A DNA stretch of 64,000 bases. It comes from Candidatus Bathyarchaeia archaeon. GTDB lineage: Archaea; Thermoproteota; Bathyarchaeia; Bathyarchaeales; Bathycorpusculaceae. The DNA lies in the NCBI GenBank assembly GCA_050108095.1, contig JBNIDO010000004.1, positions 6,469 through 70,468 of the forward strand. Reading direction: 5' to 3'. Within the stretch, counting starts at the first letter, position 1. Each line of letters begins with the position of its first letter. Shown in pieces: positions 1 to 64,000 of the stretch. Under the pieces are notes generated by a model. The model made no database searches and was not told the origin of the DNA. It saw only the letters and a program-made list of their open reading frames with translations. The translations under genes were made by a program, and so were the position numbers.

Positions 1-13
1 TATAGTGAGTGAT

Positions 14-184
14 ATGACCACAAACCATTATGTCTTGACTCACCGTCACATAATCCGTATCCAGAAGAAAGGAAACCTAAACTGCCTAATCTGCCACAAA
101 CCCATCCTTGAAGGGCAACGTGTAGCAACCCATAAATGCACAGCTCTCCGCCATGAGGAATGCTACCAGCGATCGTTCTACTAA
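14..184 (+). CDS. Small Zn-finger protein (56 aa, CxxC...HxxC), below the ORF-track cutoff
   Basis: Manual translation MTTNHYVLTHRHIIRIQKKGNLNCLICHKPILEGQRVATHKCTALRHEECYQRSFY*; GTGAGTGA just upstream of ATG. Confidence 0.55.
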   Translation: MTTNHYVLTHRHIIRIQKKGNLNCLICHKPILEGQRVATHKCTALRHEECYQRSFY

Positions 185-277
185 AAGCCTTGACTCTACA
201 GGGTTGGGCTAAATCCTTTCTTTGACGGGTTTGGTCGGTCAAGAAACTAGTAATCAATTAGGGGGGTGTGATTAAAC

Positions 278-400
278 ATGAAAAATGACCTTAGGAATCA
301 TTCTACTAAAAAACTGAAAAGTCCCTCTCAGTGGTTAGTTAGGGGCTCTTTTGCGAAGGCACCTCTAAGCAAGCATGCCTTAGAACTAATCGATGCTTAA
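278..400 (+). CDS. Possible 40-aa basic peptide
   Basis: ATG278-TAA400 open, preceded by SD-like GGGGGTGTGA; no recognisable motif. Confidence 0.25.
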   Translation: MKNDLRNHSTKKLKSPSQWLVRGSFAKAPLSKHALELIDA

Positions 401-509
401 TGAAAAGTAAAGCAGCTGTAGCTTGCAGCTACGTCTTTGAGTGTTGTCAACATCAAAAGAGTTGTCGAAGTGCAAACGAGCCTAATATGGCATCGCCTGC
501 ATTGAGCAG

Positions 510-640
510 AACTTGAGGATTTGTCCTCAACCAGCCTGCAACCCATCTCCGTTGCAGAAACCAAAACACAACCGCCCTCCAAGCCCCTAAGAAGAAGATG
601 AGCAAGGGCGCCATTCTCTTCTTCTTAAACTAGAAAAACA
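510..640 (-). repeat. Dispersed three-hairpin intergenic element, copy 1 (AGAAGAAGA-type hairpin 1)
   Basis: Minus strand: TTTTTCTAG..AGAAGAAGA..TCTTCTTCT..GGGCGGTTG..TCTGCAAC/GTTGCAGG..CTGG.TTGAGG/CCTCAA.G; aligns by eye to copies at 47007, 53648, 58335. Confidence 0.8.
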
Positions 641-664
641 AAAAAGCCCCAGTCCTATGTGCTG

Positions 665-874
665 TTAGATTTGGATTTTGTTTGGGCTCGGTTCAGGCTG
701 TCCCATCAGTATCCTAAGCGATTGAATTTCTTCCCGCAGTGCGCCAACTTCGTTTTCGAGTTGAGTGGCTTTTGAGTCGGCTGCTTTTCTGAGTTCTTCC
801 ATTTCAGTTAAAAGGTTCTTTTTCTCGACTTCTAAATTCTTGATTTTTTCCATAGTGTCCTTTAGGCTGCTCAT
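665..874 (-). CDS. Small coiled-coil hypothetical protein
   Basis: 69-aa ORF with heptad-like E/K/L pattern. Confidence 0.6.
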   Translation of the reverse strand: MSSLKDTMEKIKNLEVEKKNLLTEMEELRKAADSKATQLENEVGALREEIQSLRILMGQPEPSPNKIQI

Positions 875-1063
875 TTGGGGTCCCCTGGCTGATTGTAGAT
901 TGGTGCTTTTGCACTTAAGACTTTTGCATCGGAAGTGAAATTAGGAAAAACTATGGGTTTTCTTCGAAAACTGAATACGTGTCCAGTTTGGATAGATGCA
1001 GTTTTATATAGGAATCTGCCAATTACACATAACTATTCCCCCGAATTGTTGGAATGTGACTGA

Positions 1064-2410
1064 ATGCGGAAGACCATATTTAAAAAGCTTGAAGCTCAGG
1101 GGCTAATCGCTAACTACAACCGCCTACGCAAAAACCTGCCGCCGAAGCTCCCAGACCGCGTCTTCATCTGGGATGAAACCTTCCGGGAGGGCCTCAAAGC
1201 ACCCACAGTTTACTTAACTTACGTAGAGCAGGTCCGCCTTGCCAAACTGATGGATGAAGCAGGCGTCTCAGTCATCAACGTTGGTTTTCCAGCAATATCT
1301 GAAGACGAAAAACGCACAGTCAAACGTATCGTCAACGAAAGCTTCAGCAACGCCAAGTTAACCGCTTCAGCTGAACCCACAAAAAACAGTGTCAACGCCT
1401 GCTTAGAATGCGGCATAAAAGAAATCACCGTTGAATCCCCAATTAATGGGTTAAACCTTCAGTACAAACTCAAATTAACCAAAGAACAAGGCCTCCAACG
1501 CATAGTCGAAGGCATCGACCACGCCAAAAAACACGGCGCCAACGTAAACTTCACCCTCATGGACGCCACCCGAACCCCTCTAGAGGATATCCTTCAAGTT
1601 TTTGAAGCAGCCGTGGGTGCAGGTGCAACTCGTTTAGCCCTCGCCGACAGCGTCGGCTTCATACGCCCCCTATCGATGCGTTACTTGATTTCACACGTAC
1701 GCGACGGGTTGCCTGATGCAATAAAAAAGAAGATACCGCTTGCAATCCACTGCCACAACGACTTCGGCTTAGCCTCCGCCAACACCCTTGCTGCCATGGA
1801 AGAAGGCGTAAGCTTCCTCCACACCTGCATCGCAGGCTTCGGCGAACGCGCAGGCATCGCACCGTTCGAGGAAGTTGTGACTACAACCGAATTACTATAC
1901 AACATCGACACAGGCATCGACCTAGGCAAAATCTACCGCATCGCCCAATCAGCGGAGAAAGCCTTCGCCATGCCCATCCAATTCCATAAACCCATCATCG
2001 GCGAAAACATCTTCACCCACGAAGTCGAAGAAGAAGTCGAAGAAATGATGTCTCAACCGCTAGTGTTTGAACCGTTCCCACCGGAAATTGTCGGGCGAGA
2101 AACCATGATTTTTATCGGCAGAAACACTGGGCAAACGCTTATCCAGAAACTGCTGGAGAACGCTGGCATACGTGCTTCACCTCGCCAAATGGACGAGTTG
2201 TTCCGCCGCATCAAAGGCCCACAGGAGAGCCTTGACAAGGGCGAAGCGCAAATGACCTACTACCAGGTTAAGAAGCTAATGAAGGACCTGCTTAAGGGCT
2301 ACACGATGGATGAGTTTTGGCACCTTGTCGAGCAAGTGACTCGCCAGCGCCCGAGACTGACTAAAATCAGCAAGAAAGGTTCCCAGCAAACCGCGGACCA
2401 ACTACTCTAA
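1064..2410 (+). CDS. LeuA/homocitrate/citramalate synthase (DRE-TIM) family protein with divergent active-site motifs
   Basis: DETFREG (cf. DTTLRDG), LADSVG, HCHNDFG, GFGERAG, KPIIGENIFTHE. Confidence 0.85.
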   Translation: MRKTIFKKLEAQGLIANYNRLRKNLPPKLPDRVFIWDETFREGLKAPTVYLTYVEQVRLAKLMDEAGVSVINVGFPAISEDEKRTVKRIVNESFSNAKLTASAEPTKNSVNACLECGIKEITVESPINGLNLQYKLKLTKEQGLQRIVEGIDHAKKHGANVNFTLMDATRTPLEDILQVFEAAVGAGATRLALADSVGFIRPLSMRYLISHVRDGLPDAIKKKIPLAIHCHNDFGLASANTLAAMEEGVSFLHTCIAGFGERAGIAPFEEVVTTTELLYNIDTGIDLGKIYRIAQSAEKAFAMPIQFHKPIIGENIFTHEVEEEVEEMMSQPLVFEPFPPEIVGRETMIFIGRNTGQTLIQKLLENAGIRASPRQMDELFRRIKGPQESLDKGEAQMTYYQVKKLMKDLLKGYTMDEFWHLVEQVTRQRPRLTKISKKGSQQTADQLL

Positions 2411-3403
2411 ATCCGCTTTTATCTCTCCTATTTCTTCGTTGGTTGGCGCATAGGGGAAGTTGTAGATGGGTCCACTGGGTTTTTCGTTGTAGTAAGGTCG
2501 GTTGCAACTGGGGCATCCCGAGGTCCTAAACGGCAAACCACTGTCAACTACGTTTTCTATTTGTTCTTTTGGCAGCCCAAAATCGGTAATTCTCCCCTCA
2601 GTGAAATGAAACTTTTCAGCCCTCGACTTGCCACTGACAATCAGGTACCTCGCAAGTTGCAGGCACCTATACGATTGCACCTTAGGCGGCAAACAGCCCT
2701 CCAGTGCGGTACCCCTAACAGGCGTAAACGCAAACAACGCAGGCAAAACCCCCAAATCCACCACACGCTGAACCACCTCCGCCGCTTCCCTCTCGGATTC
2801 ACCCAACCCAACAATCACGTGTGTGCTAACATTTCCCAGCCCAAAAACCGACAGAGCCTCCCCCAACAAGCGAAACTGATTATCCCAGCTATAGCAGCCC
2901 CCAGCATCGGCACCTTTCACCCTGATAAACACGGCTTCCGACGCCGCATCCAACGCAATCCCCAACCGCTCCACGCCCGCCTCTTTTAGCCGCAGGATGT
3001 TTTCTCTGGTTTTGGGTTGACAGGAAACCGAAACCGCCACAGCCGAATCCCGCTTGATTTCTTTTACCAGCGCTTCGAGGTGAACAAAGACTTCGGGGTA
3101 GTTGAGGGCTTGGATGCAGACTCGCCCAAATCTTTTCTTTTCTACAGCCTCCGCGAGAGCCTTCAGGACTGCTTCTGTTGGGTACGTGGGCCACGTGATG
3201 CGGGAGAGCATCTGACTGCTGCCTTTGCTTTCTCTTGCTTGGGGGCAGAAGCCGCAGTTTGCCGTGCACTTGCCGTCTCGGTAGGTCATGAAGTAGGCGG
3301 TTGTGGGCACTGCATCCAATTTGCCTTTTGCAAGGCCTAGAACTATGGCAGTGCCTACAGAAACGCGAATCAGATTAGGTGCGGCTATGCTGTGTTGCTC
3401 CAA
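2402..3403 (-). CDS. lipS2: Radical SAM lipoyl synthase subunit LipS2 (biotin synthase-related, COG2516 type)
   Basis: CTANCGFC radical SAM motif plus C-terminal TSGCPSCNRP matching the LipS2 TxGCPxC(N/D)RP signature. Confidence 0.8.
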   Translation of the reverse strand: MEQHSIAAPNLIRVSVGTAIVLGLAKGKLDAVPTTAYFMTYRDGKCTANCGFCPQARESKGSSQMLSRITWPTYPTEAVLKALAEAVEKKRFGRVCIQALNYPEVFVHLEALVKEIKRDSAVAVSVSCQPKTRENILRLKEAGVERLGIALDAASEAVFIRVKGADAGGCYSWDNQFRLLGEALSVFGLGNVSTHVIVGLGESEREAAEVVQRVVDLGVLPALFAFTPVRGTALEGCLPPKVQSYRCLQLARYLIVSGKSRAEKFHFTEGRITDFGLPKEQIENVVDSGLPFRTSGCPSCNRPYYNEKPSGPIYNFPYAPTNEEIGEIKADLE

Positions 3404-3545
3404 TGACTGGCATCTCTTGTTGTTGCCAATGCATCTTTAGTAGATAAAGTTTGGTTGTTTTCTATGTTCCAGTTCTGGAACGTTTTGTTCCAAGAGGAGA
3501 GTAATATTTTTCTGCAGCTATGGTATGCCTTGGTGAATTCAGCGT

Positions 3546-4802
3546 ATGCAAGGCAAAAAGCATCGAACATCAAAAGCTGCTTTGGCGGTCGCTTTAGCTT
3601 TGCTTCTTGCCTTACCGCTGCCCTCTGGTGCTTCAGAAAATCCGACTTCACAAGTGCTATCTGCTCCAGTTCAGTTGCAGGATAATCTGCTTGGCGTCGT
3701 GGGTTACTGCGTTTACCAACTCGACGATGGAAGCATAGTGCTAAACAGCATTAACCAGTCCTGCACCTTCTTGACAAAACTTGACACATCTTACAATGTG
3801 CTTTGGACGCGCACTTTTCAAGTCGATGGGGGGAATACGGCGTTGCCTCGGTTGGTGGTTACACGCGACGGCGGTTTCCTCTTAGCTGGACTCGTCAATA
3901 ACCGATACGTTTTAGTGAAAACCGATTCTGAGGGCGCCATACAGTGGATTGAGTCTTATAGTTCAGGTGCGCCTGTGAACCATTTTATGGCGGTTATCGA
4001 GGTGGAGGAGGGCGGCTATGCGTTGGCGGGTTTCGGTGTTCCAGTTGAGGATGGGTTAGGCTGGATATGGTTCGCAAAAACCGACCCCTTAGGCAACATG
4101 CTTTGGAGCGAGAACATTTCTGGGCCCATACACAATTGCCCCTCAACCATCATAGAAACCGACGAGGGCTACGTGTTGTCTGCGGTGAGTTACTCGTTTG
4201 TGCCTGACCAAGCGCTCTACGAACTTATCCGATTGGATAGAGACGGGCGAGTGCTTGGGAACACCACTTATGGCGGAACAGGCTTCTATTATCAGACCGA
4301 ATGCAACGGAGCCATAACCACTATCGACGGAGGCTACTTGATGGTGGGGTATCTTTGGCGTAAACCCGCTTGGGTCGTCAAAGTCGATGCGGGCGGTGGC
4401 ATGGAGTGGAACCAAACGTACGGTGAAAACGGCTGTTCCATTACAGGTGCCCTACAAACCGAGGGCGGGTATCTCCTCCTTGAATATCTAAAGCCTAACG
4501 CAACCGGAGTCATAATAACTGATAAACTGGGCAATACGGTTTGGAACACGACTTTCCCCAATGTTACCCTGCCGGTTGGGTTAGAAGCAAACTTTAACTC
4601 TATCATAGAAGCCAAAGAAGGCGGCTACATACTGTTAGCCTCAAAAGATAATGAGACATGGCTGGCTAAACTCGATTACCCAAAAGATCCGCCACCGATT
4701 CCATTGTTAATGGTTGCTGTAACAGCCCTGGTCACCGTTGCTGCTGTGCTTTTGGTGGTTTGGCGAACAAAAAAGTGGCGGCTCAGGCGCCTTTTTTGGT
4801 GA
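3546..4802 (+). CDS. Secreted repeat (beta-propeller-like) protein with C-terminal membrane anchor
   Basis: Signal peptide, repeated DGG(Y/F)LL(A/V)G and W.xT(Y/F) units, C-terminal TM helix plus basic tail. Confidence 0.75.
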   Translation: MQGKKHRTSKAALAVALALLLALPLPSGASENPTSQVLSAPVQLQDNLLGVVGYCVYQLDDGSIVLNSINQSCTFLTKLDTSYNVLWTRTFQVDGGNTALPRLVVTRDGGFLLAGLVNNRYVLVKTDSEGAIQWIESYSSGAPVNHFMAVIEVEEGGYALAGFGVPVEDGLGWIWFAKTDPLGNMLWSENISGPIHNCPSTIIETDEGYVLSAVSYSFVPDQALYELIRLDRDGRVLGNTTYGGTGFYYQTECNGAITTIDGGYLMVGYLWRKPAWVVKVDAGGGMEWNQTYGENGCSITGALQTEGGYLLLEYLKPNATGVIITDKLGNTVWNTTFPNVTLPVGLEANFNSIIEAKEGGYILLASKDNETWLAKLDYPKDPPPIPLLMVAVTALVTVAAVLLVVWRTKKWRLRRLFW

Positions 4803-5286
4803 AGCTCCAGATACGGCTTGCGATTGACACCAAAAAGAAGCCCAAGAACGCATACTGCACGAAGTCAAAGACTGCCTGAACTGGGAACAGCACTGTCAAT
4901 ACGATGCCGATGTAGAGGGCGCTTCCGATGTATTTGCCGACCGGGTCGTAGAGTTGCTTGCCTAGCATGCTTGTGATTATGAACTGCCCAAACGAGGCTG
5001 CCATGAGGATTACCATCCAGACGGGGTAGATGCCGTTTACGGTGAAAAGGGTGAATATGCCTGCGGTCAATGCGAAGTCGGTTGCGGCGTCGAAGTAGGT
5101 GCCGAATTTTGAGGTTGCAGCGAGTTTTCGGGCGTAGTATCCGTCGAAGAAGTCCGTTGCCGCCGAGACTGCGAGTAGGATTAGGCAGGCGGCGATGTTT
5201 TGGAGGCTGAACAATGCCAAGAAGAGGGGTAGGGTGACTACTCGCATGGAACTGATGAAATTGGGGACGAGGAGTTGGGTTTTCAT
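4783..5286 (-). CDS. CDP-alcohol phosphatidyltransferase family protein
   Basis: DFFDGYYARKLAATSKFGTYFDAATD matches DxxDGxxAR...G...D...D. Confidence 0.9.
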   Translation of the reverse strand: MKTQLLVPNFISSMRVVTLPLFLALFSLQNIAACLILLAVSAATDFFDGYYARKLAATSKFGTYFDAATDFALTAGIFTLFTVNGIYPVWMVILMAASFGQFIITSMLGKQLYDPVGKYIGSALYIGIVLTVLFPVQAVFDFVQYAFLGFFLVSIASRIWSFTKKGA

Positions 5287-5296
5287 TTTTGTGTCC

Positions 5297-5860
5297 CTAC
5301 GGCTTTAGCTTCGCAGCTTCTTCGGTTAACTCTGCTTGGTTGTGTTGGGCTCGGTACGATGTCAGCGACTGAACTACGGTTCCATTAGCGTCCTGCACGG
5401 TTTTGTTCATGTTGGCTGGTGCGTTTAGGGGGTCTAAGCCTCCACCTATGGCGATTATGACTGTGTCCATGCCATTTAAGTTTCCTATGCGGTGCAACTG
5501 GTTTGTGATGGTCGGCGCAGGGTTAAAATCATATATTGCCCAAGAGAGCACGAGCAGCGAGTACTTGGAGAGGTCGGTTGGTGCCTGTGTGCTTGCGGTG
5601 GCGACTTCGACGCGCCAGCCGCCTGCTGCCAGTGCTTGGGCGTAGGTGTAGGTTATGTTGCGGGCGAAGTCGGTTAAGCCGGGGTGGTAGTATACTATGG
5701 CTGTTTTGGCGCCGTCTGCGTTTAGTACTTCTGTTTGGGTTGTTACTTCGCGGTAGACGCTGTATTCGAGGTAACCGCCTAAGCTGACGAGAACTGCTAA
5801 TGTTACGAGTAGAGTGGTGAGCACGATTTTCTTCCACCTTTTTTGCGGCCAAAACCTCAA
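5297..5860 (-). CDS. Membrane-anchored flavodoxin-like fold protein
   Basis: N-terminal TM helix; AIVYYHPGLT (degenerate flavodoxin P-loop), YSLLVLSWAIY, VIIAIGGG. Confidence 0.6.
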   Translation of the reverse strand: MRFWPQKRWKKIVLTTLLVTLAVLVSLGGYLEYSVYREVTTQTEVLNADGAKTAIVYYHPGLTDFARNITYTYAQALAAGGWRVEVATASTQAPTDLSKYSLLVLSWAIYDFNPAPTITNQLHRIGNLNGMDTVIIAIGGGLDPLNAPANMNKTVQDANGTVVQSLTSYRAQHNQAELTEEAAKLKP

Positions 5861-6027
5861 GAACTCTCCCTCCGTCTTAGGGTTTGACTTGTGGATTGGG
5901 TTTGGTTAACGGTTTTTTGGTTCAGGTTGAAATTCACCATTTTACTTCACATTCCTTGTTTTCAACCTGAAGCTGATCTACGTATAAACGGTGACGCACT
6001 CAACCTATACACCAAAGGTGAACTCGG

Positions 6028-6160
6028 CCTTCTCTCTTTATGTGGGTGTGGCATTTTACGGCACGCCACAAGACTGTTTGAGACGGCAATTGCTTTTTGG
6101 GTTTGCAACGTGTTTCTTTGTCTGTTACGGTGTGGCAGAGGCGATTTCACCCACATGCCA
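6028..6160 (+). repeat. Divergent copy of the dispersed element (TGTGG-type hairpin 1)
   Basis: TCTCTTTATGTGGGTGTGG..CACGCCACA, GACGGCAATTGCTTTTTGGGTTTGCAAC, AGAGGCGATTTC shared with the 14860 copy. Confidence 0.5.
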
Positions 6161-6442
6161 TGCATGGCTTTATGTTGAAACCTTCACGGTGTGGATGTGG
6201 AAGAATGTTTAGTCTTCTTTTCTGCACAAGAATCTATGAACGTATTGATCTGCAATGAATAGCGCAATGCACTCAGGCACTAGCATGGCCCAAAAAACAA
6301 TTCAGCCATCTCTCACATCCAAAAAATCTTAAATCAATCAAACCTATAACCAATTTTATCAATACAATGAGTAAATAAGAAATGACTGAACTAAAAGAAC
6401 AATTAAAATTTGTTCTTACAGTAAAACCCAAGTGGTTATGCC

Positions 6443-7231
6443 TTATTCAACCAAAGAGAACCACAACATGTCAAAGTAACTTCGAGCCACTGTCATAAGT
6501 CCTCTATTGTTCGACCACAACGCAGGACTCTTTCCTAAATCCGCTTCCTCATTCACCAAAAAAAACACCTCTTTATCATCAAAAATGTCTATCAGAGCTG
6601 AAGGAGGAGTTTGAGCATATCTAATTTCAAGGATAGGTTTTTTGCGTAAACCTTCCGTGGCTTTACTCAATAGGTTTGGCTCTTTAGGTTTTTGGGTGAT
6701 CACTCGTATTTTGACACCACGATCCATGGCGTTGTCTGCCTCTTTGGCGTAAACCTGAAGTGAAAATGCGAACCTTCTCCATGAATTGATGATATCGATG
6801 GTGTTGTTTGCGCTATCGATTGATTTCTTTCTTCTTGCAATAACCGCTTCTTTTTCAGGGATCAAAACAAACTGAGCATCTTCGCTGGTTCTTTTTGGTT
6901 GAAAATTTTGCATATACTTTTCGAAAAACTTTTTTGCCTCATATTGCAACTCCATTGTCTGATTGATTTTGCGCTCGTACAGAAATGATAATGCTTCACT
7001 TAGAGGAATGGCTTCATAACTGACTGGAGAAGTTATCCTTTTCTCTACTAGCCCAAGGTTTTGGAGTACTTGAAGAATACGGTAAAGGTCTTCTCTTGGA
7101 ATGTTTGACGCTTTCGAAATCTCTTTCACTGAGGGTGCGCCACACTGCGTAAGAGACAAGTAGACTTTCGCTTGCCTAGTTGTTAGTCCTAAGCCTGTAA
7201 GCAGTTGGATTCCGTCAGGGGCGCTTGGCAT
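6443..7231 (-). CDS. TrmB-family transcriptional regulator
   Basis: LGLTTRQAKVYLSL...EISKASNIPREDLYRILQVLQNLGLV wHTH; C-terminal PLD-like sensor (IDIFDDKEV...ARSYFDMLW). Confidence 0.9.
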   Translation of the reverse strand: MPSAPDGIQLLTGLGLTTRQAKVYLSLTQCGAPSVKEISKASNIPREDLYRILQVLQNLGLVEKRITSPVSYEAIPLSEALSFLYERKINQTMELQYEAKKFFEKYMQNFQPKRTSEDAQFVLIPEKEAVIARRKKSIDSANNTIDIINSWRRFAFSLQVYAKEADNAMDRGVKIRVITQKPKEPNLLSKATEGLRKKPILEIRYAQTPPSALIDIFDDKEVFFLVNEEADLGKSPALWSNNRGLMTVARSYFDMLWFSLVE

Positions 7232-7261
7232 TTTTTTCTGTTAGCAATTTGCTTTTGGTCG

Positions 7262-7283
7262 ATTTATAAAAGTTACGTGTAAC
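7262..7283 (-). promoter_or_regulatory. TATA box and adjacent GTTAC-N2-GTAAC palindrome upstream of the TrmB gene
   Basis: TTTATAAA about 31-39 nt upstream of ATG 7231, next to GTTACGTGTAAC at 7272-7283. Confidence 0.4.
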
Positions 7284-7404
7284 AGGCATTGGGTTGGACT
7301 ACTACCTGCCACGGCTTATATTTTCAGGCGAATTAGGGGTAGGTATTCGGATAGAAAATGATCATAGAAATCATTTCTTCTGAAAAATAAAAGGAAGAAA
7401 AAAC

Positions 7405-9936
7405 ATGAAAAAACACAAATTTAAGTTTGCAAAAGAAACCAGAAACTACGCAAAATTAACGACAATTTCTTTGATTCTGCTACTAACCGCTACTATGATA
7501 ATCGCAATCGTGCCAACTGTTCGCGCTGACGACATAGAAACCTTTGCTCTTATTAGCGTCTCACCTAACCCTATAGGTGTTGAGCAGAGAGCGTTTGTTA
7601 ATTTTTGGCTCAGCAACCCTCCATTATACGCAGCTGTTACAAACGACATACGCTGGCAAGGCTTTACGCTTACAATCACCAAGCCCGATGGAACCAACCA
7701 AACGATGGGACCATATGAATCCGATTCAGCTGGAATGGCTTATGTCACGTACACCCCTGACAAAGTAGGTACATACTACTTCCAGTTCTCTTTTGCTGGG
7801 CAAAATCATACAGGGAATTATTACAAACCAAGCACAAGCCAAAGAGTTGAGCTTACAGTACAGGAAGAACCAATCGCTATGTGGCAAGGGTCCGCTCTTC
7901 CAATAGACTACTGGCAACGTCCAATAGAAGCGGAAAACCGAGAGTGGTCATCAATTTCAGGAAACTGGCTAATGAGCACTTACAATACAACTGGTCCCTA
8001 TAATCCATACACTAATGCACCGAACACCGCACACATCGTTTGGACAAAACAAGGAGAAATCGGTGGCATCGCTGGAGGAGAGTATGGCAGCACAAGTTAT
8101 AGCACAGAATACTACTTCAACAGTTTCTACCCACCAATAATCCTGAATGGACGGCTATACTACAACGAAATGACAAGCCCACGCTATGGATTCTATTGCG
8201 TCGATTTACGTACCGGAGAACAACTATGGTGGCATAATTCTACTGCTCCAGCAGCACAACAAAAGATCGCAAATTGGATTGGCTGCGAATATTATCCAGG
8301 AATAGACATGGGACAGATATTGAATTTCGAGACACCGAATCAAGCTGGAACATATGCATACCTATGGAGCCTCGGATCTCAGTATTCGATGTACGACGCG
8401 TTTACAGGAAATTGGATTTGCGACTTTGACAACGTCTCAGCCGGTACCCCCACGTTAGACTCAAATGGCAATCTTATAACCTACATCCTTGACGGAAAAA
8501 ACAATTGGTTGGCAATGTGGAACTCAACTAAATGTATTTTGAAACAACAATCATTGACTTCATGGATATTCCAAAATGCTCCAGGAGATTTAACAATGCC
8601 TGAGGATGTTTGGATCTGGTCACCTCCTGTAGGTGAAACACTTGACTGGCGAAAAGGAATAGAATGGAATGTAACGGTGCCAAACGTAGAGTACGCTCCT
8701 TCAGGTTTAGTACAATCGATAAGCAAAATTGGTTCTGATGTAATACTCGCTACTGTACAAAGTCAAAGAGCACGCTTAGCTGAAACGATGGGTTGGCAAC
8801 TGGAAATAGGCTATGACGCAAATACAGGAGATGTGCTATGGGGGCCAATCAATCGAACATGCGTTGAAGGATCAAATATGCTGGATTTCCAAGGGCCTAT
8901 GGGTGAGGGAGTCTTCACCGAGTACCATAGAGATACAAAGGAATGGTATGGCTATGACGTATACACAGGGAAACAGTTATGGGGTCCAACCGAACCCACC
9001 GAAAGTGACTGGGGTACATTCACCGCCGGTTATGTTATCGCTGACGGCAAGTTTTACACTGCAGGCTACGACGGAATGGTATATGCATATGATATCAAGA
9101 CGGGCGACCTGTCATGGGAGTGGTATGTAGGAAGTAGCGGGTTTGAAACAGGACTCGGTACATGGGCACTCCAAGGTGGTATTACGGATGCCGATGGAAA
9201 AATCTACGTACGTACAGGTCAACACAGTCCCACTCAGCCTTTGGAAAGAGGCGACAGACTATTTTGCCTCAACACCACTACAGGAGAAGAATTATGGAAC
9301 ATCTCGGGATGTATGCAGCAACCAGCGCCAATCGCAGATGGATACCTTGTTACATGGAACTACTATGATGGGCAAATATACTGCTTTGGAAAAGGACAAA
9401 CAGCCACTACAGTCTCAGCATCACCTGATGTTTCAGTGCATGGAAATAGCATACTGATTAAAGGCACTGTTCTCGATCAGTCTCCTGGTGAAACCTGTCT
9501 AGGCATACCTGCAAAAGGAACCCCTGCAATCTCTGACGACAGCATGAGTGAATGGATGGAATACTTATACATGCAGAAACCGCAACCAACAAATGCAACC
9601 GGGGTACAAGTTACGTTAAGCGTTGTGGATTCAAACGGGAACTACAGAGAGATCGGTAGAACAACAAGTGATGCTAACGGTTTTTATAGTTACAATTGGA
9701 CACCTGATATCGAAGGTAAATACACGCTTTATGCTTCCTTTGCTGGCTCTGAATCTTACTGGCCCTCGCATGCTGTAACCGCTTTCAACGTCTCTCCGGC
9801 ACCTGCTACTGTTCAACCTACTGCTACACCGCAATCAGTTGCTGATACCTACTTCATACCCGCAACCATTGGCATTATACTGGCAATAATCATAGTCGGT
9901 TTAACCACTTTACTAGTGCTCAGAAAAAGACCATAA
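7405..9936 (+). CDS. PQQ-like beta-propeller cell-surface protein (paralog 1), C-terminal TM anchor
   Basis: Signal peptide; SPNPIGV, YWQRPI, CVDLRTGEQLW, VYAYDIKTGDLSW repeats; C-terminal TM plus RKRP. Confidence 0.85.
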   Translation: MKKHKFKFAKETRNYAKLTTISLILLLTATMIIAIVPTVRADDIETFALISVSPNPIGVEQRAFVNFWLSNPPLYAAVTNDIRWQGFTLTITKPDGTNQTMGPYESDSAGMAYVTYTPDKVGTYYFQFSFAGQNHTGNYYKPSTSQRVELTVQEEPIAMWQGSALPIDYWQRPIEAENREWSSISGNWLMSTYNTTGPYNPYTNAPNTAHIVWTKQGEIGGIAGGEYGSTSYSTEYYFNSFYPPIILNGRLYYNEMTSPRYGFYCVDLRTGEQLWWHNSTAPAAQQKIANWIGCEYYPGIDMGQILNFETPNQAGTYAYLWSLGSQYSMYDAFTGNWICDFDNVSAGTPTLDSNGNLITYILDGKNNWLAMWNSTKCILKQQSLTSWIFQNAPGDLTMPEDVWIWSPPVGETLDWRKGIEWNVTVPNVEYAPSGLVQSISKIGSDVILATVQSQRARLAETMGWQLEIGYDANTGDVLWGPINRTCVEGSNMLDFQGPMGEGVFTEYHRDTKEWYGYDVYTGKQLWGPTEPTESDWGTFTAGYVIADGKFYTAGYDGMVYAYDIKTGDLSWEWYVGSSGFETGLGTWALQGGITDADGKIYVRTGQHSPTQPLERGDRLFCLNTTTGEELWNISGCMQQPAPIADGYLVTWNYYDGQIYCFGKGQTATTVSASPDVSVHGNSILIKGTVLDQSPGETCLGIPAKGTPAISDDSMSEWMEYLYMQKPQPTNATGVQVTLSVVDSNGNYREIGRTTSDANGFYSYNWTPDIEGKYTLYASFAGSESYWPSHAVTAFNVSPAPATVQPTATPQSVADTYFIPATIGIILAIIIVGLTTLLVLRKRP

Positions 9937-9983
9937 AAGGAATCCATTTTTTCCTTTTTTTATAAAAGAAAAAGCTGCGAAGC

Positions 9984-10090
9984 GGGCTGAGTGGACTCTG
10001 GAATAAAACCAACAGATCATGGTCAAGGATGGTTTAGTTGCATTTTCCATTCTTATCTTCCTTAAGGGTTTCCAGAATCCCAGCAAACCC
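9984..10090. ncRNA. Putative structured non-coding element, copy A, 3' of propeller gene 1
   Basis: Outer stem GGACTCTGGAA/TTCCAGAATCC, inner stem AAGGATGG/CCATTCTT; 20 nt (10035-10054) identical to 24901-24920. Confidence 0.6.
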
Positions 10091-10145
10091 TCTTTAAGAA
10101 GGGTTCAAATCTCCTTTCCATCATCTACTTTTTTTTTAAGAAAAA

Positions 10146-10514
10146 TTAGGTTTTGTCTAAGGACGCTTTTTCGTCGCTCAACTCAGGCATAAGTTTTGCT
10201 TCTAGCATGTTTAGGCGATTTAGGCGGTTTTCCCATGTGCGGAAGAAGCGGTACTGGAATGCCATAAGGTAGATACTGTAAACAAGCACGCCGGCCAGCA
10301 CCGCGAGTAGGATGATGCCGCTGACTGCGAAGGCGCGTTGCATGGTTATGTAAGCGACGGTGACCAAAACGACCAGCATTAGGGCTGAGATGAGGATGCT
10401 TATGATTGCGCCGCGTTTGAAGCGGTTGGTTTCCTTCTCCACTTGGTAGAGGAACTCATGCATGGTCCGCACAGGGTACACTTCTTCGTCTTTTTGGTTC
10501 ATCGCTTTTTTCAT
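10146..10514 (-). CDS. Hypothetical membrane protein (2 TM)
   Basis: 122-aa ORF, two hydrophobic helices, coupled to the upstream wHTH gene. Confidence 0.7.
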   Translation of the reverse strand: MKKAMNQKDEEVYPVRTMHEFLYQVEKETNRFKRGAIISILISALMLVVLVTVAYITMQRAFAVSGIILLAVLAGVLVYSIYLMAFQYRFFRTWENRLNRLNMLEAKLMPELSDEKASLDKT

Positions 10515-10555
10515 CCTTTTTTGCTGTTATATAGGTAGTTCACCACTGGTGCAGC

Positions 10556-10813
10556 CTAAAGCAGCGAAGGCAAGGCATCTCGGAGGCTCACATAGATTTT
10601 GCGGCCCTCAGCCGTCAACAAAACCTGCCCCTCCGCGGTTTCGTCTATGAAACCCTTCTCTTTCAAGTAAAGCAGGTGTTTTAGGAAGTCGTCGTAGGAG
10701 GCATCCGTGGCTTTACGCCAAACATGCGTGCGCAGCTGGTTTTTGCCGCTAAAGAAGAGGTACTCTAGGATTTCGAATCGTATCTGAACGGAACCCTTGC
10801 GTTTATCGGCCAT
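10556..10813 (-). CDS. Winged-helix DNA-binding protein
   Basis: RFEILEYL...SYDDFLKHLLYLKEKGFI...LLTAEGRK pattern. Confidence 0.75.
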   Translation of the reverse strand: MADKRKGSVQIRFEILEYLFFSGKNQLRTHVWRKATDASYDDFLKHLLYLKEKGFIDETAEGQVLLTAEGRKIYVSLRDALPSLL

Positions 10814-10895
10814 CGCTACACCGTTTGGGCTGCTGCCCCTTCACCAGTTGGATGCTAAATGTTGGTCTGTGTGTTTAAAAGGTTAAGGGTACCCG

Positions 10896-12266
10896 CTAAT
10901 GCATACGTTTGAACACGTAATCGGTTAAGTGTTCAAAGGGTGCCCCGAAGACTCTGTAGCCTGCGTTTTTGAGGTACCTGCGCCCGTAGAACTGCGCCTG
11001 AGCCTTAGCAATCGCAAACTTTAGTTTTCCCTCACTGAACCCCGACGCGTAGAGGAGTTTGTGGCGGATTAAGCGGTAGTTTTTGGGTTCCTCCCAATCC
11101 TCAATCGACACGCCCTCGCCTTTCACCCGCTCGTAGAGAGGCGTGCCCGGAATCGGGTAGGGCATGGTAAACGAGAGGTAGTCCAGCGGCAGAGCTGAGG
11201 CGAAGCGGGTGGTGTCTAGGACGGTTTGGTCGGTTTCGCCTGGGTAGCCCAAGATGAAGAAGGCGCCGACTTTGAGCCCCGCCGCTTTCGCTACGTGGAC
11301 GGCGTTTTGGGCTTGGGCAGTGGTTATGCGTTTGTTCATTATGCCCAGTACCGAGTCGTTGCCTGATTCGATGCCGAAGAAAACGCGGATGCACCCAGCC
11401 CGTTTCATCGCCGACGCCACCTCCAAATCCATGGTGTCCACGCGGGAGAGGCATTCCCACCCAATCCTAAGACGCCTGCGCACCATTTCCTCGCAGACAC
11501 CGATCAAATGCTTGCTGTTGAGTGTGAAGCAGTCATCGGCAAACCACACCCGCTCATAACCCAACCCCGCAATCTCCTCCACCTCATCCACAATGTTCCC
11601 CGCCGACCGTACCCGCGTATCCGAGCCGAAGATGGGGCGGCTGCAGAAGTCACAGCTAAACGGGCAACCCCGAGAAGTAATCATCGAAGTGGTTGTGTAG
11701 CCGAACTGGTCTCTGTAGTATTCTTTGTAGGCTTCGTTGTCAAAGAGTCGGCGGCTGGGAAACGTCAAGCTGTCGAGGTCCCTGACGAAGCCTCGGGGTT
11801 CGGTGGTGACTATGCGGTCACCATTCCTGTAAGCAACCCCCGCTACACCCTCCAGCGGCTTTCTTTGTGCCACACACTCAGCGAGTTCCACTATGGTCTG
11901 CTCGCCCTCCCCGATTGCCACCACATCAAACGTCCCCAAAAACCCTTGAGGCGACCAAGAAGGCAGCGGACCCCCAACCACCAACAAGCAATCGGGCAGC
12001 TGTTTTTTGATGGCTTGGGCGAGTTCTAGGGCGGTTTTTTTCATGGAGAACATGCAGTAGAACCCCACAATCTGCGGTTGCACTTCAACCACCCGTTTGA
12101 TGGCGTCGGCTCTTTTGAGGAAGGTGCAGTCGACCAACACCACTTTGTCGCCGTGTTTTTGGAGCGCCGCCGCAACGTAACCTAAGCCTAACGGGGGAAA
12201 ACGGAAGATGGAGTTGTCGTTGGCTGGATGGAAAAACGGGTAAACCAATGCAACCTGAGCTGTCAA
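10896..12266 (-). CDS. B12-binding radical SAM protein
   Basis: PPLGLGYVAAAL, VVGGP, GEGE (cobalamin domain); TSRGCPFSCDFC; GIESG. Confidence 0.92.
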   Translation of the reverse strand: MTAQVALVYPFFHPANDNSIFRFPPLGLGYVAAALQKHGDKVVLVDCTFLKRADAIKRVVEVQPQIVGFYCMFSMKKTALELAQAIKKQLPDCLLVVGGPLPSWSPQGFLGTFDVVAIGEGEQTIVELAECVAQRKPLEGVAGVAYRNGDRIVTTEPRGFVRDLDSLTFPSRRLFDNEAYKEYYRDQFGYTTTSMITSRGCPFSCDFCSRPIFGSDTRVRSAGNIVDEVEEIAGLGYERVWFADDCFTLNSKHLIGVCEEMVRRRLRIGWECLSRVDTMDLEVASAMKRAGCIRVFFGIESGNDSVLGIMNKRITTAQAQNAVHVAKAAGLKVGAFFILGYPGETDQTVLDTTRFASALPLDYLSFTMPYPIPGTPLYERVKGEGVSIEDWEEPKNYRLIRHKLLYASGFSEGKLKFAIAKAQAQFYGRRYLKNAGYRVFGAPFEHLTDYVFKRMH

Positions 12267-12362
12267 AAAGGGATGCCTCAGAAAATTCGCTACAAAACTA
12301 CTCGCTGGATGCCTTAAAAACCATTGTATTAGCTGAAAAAAGGAAAAAGTAGGAGTAGGCGT

Positions 12363-13145
12363 TTATTGGACGGTGGTTGCGGAGGGCGGCGGTGCGGGTT
12401 TGTTGTCGGTAAGAATGTTGTTTTTGCTCCATAGCCAGTCGGTGTTTATTAGCACATGAAGCAGTGGTACCGCGATTATTGTGATTATGAAGGCTTGTAT
12501 GAGTCTTATTGCAGGGTAGACGAACGGCGATACAAGGAACGCGAATTGAACATCGATCATTTGCATGCCATAGATTCCCTCGTAGACGGGAGGTAATGCA
12601 AAGGCTAAGGAACCCCAGACGTTGTCTGCTTGGTTGCCGATGAACGCTATTAGGAAGATTGCGGCGGCACCTAATCCGACGGTGAGTCTCTTTCGGAAAA
12701 GTATGAGCGGGGCTATGAGGGCTACTGCGATGATTTTGTCCCACAAAACCCAGATTGCGACTTGGGCGCTACTAAACGAGTAGACTGGTGGAGTGAAAAT
12801 AAACGCGACCATAATCACTATGAACGGTATTACGGCGAGTTTCCATTTTCTGTAGAATAGTGCACCGGAGACGAAGGCGTTTAGGGGTGGCGAGAGGAGA
12901 AATGGCAGGCTGGTCGGATAGCCTCCGAGTAGTGCCCATGCGGCTACTGCGCCTATGAGTGCTGCTGCGGTTCCAAGGTAGGGTCCTAGTAGTATGCCTA
13001 GGAGTGTTGCGATTAGGGCGGCGAGGCTGATTGTTAAGCCGGGTATGCCCATTGGGATGTTGAATGGTATGGCGACGCTGATGGCTACGTATAGTGCTGC
13101 GAATATTGCTGCGAGGGCTACGTGTTTGGATGTTATCTTGTTCAT
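12363..13145 (-). CDS. ECF transporter S component (substrate unknown)
   Basis: VALAAIFAALY...GILLGPYLGTAAALIG N-terminal S-component pattern; multiple TM. Confidence 0.75.
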   Translation of the reverse strand: MNKITSKHVALAAIFAALYVAISVAIPFNIPMGIPGLTISLAALIATLLGILLGPYLGTAAALIGAVAAWALLGGYPTSLPFLLSPPLNAFVSGALFYRKWKLAVIPFIVIMVAFIFTPPVYSFSSAQVAIWVLWDKIIAVALIAPLILFRKRLTVGLGAAAIFLIAFIGNQADNVWGSLAFALPPVYEGIYGMQMIDVQFAFLVSPFVYPAIRLIQAFIITIIAVPLLHVLINTDWLWSKNNILTDNKPAPPPSATTVQ

Positions 13146-13291
13146 TGCTACTTAATGCTCCCATGTATTAATTTTCATCGTTATGTATTTTTTTACATAG
13201 CGTCATCCTATAAAAGATTTCCCCCAACAAAAACTACACAGGCAACCGCTAAATAACACACCACAAATAACATCAACCAGAAGGCGCACCC

Positions 13292-14839
13292 ATGAAAACC
13301 CTCCTAATCACCGGAACCCTCGCCGAGAAAACCGTCAAACAATACGCCAAACAATCAGGCACCCCCACCGAAGTCAAAACCCTAAACGTCCAAGTCGCCG
13401 CGTTTCTAACCCCCAAAACAATCAGCCAAGCCCTCAAAAAACTCCCCCTAAAAGGCATCGACATCATCCTAACACCCGGACAAATGCCCGGAGACACAAA
13501 AACCATCACCGAAACAGTCGGCATCCCCGCCTTCAAAGGCCCCCGCTATGCCGCCGACCTCCCCCTCGTTCTCGACTGCTTGGGCGAAGTGCAGCTTTCA
13601 ACCACCGAACCCGCCTGCGACCTACTACGCGAAAAACTTCAGAAGAAGGCGTTAGCTGAACTCGACAAGGTAGAGCAGAACCGAACGGAATTACTAAAAA
13701 AGCCGGGGCACCTCCAAATTGGAGATTTAGTCGTCGGCAAAATGCTTCCCATGCGTGTTCTCGCCGAAATCGTCGATGCACCACTGTTGGAGACTGCCGA
13801 AATCCAGCGCTTAGCCAAACGTTATGCAGCGGCGGGTGCAAACATCATCGACATTGGCATGGTGGCGGGTCAAACAAGACCCAAAGATGTGGAACGTGCG
13901 GTAGCGGCGGTTAAGGCCGCTGTGAACTTGCCTGTAAGCATCGACACCCTCAACCCGGTCGAAATCGAAGCGGCAGTCAAAGCTGGATGTGACCTGATTT
14001 TGAGCGTTGATGCAGGGAACCTCAAAGCAATCGCGCCCTTCACAAAAGACACCCCCGTCGTGGTCATTCCAACAAACCAGCGAAGAGGAATTTTCCCGCG
14101 AGCCCCCCGTGCCCGTGTAAGGATGTTGGAACGCCTGATTAGGCAGGCTAGACAGTTAGGCTTCACAAGAATCATCGGCGACCTAATCCTAGAACCCACC
14201 CACATCGCCGACTCCTACATGGCTTTCCGGGAATTCAACCTCAGAAACCCCGACATGCCCCTACTCATCGGCATCGCCAACGTGGTTGAACTGTTCGATG
14301 CAGACTCCGTGGGCTTGAATGCACTGCTTGCGAGGTTGGCTTCTGAGGTTAACGCGGACATTTTGTTGACTACCGAGAAGACGCCTAAGGCAAGAGGCAG
14401 CGTGGGCGAGGTGGCGGCTGCGTCTAGGATGATGTTTTTGGCTAAGAAGCGGGATTCAGTGCCGCGGGATTTAGGCTTAGATTTGCTTGTGCTCAAGGAC
14501 AAGGTTGAACGGGAGATTCCCTGTAGCTTGGGCGGTGTTAGAGTGGTTGAAGCCAAACAGGTTGTTCAGGCCGTCAACTTGGACCCTTGCGGTGTCTTCC
14601 GCATAATGGTGGACAGAGACGGCGACGCCATAGTAGCCCTGCATTACCCTTCCAACGAGGCTAAGGCGCCATCTGTTGCGGTTAAAGGTTCAAGTGCGGA
14701 GAAGGTAATGGCTGAAATTTTAGGGCAAAAGTTGGTTTCGGGTCTGGACCATGCGGCTTATTTGGGCGCTGAACTGGCAAAGGCTGAGGTTGCGTTGCGG
14801 ACGGGAAAAGGTTACGTGCAGGACAAACCCCTTTTCTAA
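13292..14839 (+). CDS. Archaeal dihydropteroate synthase-like protein (MJ0107 type, pterin-binding)
   Basis: RVLAEIVDA, GANIIDIG, PVSIDT, DLILSVD, KTPKARGSV; C-terminal LDHAAYLGAELAKAE. Confidence 0.88.
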   Translation: MKTLLITGTLAEKTVKQYAKQSGTPTEVKTLNVQVAAFLTPKTISQALKKLPLKGIDIILTPGQMPGDTKTITETVGIPAFKGPRYAADLPLVLDCLGEVQLSTTEPACDLLREKLQKKALAELDKVEQNRTELLKKPGHLQIGDLVVGKMLPMRVLAEIVDAPLLETAEIQRLAKRYAAAGANIIDIGMVAGQTRPKDVERAVAAVKAAVNLPVSIDTLNPVEIEAAVKAGCDLILSVDAGNLKAIAPFTKDTPVVVIPTNQRRGIFPRAPRARVRMLERLIRQARQLGFTRIIGDLILEPTHIADSYMAFREFNLRNPDMPLLIGIANVVELFDADSVGLNALLARLASEVNADILLTTEKTPKARGSVGEVAAASRMMFLAKKRDSVPRDLGLDLLVLKDKVEREIPCSLGGVRVVEAKQVVQAVNLDPCGVFRIMVDRDGDAIVALHYPSNEAKAPSVAVKGSSAEKVMAEILGQKLVSGLDHAAYLGAELAKAEVALRTGKGYVQDKPLF

Positions 14840-14859
14840 TGCAAACCAAACCCGTTCTT

Positions 14860-14930
14860 CTGCTTGTGGAAATCGCCTCAACCAGCCATCAACCCCACCC
14901 AGTTGGAGAACACAAAACACAGCCGCTCAC
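14860..14930 (-). repeat. Dispersed element, partial copy (3' module only)
   Basis: Minus strand GAGCGGCTGTGTTTTGTGTTCTCCAAC..GGTTGATGGCTGGTTGAGGCGATTTCCACAAGC. Confidence 0.7.
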
Positions 14931-14980
14931 TAATCTCACTTAATTTTAGTGGATGGATTTGAAAATAAAAAAGAGGAGGT

Positions 14981-16120
14981 TTATTTGCTTATTCGCTTCT
15001 TAAGCACTACTGCAATGACTGCAACTGAAACCAAGACAGCAGCTAATATAGCAGCGACGTATGCAGCGGGAAACTGGCTTGAGCCAGCAACAGTTTGGTC
15101 CTCAACGAGCGTTGGGTCAACCGAAGAGGAGGAGCTAGGGGAACTATCCGGAATGTACCCTCCGCCAGATAAAGTGACACAAGAGATTATTTCGCCACTG
15201 TCAGCCCACAACTCAACACGAATTTGACTTACAAAGTAAGGGTACAATTCGCTTAGCGGCAGATAAACCACCCAGATCGGATATAAACTTCTATCTTCAC
15301 CGCGGCTCTTGGAAAACGGTTCTGCACGGATGTAGTCATGTACTATTAAAAAGTTTGAGATTACTTCGCCATCGTCCATTCGGTAAGAGAAGGTTTCCGC
15401 CCGTTTTAATGCCAAAGCAATCGCCTGCTCCTCGGTAATATTTACGGTGGTGTCGCCGATAGAATTGAGGTCTCGACCATCGACAAAAGAGTAGAAGTGG
15501 CCGTCCTTGAAAACTATGTTTATTCCGGGGTAATCTACACCGTTAAATGTGGGCTTCCAGTAGAACGCTGTTACAGGTCCGTTTAATATCTCGAGCTTTA
15601 AGTCATTATTAGTTTTTGAAGAATTCTTTGCCAGGTCAATGTCGACAAGCATGTTTCTCATTGGAGCTATGTCTTTGTCTCCTGTAAATTCTTGATATCT
15701 CTCCATAAGTGTAGCTGCTGCATCGACAGAATTCGATGATGGACTTTTGTTATAAAGTGGTACCCCCGAAATTGCAGATAAGTCACAAGATATTAGGCTA
15801 GCTCCCGCAAACTTGAAGGGACAACTTAAAAGACTATTTTGATGATTATCGTAATCAAAGTAAAATAACTCGTAGATTCCTGATGTTTCTATGTATCCCG
15901 AATCACCGATTATGCTGACGGCTGAGAGATTTCGTACAAAGTAGACACTTAGGTGTATTTCATACTTCGATAAATCGAGGTCAACGACATCATTTAGGAA
16001 TTTTAAAACCTCCTCTGTCTCAGCTGGTGATTCAGTTTCAGACGCGTTACAAGATGTTTGTTGAGTAAGTGAAAGTACTAGAAATCCTATCAGAAAGAAT
16101 GTTGTTAGTTTTTTGTTCAT
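14981..16120 (-). CDS. Secreted hypothetical protein with C-terminal TM anchor
   Basis: Signal peptide, Ser-rich linker, TM helix plus KKRISK. Confidence 0.75.
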   Translation of the reverse strand: MNKKLTTFFLIGFLVLSLTQQTSCNASETESPAETEEVLKFLNDVVDLDLSKYEIHLSVYFVRNLSAVSIIGDSGYIETSGIYELFYFDYDNHQNSLLSCPFKFAGASLISCDLSAISGVPLYNKSPSSNSVDAAATLMERYQEFTGDKDIAPMRNMLVDIDLAKNSSKTNNDLKLEILNGPVTAFYWKPTFNGVDYPGINIVFKDGHFYSFVDGRDLNSIGDTTVNITEEQAIALALKRAETFSYRMDDGEVISNFLIVHDYIRAEPFSKSRGEDRSLYPIWVVYLPLSELYPYFVSQIRVELWADSGEIISCVTLSGGGYIPDSSPSSSSSVDPTLVEDQTVAGSSQFPAAYVAAILAAVLVSVAVIAVVLKKRISK

Positions 16121-16411
16121 TTTTTCACCGTTCTATCTTGGTATTGTTGCATTGCCATCTCCCCATACGCGTAACTGTGTGGTGGAATTGCATTGATTCA
16201 CTGGGTCCCAAACTATTTGCTGATCTAGATAGAGATCGCTATCTGAAGTTCTTTCTAATTTATGTTTAAGCGTTAAACCGTTAGTCCTCAGCACAAAATA
16301 CACTAAAATGTTAGTTTACTAATAAAATTTTCAATTTATTCCAAGTTTTATTCAAGAGACTGAAAATTCGCAAAGCGCTATGTTTGAAAGTAGATCAAAG
16401 GGTTCTTCGGT

Positions 16412-16545
16412 TCTGCTTGCGGTTTGCTCCACAACCAACCTGCAACCCAAAGCAGACGCAGACACCAAAACAAAGCCGTCTACAGAACCCACAGGTTGTT
16501 GTTGTGTATAGGCGCTTTTCAGCAGCAACAAATATAGAAAAAAGG
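16412..16545 (-). repeat. Dispersed element, full copy (TTGTTG-type hairpin 1)
   Basis: Minus strand TTTTTTCTATAT.TTGTTGCTG..CAACAACAA..GACGGCTTTGTTTTGG..GGTTGCAGGTTGGTTGTGGAGCAAACCGCAAGC. Confidence 0.8.
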
Positions 16546-16581
16546 ATTTACCCTAAAAATCAACTGAAAAGACCATGAAAC

Positions 16582-17400
16582 CTAAAACGGTATCCTTGAG
16601 CCGTCAAACCCGATTTTTGAGTAACCCAACTCATCCTTGACCTCGCGCAGCCGAGCCGCATTAAACACGGGACCGTCACGGCACACGCGGTATTTGCCGA
16701 TTACGCAGCTGCCGCACAATCCGATACCGCAACGCATCAGCCGCTCCAAACTCGCCTCAAGCGGCAACTTACGCGCCTCGGTCAAATCAAAAATCTTTCT
16801 AACCATGATTTCAGGTCCACAAGTGTAAATCATGTCAAAGCGTTCCTTGTTGAGCAGGTCTGCGAGGGGTTGGGTGACAAGGCATTGCAGTCCTGCGGTG
16901 CCGTCTTCGGTGGTGGTTATGATGTTTTTTTCTTGGCACACACCACCGAGTTCACGCACAAAGAGCAACTCCTCCTTGGTTTTGGCACCCTCCACAAACG
17001 AGAGCCGCTCCGTCTTTGCCGCCAACTGCTTCGCCAAAAACAGCAACGGCGCGGTTCCTGTGCCACCGCCGACTAAGAGGACTCTGCCACGGCTCTCTGT
17101 GAAACTGTTGCCGAAGGGTCCACGGATGCCTATGGTTGCGCCTGTGGATAAGGTGTGCATGTGGCGTGTTGCGTCGCCCACAGCTTTCACTGAAACCGAG
17201 ATTACGCCGTCCGCGACATCCATAATGCTCAGCGGTATTTCGTCTATGCCTGGGATCCAGAGCATTACAAACTGTCCTGGACGTGCTTTGTTGCATAAGC
17301 GGTCTGTAAATGTGTATGTTTTGACTGTTGGGCTCTCGTCGCGCACGTTCACGATTTGAGTGGTGCGTATGGTGTTATTTGCGGTGGGCAAGTCCGACAA
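16582..17400 (-). CDS. pyrK: Dihydroorotate dehydrogenase electron transfer subunit
   Basis: PGQFVMLW, RGPFGN, LVGGGTG, CGPE, MRCGIGLCGSC...VCRDGPVF. Confidence 0.95.
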   Translation of the reverse strand: MSDLPTANNTIRTTQIVNVRDESPTVKTYTFTDRLCNKARPGQFVMLWIPGIDEIPLSIMDVADGVISVSVKAVGDATRHMHTLSTGATIGIRGPFGNSFTESRGRVLLVGGGTGTAPLLFLAKQLAAKTERLSFVEGAKTKEELLFVRELGGVCQEKNIITTTEDGTAGLQCLVTQPLADLLNKERFDMIYTCGPEIMVRKIFDLTEARKLPLEASLERLMRCGIGLCGSCVIGKYRVCRDGPVFNAARLREVKDELGYSKIGFDGSRIPF

Positions 17401-18292
17401 TCTCCTTCACACTCCTATAACCTTTCTTTCTCAAGTACATATCCACACCCTTAGCGACTGACTGGAAAACTTCAATGTCGTCCGCCACTGCTGTGCCAAT
17501 CTGCACCGCCGACGCCCCAGCCAAAAAAAACTCAACCGCATCACGCCAATTCGTGACTCCGCCGCAGCCGATGATTGGGATTTCGAAGGAGTCAGCGATG
17601 TCATACACGCAGCGTAAGGCTACGGGTTTTATGGCTGCTCCCGATAAGCCACCTTTAACGTTGCTTAGAATCGGTAGCTGCGTTTCGGCGTCAATCGCCA
17701 TCGCTTTTAGGGTGTTAACTGCTGTTAAGGTGTCTGCGCCGGCTTCTATGGCTGCCTGTGCAAGAACTGTGATGTCAGCCACGTTAGGGGACAGCTTAAC
17801 TATCAACGGCTTATTTATCACATCTTTTACCTGTTGCACAACTTCAGAGAGGAATTTGGGGCTCTGCCCGATTTCTGCGCCCGTCTGCTTCACATGCGGA
17901 CAGGAAACATTGAGCTCTACGGCGTCTGCGCCTGCTTCCACCGCTTTTTTGGCAACCGAAGCGTAGTCGTCGGCTGAGTAGCCAAATACACTTACGATTA
18001 AAGGCACATGCAGCAGGGTTTTGCAATGAGTGATTTCCTCGGAGAAAACGTTTATGCCTGGGTTGGGTAAGCCCATGGCGTTTATGAGTCCCCACTCCGC
18101 CTGCACAACCGTGGGGTTTGAGTAGCCGACGCGGGGTTCCACTCCTACTGACTTGGTGACTATGGCACCTGCTCCGCTTTTCACGACTCTATCCATGGAT
18201 TGGGCAGAGTACCCCATTATGCCGGATGCCAGCATCGTGGGGTTGCGTAGTTGCAAACCAGCAAAGCTTATGCTTAACGGATTGCTTTCCAA
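17375..18292 (-). CDS. pyrD: Dihydroorotate dehydrogenase B catalytic subunit
   Basis: NPTMLASG, INAMGLPNPG, ELNVSCPH, VKLSPN, GGLSG, PIIGCGG. Confidence 0.96.
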   Translation of the reverse strand: MESNPLSISFAGLQLRNPTMLASGIMGYSAQSMDRVVKSGAGAIVTKSVGVEPRVGYSNPTVVQAEWGLINAMGLPNPGINVFSEEITHCKTLLHVPLIVSVFGYSADDYASVAKKAVEAGADAVELNVSCPHVKQTGAEIGQSPKFLSEVVQQVKDVINKPLIVKLSPNVADITVLAQAAIEAGADTLTAVNTLKAMAIDAETQLPILSNVKGGLSGAAIKPVALRCVYDIADSFEIPIIGCGGVTNWRDAVEFFLAGASAVQIGTAVADDIEVFQSVAKGVDMYLRKKGYRSVKEIVGLAHRK

Positions 18293-18461
18293 ATAAATTC
18301 ACCGTTTCAAACTAGTTTAACACAAATAATTAGATAAAGCTTCTTTAGCACCAAAAAACGCTATGAGCGCTTTTATGTCAAAAAAGGGTAGTCGCCTAAA
18401 TGAGTCACGCCTGCTGCATGGAAAAGAAAAAATTAGGGGTATAGCTAAGTGCTATATCGGC

Positions 18462-18512
18462 TTATTTCTTCTTTTTAGTCTTTTTCGCTGCCTTTTTCGG
18501 AGCCTTCGCCAC
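18462..18512 (-). CDS. 16-aa Lys-rich micro-protein MAKAPKKAAKKTKKKK
   Basis: GTG start preceded by GAGGT SD; TTTAAATA box near 18547-18555; TATAGC/GCTATA hairpin plus T-tract after the stop. Confidence 0.55.
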   Translation of the reverse strand: MAKAPKKAAKKTKKKK

Positions 18513-18852
18513 GTTAATAACCTCAAAACACCAGTTAGCCCAGATTTATATTTAAAATTTACCAATGTCTTATTCGGCTGCCCCAACCAACAAAAGGGCT
18601 CAAAATTGCCAGTTATGGCTTAAATAGCCTCAAAAATGGGCTTTTTATTAAGGCTTTTTCTACATGTTTTTTGCCTTTACCATTTTAACATTTATGTGTC
18701 AAATTAGCGTTAACCCTCAAATCCCTCTGCCGCCCCCATGGCTACACCGGGAAAAAGCTCAAGACAGCATTCTAGAATCAACCATGACATATTGGAGTTC
18801 ACTTTTATTAGGGATTGACTCCTTACAATTCTACGCCGAGTTTTAGATCACA

Positions 18853-20817
18853 ATGGGTACTTGTGAAGAGAAACCAAAAAAAGAAGCAGTAGTCCTCGGC
18901 GAAGAAGAAAACACGCGATTACTAGTAGGTTTCGCCGTTTGGTTATTCATAACCATGATAGTCGCTGGGTTGCTGGACCTGTTCTTCGGCGGAATCCCGC
19001 TTGGCATCACAGTTTCGCTTAACAACGTCCCTATAACAGTATCCCTGATTCTTTACTACACTGCAATTCTGGTGGTCGCCATCTACATAGGCGTAGTGGG
19101 AATAAAAGAACTCGTTGTTGAGCGCCGTTTCAGCGTCGAGTTTCTGATGGCTGTTGCAGGTTTAGGAGCGCTGTTTTTGGATTACCGCTTTGAAGCCGCT
19201 ACCGTGCTCTTTCTCTACTGCATAGCTGAGTACCTCGAAGGCTACATTCAGCAACGTGCCAAACGTACTGTCGAGAAAATTTCCAAAGTCATTCCTGAGC
19301 GGGCAAGGGTTTTGGCGGAAGGCAAAGAGGAAACCGTCAACGTAAGCGAAGTAGACAATGGCACAGTTATTCTTGTCAAGCCGGGCGAACGCATTCCCCT
19401 AGACGGCAATGTGGTTGAAGGATTCAGCCATGTGGACCAAGCGTTGATGACTGGTGAGTCGGTGCCTGTGCCCAAAAAAGTCAACGACTGCGTCTTCGCA
19501 GGCACCCTGAACACCGGCGGCGTCCTAAAAATCATAGTCACCAAAAAATCCACCGAAACCCTCGTATCCCGCATCGTCCAACTCGTCATCGAATCCCAAA
19601 AACGCAAAGCCTCCATAGAACGGCTCGTAGACCGCTTCGCAAGGTTCTACGTGCCCATCGTAGTTTTGCTGGCGGTTTTCACGGCGGTGGGGCTGCCCCT
19701 GATTCTTAACCAGTCCTTTGACACCTGGTTCTACCGTTCACTTATCTTGCTGGTGGTTTCTTGCCCCAGCGCCTTTATCATTTCAGTTCCCGCTACCATT
19801 TTCGTCGCCATAACCGTTGCGGCAAAGCGGGGGGTCGTCATCAAAGGCGGCATGTTTGTGGAGAAACTTGCCAAAGTGAAACAGGTGGTTTTCGACAAAA
19901 CCGGCACGTTAACGCTTGGGCGACAAGCTGTACATGAGGTGCGTCGTGTTGACCTTAACCGTGCAGAGGACGAAGCAGTTTCTTACGCTGCCGCTCTGGA
20001 CCAATTCAGCAACCACCCCATTGCACAGGCGATTGTGCGCCGAGCCGTCGAACGCGGCATCGATTTAAGCAAGTTAAAGGTGACTGATGTGGTGGAGGTT
20101 CCAGGCAAAGGCATAGTGGGGCTCGTCAACGATAAACACGTGGCAATTGGGAACTCGGAGTTTATGCGGGAGCTGGGCTGCGACTGCGCCGAAGCCTTCG
20201 AAATCACATCTGGCGACATCCACACAACCGTTTGTATCTCAGTGGGCAAAACTGGGTTGGCGTCGGTGTGCGTGGTGGACGAAGTCCGTGAAGATGCGCT
20301 TTCAGCGATTCGGCAACTCAAAAAACAAAACATCAAAACCTCGATTCTTACAGGTGACAAGGAATCCATCGCCAAAGACACTGCCCAATCCCTCGGCATA
20401 GACGAGGTGCATGCGGATTTACTGCCTGAGGATAAACTGGACTGCATTGAGGGTATGAAGGGCAAGGATGGTTTAGTGGCGATGGTGGGCGACGGCGTCA
20501 ATGATGCACCTGCATTGGCCACTTCAGACGTGGGCATCGCCATGGGGGCACGGGGCGTCGACATCGCTTTGGAATCCGCCGATGTGGTGCTCGTGCGCGA
20601 CGAACTTAGGGCTGTTCCTTACTTAATTGACCTTAGCAGCAAAGCCATGGTTATAGCCAAACAGAACATCGCAGGGTCGCTGGCGATCAAATTTGTGTTG
20701 GGTGCACTGGGTTTGTTGGGGTTGACGCCGCTGTGGTTTACGGTGGCGGCAGGCGACGACGGCTTAACCATGCTGCTACTGCTTAATACGCTGCGGCTGG
20801 AGCGAATCAAAACATAG
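18853..20817 (+). CDS. Heavy-metal P1B-type ATPase (ZntA/CadA-like), no N-terminal HMA domain
   Basis: TGES, SCPS, DKTGT, SNHP, GDGVNDAPAL, TM5 K, TM6 DDG..LN.LRL. Confidence 0.93.
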   Translation: MGTCEEKPKKEAVVLGEEENTRLLVGFAVWLFITMIVAGLLDLFFGGIPLGITVSLNNVPITVSLILYYTAILVVAIYIGVVGIKELVVERRFSVEFLMAVAGLGALFLDYRFEAATVLFLYCIAEYLEGYIQQRAKRTVEKISKVIPERARVLAEGKEETVNVSEVDNGTVILVKPGERIPLDGNVVEGFSHVDQALMTGESVPVPKKVNDCVFAGTLNTGGVLKIIVTKKSTETLVSRIVQLVIESQKRKASIERLVDRFARFYVPIVVLLAVFTAVGLPLILNQSFDTWFYRSLILLVVSCPSAFIISVPATIFVAITVAAKRGVVIKGGMFVEKLAKVKQVVFDKTGTLTLGRQAVHEVRRVDLNRAEDEAVSYAAALDQFSNHPIAQAIVRRAVERGIDLSKLKVTDVVEVPGKGIVGLVNDKHVAIGNSEFMRELGCDCAEAFEITSGDIHTTVCISVGKTGLASVCVVDEVREDALSAIRQLKKQNIKTSILTGDKESIAKDTAQSLGIDEVHADLLPEDKLDCIEGMKGKDGLVAMVGDGVNDAPALATSDVGIAMGARGVDIALESADVVLVRDELRAVPYLIDLSSKAMVIAKQNIAGSLAIKFVLGALGLLGLTPLWFTVAAGDDGLTMLLLLNTLRLERIKT

Positions 20818-20910
20818 CAACGGAGTAAATTTTTGCCAGTTTCCCTCTTCGCATATCACTATAATAACAGCAGGAAACGAAAAGTAGAGCTGCTAACTGT
20901 CTTCGTATTT

Positions 20911-21936
20911 TTATGTCGTTGAAGTCATAGATGGCGTCTGAATTTTTAGAAGATGCCGGATAATTGTTTCGCCTATGCGATCGTGTAGCCAGTGAGCACC
21001 TGTTGGTATTTTAATAAAATAAAACTCTGCTCTACTTATGTCGGGTATAGCTAAAATTCTATCTTTCACGATAAAAAAATCTTCAAAATTTGAGACGACG
21101 ACCGCCACTCTTAGATCATAAGCTCCGCCGACGTATTTAGCAAGGAAAGTTGTATTAGGAATTTCAAGCAGTTGTGCTTCAACGCTGGGTAGTGTGCTTC
21201 GGTGGGTGACTCTTATGTAAATATCCGCGTTCGCCTTATAACCTAATTTTGAAGTATCAATGATCGTTGTAGAAAGTGTCCAAAGATTTCTTGCTTTAAG
21301 ACTATGGTACCTCTGTATTATTGAGGAAACCGCAGCATTTAGGTTGTTGGCTATTTCTTTAAAGGGAGTCCTTGAATTGTCATTTAGGGCTCTTATAATA
21401 TGCAAGTCAGTTTCATCCAACACGTTAGGTTCAGGTTTCTCTTGCGATATAGCTCTCCTTGAAGTAGTTTCGAGTTTATCAGTAGGTTTAATCAAAAGAT
21501 TCTCGGGATGCCATGGGCTATTCCAAAGGTCTGAGAAAATCAAGACATCTAAGCTTTTTACATATGGTCTTATGTCTATTCGCTGAATTAATCCGTTCAA
21601 ATCCTCTATCTTCTTAGCGAACAAGTTTCCGTAAATATCGTATTTGCCAAGAGAGATTATTCCTCCCAAAAAATTGCCTTTTTTCTCTAACGCTTCTTTT
21701 ACTCCTTTTTTGTCTGCTAGTTCGGTAAGTATCCCTGCCTCCGCTATACTCTCGTACCCGACGCTTAACGGGTTGAGATGCATTTGATGGCCTAGAATAA
21801 TCCCTTCTTCTCTTAATCTGGAGTACCTTCTTATGACTGCTGTTGGGGAAATTCCGCATTTTTCTGCGAGTTCTGTAAAACTCATTCGAGAATGCACCAA
21901 TAGATTCTTCAGAATTAAAGAGTCATTTTCATCCAG
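20911..21936 (-). CDS. Tandem-duplicated Lrp/AsnC regulator; 5' end lacks a canonical in-frame start
   Basis: Two HTH+RAM units (LDENDSLILKNL..SFTELAEKCGISPTAV; LDETDLHIIRAL..PFKEIANNL); first helix lies upstream of TTG 21900. Confidence 0.8.
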   Translation of the reverse strand: MDENDSLILKNLLVHSRMSFTELAEKCGISPTAVIRRYSRLREEGIILGHQMHLNPLSVGYESIAEAGILTELADKKGVKEALEKKGNFLGGIISLGKYDIYGNLFAKKIEDLNGLIQRIDIRPYVKSLDVLIFSDLWNSPWHPENLLIKPTDKLETTSRRAISQEKPEPNVLDETDLHIIRALNDNSRTPFKEIANNLNAAVSSIIQRYHSLKARNLWTLSTTIIDTSKLGYKANADIYIRVTHRSTLPSVEAQLLEIPNTTFLAKYVGGAYDLRVAVVVSNFEDFFIVKDRILAIPDISRAEFYFIKIPTGAHWLHDRIGETIIRHLLKIQTPSMTSTT

Positions 21937-22140
21937 AGGTTTCGTTTTTTTATCGCCGTCTTGATGACGAAACGATTTCCCGTACTAATATCTTTATGGG
22001 TCATATATGCTTTGTATTTTTTAAACTAAAAAACGTAATTATTGTTTATTATTTTCTGTATAAATCATTATTGTAGAAATTATTAAATACTAGTTGCAAA
22101 GAAATAACGAGCCACAACTATTAAGGAGAAAATAAAAAAC

Positions 22141-24783
22141 TTGAAACTATCTAAAAAGAAAATGATTGCTATCGCAATTGCTATGATTCTGACAATATCT
22201 ATAGGAACAGTCGCAACATTCTTGCCAACAGCTTTAGCACATGATCCTCCAATTGAGTGGCCAACTTATGCGTTGATTTCCGTTGCGCCTAACCCAGTCG
22301 GTGTAGGGCAACAAGCGAATGTCTTCTTGATGCTCACTAACTACTATTTTGAATCACAGTACGGGACAGACAATCTTAGGTTCCATAACTACAAGCTTAC
22401 TATTACTGCACCTAACGGTGAGGTCACTACTCAGACTTTTGACACCATTCGAGACACAACAGCAGCTCAGCTTGCAACGTTTACTCCAGACCAAGTCGGC
22501 ACCTACAATTTAACTTTCACCTACCCAGGAGAAGACTACGCTTCAGACGCAGGCAATGCCTACGTAGGTGACAGTTACCTGCCAAGCAGTGCATCAACTA
22601 CTCTGACTGTACAAGAAGACCCTATACCTGACGCAATAACCAGCTATCCACTGCCTTCTGAATACTGGACACGACCAATCTATGGCGAAAACACTGATTG
22701 GTGGAGCATCTCATCGAACTGGCTAGGCACTGGCGCACCCAACTATGGTGGCTATGCTTCTTCTGGTTCAGCACAGATGGGCTTCATGGGTGGCGAGGCA
22801 ATGTTCCCAGGCGATGCTATCGGTTCTCAGACTAGCCACGTTATGTGGACTAAAGCTCTGCAAGCCGGTGGTGTGGTCGGCGGCGATAACCTTGCCATTC
22901 AGGGCAATACATACTTTGACGGCTCAGCTTACATCATCAGATACGACAACCCCATAATACTTAATGGCAAAATCTACTACAAGGAACCAATAAACTTCGG
23001 ATATAGCAACAATGCTGGGCACGGACCACTAGCGTGCGTCGATTTACGTACAGGCGAAGTACTCTGGGAAAAAGACATACCTACGCTGTCTTTCGGTTAT
23101 ATGATGAACGTACAAACACAAAATGAACACGGCGTTTGCCAACCAATTCTGTATGCTAAAAGCGGCACTACTTGGCTTGGTTACGATGCGGACACAGGAG
23201 CAAGTCTAGTTAACATAACTAATGTTCCATCCGGTGCAAAGGCTATGGGTCCAGACGGCGAATACTTACAATATGTCTTGGCTAATGCAGGCAATGCTGA
23301 AGTTCCTGATTGGCGTTTATGTCAGTGGAACTTAACTAAAGTCTTCATGCCAGGTACTACTGCGGCACCTAAATTCGGGACTTTGGACGGAGGCGCATCT
23401 ACGAGCTATGACTGGAACATTTCGGTATCTTGGCTGAACACAATGCCGACAAAAACAGCGGGAACTAACCCTGCAAATATAGTCCTATCTGAATACGGAG
23501 ACGGTATCTTATGCTACAACGGTACACTGCCTTCAAACGGTGAAAACAGATTATTCTCTACAATAAGCCAATCTCCATACACGTACTTCTTTGTCAACCT
23601 CGACTCCTCTAAAGGTGCAGTCGGTTCAGTATCATGGTGGAAGACACTTCAGCCTCCAGCAAACAACTACACTGTTGTCCAAGCCGGAGTTGACTGGGAA
23701 AACCGTGTTTTCCTTCAATCGCTAAAAGAAGGCATCATATGGGTAGCCTACAGCTTAGATTCCGGTGAAAAACTCTGGCAATCTGAACCTCAAGCAGCAT
23801 TTGACTACTACGGCAGCCCTAGCGCAGGCATATTATCTGGCCAAGTTGCTTACGGCAGACTCTACAGCATGGCAATGGCGGGCATACTATACTGCTATGA
23901 TATGAAATCAGGTGATCTACTCTGGACTTATGGTAACGGCGGTGAAGGCAACAGCACAAATAGCGGTTTGAACTGGCCATACGGCAACATCCCAACATTC
24001 GTCAACGCAATCGGCAACGACGTAGTCTACTTAGTTACAAGTGAACATACTTGGACATCTCCGATCTATAAAGGCGGCTTAGCACGTGCAGTTAATGCAA
24101 CTGACGGCACAGAAATCTGGACCATCTCATCAGCTACCATGGAATTCGGCAGCACAAGCTATGCTATCGCTGACGGCTTCTCAACTTGGTTTAACAGTTA
24201 TGACAGTTCAGTCTATGTGGTTGGCAGAGGTGCAAGCAGAACTACTGTAACAGCCCCCGATTTGGGCGCAGCACCCGGACAAAGCATCGTCATCAGAGGC
24301 ACAGTCACTGACTTATCTAGCGGTACCACACAGGATGAGCAAGCAGCAAGATTCCCCGACGGTGTTGCATGTGTTTCAGATGATAGCATGAAAGACTGGA
24401 TGGGCTACGTCTACCAGCAGAAACCCATACCCGCAAATGCTAGTGGTGTCACAGTGACTCTATCAGTTGTTGACTCAAACGGCAACTACCGCAACATCGG
24501 CGAAACACAAACTGACCTAACAGGCGCATACAGCTACCGATGGATCCCAGACATTTCAGGCCAATACCTACTATACGCATCATTCGCTGGAACCAACGGC
24601 TACTGGCCATCATCAGCAGAAACCAGCTTTGCAGTCGACGAACCCGCACCCACAGAACCTACACCACAACCACAAACAAACGTAGCAACAACATCCGATT
24701 TACTGACGTATGTCGGCGCAGCCATAGCTATCAACATCATCCTCATGGCAATCATAGCATTCTTAGTGCTGAAAAAACGGTGA
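22141..24783 (+). CDS. PQQ-like beta-propeller cell-surface protein (paralog 2), C-terminal TM anchor
   Basis: APNPVGVG, YWTRPI, CVDLRTGEVLW, LYCYDMKSGDLLW; AAGGAGA SD; TM plus KKR. Confidence 0.85.
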   Translation: MKLSKKKMIAIAIAMILTISIGTVATFLPTALAHDPPIEWPTYALISVAPNPVGVGQQANVFLMLTNYYFESQYGTDNLRFHNYKLTITAPNGEVTTQTFDTIRDTTAAQLATFTPDQVGTYNLTFTYPGEDYASDAGNAYVGDSYLPSSASTTLTVQEDPIPDAITSYPLPSEYWTRPIYGENTDWWSISSNWLGTGAPNYGGYASSGSAQMGFMGGEAMFPGDAIGSQTSHVMWTKALQAGGVVGGDNLAIQGNTYFDGSAYIIRYDNPIILNGKIYYKEPINFGYSNNAGHGPLACVDLRTGEVLWEKDIPTLSFGYMMNVQTQNEHGVCQPILYAKSGTTWLGYDADTGASLVNITNVPSGAKAMGPDGEYLQYVLANAGNAEVPDWRLCQWNLTKVFMPGTTAAPKFGTLDGGASTSYDWNISVSWLNTMPTKTAGTNPANIVLSEYGDGILCYNGTLPSNGENRLFSTISQSPYTYFFVNLDSSKGAVGSVSWWKTLQPPANNYTVVQAGVDWENRVFLQSLKEGIIWVAYSLDSGEKLWQSEPQAAFDYYGSPSAGILSGQVAYGRLYSMAMAGILYCYDMKSGDLLWTYGNGGEGNSTNSGLNWPYGNIPTFVNAIGNDVVYLVTSEHTWTSPIYKGGLARAVNATDGTEIWTISSATMEFGSTSYAIADGFSTWFNSYDSSVYVVGRGASRTTVTAPDLGAAPGQSIVIRGTVTDLSSGTTQDEQAARFPDGVACVSDDSMKDWMGYVYQQKPIPANASGVTVTLSVVDSNGNYRNIGETQTDLTGAYSYRWIPDISGQYLLYASFAGTNGYWPSSAETSFAVDEPAPTEPTPQPQTNVATTSDLLTYVGAAIAINIILMAIIAFLVLKKR

Positions 24784-24850
24784 TAAAACAAAAAAATCAA
24801 TTTTCCCTTTTCCCTTTTTTTGGGAACAATAAATGCATTGGCAAAAATGT

Positions 24851-24956
24851 GGCTGAGTGGGCTCTGGATAATGATATTGCAGTCGCGGTTGAAGAATGGT
24901 TAGTTGCATTTTCCATTCTTTTCTTCCTTTATTGGTTCCAGAGCCCCAGCAAACCC
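24851..24956. ncRNA. Putative structured non-coding element, copy B, 3' of propeller gene 2
   Basis: GCTG-AGT-GGGCTCTGGA/TCCAGAGCCC-CAGC outer stem; AAGAATGG/CCATTCTT inner stem; homologous to 9984-10090. Confidence 0.6.
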
Positions 24957-25086
24957 CTAAAGCAATACGGCTCAGAAACACCTGCTGTTTTAACTTTAAA
25001 CTTAATGTAGCAAATCGGCTGTATCCTCTTTAATCCTGCAGGGACAATTAACAAAAATTAAATACGGTAAAGGCGACTTCTTAACG

Positions 25087-26061
25087 ATGAAACGACTCTA
25101 CTTGTGCATAGCATTAATCTGCATCATAGCAGCACCAAGCTTAGCATTATTCGCTTATTTGTACACAGGCAATGGCGGGCAGGAAGATGAGCCGTTTTTA
25201 CCCCAAAGAGAAAGCGCAATTCCAAGCAGCGCAGTTAAAATTACACCCCAGACCGACACCAATCCTCCAAAATCGCTTTCACCACAATACTACGACCCAA
25301 TCCCCGTGGAAGGGCCAGTTAACACTGCAGGCGCAGAGGACTCAGCCTTTATTCTCTCTAACGGTTTAACACTTTACTTCTTTTTCACACCTGACATGAA
25401 CGTTCCCGTGGAAACTCAAGTCTTAGACCCCACAGTCGGCATCTACGTTTCTTACAAAGTCAATGGTTCTTGGACAGAACCAGAACGAGTGCTGCTGCAA
25501 GATAGCGGAAAACTTGCGTTAGACGGCTGCGAAGTAATCCAAGACAACATGATCTATTTCTGCTCAGCACGGGAAGGCTACACTGGGCTTCACTGGTTTA
25601 AAGCAGAGTTTGTTGATGGGAAATGGCAAAACTGGGTAAACATCGACAGCTTCCTGAAATACTCAGAGTATGAGGTAGGCGAACTCTACATTACAGGTGA
25701 TTGCAGCGAATTGTATTTTCACTCAAACCGGACTGGCGGCGTCGGAGGCTTGGATATTTGGGTTTGCCACAAAATGGGCGAAGAATGGTCTAGTCCCCAA
25801 AACGTGCTTGCAATCAATTCACCGAACGATGAAGGCTGGCCTGCTTTAAGCCCAGATGGAAACGAGCTGTGGTTTACCAGAGACTACGCTGTCTGGCAAT
25901 CCGTTAAGGTTGGTGGTGAGTGGCAGGCTCCGGAGAAGGTGTTCTCGCCGCTTGCCGGTGAACCATCCGTAGACGATTCTGGGAACGTGTATTTTACGCA
26001 TCATTTTTTGGTTAATGAGACCCTTGTTGAAGCGGACATTTATGTAGCTTACAAACGCTAA
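25087..26061 (+). CDS. Membrane-anchored PD40/TolB-like beta-propeller protein
   Basis: N-terminal TM; ELYFHSNRTGGVGGLDIW, INSPNDEGWPALSPDGNELWF. Confidence 0.8.
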   Translation: MKRLYLCIALICIIAAPSLALFAYLYTGNGGQEDEPFLPQRESAIPSSAVKITPQTDTNPPKSLSPQYYDPIPVEGPVNTAGAEDSAFILSNGLTLYFFFTPDMNVPVETQVLDPTVGIYVSYKVNGSWTEPERVLLQDSGKLALDGCEVIQDNMIYFCSAREGYTGLHWFKAEFVDGKWQNWVNIDSFLKYSEYEVGELYITGDCSELYFHSNRTGGVGGLDIWVCHKMGEEWSSPQNVLAINSPNDEGWPALSPDGNELWFTRDYAVWQSVKVGGEWQAPEKVFSPLAGEPSVDDSGNVYFTHHFLVNETLVEADIYVAYKR

Positions 26062-26124
26062 TTTGTTTGACCCCTAGGCAAGTCTTATATAACCAACCAC
26101 TAAAATAGAATACCTTTTAGGAGA

Positions 26125-26607
26125 ATGAGGAGAAAAAAAATGATAACAGCGAAGAGCATAATTGAATTAATCGAAAGAGAGAAACTCATAGTTTATTTTG
26201 TTTTGTTGTGGGCTGGTTCCTTCTTTTTCTACAGCCTAGGTTCGACGATCTACTATTTCGGACACCTTACTACTGCTTCATATGGCATTGCAGGGTTTAG
26301 CAATTTGTTGGAGATGTTTGCAGGTGTCATGCTTGGACTGCTCGGATTCACATTGTTGTTCAATGGCTTCAAACTACCGATAACAAAAGAACGACTGCTG
26401 GTTTTCTTTTTGCTACTATGGGCGGCGTCATTCTTTTTCTGGGGCATCTATGCATTCATCGACATCGGACCCATGACTGCTGAAAATGTCCCCTACATCT
26501 TAGGAGGAGTATTTGATTTAATAGCTGGTGCTGTGCTCGCGTTCTTTAGCTTGAAGCTAATGGGTGTTAGCACCACACGCTCTAATCTTCCTCCTCCACC
26601 ACCATAA
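26125..26607 (+). CDS. Membrane protein with internal two-fold repeat
   Basis: REKLIVYFVLLWAGSFFF / KERLLVFFLLLWAASFFF. Confidence 0.75.
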   Translation: MRRKKMITAKSIIELIEREKLIVYFVLLWAGSFFFYSLGSTIYYFGHLTTASYGIAGFSNLLEMFAGVMLGLLGFTLLFNGFKLPITKERLLVFFLLLWAASFFFWGIYAFIDIGPMTAENVPYILGGVFDLIAGAVLAFFSLKLMGVSTTRSNLPPPPP

Positions 26608-26745
26608 AGCAATAATTTCTCTCTCCTTTTTTGTTTCTGGTTATGAATCAGTCGGGGACGTTGTCGCTGCGCTCGTTAAGAAGCGACCCGAACTGTGTCA
26701 ATTACTCATGTGAAGATATGAAATGTTAATATTAGCTGGTTCTCC

Positions 26746-27234
26746 ATGTTAATGGTTATGCCCAAACCGTCAAACTCAAAGCCCAAGCCAAAAGCCAAGC
26801 CCAAAGGCAAGGTTAAGCCTGAGCCAGAAGCAGCCAGCATTACCGCCAACCCGACCTACTGGGTGGTGCTCACGGTAGTGTTTGCGGTTGTGTCAGCGGC
26901 TTTTAGTGGCATACTCGGTTTTAACTTAGTTAGGGCTGTAGTGGTGATTGCTACGGTGGCGGTGTTGATTGCCGCAGTGGGTTTCATCAGGGTTAGTCCT
27001 TCCAAGCTGTCACTTGGCAAGCGAGCAACATTTGTCTTTGTGGGTGCATCGGTGATTGGTTTTGGAATTTGGGCAGCGCTTGCATTGGCACTTATGCCGC
27101 AGTTGGTGGCGCTTGACGACCAATTCTACGTCGTCGCTAGCCTAGCGATTTGCTTAGCGGTGGGTGCAGTGGTGGGTGAGTTGATTAGTCGAATTCGGCA
27201 ATTGCAGGAGCGACTTTTCCCCCAGAACCTTTAA
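26746..27234 (+). CDS. Hypothetical membrane protein (4 TM, Lys/Pro-rich N-terminus)
   Basis: 162-aa hydrophobic ORF. Confidence 0.7.
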   Translation: MLMVMPKPSNSKPKPKAKPKGKVKPEPEAASITANPTYWVVLTVVFAVVSAAFSGILGFNLVRAVVVIATVAVLIAAVGFIRVSPSKLSLGKRATFVFVGASVIGFGIWAALALALMPQLVALDDQFYVVASLAICLAVGAVVGELISRIRQLQERLFPQNL

Positions 27235-27282
27235 GAGCAGAAACCCTCAGCATGTTCTAAGCGAGTTCAAAGGTAATCCCAA

Positions 27283-28161
27283 TTGAAATTCGGCATCATG
27301 ACCCGTAACCCCGAAGCCTGGAGCAGCACACAAGTCCGTCTGGCGCTCGACAAACGCGGTATCCCCTACGAATGTTTCACTTTCCCACGCCTCGTTGCGC
27401 GGCTTGCATACAAGCCTTATTTCAAAGTAAACGGCACAAGCATACTCGACGACCTAGATGCGCTTATCATCCGCCCCATCGGACGCGGCAGCCTCGAAGA
27501 GTTGGTGTTCCGCATGGACATGCTCTACAAGCTCGAGCGGCAAGGCTTCTATATGGTTAATCCGCCTACGGCGATTGAACACTGCGTCGACAAATACGAC
27601 ATACTTGCATTGCTCGAAGACGTCGGCGTTCCCGTGCCCCGAACCTTAGCCACGGAAAGCGTTAACGAAGCCATAAAAGCCTTCCATGAACTCGGCGGCG
27701 ACGTAGTCGTCAAACCGATCTTTGGCAGCCGCGGACAAGGTGCCACGCGCGTCAACGACATCGACATAGCCGACACCGTGTTTAAAGCCATCACCTTCCA
27801 CCATGGCGTCATTTACATGCAGGAATTCGTCGAACACGGGTTCAGCGATATCCGCGCCTTTGTATTGGGCGACCAAGTTATCGCGTCTATGCGCCGTGTA
27901 GCACAGGGCTGGAAGACTAATTATAGCCGAGGAGCTCACCCTGCCCCCACAGAAATTAGCGATGATTTCAAAGAGTTAGCCGTCAAAGCTGCCATGGCTG
28001 TGGGTTGCAAAGTTGCAGGCGTAGACATCCTTGAGGGTCCAAATGGTCCCCGTATCGTGGATGTGAACAGTCAGCCGGGTTGGAAGGGCTTGCAGGCGGT
28101 CACTAAGGTCGATGTCGCCGGCGAAATCGTTCAGTTTATGCTAAAAGAGTTCAAGCGTTAA
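27283..28161 (+). CDS. RimK-family ATP-grasp ligase, MptN-like (tetrahydromethanopterin:glutamate ligase-like)
   Basis: IIRPIGRGSLEE, VVVKPIFGSRGQG, YMQEFV, DIRAFV, AGVDIL, DVNSQPGW. Confidence 0.85.
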   Translation: MKFGIMTRNPEAWSSTQVRLALDKRGIPYECFTFPRLVARLAYKPYFKVNGTSILDDLDALIIRPIGRGSLEELVFRMDMLYKLERQGFYMVNPPTAIEHCVDKYDILALLEDVGVPVPRTLATESVNEAIKAFHELGGDVVVKPIFGSRGQGATRVNDIDIADTVFKAITFHHGVIYMQEFVEHGFSDIRAFVLGDQVIASMRRVAQGWKTNYSRGAHPAPTEISDDFKELAVKAAMAVGCKVAGVDILEGPNGPRIVDVNSQPGWKGLQAVTKVDVAGEIVQFMLKEFKR

Positions 28162-29149
28162 GCATCATGGATGTGTAGGGGTCGTCTACTTGGCTTGGAA
28201 AAGTCTCTTCGCTGTCGCCGCGTACAAGCACTCTTTTTTTGTTTTCTGTGAATTCGCCGATGAACTGTGCGGTTAACCCCTGCTGTTTAAGGGTTGATGC
28301 AACTTTTCCCTTTGCCTGTGGTGCTACTGCGCCCAGAATGGTGCCTGTGGAAGACATCGCCAACAGTTGCCAATCGCTTAGTTCAAAATGCTTCTGCAAA
28401 GACAATGCTTCATTTGGAACGGCGATTTTGTCCCATTCTACGGTGAAGCCGAGTTTGGATGCCTCCGCGAGTTCATTTAGCGCCGTCACAAATCCCCCCT
28501 CTGTCGCATCATGCATCGCATGCACAACGCCGATTTTGGCAAGCGCCAACGCCTCCCTAACGCAACTCTGCATATGCACCAACCCCGCATATTCCGTCTG
28601 TTTTTCTGTGCCAAACAGCTTCACCGCCACCTCTTTGTGCTCTAACGCAAAATTGGTGATAGTTTCTACTCCCAGCGGCTTGGTGCACAGGATTAGGTCG
28701 CCGGGTTTGGCACCGCCAGACGTAATCAACCGCTCAGGCTCTACTGTGCCGTAAACAGTGCAGACTCCCAGCAGGTCGTTTAAGCTGTCGTACATGCCCG
28801 TATGCCCGCGCACGATAGATATGTCAAGTTCTTGGGCTGCTCTGCATGTTTGTTCCATCGCTTTTTGGAAGCGTTTGGGTTCAGTTGGGCGGGGTCCGAG
28901 CAGGGTAATGGTGCAGAATTGTGGTTTGGCGCCGGAGAGGGAGAGGTCGCTAGCGGCGTAGTTGATGAGTAGCCACCCGAACCATTCTTCGGGAACGCCT
29001 GTGCAGGGGTCTGTAGCAACCGCCATGTAGCTATCGCCTAGGCGGTGGATGCCTGCGTCGTAGCCGATCAATGGGGGAACTAATACCCGGTTGTCCTCTT
29101 TTATACAGTCTAGCATTTTTTCTAATTCTTTTGCGGGTAGTTTACCCAA
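28151..29149 (-). CDS. AIR synthase (PurM/ThiL/HypE) family protein
   Basis: GYDAG, VATDP, INYAASDL, RGHTG, AKPGDLI, MHDATEGG. Confidence 0.85.
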   Translation of the reverse strand: MGKLPAKELEKMLDCIKEDNRVLVPPLIGYDAGIHRLGDSYMAVATDPCTGVPEEWFGWLLINYAASDLSLSGAKPQFCTITLLGPRPTEPKRFQKAMEQTCRAAQELDISIVRGHTGMYDSLNDLLGVCTVYGTVEPERLITSGGAKPGDLILCTKPLGVETITNFALEHKEVAVKLFGTEKQTEYAGLVHMQSCVREALALAKIGVVHAMHDATEGGFVTALNELAEASKLGFTVEWDKIAVPNEALSLQKHFELSDWQLLAMSSTGTILGAVAPQAKGKVASTLKQQGLTAQFIGEFTENKKRVLVRGDSEETFPSQVDDPYTSMMLNA

Positions 29150-29722
29150 CTACATATACATCCTAAGCACTTTGCTTTTCTGGAGCAAATAAAGGGCGAC
29201 CCCGCTTATTATCAGTTCAGGCAAGAGGTAGCTGCCATTGTAGACTGCTGAGTAAACGTATGGGTTTATGGTGGGTGCATAGACAGGTCCCCAGTAGAAC
29301 ACGCCTGCGACGAAATGCATAATGAAGCGTCCGCTGATACCGACTGCGGCTCCCAATACTGGATACTTAGGGAAGAAGCCAGATAAGCCCAACACACCGA
29401 ACGCAAGCGGGTAGTCGAGTAGCACCTGGATTATTGCATCTGGCACTGGAGCGATGTAGGGTAGAGCTGCAAATTGTATTAAGCCATAGATGACTCCTGC
29501 GGTTATGCCGACTTTGGGTCCGCGTCGAAGCGACAGCCAAATAATCGGCACCATAGACGCCAAAGTGATTGAGCCGCCCTGTGGCAGGGTGTAGATGATT
29601 ATGAAGCTAAGAGCTGTGCCTAAGGCGATAAAAATCGCCATTTCAGCTAAAACTCGTGGGTTTTTGAAGGATTTTTGATATTTACTTGATTGGTTTATAG
29701 ATTCTGGTTTGTTTGTTTGCAC
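29150..29722 (-). CDS. thiT: Energy-coupled thiamine transporter S component ThiT
   Basis: LAEMAIFIAL, LPQGGSIT, QVLLDYPLAF, RFIMHFVAGVFYW, YSAVYNGSYL; TPP riboswitch upstream. Confidence 0.9.
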   Translation of the reverse strand: MQTNKPESINQSSKYQKSFKNPRVLAEMAIFIALGTALSFIIIYTLPQGGSITLASMVPIIWLSLRRGPKVGITAGVIYGLIQFAALPYIAPVPDAIIQVLLDYPLAFGVLGLSGFFPKYPVLGAAVGISGRFIMHFVAGVFYWGPVYAPTINPYVYSAVYNGSYLLPELIISGVALYLLQKSKVLRMYM

Positions 29723-29726
29723 TTGT

Positions 29727-29816
29727 TTTCCCTCCGCCAGTATTACCTGGGTCAGGTTCGCAGGGTCGACAGAAGGTACTGTCCTCTCAGCCGGGTCCTA
29801 TCCCAGCTCCCCAAGA
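29727..29816 (-). ncRNA. TPP riboswitch
   Basis: Minus strand GGGGAGC..CTGAGAGG..GACCCT..AACCTGACCCAGGTAATACTGGCGGAGGGA, directly upstream of thiT. Confidence 0.92.
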
Positions 29817-29867
29817 ACTGAAAAAAGTAAGCCACAGTGGAGAATATAGGTTTTGCGTCGTTTGCCT

Positions 29868-30296
29868 CTAAGTTGGGAGTGGCTTTACAAGCAAAACCAT
29901 AAGTTCAGACGTAACCGAGGAAACCTTCATTTCCACGCCCAACTCCGAGTAAACAGCGCCTGCAACCGCGGGGTAAGAACGGGTTGCCTCAACATTTCTG
30001 GCAACGTAAAACAGGTTTGTGTTGTCGCTGGCTGATAGTTTATAGCTGAATGTGTAGGAGTCTGCGCCGTTGCGGTAGGTCTGTGAGACGCCTGCAACCA
30101 AACTTAGCGTGGTGTAGTCGGAGTTGGAGCTGTTTACGCCTTCCAAGAACGAGGAAATCGCTGGGGCCTGCCAAGCCAACACTGCCACTGCCAACACAAG
30201 CACAACCACAAGAATCACAACAGTCTTTGGAGACGGAATGCTGCTTTTTTTCTCGGATGCACCTGAGTTGGTGGAATGGGATGTCTGCATGGTCAA
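29868..30296 (-). CDS. Hypothetical single-TM protein
   Basis: 142-aa ORF with one TM helix near the N-terminus. Confidence 0.65.
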   Translation of the reverse strand: MTMQTSHSTNSGASEKKSSIPSPKTVVILVVVLVLAVAVLAWQAPAISSFLEGVNSSNSDYTTLSLVAGVSQTYRNGADSYTFSYKLSASDNTNLFYVARNVEATRSYPAVAGAVYSELGVEMKVSSVTSELMVLLVKPLPT

Positions 30297-30458
30297 CCAC
30301 TATTCAGTAAGGCATCACAGCGTAAAAGTTTTTGCCAGCTCCGAAGATTGATCACGCAACAGGACGAGGTTAACTGCTCTGGGAACTGTTGAAGGTTATT
30401 CACTTTTTATGCACATAAGCTTTTTTAGAAAAATAAACCAATTGATTCACAGATTAAA

Positions 30459-31694
30459 ATGACAAGTTGTAGGTCAGCCCTGTCGTTAGATGCGCATGTC
30501 TACCTCCATGACATCGAAAAAGCAGACATCTTAGTTGGTATACCCAGCTTCAACAATGTCCTCACCGCAAGCTATGTGCTCTCACAGGTTACCAAGGGCT
30601 TAGACCAGTACTTCCCAGACCACCGCTCCGTCATCTTTGTCTCTGATGGAAACTCTAAAGACGACACCCTCAACTCGGTAAAAAGAGTCAATTTGCCCTC
30701 CCAAATCAAGCTCATACCCGCCATCTACATGGGGATCTCTGGCAAGGGCTGTGCAGTGCGCGCTATCTTTGAAGCCGCCAGCCGCCTAGGCGTCAAGAGC
30801 GTAGCGTTGGTTGATTCAGATTTACGCAGCATCACCCCCGAGTGGGTAAACCTCCTCGTTTCCCCCACCTTGGCTGGGACGGGTTTTGTTGCGCCCTATT
30901 ATAACCGCCGCAAATACGACGGTACAATAACAAACTTTCTCTGTTACCCCATAACAGCAAGCCTGTTTGGCAAAAACATTCGCCAACCCATAGGCGGAGA
31001 CTTCGGGCTTTCGATAGACTTAGTTAAAGACCTGTTGGCTTCCTCTATGTGGGAGTTGCCCGACGTTAGCCGTTTCGGCATAGACATTTTCGAAACAGTC
31101 ACCGCGCTTGCACATGGATACGAGGTTAAGCAGGCTTATCTTGGAATCAAAGAACACGACGCTAAAGACCCCTCCAGCCAACTTGCATCCATGTTCCGGC
31201 AGGTCATGAATACCCTGTTCACTTCCATCGAGCGGTACGAGAGTGTGTGGCGCAAAATTGAGGGCTTTTCTGTAACAGAGATGGTTGGTGAGCCCAAGGA
31301 CGAGGAAACACCGCAACCGATCCAGGTTTCGCTTCCTAATACTGTAGCGGCATTCAAAGAAAACTATGGCTTGTTTAGCCCAATCTACAAGAAGTGCCTA
31401 CGAGAAGAAGTCATAGCTAAATACGATGAAATCAGAAGGATTGAAGAGGCTGACGTAGACTTCTCTCCCGAGGATTGGGCTGAAACCGTCTACTCTTTTA
31501 TCGCAGCCTATCACCATGCGCCTCTTGATCAAAGAGACCAACTGATTGACGCACTGCGTGTTCTTTGGATTGGGCGAGTTGCAGTTTTTCTCAAGCAGAC
31601 TTGGGATGAGTCACGGGAGATGGCTGAATCAAGAATCCTAGAAGAAGTGCAGGTTTTCGGAGAACTCAAGCAACAATTAATCGACAAGTACTAA
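30459..31694 (+). CDS. Single-step glucosylglycerate/mannosylglycerate synthase-like glycosyltransferase (Ggs/Mgs type)
   Basis: ADILVGIPSFNN, SDGNSKD, GKG, DSDLRSITPEW, RRKYDGTITN, RQPIGGDF. Confidence 0.8.
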   Translation: MTSCRSALSLDAHVYLHDIEKADILVGIPSFNNVLTASYVLSQVTKGLDQYFPDHRSVIFVSDGNSKDDTLNSVKRVNLPSQIKLIPAIYMGISGKGCAVRAIFEAASRLGVKSVALVDSDLRSITPEWVNLLVSPTLAGTGFVAPYYNRRKYDGTITNFLCYPITASLFGKNIRQPIGGDFGLSIDLVKDLLASSMWELPDVSRFGIDIFETVTALAHGYEVKQAYLGIKEHDAKDPSSQLASMFRQVMNTLFTSIERYESVWRKIEGFSVTEMVGEPKDEETPQPIQVSLPNTVAAFKENYGLFSPIYKKCLREEVIAKYDEIRRIEEADVDFSPEDWAETVYSFIAAYHHAPLDQRDQLIDALRVLWIGRVAVFLKQTWDESREMAESRILEEVQVFGELKQQLIDKY

Positions 31695-31702
31695 CGCTTA
31701 CC

Positions 31703-32470
31703 CTATTTGCAAGCTAGCGTTTGAACTGCTGAAACAATTTCCTTCCAAACCGTTACACGTTTAGTTACGCCGTCAATGTAGAAGGGTTTATCCAATTTTT
31801 CTAGCATGGACAAATCGTTTGGTCCATCGCCGACACCCACCGTGCAGACATCGCCAAACTGCTGCCGATACAACTCTATGAGGATTGCCACTGCTTTGCC
31901 CTTGTCCGTGTCGCCTAACGCATGGAAATATCGTCCGCCCAAAGTGTAGCAAAGACCCTCCTCGCTTAGCGCCTGCAGAACCTCCTGTTTGTTTTCGCTT
32001 AGGATTTTGAAGGGTTCACTGTACTCTCTTTCTTTAGCAAGCTTTGCCTCAGCCAACGGCAACCCATTATCGGCGGCTACCTCCTCCACGGTCATGTCTG
32101 CAAACCCAACGATGCTTGCTCTGGTTTGCTGTTTGATGGCTGCCAGTTTCCTGCGGATAACCCCGTGTGGAAGCCCCAGTTCAATCACTTGGTTGCCATC
32201 GGTTGTTTTGGAAAAGTCAAAGCTGTGGGTGAAGTAGTTTTTGGGTATGATTATGGCTGATCCGTTTTCGGCGATGTAGGGGTCGGCGAGTTGGAGTTTT
32301 TCTCGGTAGAGGCTGATTTCGCTTTTTGTTTTGCTGCTCACCAAAACAATGGATGCCTTTAGGGCATATATCTCCTGCAAGCTGGATTCTATGTCGGAAA
32401 ACTCGTAGTGTGCGTTAAGCAGGCTGCCGTCAAGGTCGCTGAAGACAACGATTTTTTTGTTATTGTTCAA
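31703..32470 (-). CDS. Mannosyl/glucosyl-3-phosphoglycerate phosphatase (HAD IIB, MpgP/GpgP)
   Basis: SDLDGSLL, SSKT, IAENG, AKEREYSEPF, GGRYFH, DKGKA, GDGPND. Confidence 0.9.
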   Translation of the reverse strand: MNNNKKIVVFSDLDGSLLNAHYEFSDIESSLQEIYALKASIVLVSSKTKSEISLYREKLQLADPYIAENGSAIIIPKNYFTHSFDFSKTTDGNQVIELGLPHGVIRRKLAAIKQQTRASIVGFADMTVEEVAADNGLPLAEAKLAKEREYSEPFKILSENKQEVLQALSEEGLCYTLGGRYFHALGDTDKGKAVAILIELYRQQFGDVCTVGVGDGPNDLSMLEKLDKPFYIDGVTKRVTVWKEIVSAVQTLACK

Positions 32471-33644
32471 TTGCTTTTTCCCTAAGCCTCTCTCTAATAT
32501 TGGGCATAGCCGCCATAACCCTCAACCAATCTGGCAACTGCGCCTTCACAGGGTTCTCCATGTATTTTCTGCCGCCTGACATGATAACATTGCTTAATGA
32601 GTCCACGTTTGTTTCCTCCTCATGTCTATCAAAGATTAGCCTGTTGCATGTAGCATCCGCGTGGTACTGCCTGATTTTATCTTGTGCTAAGCGTCTGTAT
32701 GAGACTTGGAGGCTGGTGAGGAAGGGTTTTGTTACCTCAATGTTTTCTGTTTCAGTCAATGTCCGCAGTAGGGTTACGAAGGTGTCTTCGGCGGTTTTGA
32801 GTAAGCCGTTACCGTCTATGGGTTTATGTCTGTGGTCGTAGATGCCGAGGTCAACTTGGCAAATGCGTCCGTAAGCTGCGTTTCGGTAGACTTCGGAGAG
32901 TAAACCCAACTCAAGCCCCCAATCGCTAGGTACCCTTAGGTGGGTTGCTAAATCTCCGTAGAGTGCGATTTCGCCTGCAAGCGGATAACTAAACGATTGC
33001 ATGTAAGTTAGGAACTTTGAATACCGAAGTTTTTCCTGCAATACTTCTAAGATGGGGTTGATGAATAATCGGTGTATACGTCCATACAGCCTCTTGTTTT
33101 CTTGGCTGATCCGTGCGTAGTATCCTTTGGTAAAGAAGAAATCAAGTTTGGGCTCTATGAGGGGGTAGAGCATCTTTGTCGGCAACATTTTTGTGTAAGA
33201 AACAATGTCGGAGTCATGCAGTGCAAAGGCGAAAAGGTCCAGCGACGCTATTCCCATTGCCATCCAGACATCTTTGCCTTTTCCTGACTGTTGCGTGACG
33301 TCTAATCCTTTGCTTTTGAGTTCTTCTAGAACCGCAAGTACCTCAGGCTTGTTGCACCAAATCACATGACAAGGAACTTTGAATCTGCGGCTTACTTTTA
33401 GCGCTTCCTCGTATTCATGGGGGTCGTGAACTGAGATGGCAATGTAGACTTTGCTTAGGTAGCGGCATTTGTTTATTTCATCGACAATCTTTGGTAAGCC
33501 GGGGTTGTTGATGTCGCTTCCGTAAATGGGGATTATTAAGCCTGAGGGCAATTTGTCTTTGAGACCTAACAGGTTAGCTGACAATGCATCAAAATCTAAG
33601 AAAAAATCGTGAATATTCGCGATCTTTCGCTGATCGATATTCAT
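32460..33644 (-). CDS. Glucosyl-3-phosphoglycerate synthase-like glycosyltransferase (GpgS type)
   Basis: GKGKDVW, HDSDI, FTKGYYAR, YPLAGE, DWGLELG; coupled to the phosphatase. Confidence 0.8.
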   Translation of the reverse strand: MNIDQRKIANIHDFFLDFDALSANLLGLKDKLPSGLIIPIYGSDINNPGLPKIVDEINKCRYLSKVYIAISVHDPHEYEEALKVSRRFKVPCHVIWCNKPEVLAVLEELKSKGLDVTQQSGKGKDVWMAMGIASLDLFAFALHDSDIVSYTKMLPTKMLYPLIEPKLDFFFTKGYYARISQENKRLYGRIHRLFINPILEVLQEKLRYSKFLTYMQSFSYPLAGEIALYGDLATHLRVPSDWGLELGLLSEVYRNAAYGRICQVDLGIYDHRHKPIDGNGLLKTAEDTFVTLLRTLTETENIEVTKPFLTSLQVSYRRLAQDKIRQYHADATCNRLIFDRHEEETNVDSLSNVIMSGGRKYMENPVKAQLPDWLRVMAAMPNIRERLREKAIEQ

Positions 33645-33786
33645 CGGTTATCACTTAACTAGTAATACGCTCGGTAATAAAATGTCTTTCAGTCGCTTTC
33701 TGAACGCCTGCACAGGTGTATTTGTCTTTTTGTTTCCGTTTGTTTTGCTGGGTGGCTTGGAGAGTAAAAAACTGTTTATTGGTGAC

Positions 33787-34521
33787 TTAGGCGAATCCTG
33801 TTTTTTCGTCCAGCCAAACCGCCCATTTAGGCTTGTTAAAACCGTTGCGTTTGCCCATCCAGTAACCCCAAACCGCCCCGAGCGCTGGGGCAACCACAAC
33901 CATAAACACAAAGTACTCAGCCGACCAAAAGTACCGAAGCCACGGACGAGCAAACGTAGCCAACACTAAAGCAACCCCAAAGAAAGCCAAATCAAAAATC
34001 AGCACAGCTCCACCAAGCGGGTAAGCTATCCGCATACGTTTCTTCATGCGTTCGGAACCCGGCGGAGGCGGATTTACCATCATCCTGTAGCCAAAATACG
34101 ACATAGGCAACCATATGGCGCAGCCGATGCATGCCTGAATAAGCCGTACATAATCAATTGAGCCCAGAAAATAGAACACGACAAAACTTGCCAAAAGCAC
34201 CACTTGCCCCACCGCCAGCAGTGACCAATAGATTTTTTGGGCTCTACGTTTGCGGGCTAAGTCGGCTTGAGGTGGGAAATTGTGCAGAACAGAGGAGGCG
34301 ACTTTTCCCTTTTCGGTGAGCCTGTATTGTCCGTCGCCGTTTTTTTCTATGAGGTCGCCTAGCACTTTTAAGTGGTAGTTGAGGAGTCCTGTGCTGCCTG
34401 TTTCGGATGTTTCGAGCAGTTCGGTGTAGGATGCGGCGCCTTTGGTTTCGAGGATGCCGATGATGGTTTGGCGGTTTGGGTCTTTTAGTATCTTGTAGAG
34501 GTTGGATAGGTCGCTGCTCAT
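33787..34521 (-). CDS. ArsR-like wHTH protein with C-terminal TM helices
   Basis: LKDPNRQTIIGIL..SYTELL..TGLLNYHLKVLGDLI..YRLTEKG, then about 4 TM; start moved to ATG 34521. Confidence 0.8.
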   Translation of the reverse strand: MSSDLSNLYKILKDPNRQTIIGILETKGAASYTELLETSETGSTGLLNYHLKVLGDLIEKNGDGQYRLTEKGKVASSVLHNFPPQADLARKRRAQKIYWSLLAVGQVVLLASFVVFYFLGSIDYVRLIQACIGCAIWLPMSYFGYRMMVNPPPPGSERMKKRMRIAYPLGGAVLIFDLAFFGVALVLATFARPWLRYFWSAEYFVFMVVVAPALGAVWGYWMGKRNGFNKPKWAVWLDEKTGFA

Positions 34522-34590
34522 GCAGCTTACTTTATTGGGCGCTGGATTTAGGGTTTTTTGACTGCAAAAATAGTCAAGCTGCAAAAGAGG

Positions 34591-34716
34591 CTTTTTCTAG
34601 TCGAGTAGAAGTGAATAGTTACCATACACACAACTTCCAGTGGACATGGCGGGCGGTTGTTTTTTTTGTTCTGTAACGCCGATGGTTGCGGCTGTTTGTG
34701 GAGATTTCTATAAGCA
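34591..34716 (+). repeat. Dispersed element, tandem copy a
   Basis: TTTTTCTAG..GAAGT/ACTTC..GGGCGGTTGTTTTTTTTGTTCTGTAAC..GGTTGCGGCTGTTTGTGGAGATTTCTATAAGC. Confidence 0.75.
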
Positions 34717-34780
34717 AATAAGCTCATATATGCAGGCTTTGTTGCAGTGCACAGAGACCTCCCTCTATTCAATAGAGGTC

Positions 34781-34911
34781 AATTTTTGTTTAGTTGTTGT
34801 TGCAGTAAACCGCCTATACACAACAACAACCAGTCGGCTTGGCAGAACTATGTGTTTTGGATTCAGCAGTCTCCTGTGATTGCAGGCTGGTTGTGGCGTC
34901 TGCTGCAAGCG
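34781..34911 (+). repeat. Dispersed element, tandem copy b (TTGTTG-type hairpin 1)
   Basis: GTTGTTGTTG..CGCCTATACACAACAACAAC..GTGTTTTGG..TTGCAGGCTGGTTGTGGCGTCTGCTGCAAGC. Confidence 0.8.
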
Positions 34912-35019
34912 GTATTGTGTGTGCCCATAGATGTCGTCCCCTTTGTGTTTTTGTTTAGTCAAGAAATGTTGACGAGAACCCTTAAATCACAAAAATCCCC
35001 TGCCCATGTGGAAGCAGAG

Positions 35020-36399
35020 ATGAACAAAACCCTCGCCCTAACACTTATCCTCCTCTTAACCGCATCCTCTATAGCCGCCATTCTGCCTGCTAGAGCCGAA
35101 GCCAAAACGATTATGGTTCCAGACGATTACCCCTCCATAGAGGCAGCGTTGAACCATGCCGCCGACGGCGACACAGTATTCGTCAAAGCTGGGAACTATA
35201 GGTGCACAAAAAACCAGACGCTTACAATAGACAAAGCAGTAACCGTCCGCGGCGAAAACCCTCAAAATACAGTAATAAATCTTGAGCCTCCTCTTGTGCC
35301 GATGTGGCTTTTCACTTACCAATACATGGGGTACCTTGATGCCATAAAAGTACAGGCGGATAACGTCAAGATTGAAGGCTTAACCATAACTGCGCCTGGC
35401 GGAGCAATCTCAATCGGTTGCGACTTCGTTGAGTTGAGCAATAACATCATAAACGTTGCCTTGTCAATCAGTGGAGAATACGTCAAAGTTGCAGACAACG
35501 TCTTAGACACCCAAAGCATCAGCATAACACTGTCTGGCTCCCACCACACAATACTAAACAACACCTTAAGAGGAGTCGGCTGCAAAGCGTCATATTGTAC
35601 AATCGCCAAAAACACCTTCACCGGCCAGGCAGTCGACGGCTTAATCGTAGTCGAAGGCAACCAAAGCACTGTCTACGCTAACCGGATAAACGCGGACGGT
35701 TGGTTGGGCATAGTGGTTCGACTTAATGCTAACGGAACCATAATTGCCCACAACGTCATCGAAGGCTGTCTAGCTATTCACATGGATTGGGCGTCAAACT
35801 CAATCGTCGCCGCTAACACCATAAAAAACAACGCCGGCATAAACCTAGACAGGGGCAACAACAACATCTTCTACAGCAACCACCTCGAAAACAACACCAT
35901 AGGACTCAGAATGGGATACGACCAAACCGACATATCGCGGCAACATGGCGGACCATCCACAGTAAACAACACAGTCTACCACAACAATTTTATCGATAAC
36001 AAGGTGCAAGCCGAAGACTGGAATTGGCTGGGCACCAACCACTGGGACAAGGATGGAGAGGGCAACTACTGGAGCACCTACACTGGCACCGACTGGACCC
36101 TTGACGGCGTAGGCGACTCACCCTACAAGTTGGAGGAAGCAAAAAGCTACTACGCAGAGCCCACCCAAAGCGTGGACCACCATCCCTTGATGGCACCGGT
36201 ATCAGTTAACAGCAACATAGATGATTTGCCTGATACGCTAAACCTCAACTTAGATACACCACCCAAACAAGCCAGTTATGCTAATCTGGCTATTCTTGCG
36301 GCTATACCGGTTGCTGCTGCTGTAGCTGGGGTTGTTTACTGCTTTAAGAGAAAAGCACGCCACGCTACAGTCCAGTCGGCGAAACATTCAACAAAATAG
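35020..36399 (+). CDS. Secreted NosD/right-handed beta-helix protein with C-terminal TM anchor
   Basis: Signal peptide from ATG 35020; VPDDYPSIEAA, GDTVFVKAG, NN/N-rich repeats, GNYWSTY, DHHPLM. Confidence 0.85.
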   Translation: MNKTLALTLILLLTASSIAAILPARAEAKTIMVPDDYPSIEAALNHAADGDTVFVKAGNYRCTKNQTLTIDKAVTVRGENPQNTVINLEPPLVPMWLFTYQYMGYLDAIKVQADNVKIEGLTITAPGGAISIGCDFVELSNNIINVALSISGEYVKVADNVLDTQSISITLSGSHHTILNNTLRGVGCKASYCTIAKNTFTGQAVDGLIVVEGNQSTVYANRINADGWLGIVVRLNANGTIIAHNVIEGCLAIHMDWASNSIVAANTIKNNAGINLDRGNNNIFYSNHLENNTIGLRMGYDQTDISRQHGGPSTVNNTVYHNNFIDNKVQAEDWNWLGTNHWDKDGEGNYWSTYTGTDWTLDGVGDSPYKLEEAKSYYAEPTQSVDHHPLMAPVSVNSNIDDLPDTLNLNLDTPPKQASYANLAILAAIPVAAAVAGVVYCFKRKARHATVQSAKHSTK

Positions 36400-36499
36400 A
36401 AACCAACGCCCTCAAATTGTGTTTGTCTTTCTTTAGATGCGGGATAATGTTTTTAGGTACTAGCTCAGTTTTGCTAAAGTCAAACACTAACTACAGAGA

Positions 36500-38968
36500 A
36501 TGATTTGCATGCAGCCTATGCCAAAAGACTACAACTTTGCAGAAATCGAAGCTAAGTGGCAAGCGAAATGGGAAGAAATGGGCATCTACCACTACGACTG
36601 GAACGACCGCACCCGCGAGCCTTTTAGCATTGATACGCCCCCGCCCTACCCCTCAGGCGAACTCCACATGGGCAACGTCTTGAACTGGACATACTTTGAC
36701 ATGGTTGCCCGGTTCAAACGCATGCAAGGTTACAATGTGCTGTTTCCACAGGGCTGGGACTGCCACGGCTTGGGTATTGAAATCCAAGTGGAGAAAGCTA
36801 ATAACATCCGCAAACGCGATTTGCCCCCTGATCAATTCCGCGGCATGTGCATGGCGCTGGTCGAGAAGTACATTGCCATGATGAAAGAGGGCATCCTCAA
36901 ACTCGGCGCATCCATCGACTGGACTACTGAGTATAAGACAATGAACCCAGATTACTGGCGTAGAACACAGCTTAGCTTTATTTTGCTCTACCAGAAAGGC
37001 TACATGTACCAAGGCACTCACCCCGTTAACTGGTGCCCACGAGACGAAACCGCCATCGCCGACGCCGAAGTCGACCATATCAAAAAAGAAGGCACCCTAC
37101 ACTACATCAAATTCTACTTAGCAGGCAGCCAAGAATACCTCTTAATCGCCACTTCACGCCCCGAATTCATCCCCGCCTGCGTCGCCGTCGAAGTCAACCC
37201 ATGCGACGAGCGCTACAGCAAATACATCGGCAGAAAAATCAACGTACCGCTGATGAACCGCGAAGTCACCATAATCGCTGACGAAGCGGTTGACCCCAAA
37301 TTCGGCACTGGAGCAATGCAAATCTGCACCTACGGCGACAAAGAAGACGTGAAAACAGTCATAAAACACAAGCTTCCAGTCATCCGCCTCATCACCCAAA
37401 ACGGGCAAATTAGCGAAGCAGGTTGCAAATACGCCGGTTTATACGTTAACAAAGCCAGAGCAGCAATTGTTGAGGACCTTCAAGCCGCCGGGTTGCTGGA
37501 GAAGAGCGAGAAAATCCAGCAGGAAGTCGGCGTCTGCGACCGCTGCAAAACGCTGGTTGAAATCCTCGAAGTCAAGCAGTGGTTCATGAAAACCATGGAG
37601 TTAACCGATGCCGTCGAGAAAAACGCAAACGCCATCCCGTGGTACCCCGATTACATGCGTAACCGCCTAATCGACTGGGCTAAGGCGCTGGATTGGGACT
37701 GGGTGATTAGCCGCCAAAGATTATTTGCCACGCCGATTCCTGTGTGGTACTGCAGGGGTTGCGGCGAAGTCATCGTTGCCAAACCCGAGTGGGTGCCCAT
37801 CGACCCCAAACTCGAAGCTCCACGGATTGAAGCGTGCCCGAAATGTGGCGGCAAAGACTTCCAGCCTGAACAGGACGTCATGGACACTTGGATGGATAGC
37901 TCCATCACCTGTGCCGTGCACGCTGGCTGGCCTGACCGCGAAGACTGGCGTCACCTTTTCCCTGCAAGCGTTCACACCAGCGGGACAGATATCATCCGAA
38001 CTTGGGCCTATTACCTCATGGTCCGCCACCTCGCCCTCTTCGACGAGCGCCCCTTCAACAGCGTCTTAATCAACGGCATGGTGCTGGGCGCAGACGGCAG
38101 AAAAATGAGCAAGTCACTGAAAAACTACGCCGCCGCCCCCGAAACCCTAAACAAATACGGCGCCGACGCAGTGCGTCAGTGGGCTGCAGGTGGAGGAGCA
38201 ACGGGTTCAGATATTCCCTACCGCGTGCAGGATGTCGAATACGGCAAGCGATTCTTGGTTAAATTGTGGAATGCTTCGGGTTTTGCCAGCAACTTGTTGG
38301 CAAACTATGATCCCAAAGACCCAACCGAACCCGATTATCAGCTCCTTGACAAATGGATCCTGAGTAAAACCGAGGGCATCACCAAAAAAGTCACTGAGTC
38401 CCTTGAGAAATGCCTGTTTAACCTAGCCATCGAAGATATCCGCAACTTCACCTGGCACGTCATCTGCGACTACTACCTCGAAGCCATAAAAGACCGCCTC
38501 TACCGCCCCGAAGCCTACGGCAAAGCCAACACCGCCGCCGCACAGAAAACGCTCTACGAAGTCCTCTACCGTATGCTCCAGCTTTTAGCGCCGGTGGTGC
38601 CGCACATGACTGAGGAGCTTTACCAGTACATGTACAAAGACGGCAAAGGCTACCCGAGCATACAGGTTTCAGAGTGGCCCAAATATAACCCTGCACTGGT
38701 GGATGAGGCGGCAGAGAAAGACGGCGACTTGGTTACGGCTGTGATGAGTGAAATTCGCCGTGACAAAGCCGAAAACAAAAAACCCCTAAACGCCCCCATC
38801 AAAAACCTCACAGTGACCTGCAAAGAGGAATCATCCGCAACTGCAATTCGCCAGGCAGAAGCCGACATCAAAGCCACACTCAAAATTGAGGCTATGACCA
38901 TTCAGGTCGGCGCAGGTGAGGGTAGGCAAGTAGCTCAATACGACGCCTACATAAAACCCGAGTACTGA
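36500..38968 (+). CDS. valS: Valine--tRNA ligase (start may be ATG 36509 or 36518)
   Basis: IDTPPPYPSGELHMG, DWVISRQR, DTWMDSS, KMSKS. Confidence 0.97.
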   Translation: MICMQPMPKDYNFAEIEAKWQAKWEEMGIYHYDWNDRTREPFSIDTPPPYPSGELHMGNVLNWTYFDMVARFKRMQGYNVLFPQGWDCHGLGIEIQVEKANNIRKRDLPPDQFRGMCMALVEKYIAMMKEGILKLGASIDWTTEYKTMNPDYWRRTQLSFILLYQKGYMYQGTHPVNWCPRDETAIADAEVDHIKKEGTLHYIKFYLAGSQEYLLIATSRPEFIPACVAVEVNPCDERYSKYIGRKINVPLMNREVTIIADEAVDPKFGTGAMQICTYGDKEDVKTVIKHKLPVIRLITQNGQISEAGCKYAGLYVNKARAAIVEDLQAAGLLEKSEKIQQEVGVCDRCKTLVEILEVKQWFMKTMELTDAVEKNANAIPWYPDYMRNRLIDWAKALDWDWVISRQRLFATPIPVWYCRGCGEVIVAKPEWVPIDPKLEAPRIEACPKCGGKDFQPEQDVMDTWMDSSITCAVHAGWPDREDWRHLFPASVHTSGTDIIRTWAYYLMVRHLALFDERPFNSVLINGMVLGADGRKMSKSLKNYAAAPETLNKYGADAVRQWAAGGGATGSDIPYRVQDVEYGKRFLVKLWNASGFASNLLANYDPKDPTEPDYQLLDKWILSKTEGITKKVTESLEKCLFNLAIEDIRNFTWHVICDYYLEAIKDRLYRPEAYGKANTAAAQKTLYEVLYRMLQLLAPVVPHMTEELYQYMYKDGKGYPSIQVSEWPKYNPALVDEAAEKDGDLVTAVMSEIRRDKAENKKPLNAPIKNLTVTCKEESSATAIRQAEADIKATLKIEAMTIQVGAGEGRQVAQYDAYIKPEY

Positions 38969-38978
38969 GGCGAACGCC

Positions 38979-39716
38979 ATGGCGAAGAAGGTTGGTTTAA
39001 TCGGTTGTGGCGCAATCGGCACCGTACTTGCAGAAGCCATCGAACGCAAACTTGTCGTTTGCGACGAACTGATAGTCTACGACACAAATGTTGCTCAAGC
39101 AATCAAGCTCAAGAACAGACTCAAATTTCCAGTTAAAATCGTCGCCACCGTAGATGAGCTACTAGAGGCTAAGCCAAAAGTCGTCGTTGAAGCAGCAGGG
39201 CAAGGCGCAGTCCACCAGTACTACGACAGGCTCGTTGCATCCGAAGCTGAGCTGATTTTCATGAGCACAGGCGCGCTACTGGACCATGACACCAAAAACC
39301 CCCGTGTGCACTTCCCTGCGGGCGCAATCGGCGGGCTTGACGCCATCGCCGCAGTAGTCAACGCAGGCATCACCGAAGTCACGTTGACGAGCCGCAAAAA
39401 CCCCAAAGCACTCAGCAAGCAACTCAAAGAGGAAACCGTAACCTTCGAAGGAGACGCTGAAGAAGCCGCAAGGCAGTTCCCACGTGAAATGAACGTTGCC
39501 GCCACCCTCGCGTTAACGGTTAAACCCGCCAAAGTGCATGTGAAAGTCGTTGCAGACCCCAAAGTCACAAGAAACACCCACCAAATCCACGTCAAATGGC
39601 ACTACGGCGAAATGAAACTTGAGTTTGCTAACGCCCCCCCCCCTGCCAACCCCCACACCAGCGCATTAGCGGCTTGGGCAGCCATAAGATTGCTCCAATC
39701 GCTGCTGAAAAAATAA
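38979..39716 (+). CDS. nadX: L-aspartate dehydrogenase
   Basis: GLIGCGAIG, VVEAAG, GAIGGLD, FEGDAEEAARQFPREMNVAA, NPHTSALAA. Confidence 0.88.
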   Translation: MAKKVGLIGCGAIGTVLAEAIERKLVVCDELIVYDTNVAQAIKLKNRLKFPVKIVATVDELLEAKPKVVVEAAGQGAVHQYYDRLVASEAELIFMSTGALLDHDTKNPRVHFPAGAIGGLDAIAAVVNAGITEVTLTSRKNPKALSKQLKEETVTFEGDAEEAARQFPREMNVAATLALTVKPAKVHVKVVADPKVTRNTHQIHVKWHYGEMKLEFANAPPPANPHTSALAAWAAIRLLQSLLKK

Positions 39717-39740
39717 TAGTATGGTTCCAGAGGCAAAGGC

Positions 39741-39998
39741 TCAAACTAGTTTGTTGAATTCTTCGACTGAAAGATCAACTTCCTTAATGATTGTGCGCAA
39801 CATTCCTTTTCCCAGAGGCTTATGGGCGGGAACAACAACTAATGTCTGGTTTTTTCTGCAACCGAACATGGAAATGAACTTTTGGCTGTCAACCAGACGC
39901 ATGACTATGTGGCTACCTTTCTGACTACTCATCACATACCCAATGCTTGCAAGTGCTTTGACTACCCTGTCATAATCGATAACTTTTAGTTTAGACAC
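39741..39998 (-). CDS. hicA: HicA-family toxin
   Basis: QKGSHIVM..VVVPAHKPLGKGMLRTII. Confidence 0.85.
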   Translation of the reverse strand: MSKLKVIDYDRVVKALASIGYVMSSQKGSHIVMRLVDSQKFISMFGCRKNQTLVVVPAHKPLGKGMLRTIIKEVDLSVEEFNKLV

Positions 39999-40194
39999 TT
40001 ACTTGCACCGTTTCAACAGGCACAGGGTCACCATGAGCCTTCAAATCTTCCAGATACGCCTGTATCGCTTCCTTAACATTCTTCATGAGCTCCTGCTTTG
40101 TCTTTCCCTCGGTAGCACACCCGGGTAGATCAGGAACACGTGCAATAAGGACGCCGTCTTCATCCTTCTCGATGATTACTCTATACTCGACCAT
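39991..40194 (-). CDS. hicB: Short HicB-family antitoxin
   Basis: YRVIIEKDEDG..ARVPDLPGCATEGKT..NVKEAIQAYLE; overlaps hicA by 8 nt. Confidence 0.88.
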   Translation of the reverse strand: MVEYRVIIEKDEDGVLIARVPDLPGCATEGKTKQELMKNVKEAIQAYLEDLKAHGDPVPVETVQVSV

Positions 40195-40423
40195 AAGAAT
40201 GCATAGTAACTTTGAAAGCCTTAAGCTTTCTTATTTAAGAACAGAAAAGCCCGACCATCCCCACCCTGACAACCACACACCAGTGTGCTAGCAACTTGGC
40301 AGCAATACAACTCTATTAATGCTTCTTAAACAAAAATCTTCATTCCTTTTGACTATAAGAAGCATTTGAGCTTTTTACGGCACCTGATAATTAATTTAAA
40401 AAAATGAAAAGGGTTTGGTGGTT

Positions 40424-40756
40424 TTATCTGATTAGGCTGCTTGTTCTTCTGTGGGTTTCCTCGTTGTCGAAGGATTGGGTGTAGCCAGTGTGAAGTTTAG
40501 CTCGTATTTCTAGCTGCAGTCTGGTGATGTTTTTGGCGAATTGCCTCATCATGGCTAGCATTTTTTGGAAATTTAATTGTCTGGCTATCGTTAGTAAGGT
40601 GAATATGCCGATTAACGTGACGGCGTAGAGGGGGTTTATTAGTGCCAGGATTGCTCCAGCTACTCCTATTGAGGCTAAGTAAATTATGCCTCTCGTTTTT
40701 CGCATTTTTGTCACCAATATCTTTATGGAGCGGCTGCTTAAAGATTTTATGTTCAA
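40424..40756 (-). CDS. Hypothetical membrane protein
   Basis: Two TM helices plus basic helix; no motif. Confidence 0.5.
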   Translation of the reverse strand: MNIKSLSSRSIKILVTKMRKTRGIIYLASIGVAGAILALINPLYAVTLIGIFTLLTIARQLNFQKMLAMMRQFAKNITRLQLEIRAKLHTGYTQSFDNEETHRRTSSLIR

Positions 40757-41120
40757 AATGGTGCCTGTTAGTAATACAGGGCTTAATTACAGCTTTAAAA
40801 CAGACGAAGCATTTGAAGCGGTGGAAGATTCAATATAATCCCCCCTACACCAGCGCACTAGCAACATGGCAGCGATATGGCTACTCAGATACTTCTTAGT
40901 AGCTAAACCGTTGCTGAAAGCAACTTGTAAGTGCCTGCAGGATGGTCCTTAAATTGTTGTTTATTCACTAAAGCAACCACATACTCTTAAGAAAGAAAAA
41001 CAGCCACTATCCTTGGTGACAAGCTAAAACCTTTATGTAGTGAGTTTTAGCAAGCGACCTTTTGATTTCAAGTCCAAGTAGCAGAAAAACAGGTTTTGCC
41101 AGCTGCAGCAGGGATAGCCA

Positions 41121-41648
41121 ATGGAACAAAAAGAAGATATTAAAGAGCAGATAGAGGGCGAAGTTAGAGAGAGCTTGGAACGCAAACTTGTTTTGAGGCG
41201 TGAGGCGCCATTTATTGGGTTAGCGTCTTTTGCTGCTGCTCTTTGGGGCGCCAAACTGTACACATCCCTGTCGGCCGGGTCAGGCATAGTCTTCCAACTT
41301 TGGGGTTACAACATCCACTTTCACCATTTCAACTACGGCCTTATCTTCGTAATAGTGGGGTTGATGCTGACTTTTTTTGAAGGCCCATGGTTTCTAAGAG
41401 TGCAGCACTTGCTCTTCGGCGCGGGCATAGGGTTGATTGTCGATGAATACTGGCTGCTGTTAACGTTTGATGAACATGCATCCAACTATTTTAGCCCCGA
41501 ATCTCAGTTCATATCCCTAACAATTGGGGCGATTATTACGGTGGTTTACGCTGTGATAGCTGTTGGGGTGTTTTTCAAGAGTAAAAAGGAGAGGAAGCTT
41601 TGGCGCCAATTATATGAGGAAGTTAAAACGGGGAAAATAAACGGTTGA
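41121..41648 (+). CDS. Hypothetical membrane protein with HFHH motif
   Basis: 4 TM; IHFHHFNYG, GIGLIVDE. Confidence 0.75.
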   Translation: MEQKEDIKEQIEGEVRESLERKLVLRREAPFIGLASFAAALWGAKLYTSLSAGSGIVFQLWGYNIHFHHFNYGLIFVIVGLMLTFFEGPWFLRVQHLLFGAGIGLIVDEYWLLLTFDEHASNYFSPESQFISLTIGAIITVVYAVIAVGVFFKSKKERKLWRQLYEEVKTGKING

Positions 41649-41842
41649 TTCTGTTCTTATCTGCAGGGCTATTTGGGCATGTCTTTCTTTCGAACGAGTA
41701 TCAATATTATTAGGGGCATACTTCTCAATATTAGAAAAAATAAGCCGTCAACAAAGCCTAAACCAGCTTACACACTGCAAACAAGCGACCAACAACTTGC
41801 TTAGGTTTGCTAACCGACTTCGCAGTGAAAAGGGATAGCGGT

Positions 41843-42019
41843 TTAAGTGACTATTTCTGCGTCAGCGGCACCAGCAGCTAAGTAAGTTATCCTTACTTTC
41901 ACACGCTCGTTAAGTTTAGCGTTTTTTACAAAGACGGGGTAGTTTTTAATTTTTGCGACGCCTTCGCCGTTTGGGGCTACATCGAAAATAGTTACTTCAT
42001 ATTCTTCCCCAATACTCAT
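41843..42019 (-). CDS. Stand-alone TRAM domain protein (58 aa), below the ORF-track cutoff
   Basis: Manual translation MSIGEEYEVTIFDVAPNGEGVAKIKNYPVFVKNAKLNERVKVRITYLAAGAADAEIVT*. Confidence 0.8.
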   Translation of the reverse strand: MSIGEEYEVTIFDVAPNGEGVAKIKNYPVFVKNAKLNERVKVRITYLAAGAADAEIVT

Positions 42020-42149
42020 GGGGTAACTTCCGATTTTGCCTCGGTTCTTGGCGTTTCTTGGTGCTCGTTTTTTGGGACTAAAGATACATCATCCTCTTCA
42101 TAGTAGTGCTCTTCCAAACATAAGGGCTTTTTCGTTAGAGACGGCTGAA

Positions 42150-42398
42150 CTACCGGAACCCTCTGGTTTCGTAAACCACTACATAGTCTGTTCTAACATC
42201 CATGACTAAGTCATGCCCCTCAACTATTTTTCTTAAGCCACTTATATCTTCCCTAGAAAAAACTCCTCTAATATTTATGCTATATCCCCTAAATGATGGC
42301 TTAGCCTTCTGTGGTAACAACGTAAAGGTGGCTCCATCTAGGCCTGGGCACCTGTCCACAATTTCCCGTATTAAGATGGCGACTTCTGCTAATTGCAT
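42150..42398 (-). CDS. Small hypothetical protein
   Basis: Protein-like ORF; start moved to ATG 42398. Confidence 0.45.
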   Translation of the reverse strand: MQLAEVAILIREIVDRCPGLDGATFTLLPQKAKPSFRGYSINIRGVFSREDISGLRKIVEGHDLVMDVRTDYVVVYETRGFR

Positions 42399-42570
42399 AA
42401 AAGTAAATGAGTGCAAGATAATTAAAAAGTTGGCGCGCCGATTTTTGGTTAAAGTCCCTGTGTCTCTAGATGTCGGGGAATTTAGGAGCATAAATTGGGT
42501 CAAGACACAGTGAAGCCGTGGGAAGATTCAACATGCCACACCCACATAAAGAGACAAACGATTAAAGCCT

Positions 42571-43485
42571 TTACTCCAAGAACTGACTCAGGTATTGCGT
42601 GATTGCCTCGTAAGCTTGTGGTTCGTCGGGTCCATTTCGGTTGCCCTTTTCGTCTATGCCGATTAGTTGTTCGCCGTCGCTTTCAGACACAGGCTCATTG
42701 TACTTAATCCGAAACACGCATCGAACTACCGCTTCACCGTCCACCTCAAACGACAGCAGCGGATACCTCACACCCGGCAAAATCACGTCATATTCACCCT
42801 CAGACTTGCGTTCAACCAAGAAAACTTTGGCTTCCCCCAACGCGAGAAGGCTCCGCAGAAGCGAGCATCCATACGGAGGGAGAGTGGCTTGCTCTAATTT
42901 GCGGGCGCACTGTTTTGCCTCCACGATTTTGGCGGCGAACACGTCGCTGCTCCAGAGTTCAACGCCCAACCGCTTCGCCTCCAAAGCTACCCCATCCGTG
43001 AACTGCGTGGTGACGATGATGATTGGTCGGCTGCAGGTATGGACGCTCTGCGTTTGCTGGGAAACCACAAAGATCGCCTCCGACACCGCATGGCTTTGCG
43101 GGTATTTCCGCGCTAAAACAGCCACTTTTTCGCCGTTCAGTTCAGCTACGAAATCAACGCCCCAATCAACCGTGCATCGACTCTGGACTTCGAAGCCCAA
43201 CTCTTCAAGCACCCACTGTACAAAAACCCCAAACTCCTTTTGCGAGAGGCACTTAACGGCGTAGACGGCTGGTTCTGCGGCAACATCGGTTATTATGGAT
43301 TTTTTCTCCAAAATCCTCCACACACCAACCTGTTCATTCGCGGTTTGGCTGTGCTCCTTTCTTATCCTCGCCGCCAACACCTCCGCCTTATCCAACGGAA
43401 CCCCCAACCGCTCCCCCAAAAACACCGCTAAATCCCCGTCGGCTTGCTCGGCGCATTCTTTTAGGATGCCACAGTATTTTTTCAT
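42571..43485 (-). CDS. Mrr-like (PD-(D/E)XK) restriction endonuclease-domain protein with degenerate catalytic motif
   Basis: LSQKEFGVFV..LGFEV..DWGVDFVA..VAVLARKY..IIVTTQFT..GVELW. Confidence 0.7.
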   Translation of the reverse strand: MKKYCGILKECAEQADGDLAVFLGERLGVPLDKAEVLAARIRKEHSQTANEQVGVWRILEKKSIITDVAAEPAVYAVKCLSQKEFGVFVQWVLEELGFEVQSRCTVDWGVDFVAELNGEKVAVLARKYPQSHAVSEAIFVVSQQTQSVHTCSRPIIIVTTQFTDGVALEAKRLGVELWSSDVFAAKIVEAKQCARKLEQATLPPYGCSLLRSLLALGEAKVFLVERKSEGEYDVILPGVRYPLLSFEVDGEAVVRCVFRIKYNEPVSESDGEQLIGIDEKGNRNGPDEPQAYEAITQYLSQFLE

Positions 43486-43486
43486 T

Positions 43487-44836
43487 TTAGGGCTCCTTTT
43501 TGGCGTGTTTGGGGCAGAGTTTCTTTTGGAATTCGTTGGTGTAGGTGAGGTTTAGTTTGGAGAAGACTTTGCCGCAGACGTCGCAGAGGTCATAGTGGTG
43601 GATGCATACGCTTGTGTTGTCGTGGTTGCAGCGGAATTCGAGGAGGCGGCTGTGGCGTTTGCCGCAGACAGAGCAGACAAAGCCTTTGTCACGTTCAAAG
43701 TATTCTCCCAATGACTCGTCGAGGGTTAAAGGCGCCTTTTTCGAGTACAGTTTACCTGTGTCGACCGATTGTCGGGTGCAGTCACCGCATACGTAGAAAC
43801 CGTCCTCAGTGGCGAAGCCCTCCGCGATGTTTTTCTTGCATGTTTGGCACGTGACTTCTGGAGCGCCGATGCCTATGGTGGTGGCACACTGTATCACCGC
43901 TCCGTTATCAAGGGATACTTCGAACTTAACCTTCGCCGTGTTGATAACAAGCAGATTAAGCAGTTTCACATTGACGTTGGTCTGGTAAGTTTCCTCTTCC
44001 CTCTCCAAAAGCGCCTCGAAATCGGTTTGCCACTTCTGAAAGTCAAAATCATGCTTCTTCGAGATAACCCGTTCCCGCCGCTCTCGCCTTAGTCGTCGCT
44101 CAAAATTCCGCAGTCTCGCCCTCTTTTCTTCAACGAGCGGCAAATCAAACAGCCTCACCTTCTCTTTGATTAGAGCCCCCAGTTGCATGTCCGCTGAGGC
44201 TTTTAACGTGTCGTAGGCTTGTGGTTTTAGCTTAGACTTGAAATCCTGAACTCTTAACTCTTCATTACCCAGCACATCCCCCACCTCGAAGTCACGGTCG
44301 CCTAGACAGTTACCCTCTTCATCGAGCAGGATGCTGATGGTTTCTTCGCTTTTTGCTCTGAGCTTGTTCTGGAAGCTAACGGCGTAGTAGAACTGGAAGA
44401 ATCGGGCAGGCTCCTTTTTGGTGACTTTTGCGGAGACGATTTTGCCGTTGTTTATCTGGTGAAAACACGGCTCCGACCGGGTACAGACTCGGACGCCTTC
44501 CCGGGTCAATTGGGCTTTTTGGCAGTACATGCAGGCCTCGGAAGAATACCTGAAATACCCCTCTAATAGCGCCTCGAAGCTCTCTTTGGGGCTGAGGCTG
44601 ATTTGGCATAGCACGCCGTTTTCTAAGGATTCTTTGAGTATCTGCTGGAACGCTGGGCTGCCTGTGGTGATGAGTGGTATTTTCTTTTCTCTGGCGACGG
44701 CGGGTTGATAGGTAAATTGCTGTGTGCCATCTGGGTAGGCTACGGTGACAGTGTCATCTGTCCCCCCAGCGATTTTGCCTCCCCTACTCTGGATGTAGGC
44801 TTCAAAGAACCTGCGGATTTCACATTCGCTGCTCAA
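43487..44836 (-). CDS. YqhG-like multi-Zn-finger protein
   Basis: CMYC..C..C, CQTC..CGDC, CSVC..C..CIHH..CDVC..CPKH; overlaps the SNF2 gene by ATGA. Confidence 0.65.
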   Translation of the reverse strand: MSSECEIRRFFEAYIQSRGGKIAGGTDDTVTVAYPDGTQQFTYQPAVAREKKIPLITTGSPAFQQILKESLENGVLCQISLSPKESFEALLEGYFRYSSEACMYCQKAQLTREGVRVCTRSEPCFHQINNGKIVSAKVTKKEPARFFQFYYAVSFQNKLRAKSEETISILLDEEGNCLGDRDFEVGDVLGNEELRVQDFKSKLKPQAYDTLKASADMQLGALIKEKVRLFDLPLVEEKRARLRNFERRLRRERRERVISKKHDFDFQKWQTDFEALLEREEETYQTNVNVKLLNLLVINTAKVKFEVSLDNGAVIQCATTIGIGAPEVTCQTCKKNIAEGFATEDGFYVCGDCTRQSVDTGKLYSKKAPLTLDESLGEYFERDKGFVCSVCGKRHSRLLEFRCNHDNTSVCIHHYDLCDVCGKVFSKLNLTYTNEFQKKLCPKHAKKEP

Positions 44837-46809
44837 TCCAGTACCCCTTGAGTGAATTGTTCCGCTAACTCCTGATTCTCCCTCACAAAATTGAGGTCAC
44901 TCGCCAGTTTCTCCAGTTCACGCTGAATGTCGAGGCGACTGCGGCTTCTGAGCAGGATTTCGCCGATGGTTTTCTGGATGTCTTGTGAGCCCTCTTTGAG
45001 TTCTGAGAGTACTGTTTCCATTTTCCCCACGGTCATGGTGAACAAGTCGATTTTTTGGTAGAGAACATGGAGTACGTAGTCGTCGATGGTGTCTTTGACG
45101 GCTAAGTTGAAGATGGTTACGTCGCGGTCCTGTTTGTAGCGGTGGATGCGTCCTATGCGTTGCTCGATTTTCATGGGGTTCCAGTGCAGGTCGTAGTTGA
45201 ACATGACGCAACAATTCTGCAGGTTGAGGCCTTCCGCGGCGGCGTCGGTGGCGACAAGATACTTGGTTTCGCCGCTCTTGAAACTGGCGATAACATGGTC
45301 TCTTTCCGCCTGGTTCATGTCACCAACGTATACGGCGGCTTTGCCATATTCAGCGTCGAGAAGTTCCTTGATTTTGCGGGCAGTAATCTTGCGCAAACAA
45401 AAAATCACCGCCTGCTCCTTAGGTGCCTCGTTTAAGACGTTTCTTAGTAGCTCCATCTTTGCCCCTTTCACTTTGGACGCCATCTCAATCAGCTTATCAG
45501 TAGCTTCCTTTTCCATCGGAAACCGTTGCTGCCTCTTCCTCAACGATTCCACCGTTGCAAACGGCGAACTCGAAAATGACTGCTGCAATGTTATGGCTTG
45601 GAAAACCAAAATCGCGTTGCTCTGGGACGCAGTGAGTTTTCTGTTGGGGTTCTCGGCGACTAGGGTTTCGATGGTTTTGAAGTGGTTATTGCTTACTTTG
45701 CGTAGATACTCGGTTGCTTCCTCAATGAATTCCCGCTCGTACTGGTTGGGTTCGAGTGTTCTGGATTCGACACACCGCTTGGTAAACGGGATGCCTGTCT
45801 GTTCCCTCCGAGTGCGACACATCACATTACGTATGGTTTGCCTAAGATAGCTCGCTTCCTGCTCCTTTATCACGCGACTTCTAGCGTCCTCGGCGAACCG
45901 TTGGATAAACGCGCGTTCGCTGTCCAAACGCCCCGGCTCAATCAAATCCACGATGCTGTAGAGGTCTGTTAAGCGGTTACACAGCGGAGTCGCGGTAAGC
46001 AGAAGCATATGATTTTTTCTAAGACTTGACAGCGCTTGGCGACCTTTGCTGTGGGCGTTGCGGAAAGCATGCGCCTCATCCACCACAACCAAATCCCACG
46101 TCCGCTTCACAAACTTTTCATACTTCCTCACGAGCAGGTTATGGGAACAGATCAGTCTGTTGCCCGTTTTCAGATTAGCCCGTTCGCCTGGTACGTTGGC
46201 GATGGAGAATGCTTCGCCGAATTTCTCTGACATCTCGCCTTTCCACTGTGAAAGTAAACTCTTGGGCGCAACAATCAAAACTGAATTGACTTCTTCCCTG
46301 AGCAGCAGCTCCTTCATGATTAAGCCGGCTTCGATTGTTTTGCCCAAGCCCACTTCGTCGGCGAGGATGGCGTTGCCGTTCATTTCGTTGATAACTTGGA
46401 GCGCGGTGTGGAGTTGGAAGTTGTAGGGGATTAGTTTTGTTCGGATGGCGTCGGTTGCGATTAAGCGGTCGATTTTGTCGGTTTGCTTGATTTTTGCGGC
46501 TTCCAAGTTGAGGAGAAACTTTTCGAATGGGGTATAGTTGTTTTTTTGGATGTTGTTTCTTAGGTTATGTGGGTCAAGGTAGGAACATGTGTAATAGTGT
46601 TTTGCAGGTTCACCGCTTGGGTTTTCCTCGTCGTATTCGCAGGCGACTGAGGTTTCCTGTGGTTTAGCGGCTGGTTTATTTTTTTTGGTTTTTGTTTCTG
46701 GTTTAACTGAGTAGTCGACGATTATGGGTTCCGTAGTTTTCTTGCAGAGTGAACCGTCGACTTTTCTAGATAGGGGTTCGCCGCTTTTTTCGTTGAAGCT
46801 TCCAGACAA
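44833..46809 (-). CDS. SNF2-family helicase/ATPase (YqhH/RapA-like)
   Basis: ILADEVGLGKTIEAG, VVVDEAH, LLLTATP, EGLNLQ, NYDLHWNPMKIEQRIGRIHR. Confidence 0.93.
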   Translation of the reverse strand: MSGSFNEKSGEPLSRKVDGSLCKKTTEPIIVDYSVKPETKTKKNKPAAKPQETSVACEYDEENPSGEPAKHYYTCSYLDPHNLRNNIQKNNYTPFEKFLLNLEAAKIKQTDKIDRLIATDAIRTKLIPYNFQLHTALQVINEMNGNAILADEVGLGKTIEAGLIMKELLLREEVNSVLIVAPKSLLSQWKGEMSEKFGEAFSIANVPGERANLKTGNRLICSHNLLVRKYEKFVKRTWDLVVVDEAHAFRNAHSKGRQALSSLRKNHMLLLTATPLCNRLTDLYSIVDLIEPGRLDSERAFIQRFAEDARSRVIKEQEASYLRQTIRNVMCRTRREQTGIPFTKRCVESRTLEPNQYEREFIEEATEYLRKVSNNHFKTIETLVAENPNRKLTASQSNAILVFQAITLQQSFSSSPFATVESLRKRQQRFPMEKEATDKLIEMASKVKGAKMELLRNVLNEAPKEQAVIFCLRKITARKIKELLDAEYGKAAVYVGDMNQAERDHVIASFKSGETKYLVATDAAAEGLNLQNCCVMFNYDLHWNPMKIEQRIGRIHRYKQDRDVTIFNLAVKDTIDDYVLHVLYQKIDLFTMTVGKMETVLSELKEGSQDIQKTIGEILLRSRSRLDIQRELEKLASDLNFVRENQELAEQFTQGVLD

Positions 46810-47006
46810 GAGTATCGCAAATTACTCGACGTCTAAATATAAAAACCTAAAGCCCAACCTTGGCAGGCTTCTTTGCCTAATTCAAGAGCTGCAACATCGA
46901 TTAGCTATAGAAATGCTGACTAGTTTCGCGAATTTTTGCATTTGAATTCACGCAACCCCTGAATGCTAAATGAGCAAGATACTCGGGATAAACACTCGCA
47001 AAAACA

Positions 47007-47134
47007 ATTTTCTATTATTAGAAGAAGACAGGATGCCCCTTGCTCATCTTCTTCTTGGAAATTGTGTGGGCGGCTGCATTTTACGTTTAGGCGCGTCGGC
47101 ATATTGCTGATTGGTTGTGGAGCAAGTACAAGCA
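47007..47134 (+). repeat. Dispersed element, full copy (AGAAGAAGA type)
   Basis: TTTTCTATTATTAGAAGAAGACAGGATGCCCCTTGCTCATCTTCTTCTT nearly identical to the reverse complement of 58414-58464; GGGCGGCTG..TTGGTTGTGGAGCAAGTACAAGC. Confidence 0.8.
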
Positions 47135-47230
47135 TAAAGAAGATGATTAAGAGCGCAAATCACCTGCCTTTTTGTCTCCACGGATTCCCTAAACAGTTAT
47201 TAGGTCTTTACTGCATGTTGAAACATCAAC

Positions 47231-48112
47231 ATGTCAAGCACCCCTGCAGTTTTTCCAGCCCATCACTCAGCAACCTCAAAGTACTACGGCTTAATCTTCC
47301 TCCTCATAATTGCAGTTCCAATAGGAATAATACTATACTTAACGTTGGAAGGGCCACTAATCTACTCCGTTTTCATGTTTGGCATTCTCTTGGGAGTCTT
47401 GGCTTTGCTGTCATACTTTGTTGTAGCGGGTGGAAACACACGTTATGAACTTTCAGCAAAAGCTTTGAGAGTCAATTTTGGGCTTCTAAGAAAAACAGTC
47501 GATTATACCCGAATAGACAAGGTGGAGGTCGTTAATCTTGGCCTTTCGCTTCGGCTCTTTGGTGCTAGTTTGCCTGGTTTCCACTGGGGGCTATTTAGGA
47601 CCAGCGTTGGGAGCCTTCACGTTTATGCGACAAAAATTTCAGGTGACTTTGTGGTTTTGACTTTGGCTGATGGAGAAAAACTTGCGCTCTCACCCCAGAA
47701 TCCTCAACGGTTACTTGAGGCGCTTGAACAAAATCGTTCTCTGTTTGGCCGCCAAAACCCGCGGGAGATAGAGAGTCGAGAAGAGGCGCTAAAGAGGATT
47801 CTTTACTTGCAGGTTATTGCTGTAACTGCTGCGTATTTGGCTGTTCTATGCTACTTCTTGTGGGTCTATGTGTCTCTGCCTCAGATTGTTCCTCTGCATT
47901 TTGGGTTTGACGGTGTCCCAAACCGTTTCGGCGACAAATCAGAATTACTGTGGCTAGCTGGAATCTTGGTGGCTTTGCCAGTTATCAATGCTGTCTTAAC
48001 TTTAAAGTTCGGGAAGCATGAGCGAGGGTTTGTTCTTTTACTTGGCGCCATATTCATAGTGGTTACTGCAGTGTTCTTCTACGTCATCCAAAACATCGTC
48101 GCCTTGGCATAA
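47231..48112 (+). CDS. Membrane protein with bacterial PH domain and DUF1648-like region
   Basis: LRLFGASLPGFHWGLFR..LSPQNP; LPQIVPLHFGFDGVPNRFGDK. Confidence 0.8.
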   Translation: MSSTPAVFPAHHSATSKYYGLIFLLIIAVPIGIILYLTLEGPLIYSVFMFGILLGVLALLSYFVVAGGNTRYELSAKALRVNFGLLRKTVDYTRIDKVEVVNLGLSLRLFGASLPGFHWGLFRTSVGSLHVYATKISGDFVVLTLADGEKLALSPQNPQRLLEALEQNRSLFGRQNPREIESREEALKRILYLQVIAVTAAYLAVLCYFLWVYVSLPQIVPLHFGFDGVPNRFGDKSELLWLAGILVALPVINAVLTLKFGKHERGFVLLLGAIFIVVTAVFFYVIQNIVALA

Positions 48113-48412
48113 TAGCCTTAATGTTCCTTGTACAGGCGACCCCAAACCCGCTTTCGTCAGGTTCTCTACACTAAACATGGATGCCCCAGAAATTGCGGAG
48201 GATACATGGTTGCTGTGATGTCTTTCTTATCGAGAATAGTTGGAAGGGTAACTGGTCAGTGGCATTTCATGCTTGAAAAGGAAAACGCTGAGCAAATAGT
48301 GTACATAATAGGTTGATAATTTAGCTGTAATCATAGTATTGTTCTATTATTTGTTGCATATTAAGCAGAACAACAAAAGTTTAAACGCATATCTTTCCTA
48401 TCCTTCAAACTG

Positions 48413-48733
48413 GTGAAGAGCTTGACTTTTGGAAGAAAAAACAAAATTGTATTCGCCCTCGGTTCAACCCTAGCATCAGCGCTTATTCTATTCTCCTTAA
48501 GCTTATCAGTGGCACAAACGCAAACTCCATTTCCAACGACCCTCACCCCGAACGTCACAAGCGCATCGCCAAACGCAAGCTCCAATTTCACTTCCCCCGG
48601 TGACATCGGAGTTCCACATGATACCGCTGGTCCTTCACCGACAATCCCAGAACTAAGCCTCGGAATTGCTCTCCTCACCATAGTGGCGGCTGCAACGGTG
48701 AGCGTTGTATTGGCTAAATATAAGAAACGATAA
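48413..48733 (+). CDS. Small secreted Thr/Ser/Pro-rich protein with PEF-CTERM-like tail
   Basis: Signal peptide; IPEL + TM + KYKKR. Confidence 0.6.
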   Translation: MKSLTFGRKNKIVFALGSTLASALILFSLSLSVAQTQTPFPTTLTPNVTSASPNASSNFTSPGDIGVPHDTAGPSPTIPELSLGIALLTIVAAATVSVVLAKYKKR

Positions 48734-48952
48734 AATCAAATCAGGGCTGAACTCCTTTCTTTTTCTGTTTTTTGTTGAAACGAAATTTATAAACAAAAGT
48801 ACCTGCACACATTTTGTACAGGTATCTTTCCATGGAGCTAACACCTTATTTCCCCGTTTTCGTGGTTGAGGTGCGAATTGAGTTGGAAGCCAAGCAAGTC
48901 AAAGTGAATTCTCAAAAATTGGTTAGTGAAAAGTTCGGTAAGATAGAAGAAG

Positions 48953-49027
48953 CGGGTCCGACGGGAGTTGAACCCGCGACCCTCGGATTAAAAGTCCGAT
49001 GCTCTAGCCTGACTGAGCTACGGACCC
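48953..49027 (-). tRNA. tRNA-Lys (UUU), no intron
   Basis: GGGTCCG/CGGACCC acceptor stem; TCGGA-CTTTTAA-TCCGA anticodon arm; GGTTCAACTCC T-loop. Confidence 0.96.
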
Positions 49028-49119
49028 GCGCTCGTTTTTGTTGCGGCTGATAGAACAATACAAAGTGCTTTTTTAGTATTTCGATTGGGATGCGTAAAAA
49101 AGAAGTGGTTGAGGGTGTT

Positions 49120-49479
49120 TTAAGCCCTCAGTATGGTTGCCATGAAGCCTCTGATTTTTTCGTGTGAGTTAAGTATGGTTTCGATTGTTCGGGCGCCTTT
49201 GTCTGTTAGTTTGTAGACGCGTTTGCGTTCGATCCAGATGCCTTCGACTAAGCCGTTTCGCTCCAGCGAGTAGAGAAGGGAGTAGACTGTGCCGGAGCTG
49301 ACGAGGTAGTGGAATTTGGTGTGGATGAAGCTTATAACGTCGTAGCCGCTGATGGGTCCGTTTCTGAGTTCAGACATTATGATAGTGTCTAGGAAACTTT
49401 TGATTACGCGTTCGTTCATTTTTTTGATTATTCGGGCTTCGGATTTTTCCCCGTTGACTGTTATTGTTAGTGCTACCAT
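49120..49479 (-). CDS. PadR-family transcriptional regulator
   Basis: GYDVISFI..VSSGTVYSLLYSLERNGLV..RVYKLTDKG. Confidence 0.9.
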   Translation of the reverse strand: MVALTITVNGEKSEARIIKKMNERVIKSFLDTIIMSELRNGPISGYDVISFIHTKFHYLVSSGTVYSLLYSLERNGLVEGIWIERKRVYKLTDKGARTIETILNSHEKIRGFMATILRA

Positions 49480-49875
49480 GCTTGCACGCTCATGTCTTCT
49501 TTATTCATATTTAGATATTTAAATTTTATCTGAATTCGAACTGAAATATTGTTACAGAATTGAAAATGTTTAAACGTGACTAGCTATCTCTAAGTTGTCT
49601 GTCAACCATTAAAAAGCGGGTAAAACGTTGCTGCTTATACCTACATATTGCTCTGTTCAGCGCAAAAAGTTGACATAAATGTGTGTGCTCCAACCCATAA
49701 AAATCGAAAAATTTTATCGCAAAAGTATACATAAATGCCTCTCCAAACAGCTAGTTTTTACTACTAAACCGCAGTTTTTCAGCAGCCACGACCGATTTTA
49801 ATAGTGACCGATATATGTGCATGTTAACAAACGTTATCTTACATTTTGACCCTACAAACCTGCGGTGTTAAATAA

Positions 49876-51549
49876 TTGATTTCATGGAAATACACGTTTA
49901 AGCGTATAAACGAAGAATACGAAATCGCCACCAAGAAGAAGCAGGCCCTAGATAACCTCTGCGCTTCAGGCAAGATTTCACAAGCAACCCACGACTCATT
50001 CACAAGCGACATCGTTAAAGCCATAGCCGAGCTTGAAAACCAACGCAAAGACCTCGGAGAGAAAATGCAGGCAAAAACACTCGAGCTTGAAGGGCAACTT
50101 AAAACGCTCGAAATGTTGCTTGCCAACTACGAAATCCAACATGTCGTAGGCGAAATTGATGACGAAATTTACACTCGCGAAATTAACCTTCTAGCAACTA
50201 CCCTTGAAACAACCAAGAATGAATTAGGCACAATCAGAGAGGCGACTAGTCAACTTTTCACTTCCCCCAAACCAATAGAAGCTCCAGTAGCGGCTGAACC
50301 AGTCGCTGAAGCTGCGCCCGTACAATCAACCCCCGTTGAAGTTCCAGTTGAAACTGCCACAATCGCACCCGCAATCGTGGAAACAGTGCCAGCTGCCGAA
50401 CCTACATCAGTTGAAATAGCGCCAGCCGAAGCACCAGTCGAACCTGCCCCAGTTGAAGCCGCCCCGATAGAAGCTGCACCCATAGAGGCTCCAGTTGAGG
50501 CAGCCCCCGTAGAAGCAGCTCCAATCGAAACCGCTCCAGTTGAAGCCCCCGTTGAGTCTGCACCGGTTGAGTGCGCTCCCGCAGAAATAGCAATAGTTGA
50601 AACACCCATCGAAGAAGCCCCAATCGAAGCACCCGTAGTTGAAGCCGCTCCAATCGAAGAAACCGCCCCCGCAATTGAAACCCCGGTTGAAGCAGCACCA
50701 ATTGAAGCTGCGCCCATAGAGACCACTGTTGAGGCAGCCCCAGTAGAGGAGCCAATCGTGGAAGCTCCAATTGAAGAAGCTGCTCCAGTAGAAACCTCCA
50801 TCGAAACAGCAACAGTTGAAACACCTGCAATCGAGGAAGCACCTGTCGCTGAAGCTCCAGTTGTCGAGTCAGCCCCCGTGGAATTGCCAGTTGAAACCGC
50901 CCCAGTTGAGGCTACACCAGTCGAAACAGAAACAGCGCCAGAAACCGAAGCGCCGGTAGCACTCGAAACTCCAGTCATCGAGACTCCAGTCGTTGAAGCC
51001 GCCCCTGAATCAGCGGAAGAAACTCCAATCGCCTCCGCAGAGGAAGAAATACAAATCATCGCCGAGCCAGCCGCAGAAGCAGTATTCGATGAACCAATCA
51101 TCGAGGAAGCACCTGCCACTGAACTAGTAGCAGAAGCAGCCCCAATTGAAGAGCCAATCGTGGAAGCTTCAGTTGAAGAAGCCGCTCCAGTTGAGACTCC
51201 ACTCGTTGAAGAAGCTCCAGCAGTCGAAGAAACCCCTATGGAAACTGCAACTCAAGAAATCATTGAAGACGCTCCAGCTGAAGTGATAGCTGAAGCCCCC
51301 GCAGAACCAGTTGTCGAGGCTCCTTTGCAATCATTCGAAGTTACCGAGCATACTTCAACAGAAATCACCCTTGATAAAGCATTAGAAGAAGCAACAATTG
51401 TAGAGCAACTTCAGCCAGTTATCGTGGAGGAGGTCCACGTGCCAGCCCACCCTACAGAAGCGCCCGAGCAGGCGCCTTCAGAAGAGACCGCAGAGGCAGA
51501 CCAATCCCCCCAAGCAGAAGAAAGCGACGAAAGCACCACAACTAATTAA
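49876..51549 (+). CDS. CdvA-like coiled-coil protein with long acidic Pro/Ala/Glu/Val repeat tail
   Basis: N-terminal KKKQALDNL..GKISQ..LEMLLANYEIQHVVGEIDDE; tail of EAAPI/EAPV units. Confidence 0.75.
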   Translation: MISWKYTFKRINEEYEIATKKKQALDNLCASGKISQATHDSFTSDIVKAIAELENQRKDLGEKMQAKTLELEGQLKTLEMLLANYEIQHVVGEIDDEIYTREINLLATTLETTKNELGTIREATSQLFTSPKPIEAPVAAEPVAEAAPVQSTPVEVPVETATIAPAIVETVPAAEPTSVEIAPAEAPVEPAPVEAAPIEAAPIEAPVEAAPVEAAPIETAPVEAPVESAPVECAPAEIAIVETPIEEAPIEAPVVEAAPIEETAPAIETPVEAAPIEAAPIETTVEAAPVEEPIVEAPIEEAAPVETSIETATVETPAIEEAPVAEAPVVESAPVELPVETAPVEATPVETETAPETEAPVALETPVIETPVVEAAPESAEETPIASAEEEIQIIAEPAAEAVFDEPIIEEAPATELVAEAAPIEEPIVEASVEEAAPVETPLVEEAPAVEETPMETATQEIIEDAPAEVIAEAPAEPVVEAPLQSFEVTEHTSTEITLDKALEEATIVEQLQPVIVEEVHVPAHPTEAPEQAPSEETAEADQSPQAEESDESTTTN

Positions 51550-51607
51550 ACACCCCTAACTTTTCTTTTTTATTTATTTTAAAGAAAGCCTTTTTGGTTA
51601 TTTTTTA

Positions 51608-52480
51608 TTAGGGTAATCGGGATGCTACGGCGCCGATTATCAGGCGCTCCGAGAATCCTGAGACGAACGCTAACGCAAAAATCAAGTAGATACTGACCGT
51701 TAAATCGGCTACTTGAACTAGCCCTGCAATGATGAAGATTGCTATTATGATGGCGGCTGCAAACCCTATGATGGGCTTAGCGATGGTCATCCATTTGTTA
51801 AGTAACCGTTCTGGAGTGTCGCTTTTTAGCGCAAAGGCTTCTTTTAATCCAAGCAAGCCGCTGATAGCTCCGCCTGAGCCTCCCAGTAGACCTATGGTGA
51901 ACCAAAACATCCAGTTTCCAGTGGGCACTGCTCCGGCGCTGGGCACCAGCGTTAGAGTGATTATGGATGCTACACTTAATGCTAACGCAATCACCGTTAA
52001 GATGGCGAGTTGTTGCATCGTCAACTCCAAGTAGATGTATTTGTTGTTGTAGTAGTTCTGCACGATTCTTCTGCATTCAACTACGTTATCCAGTTTTATG
52101 GGTGAGACAAGTTTCCAGCCGCCGCTCCCAGAATCCTGCCCTATCAGCCTGCGGATGTTCTGCTTGGCACCTTCACTTAGCATGGCTGTGTCTTCATAGA
52201 GGAGTTTTCCAGCTTTTGCATCAACCTCGGCGGGATCCATCAATTGATATGTGACGAGTTCAGCGTCATAGTACAGTGCCCAAGCATTCTGGGTTCTGCC
52301 CTCTTTGAGTTCAGCTCGGGATTTGTTGACATACAGAAGTGCTTTTTGTGCAACGGATACATTGGTTGGTGCAGGCGGGTTTTTGATGTATTGATCTAGA
52401 AACTCTTCTAACGGCGCTAGTTCTAGTTCGAGTTGCTTCTGGGATGTAGATTTGAGCCAATTCCACTCCGGTAGCTTCAA
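51608..52480 (-). CDS. Hypothetical membrane protein (helical N-domain plus 4 TM, C-terminal GFSER)
   Basis: GLLGGSGGAISG..KPIIGFAAA..FVSGFSERL. Confidence 0.7.
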   Translation of the reverse strand: MKLPEWNWLKSTSQKQLELELAPLEEFLDQYIKNPPAPTNVSVAQKALLYVNKSRAELKEGRTQNAWALYYDAELVTYQLMDPAEVDAKAGKLLYEDTAMLSEGAKQNIRRLIGQDSGSGGWKLVSPIKLDNVVECRRIVQNYYNNKYIYLELTMQQLAILTVIALALSVASIITLTLVPSAGAVPTGNWMFWFTIGLLGGSGGAISGLLGLKEAFALKSDTPERLLNKWMTIAKPIIGFAAAIIIAIFIIAGLVQVADLTVSIYLIFALAFVSGFSERLIIGAVASRLP

Positions 52481-52606
52481 GTTAACCCTCTGTTTGCCAG
52501 GTTCTCTATTGAAGAGTTGTGGTTTACAAACTTTTCTACGCTTGCTCGCTAGCTACTTGTAGCGCTTCCGCAAAACACAAAAAGACCTTTCCCCTGACAT
52601 ACAATC

Positions 52607-53353
52607 ATGACAACTCCAAACCATATCTGCCTGTGGCTTGATGAATTAAGCACCCAAGAAGTCGCCCAAGCCGCAAAAGACGGCAAAATCATAATTTTCC
52701 CCTTAGGCAGCGTTGAAGAACACGGAGACCACTTGCCACTGTGCACAGACAGCATTCAACCCGAATACATCGCACTCGAAGTCGCCAAGAGAACCGGCTG
52801 CTTGGTTGCGCCGTCCCTCCGCTATGGCATCTGCAACGCCACCCGCAACTTCCCAGGAACCCTCACCATTCAGTTCGACACCCTCTACCGATTGGCGCAC
52901 GACGTCCTCAGTGAGCTTGTTCGGAATGGCTTTAAAAAAATAATCGTTATGAGCGGTCACGCAGGCAACTCCCACATGGTGGCGTTGCGGCTCGCTGCAC
53001 AGGACATAGTAGTAGCTAACGACGACAAAGGCGAGAAGGTCAGGATTTTGGTGCTGTCGGACTTTGATTTTGCAGAAGAATTAACGCCCGAGTATGCTTC
53101 TCTGGAAGATGGCCACGCTGGCACCTTAGAGACTTCAAGGGTGATGGCGATTAAGCCAGAACTCGTCAAAGGCAAAGGCACAGCGGCAATGTGGAATATG
53201 CCGCGTTTCGAGGTGGTTGCGCATCCGGAGCTGGGTTTTCCAAGCGGAGTCAACGGCGACCCAACAAAGGCTTCTGCTGAGAAAGGAGAAAAAATCAACC
53301 AGTACATTATCGGAAAAGTTGTTGGACTGGTTCAATCCTTAGTTGAGGGGTAA
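52607..53353 (+). CDS. Creatininase-family amidohydrolase
   Basis: PLGSVEEHGDHLPLCTD, FPGTL, GHAGN, DGHAGTLETS, GDPTKASAEKG. Confidence 0.92.
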   Translation: MTTPNHICLWLDELSTQEVAQAAKDGKIIIFPLGSVEEHGDHLPLCTDSIQPEYIALEVAKRTGCLVAPSLRYGICNATRNFPGTLTIQFDTLYRLAHDVLSELVRNGFKKIIVMSGHAGNSHMVALRLAAQDIVVANDDKGEKVRILVLSDFDFAEELTPEYASLEDGHAGTLETSRVMAIKPELVKGKGTAAMWNMPRFEVVAHPELGFPSGVNGDPTKASAEKGEKINQYIIGKVVGLVQSLVEG

Positions 53354-53387
53354 CTGAAAAAAAGAAAGTGGGAATGCGATTTTCTTT

Positions 53388-53555
53388 TTATTTCTTGGGT
53401 TTTTCAGATGTCTTGGATGCAGAGGATTTAGCGGGCTTCATGGGTTCTTGGCAGCAGATTAACTCGCATGTTTCGTCGCATTCACAGGGGTTTTCAACGA
53501 CCACAACAAGACCGCATTCTTCACATTCATACCGTTCACCTTTTTTTCTTGCCAA
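53388..53555 (-). CDS. Small desulforedoxin-like Cys-rich protein
   Basis: YECEECGLVVVV..PCEC..TC..ICCQEPM; TTG start with AAGGTGA SD. Confidence 0.75.
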   Translation of the reverse strand: MARKKGERYECEECGLVVVVENPCECDETCELICCQEPMKPAKSSASKTSEKPKK

Positions 53556-53647
53556 AAAATCACCTTCTAAAAACAGCTCTAACATAAAAATGGTAAATTA
53601 ACAATATAAATTTCACGTAAACCCAAAGCAACAAATCCTATCCCAAT

Positions 53648-53779
53648 CTGCTTGTAGTTTGTTCCACAACCAGCTTGCAATACGTTTTCGTTGCAGAAGC
53701 AAAAAAGCAACCGCCCACACAGCCCCCGAGAAGATGATGAGCAAGGGCAAAACTCTCTTCTTCTAATACTAGAAAAACC
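53648..53779 (-). repeat. Dispersed element, full copy (AGAAGAAGA type)
   Basis: Minus strand TTTTTCTAGTATTAGAAGAAGAG..CTCATCATCTTCT..GGGCGGTTGCTTTTTTGCTTCTGCAAC..TTGCAAGCTGGTTGTGGAACAAACTACAAGC. Confidence 0.8.
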
Positions 53780-53860
53780 AAAGCCACGTTTGATTCCTGT
53801 TTCATAAGTTTGTTGCCAGTCAAACTTATTAGCCAACAAACCAATACATGGATGATTCCT

Positions 53861-54598
53861 ATGCCTCAATGTGTTAAATGCGGCTCACAAATTCAGTCTA
53901 ACACCAAGTTTTGCGGCAACTGCGGCGCCGCCCAACCCACCTCACCAAACTCACCCGCTCCCCCACCACTCCAACCCAACTGTTACCCGCCACCACAAAC
54001 CCCTTACCCACCGCCACCTCCACCGCCCGACATGAACCCGCATTCTCAGTTTCCTCCTCCGCCCCAGTCGACGGCGCAGACAACTCAAACTGGCGGTGAA
54101 TCCATCGTCGGCGTCATAGTGTTAAGGAAACCCAAGTCGCTGGGAAGATACGATTCCTATGCAGGAGTATTGACCGCTCAACGGTTGATTTTCGCGCAGT
54201 TAACCAGCGAGATGCTTAGTGCAGCGGCTATGCAGGCCAAAGAGCAGGCTAAAGCAGAGGGCAAAGGCTTCTTTGGGCAATGGGCACAGCAAATCAAAGG
54301 CGCCTCCAACTACGCCGACCGATTCATAACGATGCATCCTCAGGCGATACTTGCTGAGACTCCGGGGAACTTTGAATTGGGGAACAATGCGATTAGCCAA
54401 ATTAAATTTCACCTTAAAGGAGACCGCGATGATAATTATCGGCAATATTTTGAAGTAGAGATTAAGTCCAGCGCGGGAACCTACAAGTATCATATGGATG
54501 AAAACAGCGCCTACACCGATGTTCTGAAGCGCGTGTTTGGCGACCGCGTGAAAATGCCGTTTGGCTACTTCTCAAAAACCGTGAACATAAAATTCTAA
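53861..54598 (+). CDS. Zinc-ribbon protein with Pro-rich linker and PH-like C-domain
   Basis: CVKCG..KFCGNCGA; poly-Pro linker; start moved to ATG 53861. Confidence 0.75.
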   Translation: MPQCVKCGSQIQSNTKFCGNCGAAQPTSPNSPAPPPLQPNCYPPPQTPYPPPPPPPDMNPHSQFPPPPQSTAQTTQTGGESIVGVIVLRKPKSLGRYDSYAGVLTAQRLIFAQLTSEMLSAAAMQAKEQAKAEGKGFFGQWAQQIKGASNYADRFITMHPQAILAETPGNFELGNNAISQIKFHLKGDRDDNYRQYFEVEIKSSAGTYKYHMDENSAYTDVLKRVFGDRVKMPFGYFSKTVNIKF

Positions 54599-54719
54599 AC
54601 AGCAGCCATATTTTTCTTGTTTTTAAACATTTTTTCCCTATAATGTATGGGCAAGTGATACAGAGTTTAACAAAGCTTATATGTTCAGCAACTGAATAAG
54701 CGCTTAGCAGGCATGGAGT

Positions 54720-55040
54720 ATGAAAGGAGCATTAGTATTCCTAATAGTCTTTGCCATACTTGTCGTTTTAACCTTGGGCAGTATCGCTATTCCACCTGGA
54801 CAAGCCATCTACAACGCTGTTTTACCCGGAACTGAAGCAGCTGCAGGCTACCTGGTCGGCGGAGCAGTCGACGCAATCACCGCCATAATCGCAGTCTTCA
54901 ACGGCGTCATCTATGGAGTCATCGCATGGGTTATCTTCACTGTCGTCATGATGGCAACCCGCAAAGACAAGAAAAACAATGTTAACGTCAACGTAACCGT
55001 TAACAACCATCCGAACCCGCCGCCTCAACCATCAGAATAA
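54720..55040 (+). CDS. Hypothetical membrane protein
   Basis: 2 TM helices, Asn/Pro-rich tail. Confidence 0.7.
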   Translation: MKGALVFLIVFAILVVLTLGSIAIPPGQAIYNAVLPGTEAAAGYLVGGAVDAITAIIAVFNGVIYGVIAWVIFTVVMMATRKDKKNNVNVNVTVNNHPNPPPQPSE

Positions 55041-55144
55041 ACGGCAAACCCATCCTTTTTTTCTCTTAATCTATCTACGCTAACTAGGGAATTATTTTAC
55101 AGAAACAGTTAAAGTCACAGAAAAGAATCCTATACTGTGATTTT

Positions 55145-55573
55145 ATGCGGTTTTTTACGGTAACAGACCAATCTAGCATTCAACACAAAATACTTGTGGT
55201 ACCCCTCAAACAGGACGAGCTAAACGAAGTCGTTGGGCAATGCCAAAAATGCATACCCACAATTACAGTTTCTTCGATAATGCAGATGGGACATGTCTAC
55301 GTAATTTTCGATTTTGGGGCAGACGCATGGAAAACCGCGGTTCCGCTTGACGAGAAATCTGAAGACGGTCACCGAATCGGCGACGAATTAGCTGTCGGCG
55401 ACGTTTTAAACGTGATTTTAACCGCTGAACCAAACGCTCTGCAGATTAGCGGAGAAAAAGTCTACATGAACGTGCCAGTAGAAAGTGTGTTAGCGTTTAG
55501 TTTCCTCTACGACGCAGAAATTGCGGAGAGCTATGCCCTCTTAAAAATGATGCAGCAGCCAAAAGCAGAATAA
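55145..55573 (+). CDS. Hypothetical protein
   Basis: 142-aa ORF, no motif recognised. Confidence 0.55.
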   Translation: MRFFTVTDQSSIQHKILVVPLKQDELNEVVGQCQKCIPTITVSSIMQMGHVYVIFDFGADAWKTAVPLDEKSEDGHRIGDELAVGDVLNVILTAEPNALQISGEKVYMNVPVESVLAFSFLYDAEIAESYALLKMMQQPKAE

Positions 55574-55575
55574 GC

Positions 55576-56226
55576 TTAGCCTAAGAAGCGTTTGAACCAC
55601 TCGGCTGAGAATTTCGCGACTTCTTCAAGTTTGCCTGGCTCCTCAAACAGGTGCGTCGCCGCGGGGACAATGACAAGTTTGTTTTCGTTAGTCATTTGGC
55701 TCTGTGCTTGCTTGTTAAGTTCAATGACTTCTTCATCATATCCGCCGACCAACATCAGCGTCGGTGCCCTAACATCCGCCAAGTAATCACCCGCTAAATC
55801 GGGGCGTCCACCGCGGGAGACCACCGCTGAAACCTCCTCGGGCAGTTTAGCCGCTGCAATCAAAGCAGCCGCCGCACCAGTGGATGCGCCGAAGTAGCCT
55901 ATCTTCAAATTGCGCGTGGAGGGGTCGTTTCGCAGCCACTGTGTTGTGCCAACCAGCCGTGCTGCTAGCAACGGTATGTTGAAGCGGTATTCTGCGGTTA
56001 GCTCGTCCTCTTCTTCTTCGCCAGGCGTTAGCAAATCAAACAGCAGTGTGCCCATGCCTGCCTTGTTGAATTCTTTGGCGACATACTGGTTACGTGGGCT
56101 AAAACGGCTGCTGCCACTGCCATGCGCAAACACCACTATCCCGCCGGTGCCCGAGGGCAAAAACAGGTTACCTTCAACTTCGACGTTGCCTACGGGAATT
56201 TTTATGGCTGACTCCATACTGGTCAT
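55576..56226 (-). CDS. Dienelactone hydrolase-like alpha/beta hydrolase
   Basis: VFAHGSGSSRFSPRN, GYFGASTGAAAA, VSRGGRPDL, ATHLFEEPG. Confidence 0.9.
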   Translation of the reverse strand: MTSMESAIKIPVGNVEVEGNLFLPSGTGGIVVFAHGSGSSRFSPRNQYVAKEFNKAGMGTLLFDLLTPGEEEEDELTAEYRFNIPLLAARLVGTTQWLRNDPSTRNLKIGYFGASTGAAAALIAAAKLPEEVSAVVSRGGRPDLAGDYLADVRAPTLMLVGGYDEEVIELNKQAQSQMTNENKLVIVPAATHLFEEPGKLEEVAKFSAEWFKRFLG

Positions 56227-56897
56227 TATGCAACCACCCCCTTCTGCTTTGATGCCATCTCTTGTCTGTTCTCTTTTAGCAGCTCGATGACTTCCTCGTC
56301 AGTGGTCTGCGAGAAGTCGCTGTAGAATTGCCCGATGGCCTGAAAATACTCAGGCATATATGGACAGACCACTCGGTCGGCGAGGCGTTTGAGTTCCTCT
56401 ATGGTTGAGGGAGGACCCACGGGGATAGCGACGGTTATGGTGGCGGTGCCCCGGTTTTTGAGCGAAGCCAAGGCGGCTTTCATGGTTGAACCTGTTGCTA
56501 TGCCATCGTCGACGACGATGACGTCTTGCCCTTTGAGGTTGGGTGCCTCCGCCCCTTGCCGGTAGCGATTGAGTCTGCGCTGGATTTCTTTTTTCTGCCG
56601 CTCGCTTTCCTCGGATATGTACTCTCTACTGACGCCCATGTATGCTATGAGGGTTTGGTCGAGTATGGCTGTGCCGTCTTCTGCGATGGCGCCGATGGCT
56701 AATTCTGGGTTGTCGGGTGCACCGAGTTTATGGGGGATTATGATGTCAAGCGGTAGGTTGAGTGCCTGCGCAATTTCATAGCCTAAGACGACTCCGCCGC
56801 GAGGAATGGCCAGCACAATCGCATTTTTTCTCTCGAAATCTTTGAGTTCGGCGGCTAAACGCCTGCCTGCGTCGGCACGGTCAGAATAATAAGTCAT
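56226..56897 (-). CDS. Type I phosphoribosyltransferase family protein
   Basis: DRADAGRRLA, LAIPRGGV, VIVVDDGIATGST, AIGQFY. Confidence 0.92.
   Translation of the reverse strand: MTYYSDRADAGRRLAAELKDFERKNAIVLAIPRGGVVLGYEIAQALNLPLDIIIPHKLGAPDNPELAIGAIAEDGTAILDQTLIAYMGVSREYISEESERQKKEIQRRLNRYRQGAEAPNLKGQDVIVVDDGIATGSTMKAALASLKNRGTATITVAIPVGPPSTIEELKRLADRVVCPYMPEYFQAIGQFYSDFSQTTDEEVIELLKENRQEMASKQKGVVA

Positions 56898-64000: not shown

Follow-up and report, generated by a model that had tools for sequence, protein, structure and literature searches.

The window, a stretch of 64,000 nucleotides of a Bathyarchaeia genome, carries two paralogous surface-protein genes, here called gene A and gene B, each followed on the same strand by a T-rich run and then by a conserved element of about one hundred nucleotides (Table 1). 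Copy A starts 47 nt past the stop of gene A, and the model start of copy B lies 66 nt past the stop of gene B. The first-pass annotation had singled out these two segments, at 9984-10090 and 24851-24956, and a covariance model recovers both nearly as placed. The parts that it had described are also present in both copies, namely an outer stem (GCTG-AGT-GG(A/G)CTCTGGA / TCCAGA(A/G)(T/C)CC-CAGC) with a 3-nt bulge, an inner stem (AAG(G/A)ATGG / CCATTCTT), a common CTTCCTT and an AAACC end, while its identical 20-mer extends to an identical 21-mer, TTAGTTGCATTTTCCATTCTT.

Table 1. Genes, signals and element parts in the window (BHB, bulge-helix-bulge motif as read from the pairing pattern; RBS, ribosome-binding site; h, H and h', outer, central and inner helices of the motif; P2, inner hairpin).
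Feature	Position	Strand	Description
Gene A RBS	7385-7404	+	AAAUAAAAGGAAGAAAAAAC; purine-rich complement of the elements' CU tract
Gene A	7405-9936	+	843-aa surface protein; PQQ_2 propeller, Ig-like Big_3_5, C-terminal TM anchor ending ...LRKRP
T-rich run	9947-9961	+	T6-CC-T7 between gene A stop and copy A; likely archaeal oligo-T terminator
Copy A, full covariance-model match	9984-10089	+	106 nt; 107.3 bits, E 1e-24 (cmsearch)
Copy A, BHB 5' half	9984-9992	+	h GG 9984-9985, H GCUG 9986-9989, bulge AGU 9990-9992
Copy A, h' 5' strand	9993-10002	+	GGACUCUGGA; pairs with 10071-10080; covariation
Copy A, hairpin P2	10025-10054	+	AAGGAUGG 10025-10032, conserved loop UUUAGUUGCAUUUU 10033-10046, CCAUUCUU 10047-10054
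Copy A, CU-rich tract	10055-10064	+	AUCUUCCUUA; unpaired
Copy A, BHB 3' half	10071-10089	+	h' UCCAGAAUCC 10071-10080, H CAGC 10081-10084, bulge AAA 10085-10087, h CC 10088-10089
Gene B RBS	22118-22140	+	..UUAAGGAGAAAAUAAAAAAC; purine-rich
Gene B	22141-24783	+	880-aa paralog; 34% aa identity to gene A
Hairpin/T-run	24810-24826	+	UUCCC-U7-GGGAA between gene B stop and copy B
Copy B, full covariance-model match	24850-24955	+	106 nt; 118.5 bits (cmsearch)
Copy B, BHB 5' half	24850-24868	+	h UG, H GCUG 24852-24855, bulge AGU 24856-24858, h' GGGCUCUGGA 24859-24868
Copy B, hairpin P2 and CU-rich tract	24892-24930	+	AAGAAUGG / loop UUAGUUGCAUUUU / CCAUUCUU; tract UUCUUCCUUU 24921-24930
Copy B, BHB 3' half	24937-24955	+	h' UCCAGAGCCC, H CAGC 24947-24950, bulge AAA 24951-24953, h CC 24954-24955

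The two segments are members of one structured RNA element family with 29 copies in this genome (iterative nhmmer, E-values 5e-29 to 5e-8), so their likeness lies well above chance, and the family is far larger than the pair first described. Its members are ~95-115 nt long and lie on the + strand, defined as the strand of the upstream gene. The conservation is not coding: the frame of ORF 24540-25010 stays open across copy B, but in copy A the same frame reads CGG GCT GAG TGG ACT CTG GAA TAA and is closed by the TAA, as had been claimed from the two copies. Coding sequence is further ruled out by indels between copies of the family. Stand-alone, tandem and truncated copies all occur. Arrays of the element are spaced ~4 kb in places, and the overall spacing is 4-15 kb with other genes in between.

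The genome-wide search proposed in the first-pass annotation also bears out the link to propeller genes. In 16 of the 29 copies the element lies 47-69 nt past the stop of an ORF of 843-943 aa on the same strand. After merging, 18 of 31 propeller-family loci have a copy downstream, as do about 18 of some 28 full-length paralogs; about ten copies stand alone, remote from propeller genes. The paralogs are 28-65% identical to one another at the protein level, and their link to the element is seen in this genome, across the genus and in a second taxonomic family. The earlier statement that the proteins have diverged and the tail is conserved holds as a contrast, although at the nucleotide level the difference is milder than was implied. 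Across 17 loci, mean identity is 45-70% over the last 700 nt of the coding sequence, 59-75% over the element and ~26% directly past AAACC. In individual pairs the interval from the stop to AAACC is 78-98% identical, against 50-65% for the coding sequence.

Within the genus, 47 of 61 genomes have matches to the covariance model, at most 28 copies each, and order-wide the model reaches 25 of 101 genomes, spanning 6 of 49 genera and two families. The element is dispensable, since 14 of the 61 genus genomes and about ten propeller paralogs of the present genome do without it. Its evolution does not follow that of the genes. Relative to the closest cross-species homologue, the coding sequence is 70-85% identical and the element only 42-65%, and within the genome proteins of 31% identity carry elements of 91% identity. 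Copies within one genome are thus homogenized by concerted evolution, so exchange or turnover of copies takes place at the DNA level as well.

The covariation points to selection on an RNA fold. Among 82 distinct copies, 94.0% of stem cells are paired, compared with 88.2% after shuffling and 30-54% with the 3' partners slid out of register; double changes occur in 16 of 25 pairs, and none of 500 shuffles reached the observed values. The h' helix (10-13 bp, 94% paired) has double changes in 6 of 10 pairs, its first pair covarying between A-U and G-C, and distant genera show compensated h' changes from CUCUGG/CCAGAG to CUUUGG/CCAAAG and to CUCCGGACAG/CUGUCCGGAG. In the inner hairpin P2, double changes affect 8 of 9 pairs across genomes, with G.U pairs on the + strand. 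One-sided stem changes read on that strand give 63 G.U against 28 A.C, an excess that indicates a + strand RNA. In agreement, the inner-stem variants GAAUGG, GGAUGG, GGGUGG and GAGUGG pair with CCAUUC only on the + strand, and RNAalifold recovers the inner stem on that strand alone. An RNA of the opposite strand was rejected, as the inner stem is unfolded there and the variants would become C.A mismatches. The upstream GGAGAA motif of genus relatives and the internal CUUUUCUCC tract are complementary, but motifs from one copy pair no better than motifs taken from different copies (-10.10 versus -9.74 kcal/mol, p=0.048), and a pseudoknot or alternative pairing between them was discarded.

Together the elements, each ~100 nt long, make up a large and previously undescribed RNA family. 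The Rfam scan suggested earlier (Rfam 15) gave no match over the element at the gathering score, nor with five copies searched at E<=10. ARAGORN likewise reported nothing over it, its only hit in the window being a tRNA-Lys elsewhere, and these empty results exclude a tRNA, a tmRNA or a known RNA family. The literature searched contains no paper on such a BHB element in Bathyarchaeia. The main inference of the first-pass annotation, a selected structured RNA tied to this gene family, gains support from the covariation, the G.U strand bias and the gene linkage, together with a copy number well beyond two and the lack of a match to any known family.

Read from the sequence and its pairing, the two ends of the element form a canonical archaeal hBHBh' motif, defined as a 4-bp helix between two 3-nt bulges, one on each strand, with a helix to either side (PMC7714728); the inner helix was required to reach at least 2-3 bp past the 5' bulge and the outer one at least 2 bp past the 3' bulge. 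The consensus runs GG (h), GCUG (the 4-bp H), AGU (3-nt bulge) and GGGCUCUGGA (h') on the 5' side, and UCCAGAGCCC (h'), CAGC (H), AAA (3-nt bulge) and CC (h) on the 3' side. The central helix GCUG/CAGC is exactly 4 bp and free of indels, and any given pair is present in 88-92 of the 92 distinct copies; 98.8% of its cells are paired, with a change from C-G to U-A at one pair. The 5' bulge is 3 nt in all 92 (AGU in 41, AGA in 41, others in 10); AAA makes up the 3' bulge in 85, and the GG/CC pairs of the outer helix are G-C in 78 and 90. Nothing else in the element is as well conserved, over these copies and in two families, as the 4-bp helix, the opposed 3-nt bulges and the closing GG/CC pairs, and the borders of conservation coincide with the motif. 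The tRNA-Trp (C6) and tRNA-Ser (C25) introns of the genome follow the same order, h-H-bulge-h' ... h'-H-bulge-h, the 5' bulge adjoining the inner helix and the 3' bulge the outer one, with exon junctions after the second bulge nucleotide. The splice motif, made up of the 3-nt-bulged outer stem and the AAACC tail, had gone unrecognized in the first-pass annotation, and it would give the element a specific processing mechanism.

The outer helix varies in strength. In the sister family f7, the flanks show copy-specific complementarity (self -7.06 versus cross -4.72 kcal/mol, p<0.0002) and more contiguous extra outer pairs than cross-pairings do (4.1 versus 1.9, p<0.0002), so that the helix reaches 7-10 bp. 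In this genome the extension is small (1.08 versus 0.64 for shuffled pairs, p=0.02), and the helix is short, with two conserved pairs and about one more. Copy B has a weak outer helix whose first h pair is a U.C mismatch; its single-sequence fold recovers the 4-bp helix, the 3-nt bulge and the 10-bp stem. For copy A, which has a C.A mismatch within h', the single-sequence fold prefers a slightly shifted register for the outermost pairs.

The genome encodes enzymes that could act on such a motif. EndA occurs as a pair of paralogs of 184 and 187 aa, with genes at C9:53231-53467 and C61:10586-10840; both have the N- and C-terminal domains, the catalytic His context being present in one and absent from the other, and RtcB is encoded as well (599 bits). 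TACK-type (alpha-beta)2 splicing endonucleases accept both canonical and relaxed BHBs (PMC7714728). Since its ends fold into a motif cut by the tRNA-splicing enzyme, each element is probably excised, perhaps as a circle. The course of transcription, cleavage, circularization and regulation that we infer would begin with a transcript running through the element, most simply by read-through from the propeller gene. The two-subunit splicing endonuclease would then cut both bulges, at GGGCUGAG^U and CAGCAA^ACC (in copy A, after the second nucleotide of the 5' bulge), and RtcB would join the ends to give a ~95-nt RNA, probably circular, with the flanks possibly re-joined. The predicted back-splice junction of the circle is ...CCCCAGCAA to UGGGCUCUGG..., that is, CAGCAA joined to UGGGCU, and the predicted flank junction is GGGCUGAG joined to ACC....

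A transcript containing the element would have to pass the T-run after the gene stop. A C-rich/T-run lies at the same place across the genus and in f7, where the counterpart of the gene B hairpin is YUCCC-U7-GGGAR, and with a strong run (T6-T7) between gene and element in every lineage, read-through may be rare. A search for a separate promoter gave no convincing candidate; the A-rich boxes 14-29 nt upstream of the element are inconsistently spaced, and in f7 the outer helix leaves no room for one.

The released RNA would carry the covarying hairpin with its conserved UUUGCAUUU loop and a single-stranded CU-rich tract, UUUUCUCCU, UUUUCUUCCUU or, in the sister family, UCACCUUC. This tract is unpaired in the consensus fold and resembles the 16S anti-Shine-Dalgarno tail, as in f7, where UCACCUUC compares with a 16S tail of UCACCUCC. 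In copy A, UCUUCCUU is complementary to AAGGAAGA in the RBS of its own gene; in copy B, the 12 nt of UUUUCUUCCUUU (24919-24930) are perfectly complementary to the gene A RBS (AAAGGAAGAAAA), and f7 offers an 11-nt perfect tract match to the element's own gene (L137). Paired with the RBS regions of the family, the tract reaches a median of -9.4 kcal/mol, compared with -5.0 for other ORFs (p=5.5e-11), of which ~15% also reach -8 kcal/mol. A reversed-tract control shows no enrichment against the family RBS regions, and a poly-U control is enriched too, against the A-rich 5' regions of the family. The complementarity is partly generic. From copy to copy, the tract and the RBS of its own gene show no covariation, and in this genome the commonest tract, CUUCC, best fits the minority RBS GGAAG. 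The loop UUUAGUUGCAUUUU was considered as a second targeting site on the 5' regions of the family and dropped, with no meaningful enrichment (-7.9 versus -7.5). As the tract is complementary to the Shine-Dalgarno sequence and A-rich spacer of propeller genes, it could modulate their translation, acting in trans or in cis, and the element may in this way regulate propeller genes.

The best overall explanation of the family, its gene linkage, its RNA-level structure and strand, the BHB geometry, the enzymes present and the RBS complementarity is a BHB-bounded RNA behind propeller genes that is spliced out and is a possible modulator of translation, to which we assign a probability of about 0.6. 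A bolder version is conceivable but doubtful. Here, tens of near-identical circular RNAs, made by tRNA-type splicing from surface-gene tails, would serve as anti-Shine-Dalgarno mimics that pair with the RBSs of the whole family. Feedback or exclusion among paralogs at the level of translation would follow, and with it a circRNA-based control over a variable surface repertoire, the uniformity of the elements within each genome being kept by BHB-linked mobility or gene conversion.

The BHB likeness could instead be incidental, the element being an uncut, cis-acting structure of the 3' UTR or terminator region that serves stability, 3'-end definition, termination control or mRNA localization; in a variant, a cut would only define the mRNA 3' end and yield no functional excised RNA. 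The fixed place 47-69 nt past the stop, on the same strand and just past the T-run, fits this account, as do the terminator-like succession of hairpin and U/C-rich tract and the weak outer helix in this genome. We nonetheless regard it as unlikely, given that an exact 4-bp helix, two opposed 3-nt bulges and the GG/CC pairs are the parts most conserved, that the copy-specific outer helix of f7 is unneeded by a plain stability hairpin, and that about ten copies are remote from propeller genes. A selfish, mobile or gene-converting repeat, either MITE-like or a mobile BHB 'intron', that enters sites behind terminators and persists by spread and homogenization and not by cellular function would account for the multiple copies (0 to 28 per genome), for stand-alone, tandem and truncated copies, and for concerted evolution in which element similarity does not track gene similarity. 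Fujishima and colleagues reportedly proposed tRNA-intron transposition in Thermoproteales, which is in line with this idea. It is nonetheless improbable: among 92 copies there are no flanking direct repeats of >=4 nt and hence no target-site duplications; 'empty' spliced sites (GGCTGA[AG]ACC) occur only in unrelated coding DNA of this genome; position, orientation and gene family are constant over two taxonomic families; and the covariation with its G.U bias and the conserved unpaired tract point to selection on RNA. A MITE or DNA transposon remnant in the strict sense was rejected on the missing duplications and the fixed position and orientation behind one gene family. Spread and the favoured reading can coexist, as an excised RNA whose genes are homogenized.

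The first-pass annotation had offered a recombination site as its alternative, and such a DNA-level role, as an attC-kind site or as a homology anchor for shuffling surface paralogs (as the Sma/Cla repeat behind Neisseria pilin loci exemplifies), is not favoured. The element is an imperfect inverted repeat with extrahelical bases, placed 3' of each 'cassette-like' gene in one orientation, some arrays are spaced ~4 kb, paralog identities look mosaic and the copies evolve in concert. Set against these features, G.U far above A.C on one strand argues for RNA, conserved single-stranded motifs lie inside the element, and spacing and content are unlike those of cassettes, which makes a DNA site very improbable. 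Core sites of attC read RYYYAAC / GTTRRRY and are absent from the ends; an integron attC was excluded because the ends, GGGCUGAG ... CAGCAAACC on the + strand and GGUUUGCUG ... on the - strand, lack GTTRRRY and the spacing is 4-15 kb. Least credible of all is an H/ACA-kind guide or other RNP scaffold released from a BHB precursor, in which a large internal loop would separate the lower stem from the upper hairpin and AAA would be the ANA triplet. The 3' strand of h' plus H measures 14 nt, with AAA coming next in 85 of 92 copies, sequence is conserved on both sides of the internal loop, and the guide RNA in the tRNA-Trp BHB intron is a precedent. Yet the AAA 14 nt past the internal loop fits only the ANA spacing rule, the upper hairpin has no K-turn or K-loop (tandem G.A), ACA and C/D boxes are absent, and ~30 near-identical guides per genome would go unexplained. 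Inspection of the alignment led us to reject both C/D and H/ACA guides, with no RUGAUGA, no tandem G.A and the sole CUGA lying inside the 5' BHB half.

On the preferred reading, an excised BHB-bounded RNA, a conserved multi-copy family bounded by splice motifs follows the genes of an uncultured lineage's largest surface-protein family, and the element would be a concrete candidate for how these archaea control their surface proteins post-transcriptionally. The prediction is specific, naming both cut sites and a single junction each for the back-splice and the flanks, and the homogenization within genomes makes the family a test case for the spread of splice-motif elements.

Among known systems, MITEs, REP/BIME repeats and attC sites are, like the element, short, multi-copy, imperfect inverted repeats of intergenic DNA that are homogenized within a genome. 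The element differs from them in having fixed gene linkage and orientation and RNA-type covariation, and in being without target-site duplications or attC cores. Bacterial and archaeal sRNAs that mask Shine-Dalgarno sequences through C/U-rich loops, including those derived from 3' UTRs, likewise set an unpaired CU tract against the Shine-Dalgarno sequence and spacer and can originate 3' of an mRNA gene. They arise by RNase E-type cleavage or from a separate promoter, whereas release of the element would fall to tRNA-splicing enzymes, its product would probably be circular, and tens of near-identical copies occur per genome.

Functional RNAs released from BHB precursors include the C/D box guide carried by the tRNA-Trp intron, and Plagens and colleagues are said to have found that the permuted SRP RNA of Thermoproteus is restored by circularization. 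In these cases the excised or ligated product is itself functional, as proposed for the element. The interior of the element differs in lacking C/D boxes and any SRP or other Rfam signature, and the proposed RBS-pairing role would be a different one.

The closest structural parallels are the archaeal EndA substrates (tRNA introns, rRNA introns and the 16S/23S processing stems that give circular pre-rRNAs), with which the element has in common the hBHBh' motif, its 4-bp helix and two 3-nt bulges; the strand order is that of the genome's own tRNA-Trp and tRNA-Ser introns, and EndA and RtcB are encoded. tRNA introns and pre-rRNAs are circularized after EndA cleavage (PMC7714728), and the excised element would be circularized likewise. 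In contrast to these substrates, it lies outside tRNA and rRNA, in the non-coding tail of one protein-gene family, is multi-copy (up to 28 per genome) and has a conserved interior. BHB introns of archaeal mRNAs are represented by cbf5 of Crenarchaeota and by a 46-nt intron in the 5' UTR of Haloferax HVO_1309, which was found as a circle and is cut by EndA in vitro (PMC7714728). As proposed for the element, their BHB sits outside the translation machinery, in the transcript of a protein gene, and in HVO_1309 it lies in a UTR; but these introns are single-copy and lie in a coding region or 5' UTR, whereas the element lies 3' of the stop beyond a T-run, behind ~18 paralogs, and carries a conserved hairpin as well as an anti-SD-like tract. 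The archaeal splicing endonuclease is known to act on tRNAs, rRNAs, the mRNAs of a single family (cbf5) and a single 5' UTR from haloarchaea (PMC7714728); if the present reading is true, the same splicing machinery would extend to making a dedicated small RNA, probably circular.

Computational analysis establishes the element behind the propeller genes as a structured RNA with a defined strand, a family of copies and a link to one gene family. Both segments recognised in the first-pass annotation are real, and a covariance model confirms their positions (see the table). In pairwise comparison they align across ~106 nt and share an identical 21-nt block (TTAGTTGCATTTTCCATTCTT); each shows the features that had been described: a 3-nt bulge in the outer stem, AAG(G/A)ATGG / CCATTCTT as inner stem, and the CTTCCTT and AAACC motifs. 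They are, however, far from a pair, as BLAST and iterative nhmmer searches of the whole assembly (2.8 Mb, 146 contigs) recovered 29 copies on 22 contigs. Most extend over the full length and end sharply (GGGCTGAG ... CAGCAAACC). Decayed copies at five loci (C139, C52, C42, C96 and C76_10128) keep the 3′ half only, from the hairpin to AAACC. No match to the element was found in Rfam, and no description of it in the searched literature.

Coordinates of the element copies and other features (positions in the window, C4:6469-70468, unless a contig, C, or element locus, L, is named)
Feature	Location	Strand	Remark
Gene A	7405-9936	+	PQQ-propeller surface-protein gene
C-rich/T-run, gene A	9947-9961		
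Copy A	9984-10089		
Gene B	22141-24783	+	PQQ-propeller surface-protein gene
C-rich/T-run, gene B	24810-24826		
Copy B	24850-24955		
324-aa ORF	25087-26061	+	PD40 / WD40-like propeller repeat; adjoins copy B downstream; outside the PQQ-propeller family
TPP riboswitch aptamer	29713-29823	-	60 bits, exceeding the Rfam gathering score
Propeller paralog with decayed copy	C40:19652-22282	-	only the first ~16 nt of the element retained (GGGCTTAGAGGACTCT)
tRNA-Trp(CCA)	C6:57238-57377		63-nt intron with C/D-box-like motifs (AAUGACGA, CUGA); C.U mismatch within the central helix of its bulge-helix-bulge
Tandem elements	L114:147-396		
Tandem elements	L115:301-554		
Tandem elements	L118:301-569		
Tandem elements	L121:301-575		
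Tandem elements	L141:4232-5130		

The conservation is not coding, because the frame open through copy B is closed by a TAA in copy A (CGG GCT GAG TGG ACT CTG GAA TAA) and indels occur among the copies; this agrees with the original reading. The proposal of a selected RNA structure is likewise upheld by covariation among 82 distinct copies from many genomes. In their alignment, which was fitted to the covariance model and so carries a bias toward structure but has outer stems without indels, standard pairs fill 94.0% of cells, versus 88.2% after shuffling and 30–54% with slid partners. Changes on both sides occur in 16 of 25 pairs, and none of 500 shuffles attains the observed pairing and covariation values. 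Distant genera show clean compensation in the stem, where CUCUGG/CCAGAG is replaced by CUUUGG/CCAAAG or by CUCCGGACAG/CUGUCCGGAG. One-sided changes yield G.U on the plus strand 63 times, versus A.C 28 times. The inner-stem variants GAAUGG, GGAUGG, GGGUGG and GAGUGG pair with CCAUUC solely as plus-strand RNA, and RNAalifold recovers the inner stem on that strand only.

A covariance model built from 12 copies and the two stems gives hits in 47 of 61 genomes from the genus, and a single genome may hold as many as 28 copies. Of 101 genomes sampled across the order, 25 carry the element; these represent 6 of 49 genera and belong to families f1 and f7. The layout of membrane-anchor gene, stop codon, T-run and element recurs throughout the genus. 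In family f7, many copies lie 48–58 nt past ORFs with a membrane anchor and basic tail at their end, and the genes upstream encode homologues of 839–929 aa. Some loci carry two or three elements in tandem, 28–50 nt apart and often of differing subtypes.

The suspected association with propeller genes extends well past the window: a copy stands downstream of 18 loci of the tblastn-defined propeller family, which has ~28 full-length paralogs in this genome, and 16 copies lie 47–69 nt 3′ of a same-strand ORF of 843–943 aa. The proteins have an N-terminal hydrophobic segment along with PQQ_2 propeller and Big_3_5 (Ig-like) domains; their C-terminal membrane anchor finishes in ...LLLRKRP, and their amino-acid identity is only 28–65%. 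The gap between stop codon and element holds a C-rich/T-run in every case (here T6CCT7 or UUCCC-U7-GGGAA). This run is also conserved at loci L128–L137, and in this genome as in family f7 its sequence allows a YUCCC-U7-GGGAR hairpin to be drawn, with the T-run as loop. In relatives G012, G059 and G001 the propeller family is likewise very large (19–40 tblastn matches per genome). Among the matches are loci that are split or incomplete, as well as one carrying an in-frame TAG, which suggests rapid birth and death of these surface-protein genes.

As the annotation had noted, the non-coding tail is better conserved than the proteins it follows. Mean nucleotide identity over 17 loci is 45–70% in the last 700 nt of the coding sequence, 59–75% in the element and about 26% directly after AAACC; in individual pairs, the stretch from stop to AAACC is 78–98% identical versus 50–65% for the coding sequence. 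Element similarity does not track gene similarity: gene B and the gene on contig C29 encode proteins 31% identical, and their elements are 91% identical. Gene B's closest cross-species homologue is 68% identical in amino acids (70–85% in coding nucleotides), and its element is only 42–65% identical to copy B. Since element identity is high between diverged paralogs and low across species, copies are homogenised within a genome, via gene conversion or turnover. The splice-motif ends and the C/U-rich tract persist across the order. No target-site duplications were found at the elements, and no 'empty spliced' sites in this genome.

The interior of the element has a hairpin common to the genera, with double changes in 8 of 9 stem pairs and a loop that retains UUUGCAUUU. 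Immediately 3′ lies the unpaired C/U-rich tract, which recurs as UUUUCUUCCUU in this genome, UUUUCUCCU in most of the genus and UCACCUUC or UUCCUUC in family f7, and which resembles the 16S rRNA tail of this genome (GGAUCACCUCCU). Propeller-gene ribosome-binding sites are long and purine-rich (e.g. AAAGGAGAAAA, AAAGGAAGAAAA). The tract pairs with propeller start regions at a median of -9.4 kcal/mol, versus -5.0 for 2511 other ORFs (p=5.5e-11). A reversed tract gave no enrichment at these regions and a shuffled tract little; poly-U was enriched too, so part of the signal reflects the A-richness of propeller 5′ regions. The copy B tract shows perfect complementarity over 12 nt to the gene A ribosome-binding site, and the copy A tract pairs over 8 nt with its own gene. 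Family f7 offers an 11-nt match between one element and its own gene and a 12-nt match between another element and a paralog. This complementarity supports, but does not prove, masking of ribosome-binding sites by the element, and a regulatory role there is plausible. In genus relatives (L052–L100), a conserved (A/U)UGGAGAA motif 8–15 nt upstream of each element is complementary to the same element's CUUUUCUCC tract. Copy-specific covariation between the two was not found in these relatives, and the match may reflect an alternative pairing or a decoy, or be coincidental.

The element ends fit the bulge-helix-bulge motif that the splicing endonucleases of all archaea recognise (PMC7714728). As RNA, the 5′ terminus reads GG - GCUG - AGU - GGGCUCUGGA and the 3′ terminus UCCAGAGCCC - CAGC - AAA - CC, giving an outer helix of 2 bp, a 4-bp helix between two 3-nt bulges on opposite strands and an inner helix of 10 bp. 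Among 92 distinct copies, the four central pairs form in 88–92 and the closing G-C pairs in 78 and 90; the 5′ bulge is 3 nt in all (AGU or AGA in 82), and 85 have AAA as the 3′ bulge. Sequence conservation begins and ends where the motif does. The short outer helix is its weakest part in this genome, where extension amounts to about one pair, above shuffled expectation (p=0.02). Family f7 settles this doubt, as its flanks (e.g. AGAAAUG before and CAUUUCU after the element) lengthen the helix to 7–10 bp, copy by copy. Flank pairing there is -7.06 kcal/mol for self versus -4.72 for cross combinations, with 4.1 versus 1.9 contiguous extra pairs (both p<0.0002).

The genome encodes the ligase RtcB and two paralogs of the splicing endonuclease EndA (184 and 187 aa). 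Both domains are present in each, but the catalytic His context in just one of the two. The pair is of the two-subunit type found in TACK archaea, an enzyme type that accepts a broad range of substrates (PMC7714728). EndA, RtcB and the intron-bearing tRNAs make the archaeal source of the genome clear. From the geometry we strongly infer that the element would be excised by the splicing endonuclease, and circularisation of the excised RNA is plausible. The element resembles the introns of this genome's own tRNA-Trp and tRNA-Ser in strand order, with the 5′ bulge by the inner helix and the 3′ bulge by the outer helix. In both tRNAs each exon junction follows the second nucleotide of the bulge, so cuts are predicted at GGGCUGAG^U and CAGCAA^ACC, which would release an RNA of ~95 nt.

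Follow-up and report, generated by a model that had tools for sequence, protein, structure and literature searches.

A three-gene module on the minus strand

The window, by which we mean the whole 64-kb stretch of Candidatus Bathyarchaeia archaeon DNA under analysis, carries three co-directional open reading frames on its minus strand at positions 42571-46809 (Table 1). The three genes were originally described as closely joined, and the order SNF2, partner, Mrr, with genes that overlap or lie adjacent, recurs in every related locus that we examined, namely in 8 genomes of the genus, five metagenomic Bathyarchaeia contigs, another family of Thermoproteota, Clostridia, and a high-GC bacterium. 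The stop codon of gene 1 (TGA, 44835-44833) overlaps the putative start codon of gene 2 (TTG, 44836-44834) at the position where an ATGA overlap had been reported, but the sequence there is TTGA. The 1-nt gap reported at the second junction is present, between the TAA of gene 2 (43489-43487) and the ATG of gene 3 at 43485, which is preceded ~8 nt upstream by AGGAG. From our reading of the sequence, gene 1 likewise has a putative TTG start, at 46809; its next in-frame ATG is codon 143, and the exact start is uncertain, because initiation at that ATG would truncate the conserved region. The position of a candidate TATA box (Table 1) would make the gene 1 transcript nearly leaderless. As had been noted before, a copy of a dispersed repeat lies ~200 nt upstream of gene 1 (~47008-47140); it is on the strand opposite to the module and faces a divergent plus-strand gene, and in other genomes we saw no consistent adjacency of the repeat to the module.

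Table 1. Positions of the three genes and their features in the window
Feature	Position	Strand	Evidence
TTTTTATATTTA, possible archaeal TATA box	46834..46845	-	~30 nt upstream of gene 1 TTG, read by eye
Gene 1, SNF2-family ATPase	44833..46809	-	ORF and translation, Pfam
Gene 1, SNF2 N-terminal lobe, motifs I-III (GLGKT, DEAH, TATP)	45664..46383	-	Pfam and motif reading
Gene 1, helicase C-terminal lobe, motifs IV-VI (QRIGRIHR)	45136..45459	-	Pfam and motif reading
Gene 2, 449-aa Cys-rich partner	43487..44836	-	ORF and translation
Gene 2, YqhG-like region, residues 2-307	43916..44833	-	hhalign, AlphaFold2 model, Foldseek
Gene 2, Cys cluster 1 (C102, C105, C118, C124, H126)	44459..44533	-	Homologue alignment columns
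Gene 2, zinc ribbon (C330, C333, C350, C353)	43778..43849	-	Homologue alignment columns
Gene 2, C-terminal Cys/His cluster (C388, C391, C403, C411, H414, C418, C421, C441, H444)	43505..43675	-	Homologue alignment
Gene 3, 304-aa Mrr-fold protein	42571..43485	-	ORF and translation
Gene 3, Mrr-fold core, residues 78-184	42934..43254	-	Homologue alignment, eroded motif
Gene 3, C-terminal domain, residues 205-304	42574..42873	-	Conservation, predicted secondary structure

Gene 1 encodes an intact SNF2 motor

Counted from the TTG, gene 1 encodes 658 amino acids, with a low-complexity stretch (residues 1 to ~95) followed by the ATPase core (~95-610). It belongs to the Snf2 family: motifs I, II (DExH), III, and VI are intact on direct reading, as claimed earlier, and both lobes score above the Pfam gathering cut-offs (SNF2-rel_dom, residues 143-382, 1.8e-36, 126.2 bits against a cut-off of 24.9; Helicase_C, residues 451-558, 4.5e-28, 98.1 bits against 23.5). 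Its closest solved relative is SSO1653 of Sulfolobus solfataricus (PDB 1Z63; 1.1e-34), a Rad54-like SNF2 core that is also archaeal, in a match that spans the N-terminal lobe only. Next comes RapA (HepA) of E. coli, the Swi2/Snf2 ATPase that recycles RNA polymerase (PDB 6BOG, 8SO8, 8T0L), residues 123-643 of which align with residues 95-610 of gene 1. Identity is 43-46% to the SNF2 proteins of the bacterial three-gene modules, 33% to YqhH-like SNF2, and 28-36% to RapA.

Gene 2 is a remote relative of YqhG

Three Cys/His clusters and a coiled coil had been noted in gene 2. The clusters are invariant or nearly so in 71 homologues, and in the AlphaFold2 model (pLDDT 81.8) the helices H205-258 and H266-283 form a long hairpin. 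The zinc ribbon is invariant in all 71 sequences and is retained in distant relatives; bacterial relatives carry long arrays of CxxC repeats at the site of the C-terminal cluster. Close homologues (n=216; 53-83% identity) come without exception from Bathyarchaeia-type MAGs, and a search of 1.84 billion proteins yielded just 51 representatives.

Gene 2 had also been described as YqhG-like, a claim that holds in profile-profile comparison and fails with the Pfam model. The model of YqhG, the family of unknown function PF11079 (cut-off 25 bits), gave no match at E < 0.1 in the gene 2 protein and none in the six-frame translated genome. With hhalign, however, gene 2 residues 2-307 pair with YqhG residues 8-271, that is, with the whole of YqhG, at a probability of 86% and E 4.7e-6 against short YqhG proteins alone, and at E 1.3e-16 and 6.4e-45 when bridging sequences are included. 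All ten of the YqhG-like proteins pass PF11079, including a 680-aa member with CxxC repeats, and a check of gene order placed the YqhG genes immediately after an SNF2 gene. At the superfamily level, then, gene 2 is a remote homologue of the Bacillus protein, detectable by profile-profile comparison. Relative to the short YqhG proteins, Cys cluster 1 is an insertion in the hhalign alignment.

Residues 2-307 are modelled as an alpha/beta domain, a long beta hairpin, the helical hairpin, and a beta hairpin. When this model was compared with the PDB by Foldseek, the top five matches were all RapA entries, among them an N-truncated RapA, and these were the sole significant ones; four had E <= 5.6e-6 at probability 1.0 and the fifth E 4e-3, with a best E of 2.5e-6 over ~320 columns. 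The likeness comes from a single predicted model, at low TM-scores of 0.26-0.30, and the Foldseek output does not give the range of RapA residues matched. The original prediction had overlooked this resemblance of gene 2 to the rear of RapA. Against a single RapA sequence hhalign found no significant match; its best local, non-significant alignment places gene 2 residues 5-51 on RapA 713-774, a stretch of the Spacer domain, whose D744 touches the zinc-binding domain of RNAP beta' (PMC8501970). Since gene 2 is related to YqhG and its model matches only RapA in the PDB, the SNF2 protein and gene 2 resemble a RapA/HepA-type motor divided between two chains.

Gene 3 carries an eroded Mrr fold

In gene 3 a helical hairpin at the N terminus precedes an Mrr-type PD-(D/E)xK fold, which is followed by a C-terminal alpha/beta domain that is more conserved in the homologue alignment than the Mrr core. 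The fold is confirmed in the structural model (pLDDT 88.3), for which Foldseek returned AF1548, MspJI, AspBHI, and NucS. The substitutions reported earlier are as described: gene 3 reads KEFG where the family has KEFE, keeps GVD, and has LARKY in place of the QxKRY of Mrr_cat, so that the catalytic E ... D ... (Q/E)xK pattern becomes G for E86, a retained D111, and L124-A-R126-K127 for QxK. The assignment as a degenerate Mrr protein rests on its family. Gene 3 itself reaches 16.4 bits with Mrr_cat_2 (E 0.009; cut-off 22), whereas a homologue at 81% identity scores 42 bits with Mrr_cat (PF04471; cut-off 21 bits), which nearly all homologues exceed. Among 55 family members E86 is found in 35, D111 in 33, Q124 in 28, and K126 in 5, and the motif is fully canonical in one. 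Erosion of the E/D/QxK motif thus extends to almost all Bathyarchaeial copies, although an eroded site could still cut with a Lys in a shifted position (Q-A-R/I-K). In other lineages the motif has stayed intact, and L030 and G496 both have it in full, the G496 copy matching the nuclease domain of ZorD at 1.1e-21.

Some homologues also pass the Pfam model NA-iREase1 (NACHT-associated inactive REase; 29.8, 28, and 32.3 bits, cut-off 27), which fits a non-cutting REase fold serving as a sensor. However, Mrr_cat outscores NA-iREase1 in every homologue, gene 3 of the window falls below both models, and there is no NACHT/STAND ATPase at the module.

Distribution and selection

Universal conservation in synteny had been named as the finding that would speak for a housekeeping role. 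The module is instead patchy: of 73 good genomes in the genus 46 have it, ~8 of 65 genus carriers have it in fragments, and in G177 genes 1 and 2 are interrupted by numerous stops. Across the other 81 genera of the class there was no full-length match and one weak zinc-finger match (E 1.1e-5), and in a clostridial order 7 of 149 genomes have the module. It is a dispensable, horizontally spread cassette and not part of the housekeeping set. Fusions of genes 2 and 3 occur in several lineages (P0024, P0217, and P0225), and all related loci share both the gene order and the 4-nt overlap, which supports the three genes forming one functional unit. Measured against the closest relative, at dS 0.5-0.7, dN/dS is 0.07 for gene 1, 0.17 for gene 2, and 0.20 for gene 3, compared with 0.13 for the neighbouring AspDH; gene 3 is thus under purifying selection despite its eroded catalytic motif.

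Comparison with known systems

The module is real and undescribed, and is of the YqhH/YqhG kind. It shares with that pair a core-only SNF2 ATPase followed directly by its partner gene. It differs in its archaeal host and accessory status, in the inserted Cys cluster, zinc ribbon, and C-terminal Cys/His module of gene 2, and in the attached Mrr-fold gene, the YqhH/YqhG of Bacillales being a conserved pair without a nuclease. Compared with RapA, the module spreads its parts over two chains, has no counterpart of the RapA N-terminal domain, and adds the zinc modules and the Mrr-fold subunit; gene 1 scores 178.3 bits with the RapA model NF003426, over the core only, against a cut-off of 576.

ZorD of type I Zorya is a SNF2 helicase with a C-terminal Mrr-like nuclease. 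It likewise combines a SNF2 motor with an Mrr nuclease, and gene 1 matches ZorD models at 1e-42, but the nuclease of the module is a separate gene, eroded in the window, and no YqhG-like domain separates the motor from the nuclease in ZorD. The prediction that no full known defence system would be recognised was accurate, all SNF2 matches lying far below the NCBIfam cut-offs. Gene 1 scores 75.7 bits against a ZorD cut-off of 1500, and there is no ZorA, ZorB, or ZorC among its neighbours. For DISARM it reaches 232 and 248 bits against DrmD cut-offs of 610 and 950, and no partners (DrmA, DrmB, methylase) are in the window. For Dpd it reaches 210 bits against a DpdE cut-off of 500, and no dpd genes are nearby.

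What the module may do

Probably, though by no means assuredly, the locus is an accessory cassette for an SNF2 machine with three subunits that belongs to the YqhH/YqhG (split RapA/HepA) kind. Gene 1 would be the core of an ATP-driven double-strand DNA translocase, to which gene 2 would supply in trans the domains that follow the core in RapA (Spacer/CTD-like, equivalent to the YqhG fold) together with the zinc modules. Most likely, gene 2 binds to the motor, controls its ATPase, and directs it to a target. The Mrr-type fold of gene 3 would be tethered to gene 2 and, in the Bathyarchaeial lineage, most likely binds DNA without cutting it, as an anchor or sensor. Such a complex would use ATP to move along DNA, displacing or remodelling a target bound to it; in those lineages whose Mrr site is intact, translocation may be coupled to cleavage. 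We infer the physical complex, the ATPase gating, the non-cutting DNA binding, and the biological target alike. As for the role of such a machine, defence or conflict with mobile DNA is quite plausible, if somewhat short of probable, and the clearing of stalled RNA polymerase or other roadblocks is a tentative alternative; what likelihood is left goes to some other role.

The module might also be a novel kind of defence against phages or plasmids that works in the manner of ZorD or of a Type IV/Type I restriction motor. The motor would load on foreign DNA, the partner and Mrr protein would recognise it (e.g. as modified DNA), and Mrr would cut it, through an active site that is canonical in other lineages but non-canonical in Bathyarchaeia. 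We regard this as rather unlikely. An accessory, loss-prone module with frequent decay does fit defence, as do its spread across domains at 43-46% SNF2 identity between archaea and bacteria and a fast-evolving gene 3 (36-52% identity, against 77-89% for neighbouring housekeeping genes). The intact Mrr of some lineages strongly resembles ZorD nuclease, PDC-S02, and Type IV REase models, and the fold of gene 3 is closest to the modification-dependent MspJI and AspBHI. Some copies also have toxin-antitoxin pairs, an integrase, a terminase, or a dGTPase-like gene in their vicinity, but the flanks, in the window and related loci, are mostly housekeeping or metabolic genes with scattered toxin-antitoxin pairs or mobile-element remnants. 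The suggested proximity to defence islands was not borne out, no copy examined lying in a recognisable one; PADLOC models matched none of the window neighbours, and no methyltransferase or other partner is present at the module. The near-absence of a canonical motif under purifying selection and the nuclease-free base pair of Bacillales also argue against it.

A distinctly low probability attaches to an archaeal counterpart of RapA/HepA, whose motor would engage RNA polymerase and clear the DNA of polymerase in a stalled or post-termination state, or of other roadblocks, with gene 2 as the polymerase contact, like the RapA Spacer, and gene 3 as an inactive DNA-binding accessory. The RapA-only matches of the gene 2 model, the non-significant placement on the Spacer, and the rank of RapA after SSO1653 among solved relatives of the motor all point this way. 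YqhH of B. subtilis goes by the name HepA and appears in a list of RNAP-interacting translocases (PMC7385302), and a TFIIB paralogue adjoins the cassette in two loci. Yet the RapA N-terminal domain is missing, the RapA score is far below its cut-off, and no RNA polymerase genes are linked to the module in the window. Absence from a third of the genus and all sister genera would be odd for a general transcription factor, and the nuclease fold, though some lineages keep it intact, would be left without a role. It is very improbable that the cassette is a decaying, functionless remnant of transfer in the window genome: the fragmented copies, the stops in G177, and the eroded Mrr motif would suit a remnant, but here all three frames are intact, dN/dS is low throughout, and the ATPase motifs and every zinc ligand are conserved.

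Organization of the locus

The three co-directional minus-strand open reading frames described in the original prediction are present exactly where they had been placed, and encode a SNF2 ATPase (gene 1), a Cys-rich partner (gene 2) and an Mrr-fold protein (gene 3). Genes 1 and 2 had been said to share an ATGA overlap. The overlap exists, with the TGA stop of gene 1 lying on the start of gene 2, but that start is TTG, and the junction hence reads TTGA. The 1-nt gap between genes 2 and 3 is as described (the TAA stop of gene 2, one base, then the ATG of gene 3), and AGGAG, in the DNA reading, lies upstream of this ATG. The putative start of gene 1 is also TTG and the first ATG that follows is only at codon 143, leaving the true start site in doubt. 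Approximately 30 nt upstream of gene 1, TTTTTATATTTA could be a candidate archaeal TATA box.

Features of the window, in window positions
Feature	Position	Strand	Remarks
Gene 1 (SNF2 ATPase)	44833-46809	-	658 aa ORF
Gene 2 (Cys-rich partner)	43487-44836	-	449 aa ORF
Gene 3 (Mrr-fold protein)	42571-43485	-	304 aa ORF
Dispersed repeat	512-643, 14863-14933, 16416-16547, 53651-53782, 58338-58469	-	~130 nt
Dispersed repeat	34783-34910, 47008-47140	+	~130 nt
TPP riboswitch	29713-29823	-	Rfam RF00059, 60 bits, gathering score 54.3
tRNA gene	48953-49027	-	between module and PadR/CdvA
CdvA-like cell-division protein	49876-51549	+	long degenerate tandem-repeat tail

Gene 1 is a SNF2 motor

Gene 1 matches the Pfam models SNF2-rel_dom (1.8e-36) and Helicase_C (4.5e-28), and its helicase motifs are intact, as had been predicted (GLGKT, DEAH, TATP, QRIGRIHR). 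PADLOC and NCBIfam models of DrmD, BrxH, DpdE, ZorD, HmaA and RapA also matched, with NCBIfam scores that were all far under the curated cut-offs (DrmD, 248 vs 950; RapA, 178 vs 576; ZorD, 76 vs 1500); these matches reflect the common SNF2 core only. We rejected Zorya, DISARM, Dpd, the BREX helicases and Hma as the identity of the locus, given both the scores and the missing partners. The nearest solved structures by sequence are Sulfolobus SSO1653 and E. coli RapA, and the SNF2 core aligns to residues 123-643 of the latter. Identity to gene 1 is 43-46% for the SNF2 proteins of bacterial modules and 33% for YqhH-like proteins.

Gene 2 resembles YqhG and the rear of RapA

Searches of gene 2 with Pfam, NCBIfam, PADLOC and PDB sequences gave no usable match. 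Its 216 close homologues (53-83% identity) all come from Bathyarchaeia-type MAGs, and only 51 matches were returned when 1.84 billion representative proteins were searched with a profile. The three Cys/His clusters that had been noted have ligands that are invariant, or nearly so, among the homologues. More distant relatives have the N-terminal ~330 residues and the first zinc ribbon in common with gene 2, followed by long CxxC repeat arrays in P0209, P0214, P0216 and P0231, or by a fused Mrr_cat domain in P0217 and P0225.

The label "YqhG-like" needs qualification: the Pfam YqhG model (PF11079) had zero matches in gene 2, and zero in a six-frame search of the whole genome, while remote homology was found by profile-profile comparison with PF11079 members taken from Bacillota genomes. 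The Bathyarchaeial gene 2 family matched short YqhG proteins alone with a probability of 86% (E 4.7e-6; gene 2 residues 2-307 on YqhG 8-271). One PF11079 member of 680 aa has a YqhG match together with CxxC repeats resembling those of P0214; with this bridging protein added, the E-value was 1.3e-16, and with the distant gene 2 relatives in the query too, 6.4e-45. These matches make gene 2 a remote YqhG homologue, with an inserted Cys cluster and extra zinc modules. In every Bacillota locus collected, a SNF2 gene directly precedes the YqhG gene. YqhG proteins have no known function, and little is known of YqhH/HepA in Gram-positive bacteria. The YqhG partner in B. subtilis, YqhH, has been named HepA and described as poorly characterised (PMC7385302).

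When an AlphaFold2 model of gene 2 (pLDDT 81.8) was compared with the PDB by Foldseek, the top five matches were all E. coli RapA, and beyond RapA nothing was significant. Four of these, an N-terminally truncated RapA among them, had E-values of at most 5.6e-6 and a probability of 1.0 over ~320 columns. Since gene 2 is without ATPase motifs, and the core of gene 1 already lies on RapA 123-643, the part matched by the model must be the rear domains of RapA (Spacer/CTD). Comparison of gene 2 or YqhG profiles with the single E. coli RapA sequence by hhalign was not significant, so the link to RapA is one of fold. The best local alignment in that non-significant comparison placed gene 2 residues 5-51 on RapA 713-774, within the Spacer, a domain that touches the β′ zinc-binding domain of RNA polymerase via D744 (PMC8501970).

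The best-supported statement, which is a structural one, is that genes 1 and 2 look like a RapA/HepA-type SNF2 motor split in two chains, of one kind with Bacillus YqhH/YqhG, and that gene 3 is a restriction-endonuclease fold tied to gene 2.

Gene 3 has an eroded nuclease site

Gene 3 of the window scores weakly (Mrr_cat_2, E 0.009); its homologues, including one at 81% identity, pass Mrr_cat, and several additionally pass NA-iREase1, an "inactive restriction endonuclease" model. The structural model (pLDDT 88.3) has fold matches to AF1548, MspJI, AspBHI and NucS, and its predicted fold is PD-(D/E)xK. The description of a degenerate Mrr protein held up, in that gene 3 reads G, D, L and R at catalytic positions E86, D111, Q124 and K126. 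Across the family these residues are kept in 35/55, 33/55, 28/55 and 5/55 members, respectively, and the complete site is canonical in one of the 55. The N-terminal helices and C-terminal ~100 residues are conserved above the nuclease core. A fully canonical site is found in the copy at module locus L030 and in G496, a genome of another Thermoproteota family, whose gene 3 protein matches the ZorD nuclease domain (1.1e-21). An active nuclease was probably the ancestral state, with repeated loss of the site since.

Measured against the closest relative (dS about 0.5-0.7), genes 1, 2 and 3 have dN/dS values of 0.07, 0.17 and 0.20, and the neighbouring aspartate dehydrogenase has 0.13; purifying selection still acts on gene 3 despite its eroded site. 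In this lineage the nuclease motif is eroded yet the protein is maintained; the most economical reading would be a non-cutting DNA-binding or sensing role. Between the window and locus L023, dS of the module genes is 0.53-0.74, roughly half the value of 1.47 for the aspartate dehydrogenase beside them (38979-39716), which may indicate more recent exchange of the cassette, or differing codon constraints.

Linkage and distribution of the module

SNF2, partner and Mrr genes follow one another in this order, overlapping or separated by tiny gaps, in all eight genus genomes examined (8/8). The arrangement is also seen on five metagenomic Bathyarchaeia contigs and two further contigs, in another Thermoproteota family, in Clostridia MAGs, and in a high-GC bacterium whose genes 2 and 3 form one fused gene. 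Of 201 genomes taken from across the class, only those of the window's own genus have gene 2. There it is always single-copy and is carried by 65 of 120 species (46 of 73 good genomes); in about eight carriers it is split or full of stops. In the related species G177 (G177:C6, locus L022, ~7.4-10.7 kb), genes 1 and 2 are in many fragments and the gene 3 frame is open; this locus shares synteny with the window, in an orientation that is inverted with respect to the valyl-tRNA synthetase and aspartate dehydrogenase genes.

Scanning genome contigs with a narrower gene 2 alignment found three Bacillota/Clostridia MAGs, and the cassette is present in 7 of 149 genomes of the order to which one clostridial carrier belongs. 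Phylum-wide profile matches were mostly rejected as unrelated ~1000-aa Cys-repeat proteins picked up via the CxxC part, G496 being the sole true relative. The ~1000-aa ORFs, which occur in many genomes of other Thermoproteota families and match only the CxxC-repeat part of the profile (e.g., G503:C16:3970-4623 and G548:C5:21551-22210), probably represent a separate, widespread Cys-repeat protein family.

Genes for valyl-tRNA synthetase, aspartate dehydrogenase, CdvA, PadR and creatininase lie near the module in the window and in some relatives; other copies adjoin transporters, hydrogenase, EF-2, Lon or FtsY, and near some are toxin-antitoxin pairs, an integrase, a terminase or a dGTPase-like gene. 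No restriction-modification, CRISPR or other recognised system adjoins the module copies, and the unknown neighbours in the window had zero PADLOC matches. A TFIIB paralogue directly adjoins the cassette in two Bathyarchaeia contigs (L025, 6860-7834; L028, 12754-13719), upstream in one and, in the other, downstream on the opposite strand.

Possible roles

The machine would translocate, driven by ATP, and displace its target. Because distribution is patchy across both class and genus, a universal housekeeping role is ruled out. Conflict with mobile DNA is suggested by the accessory, loss-prone and horizontally spread pattern and by the ZorD-like nuclease, and we consider it plausible, if somewhat short of probable. 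The absence of defence islands, together with the relationship to RapA and YqhG, points instead to the clearing of polymerase or other roadblocks, a role we regard as possible and on balance rather doubtful. Either outcome, defence or RapA-like, would be new: we know of no RapA-like factor in archaea and of no described defence system with the make-up of the triad, and no description of the triad was found in the literature searched.

We rate the triad as a variant of YqhH/YqhG, a kind that is known but itself uncharacterised. The RapA-rear fold predicted for the partner gives YqhG and YqhH/HepA a testable job, that of a trans-acting subunit which regulates and targets a SNF2 motor. In archaea and clostridia, the three-gene form brings in a restriction-type nuclease fold that looks active in some lineages but is eroded in others, a natural experiment on nuclease domains becoming sensors. 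A more ambitious and, in our judgement, unlikely proposal is that split-RapA (YqhH/YqhG-type) motors make up a broad class of SNF2 proteins in prokaryotes that has yet to be described, and that the three-gene form is a new kind of translocase-coupled DNA surveillance, with an Mrr effector in some lineages that elsewhere was repeatedly turned into a DNA sensor without cutting activity; among archaea, this would possibly be the first known ATP-driven evictor of RNA polymerase or of foreign DNA-bound complexes.

Other features of the window

The dispersed repeat lacks a conserved ORF and matches no Rfam family. It has three hairpins, the first with the stem AGAAGAAGA/TCTTCTTCT, which in two copies reads GTTGTTG/CAACAAC, a compensatory change. 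Copies also turn up in related genomes of the genus, where they do not consistently neighbour the SNF2 module. The repeat probably represents either a structured non-coding RNA or a miniature mobile element. We rejected it as a part of the system owing to its opposite strand and inconsistent placement.

The segments flanking the module (39.7-42.5 kb and 46.8-49.8 kb) are lower in G+C (0.42-0.45) and contain only small ORFs without family matches; the distance from the tRNA gene to the SNF2 gene start is ~2.1 kb. The tail of the CdvA-like protein is encoded by degenerate 15-nt tandem repeats (50281-51219) and is rich in Pro, Ala, Val and Glu. The TPP riboswitch, here in an archaeal genome, lies just upstream of a minus-strand ORF (29150-29722).
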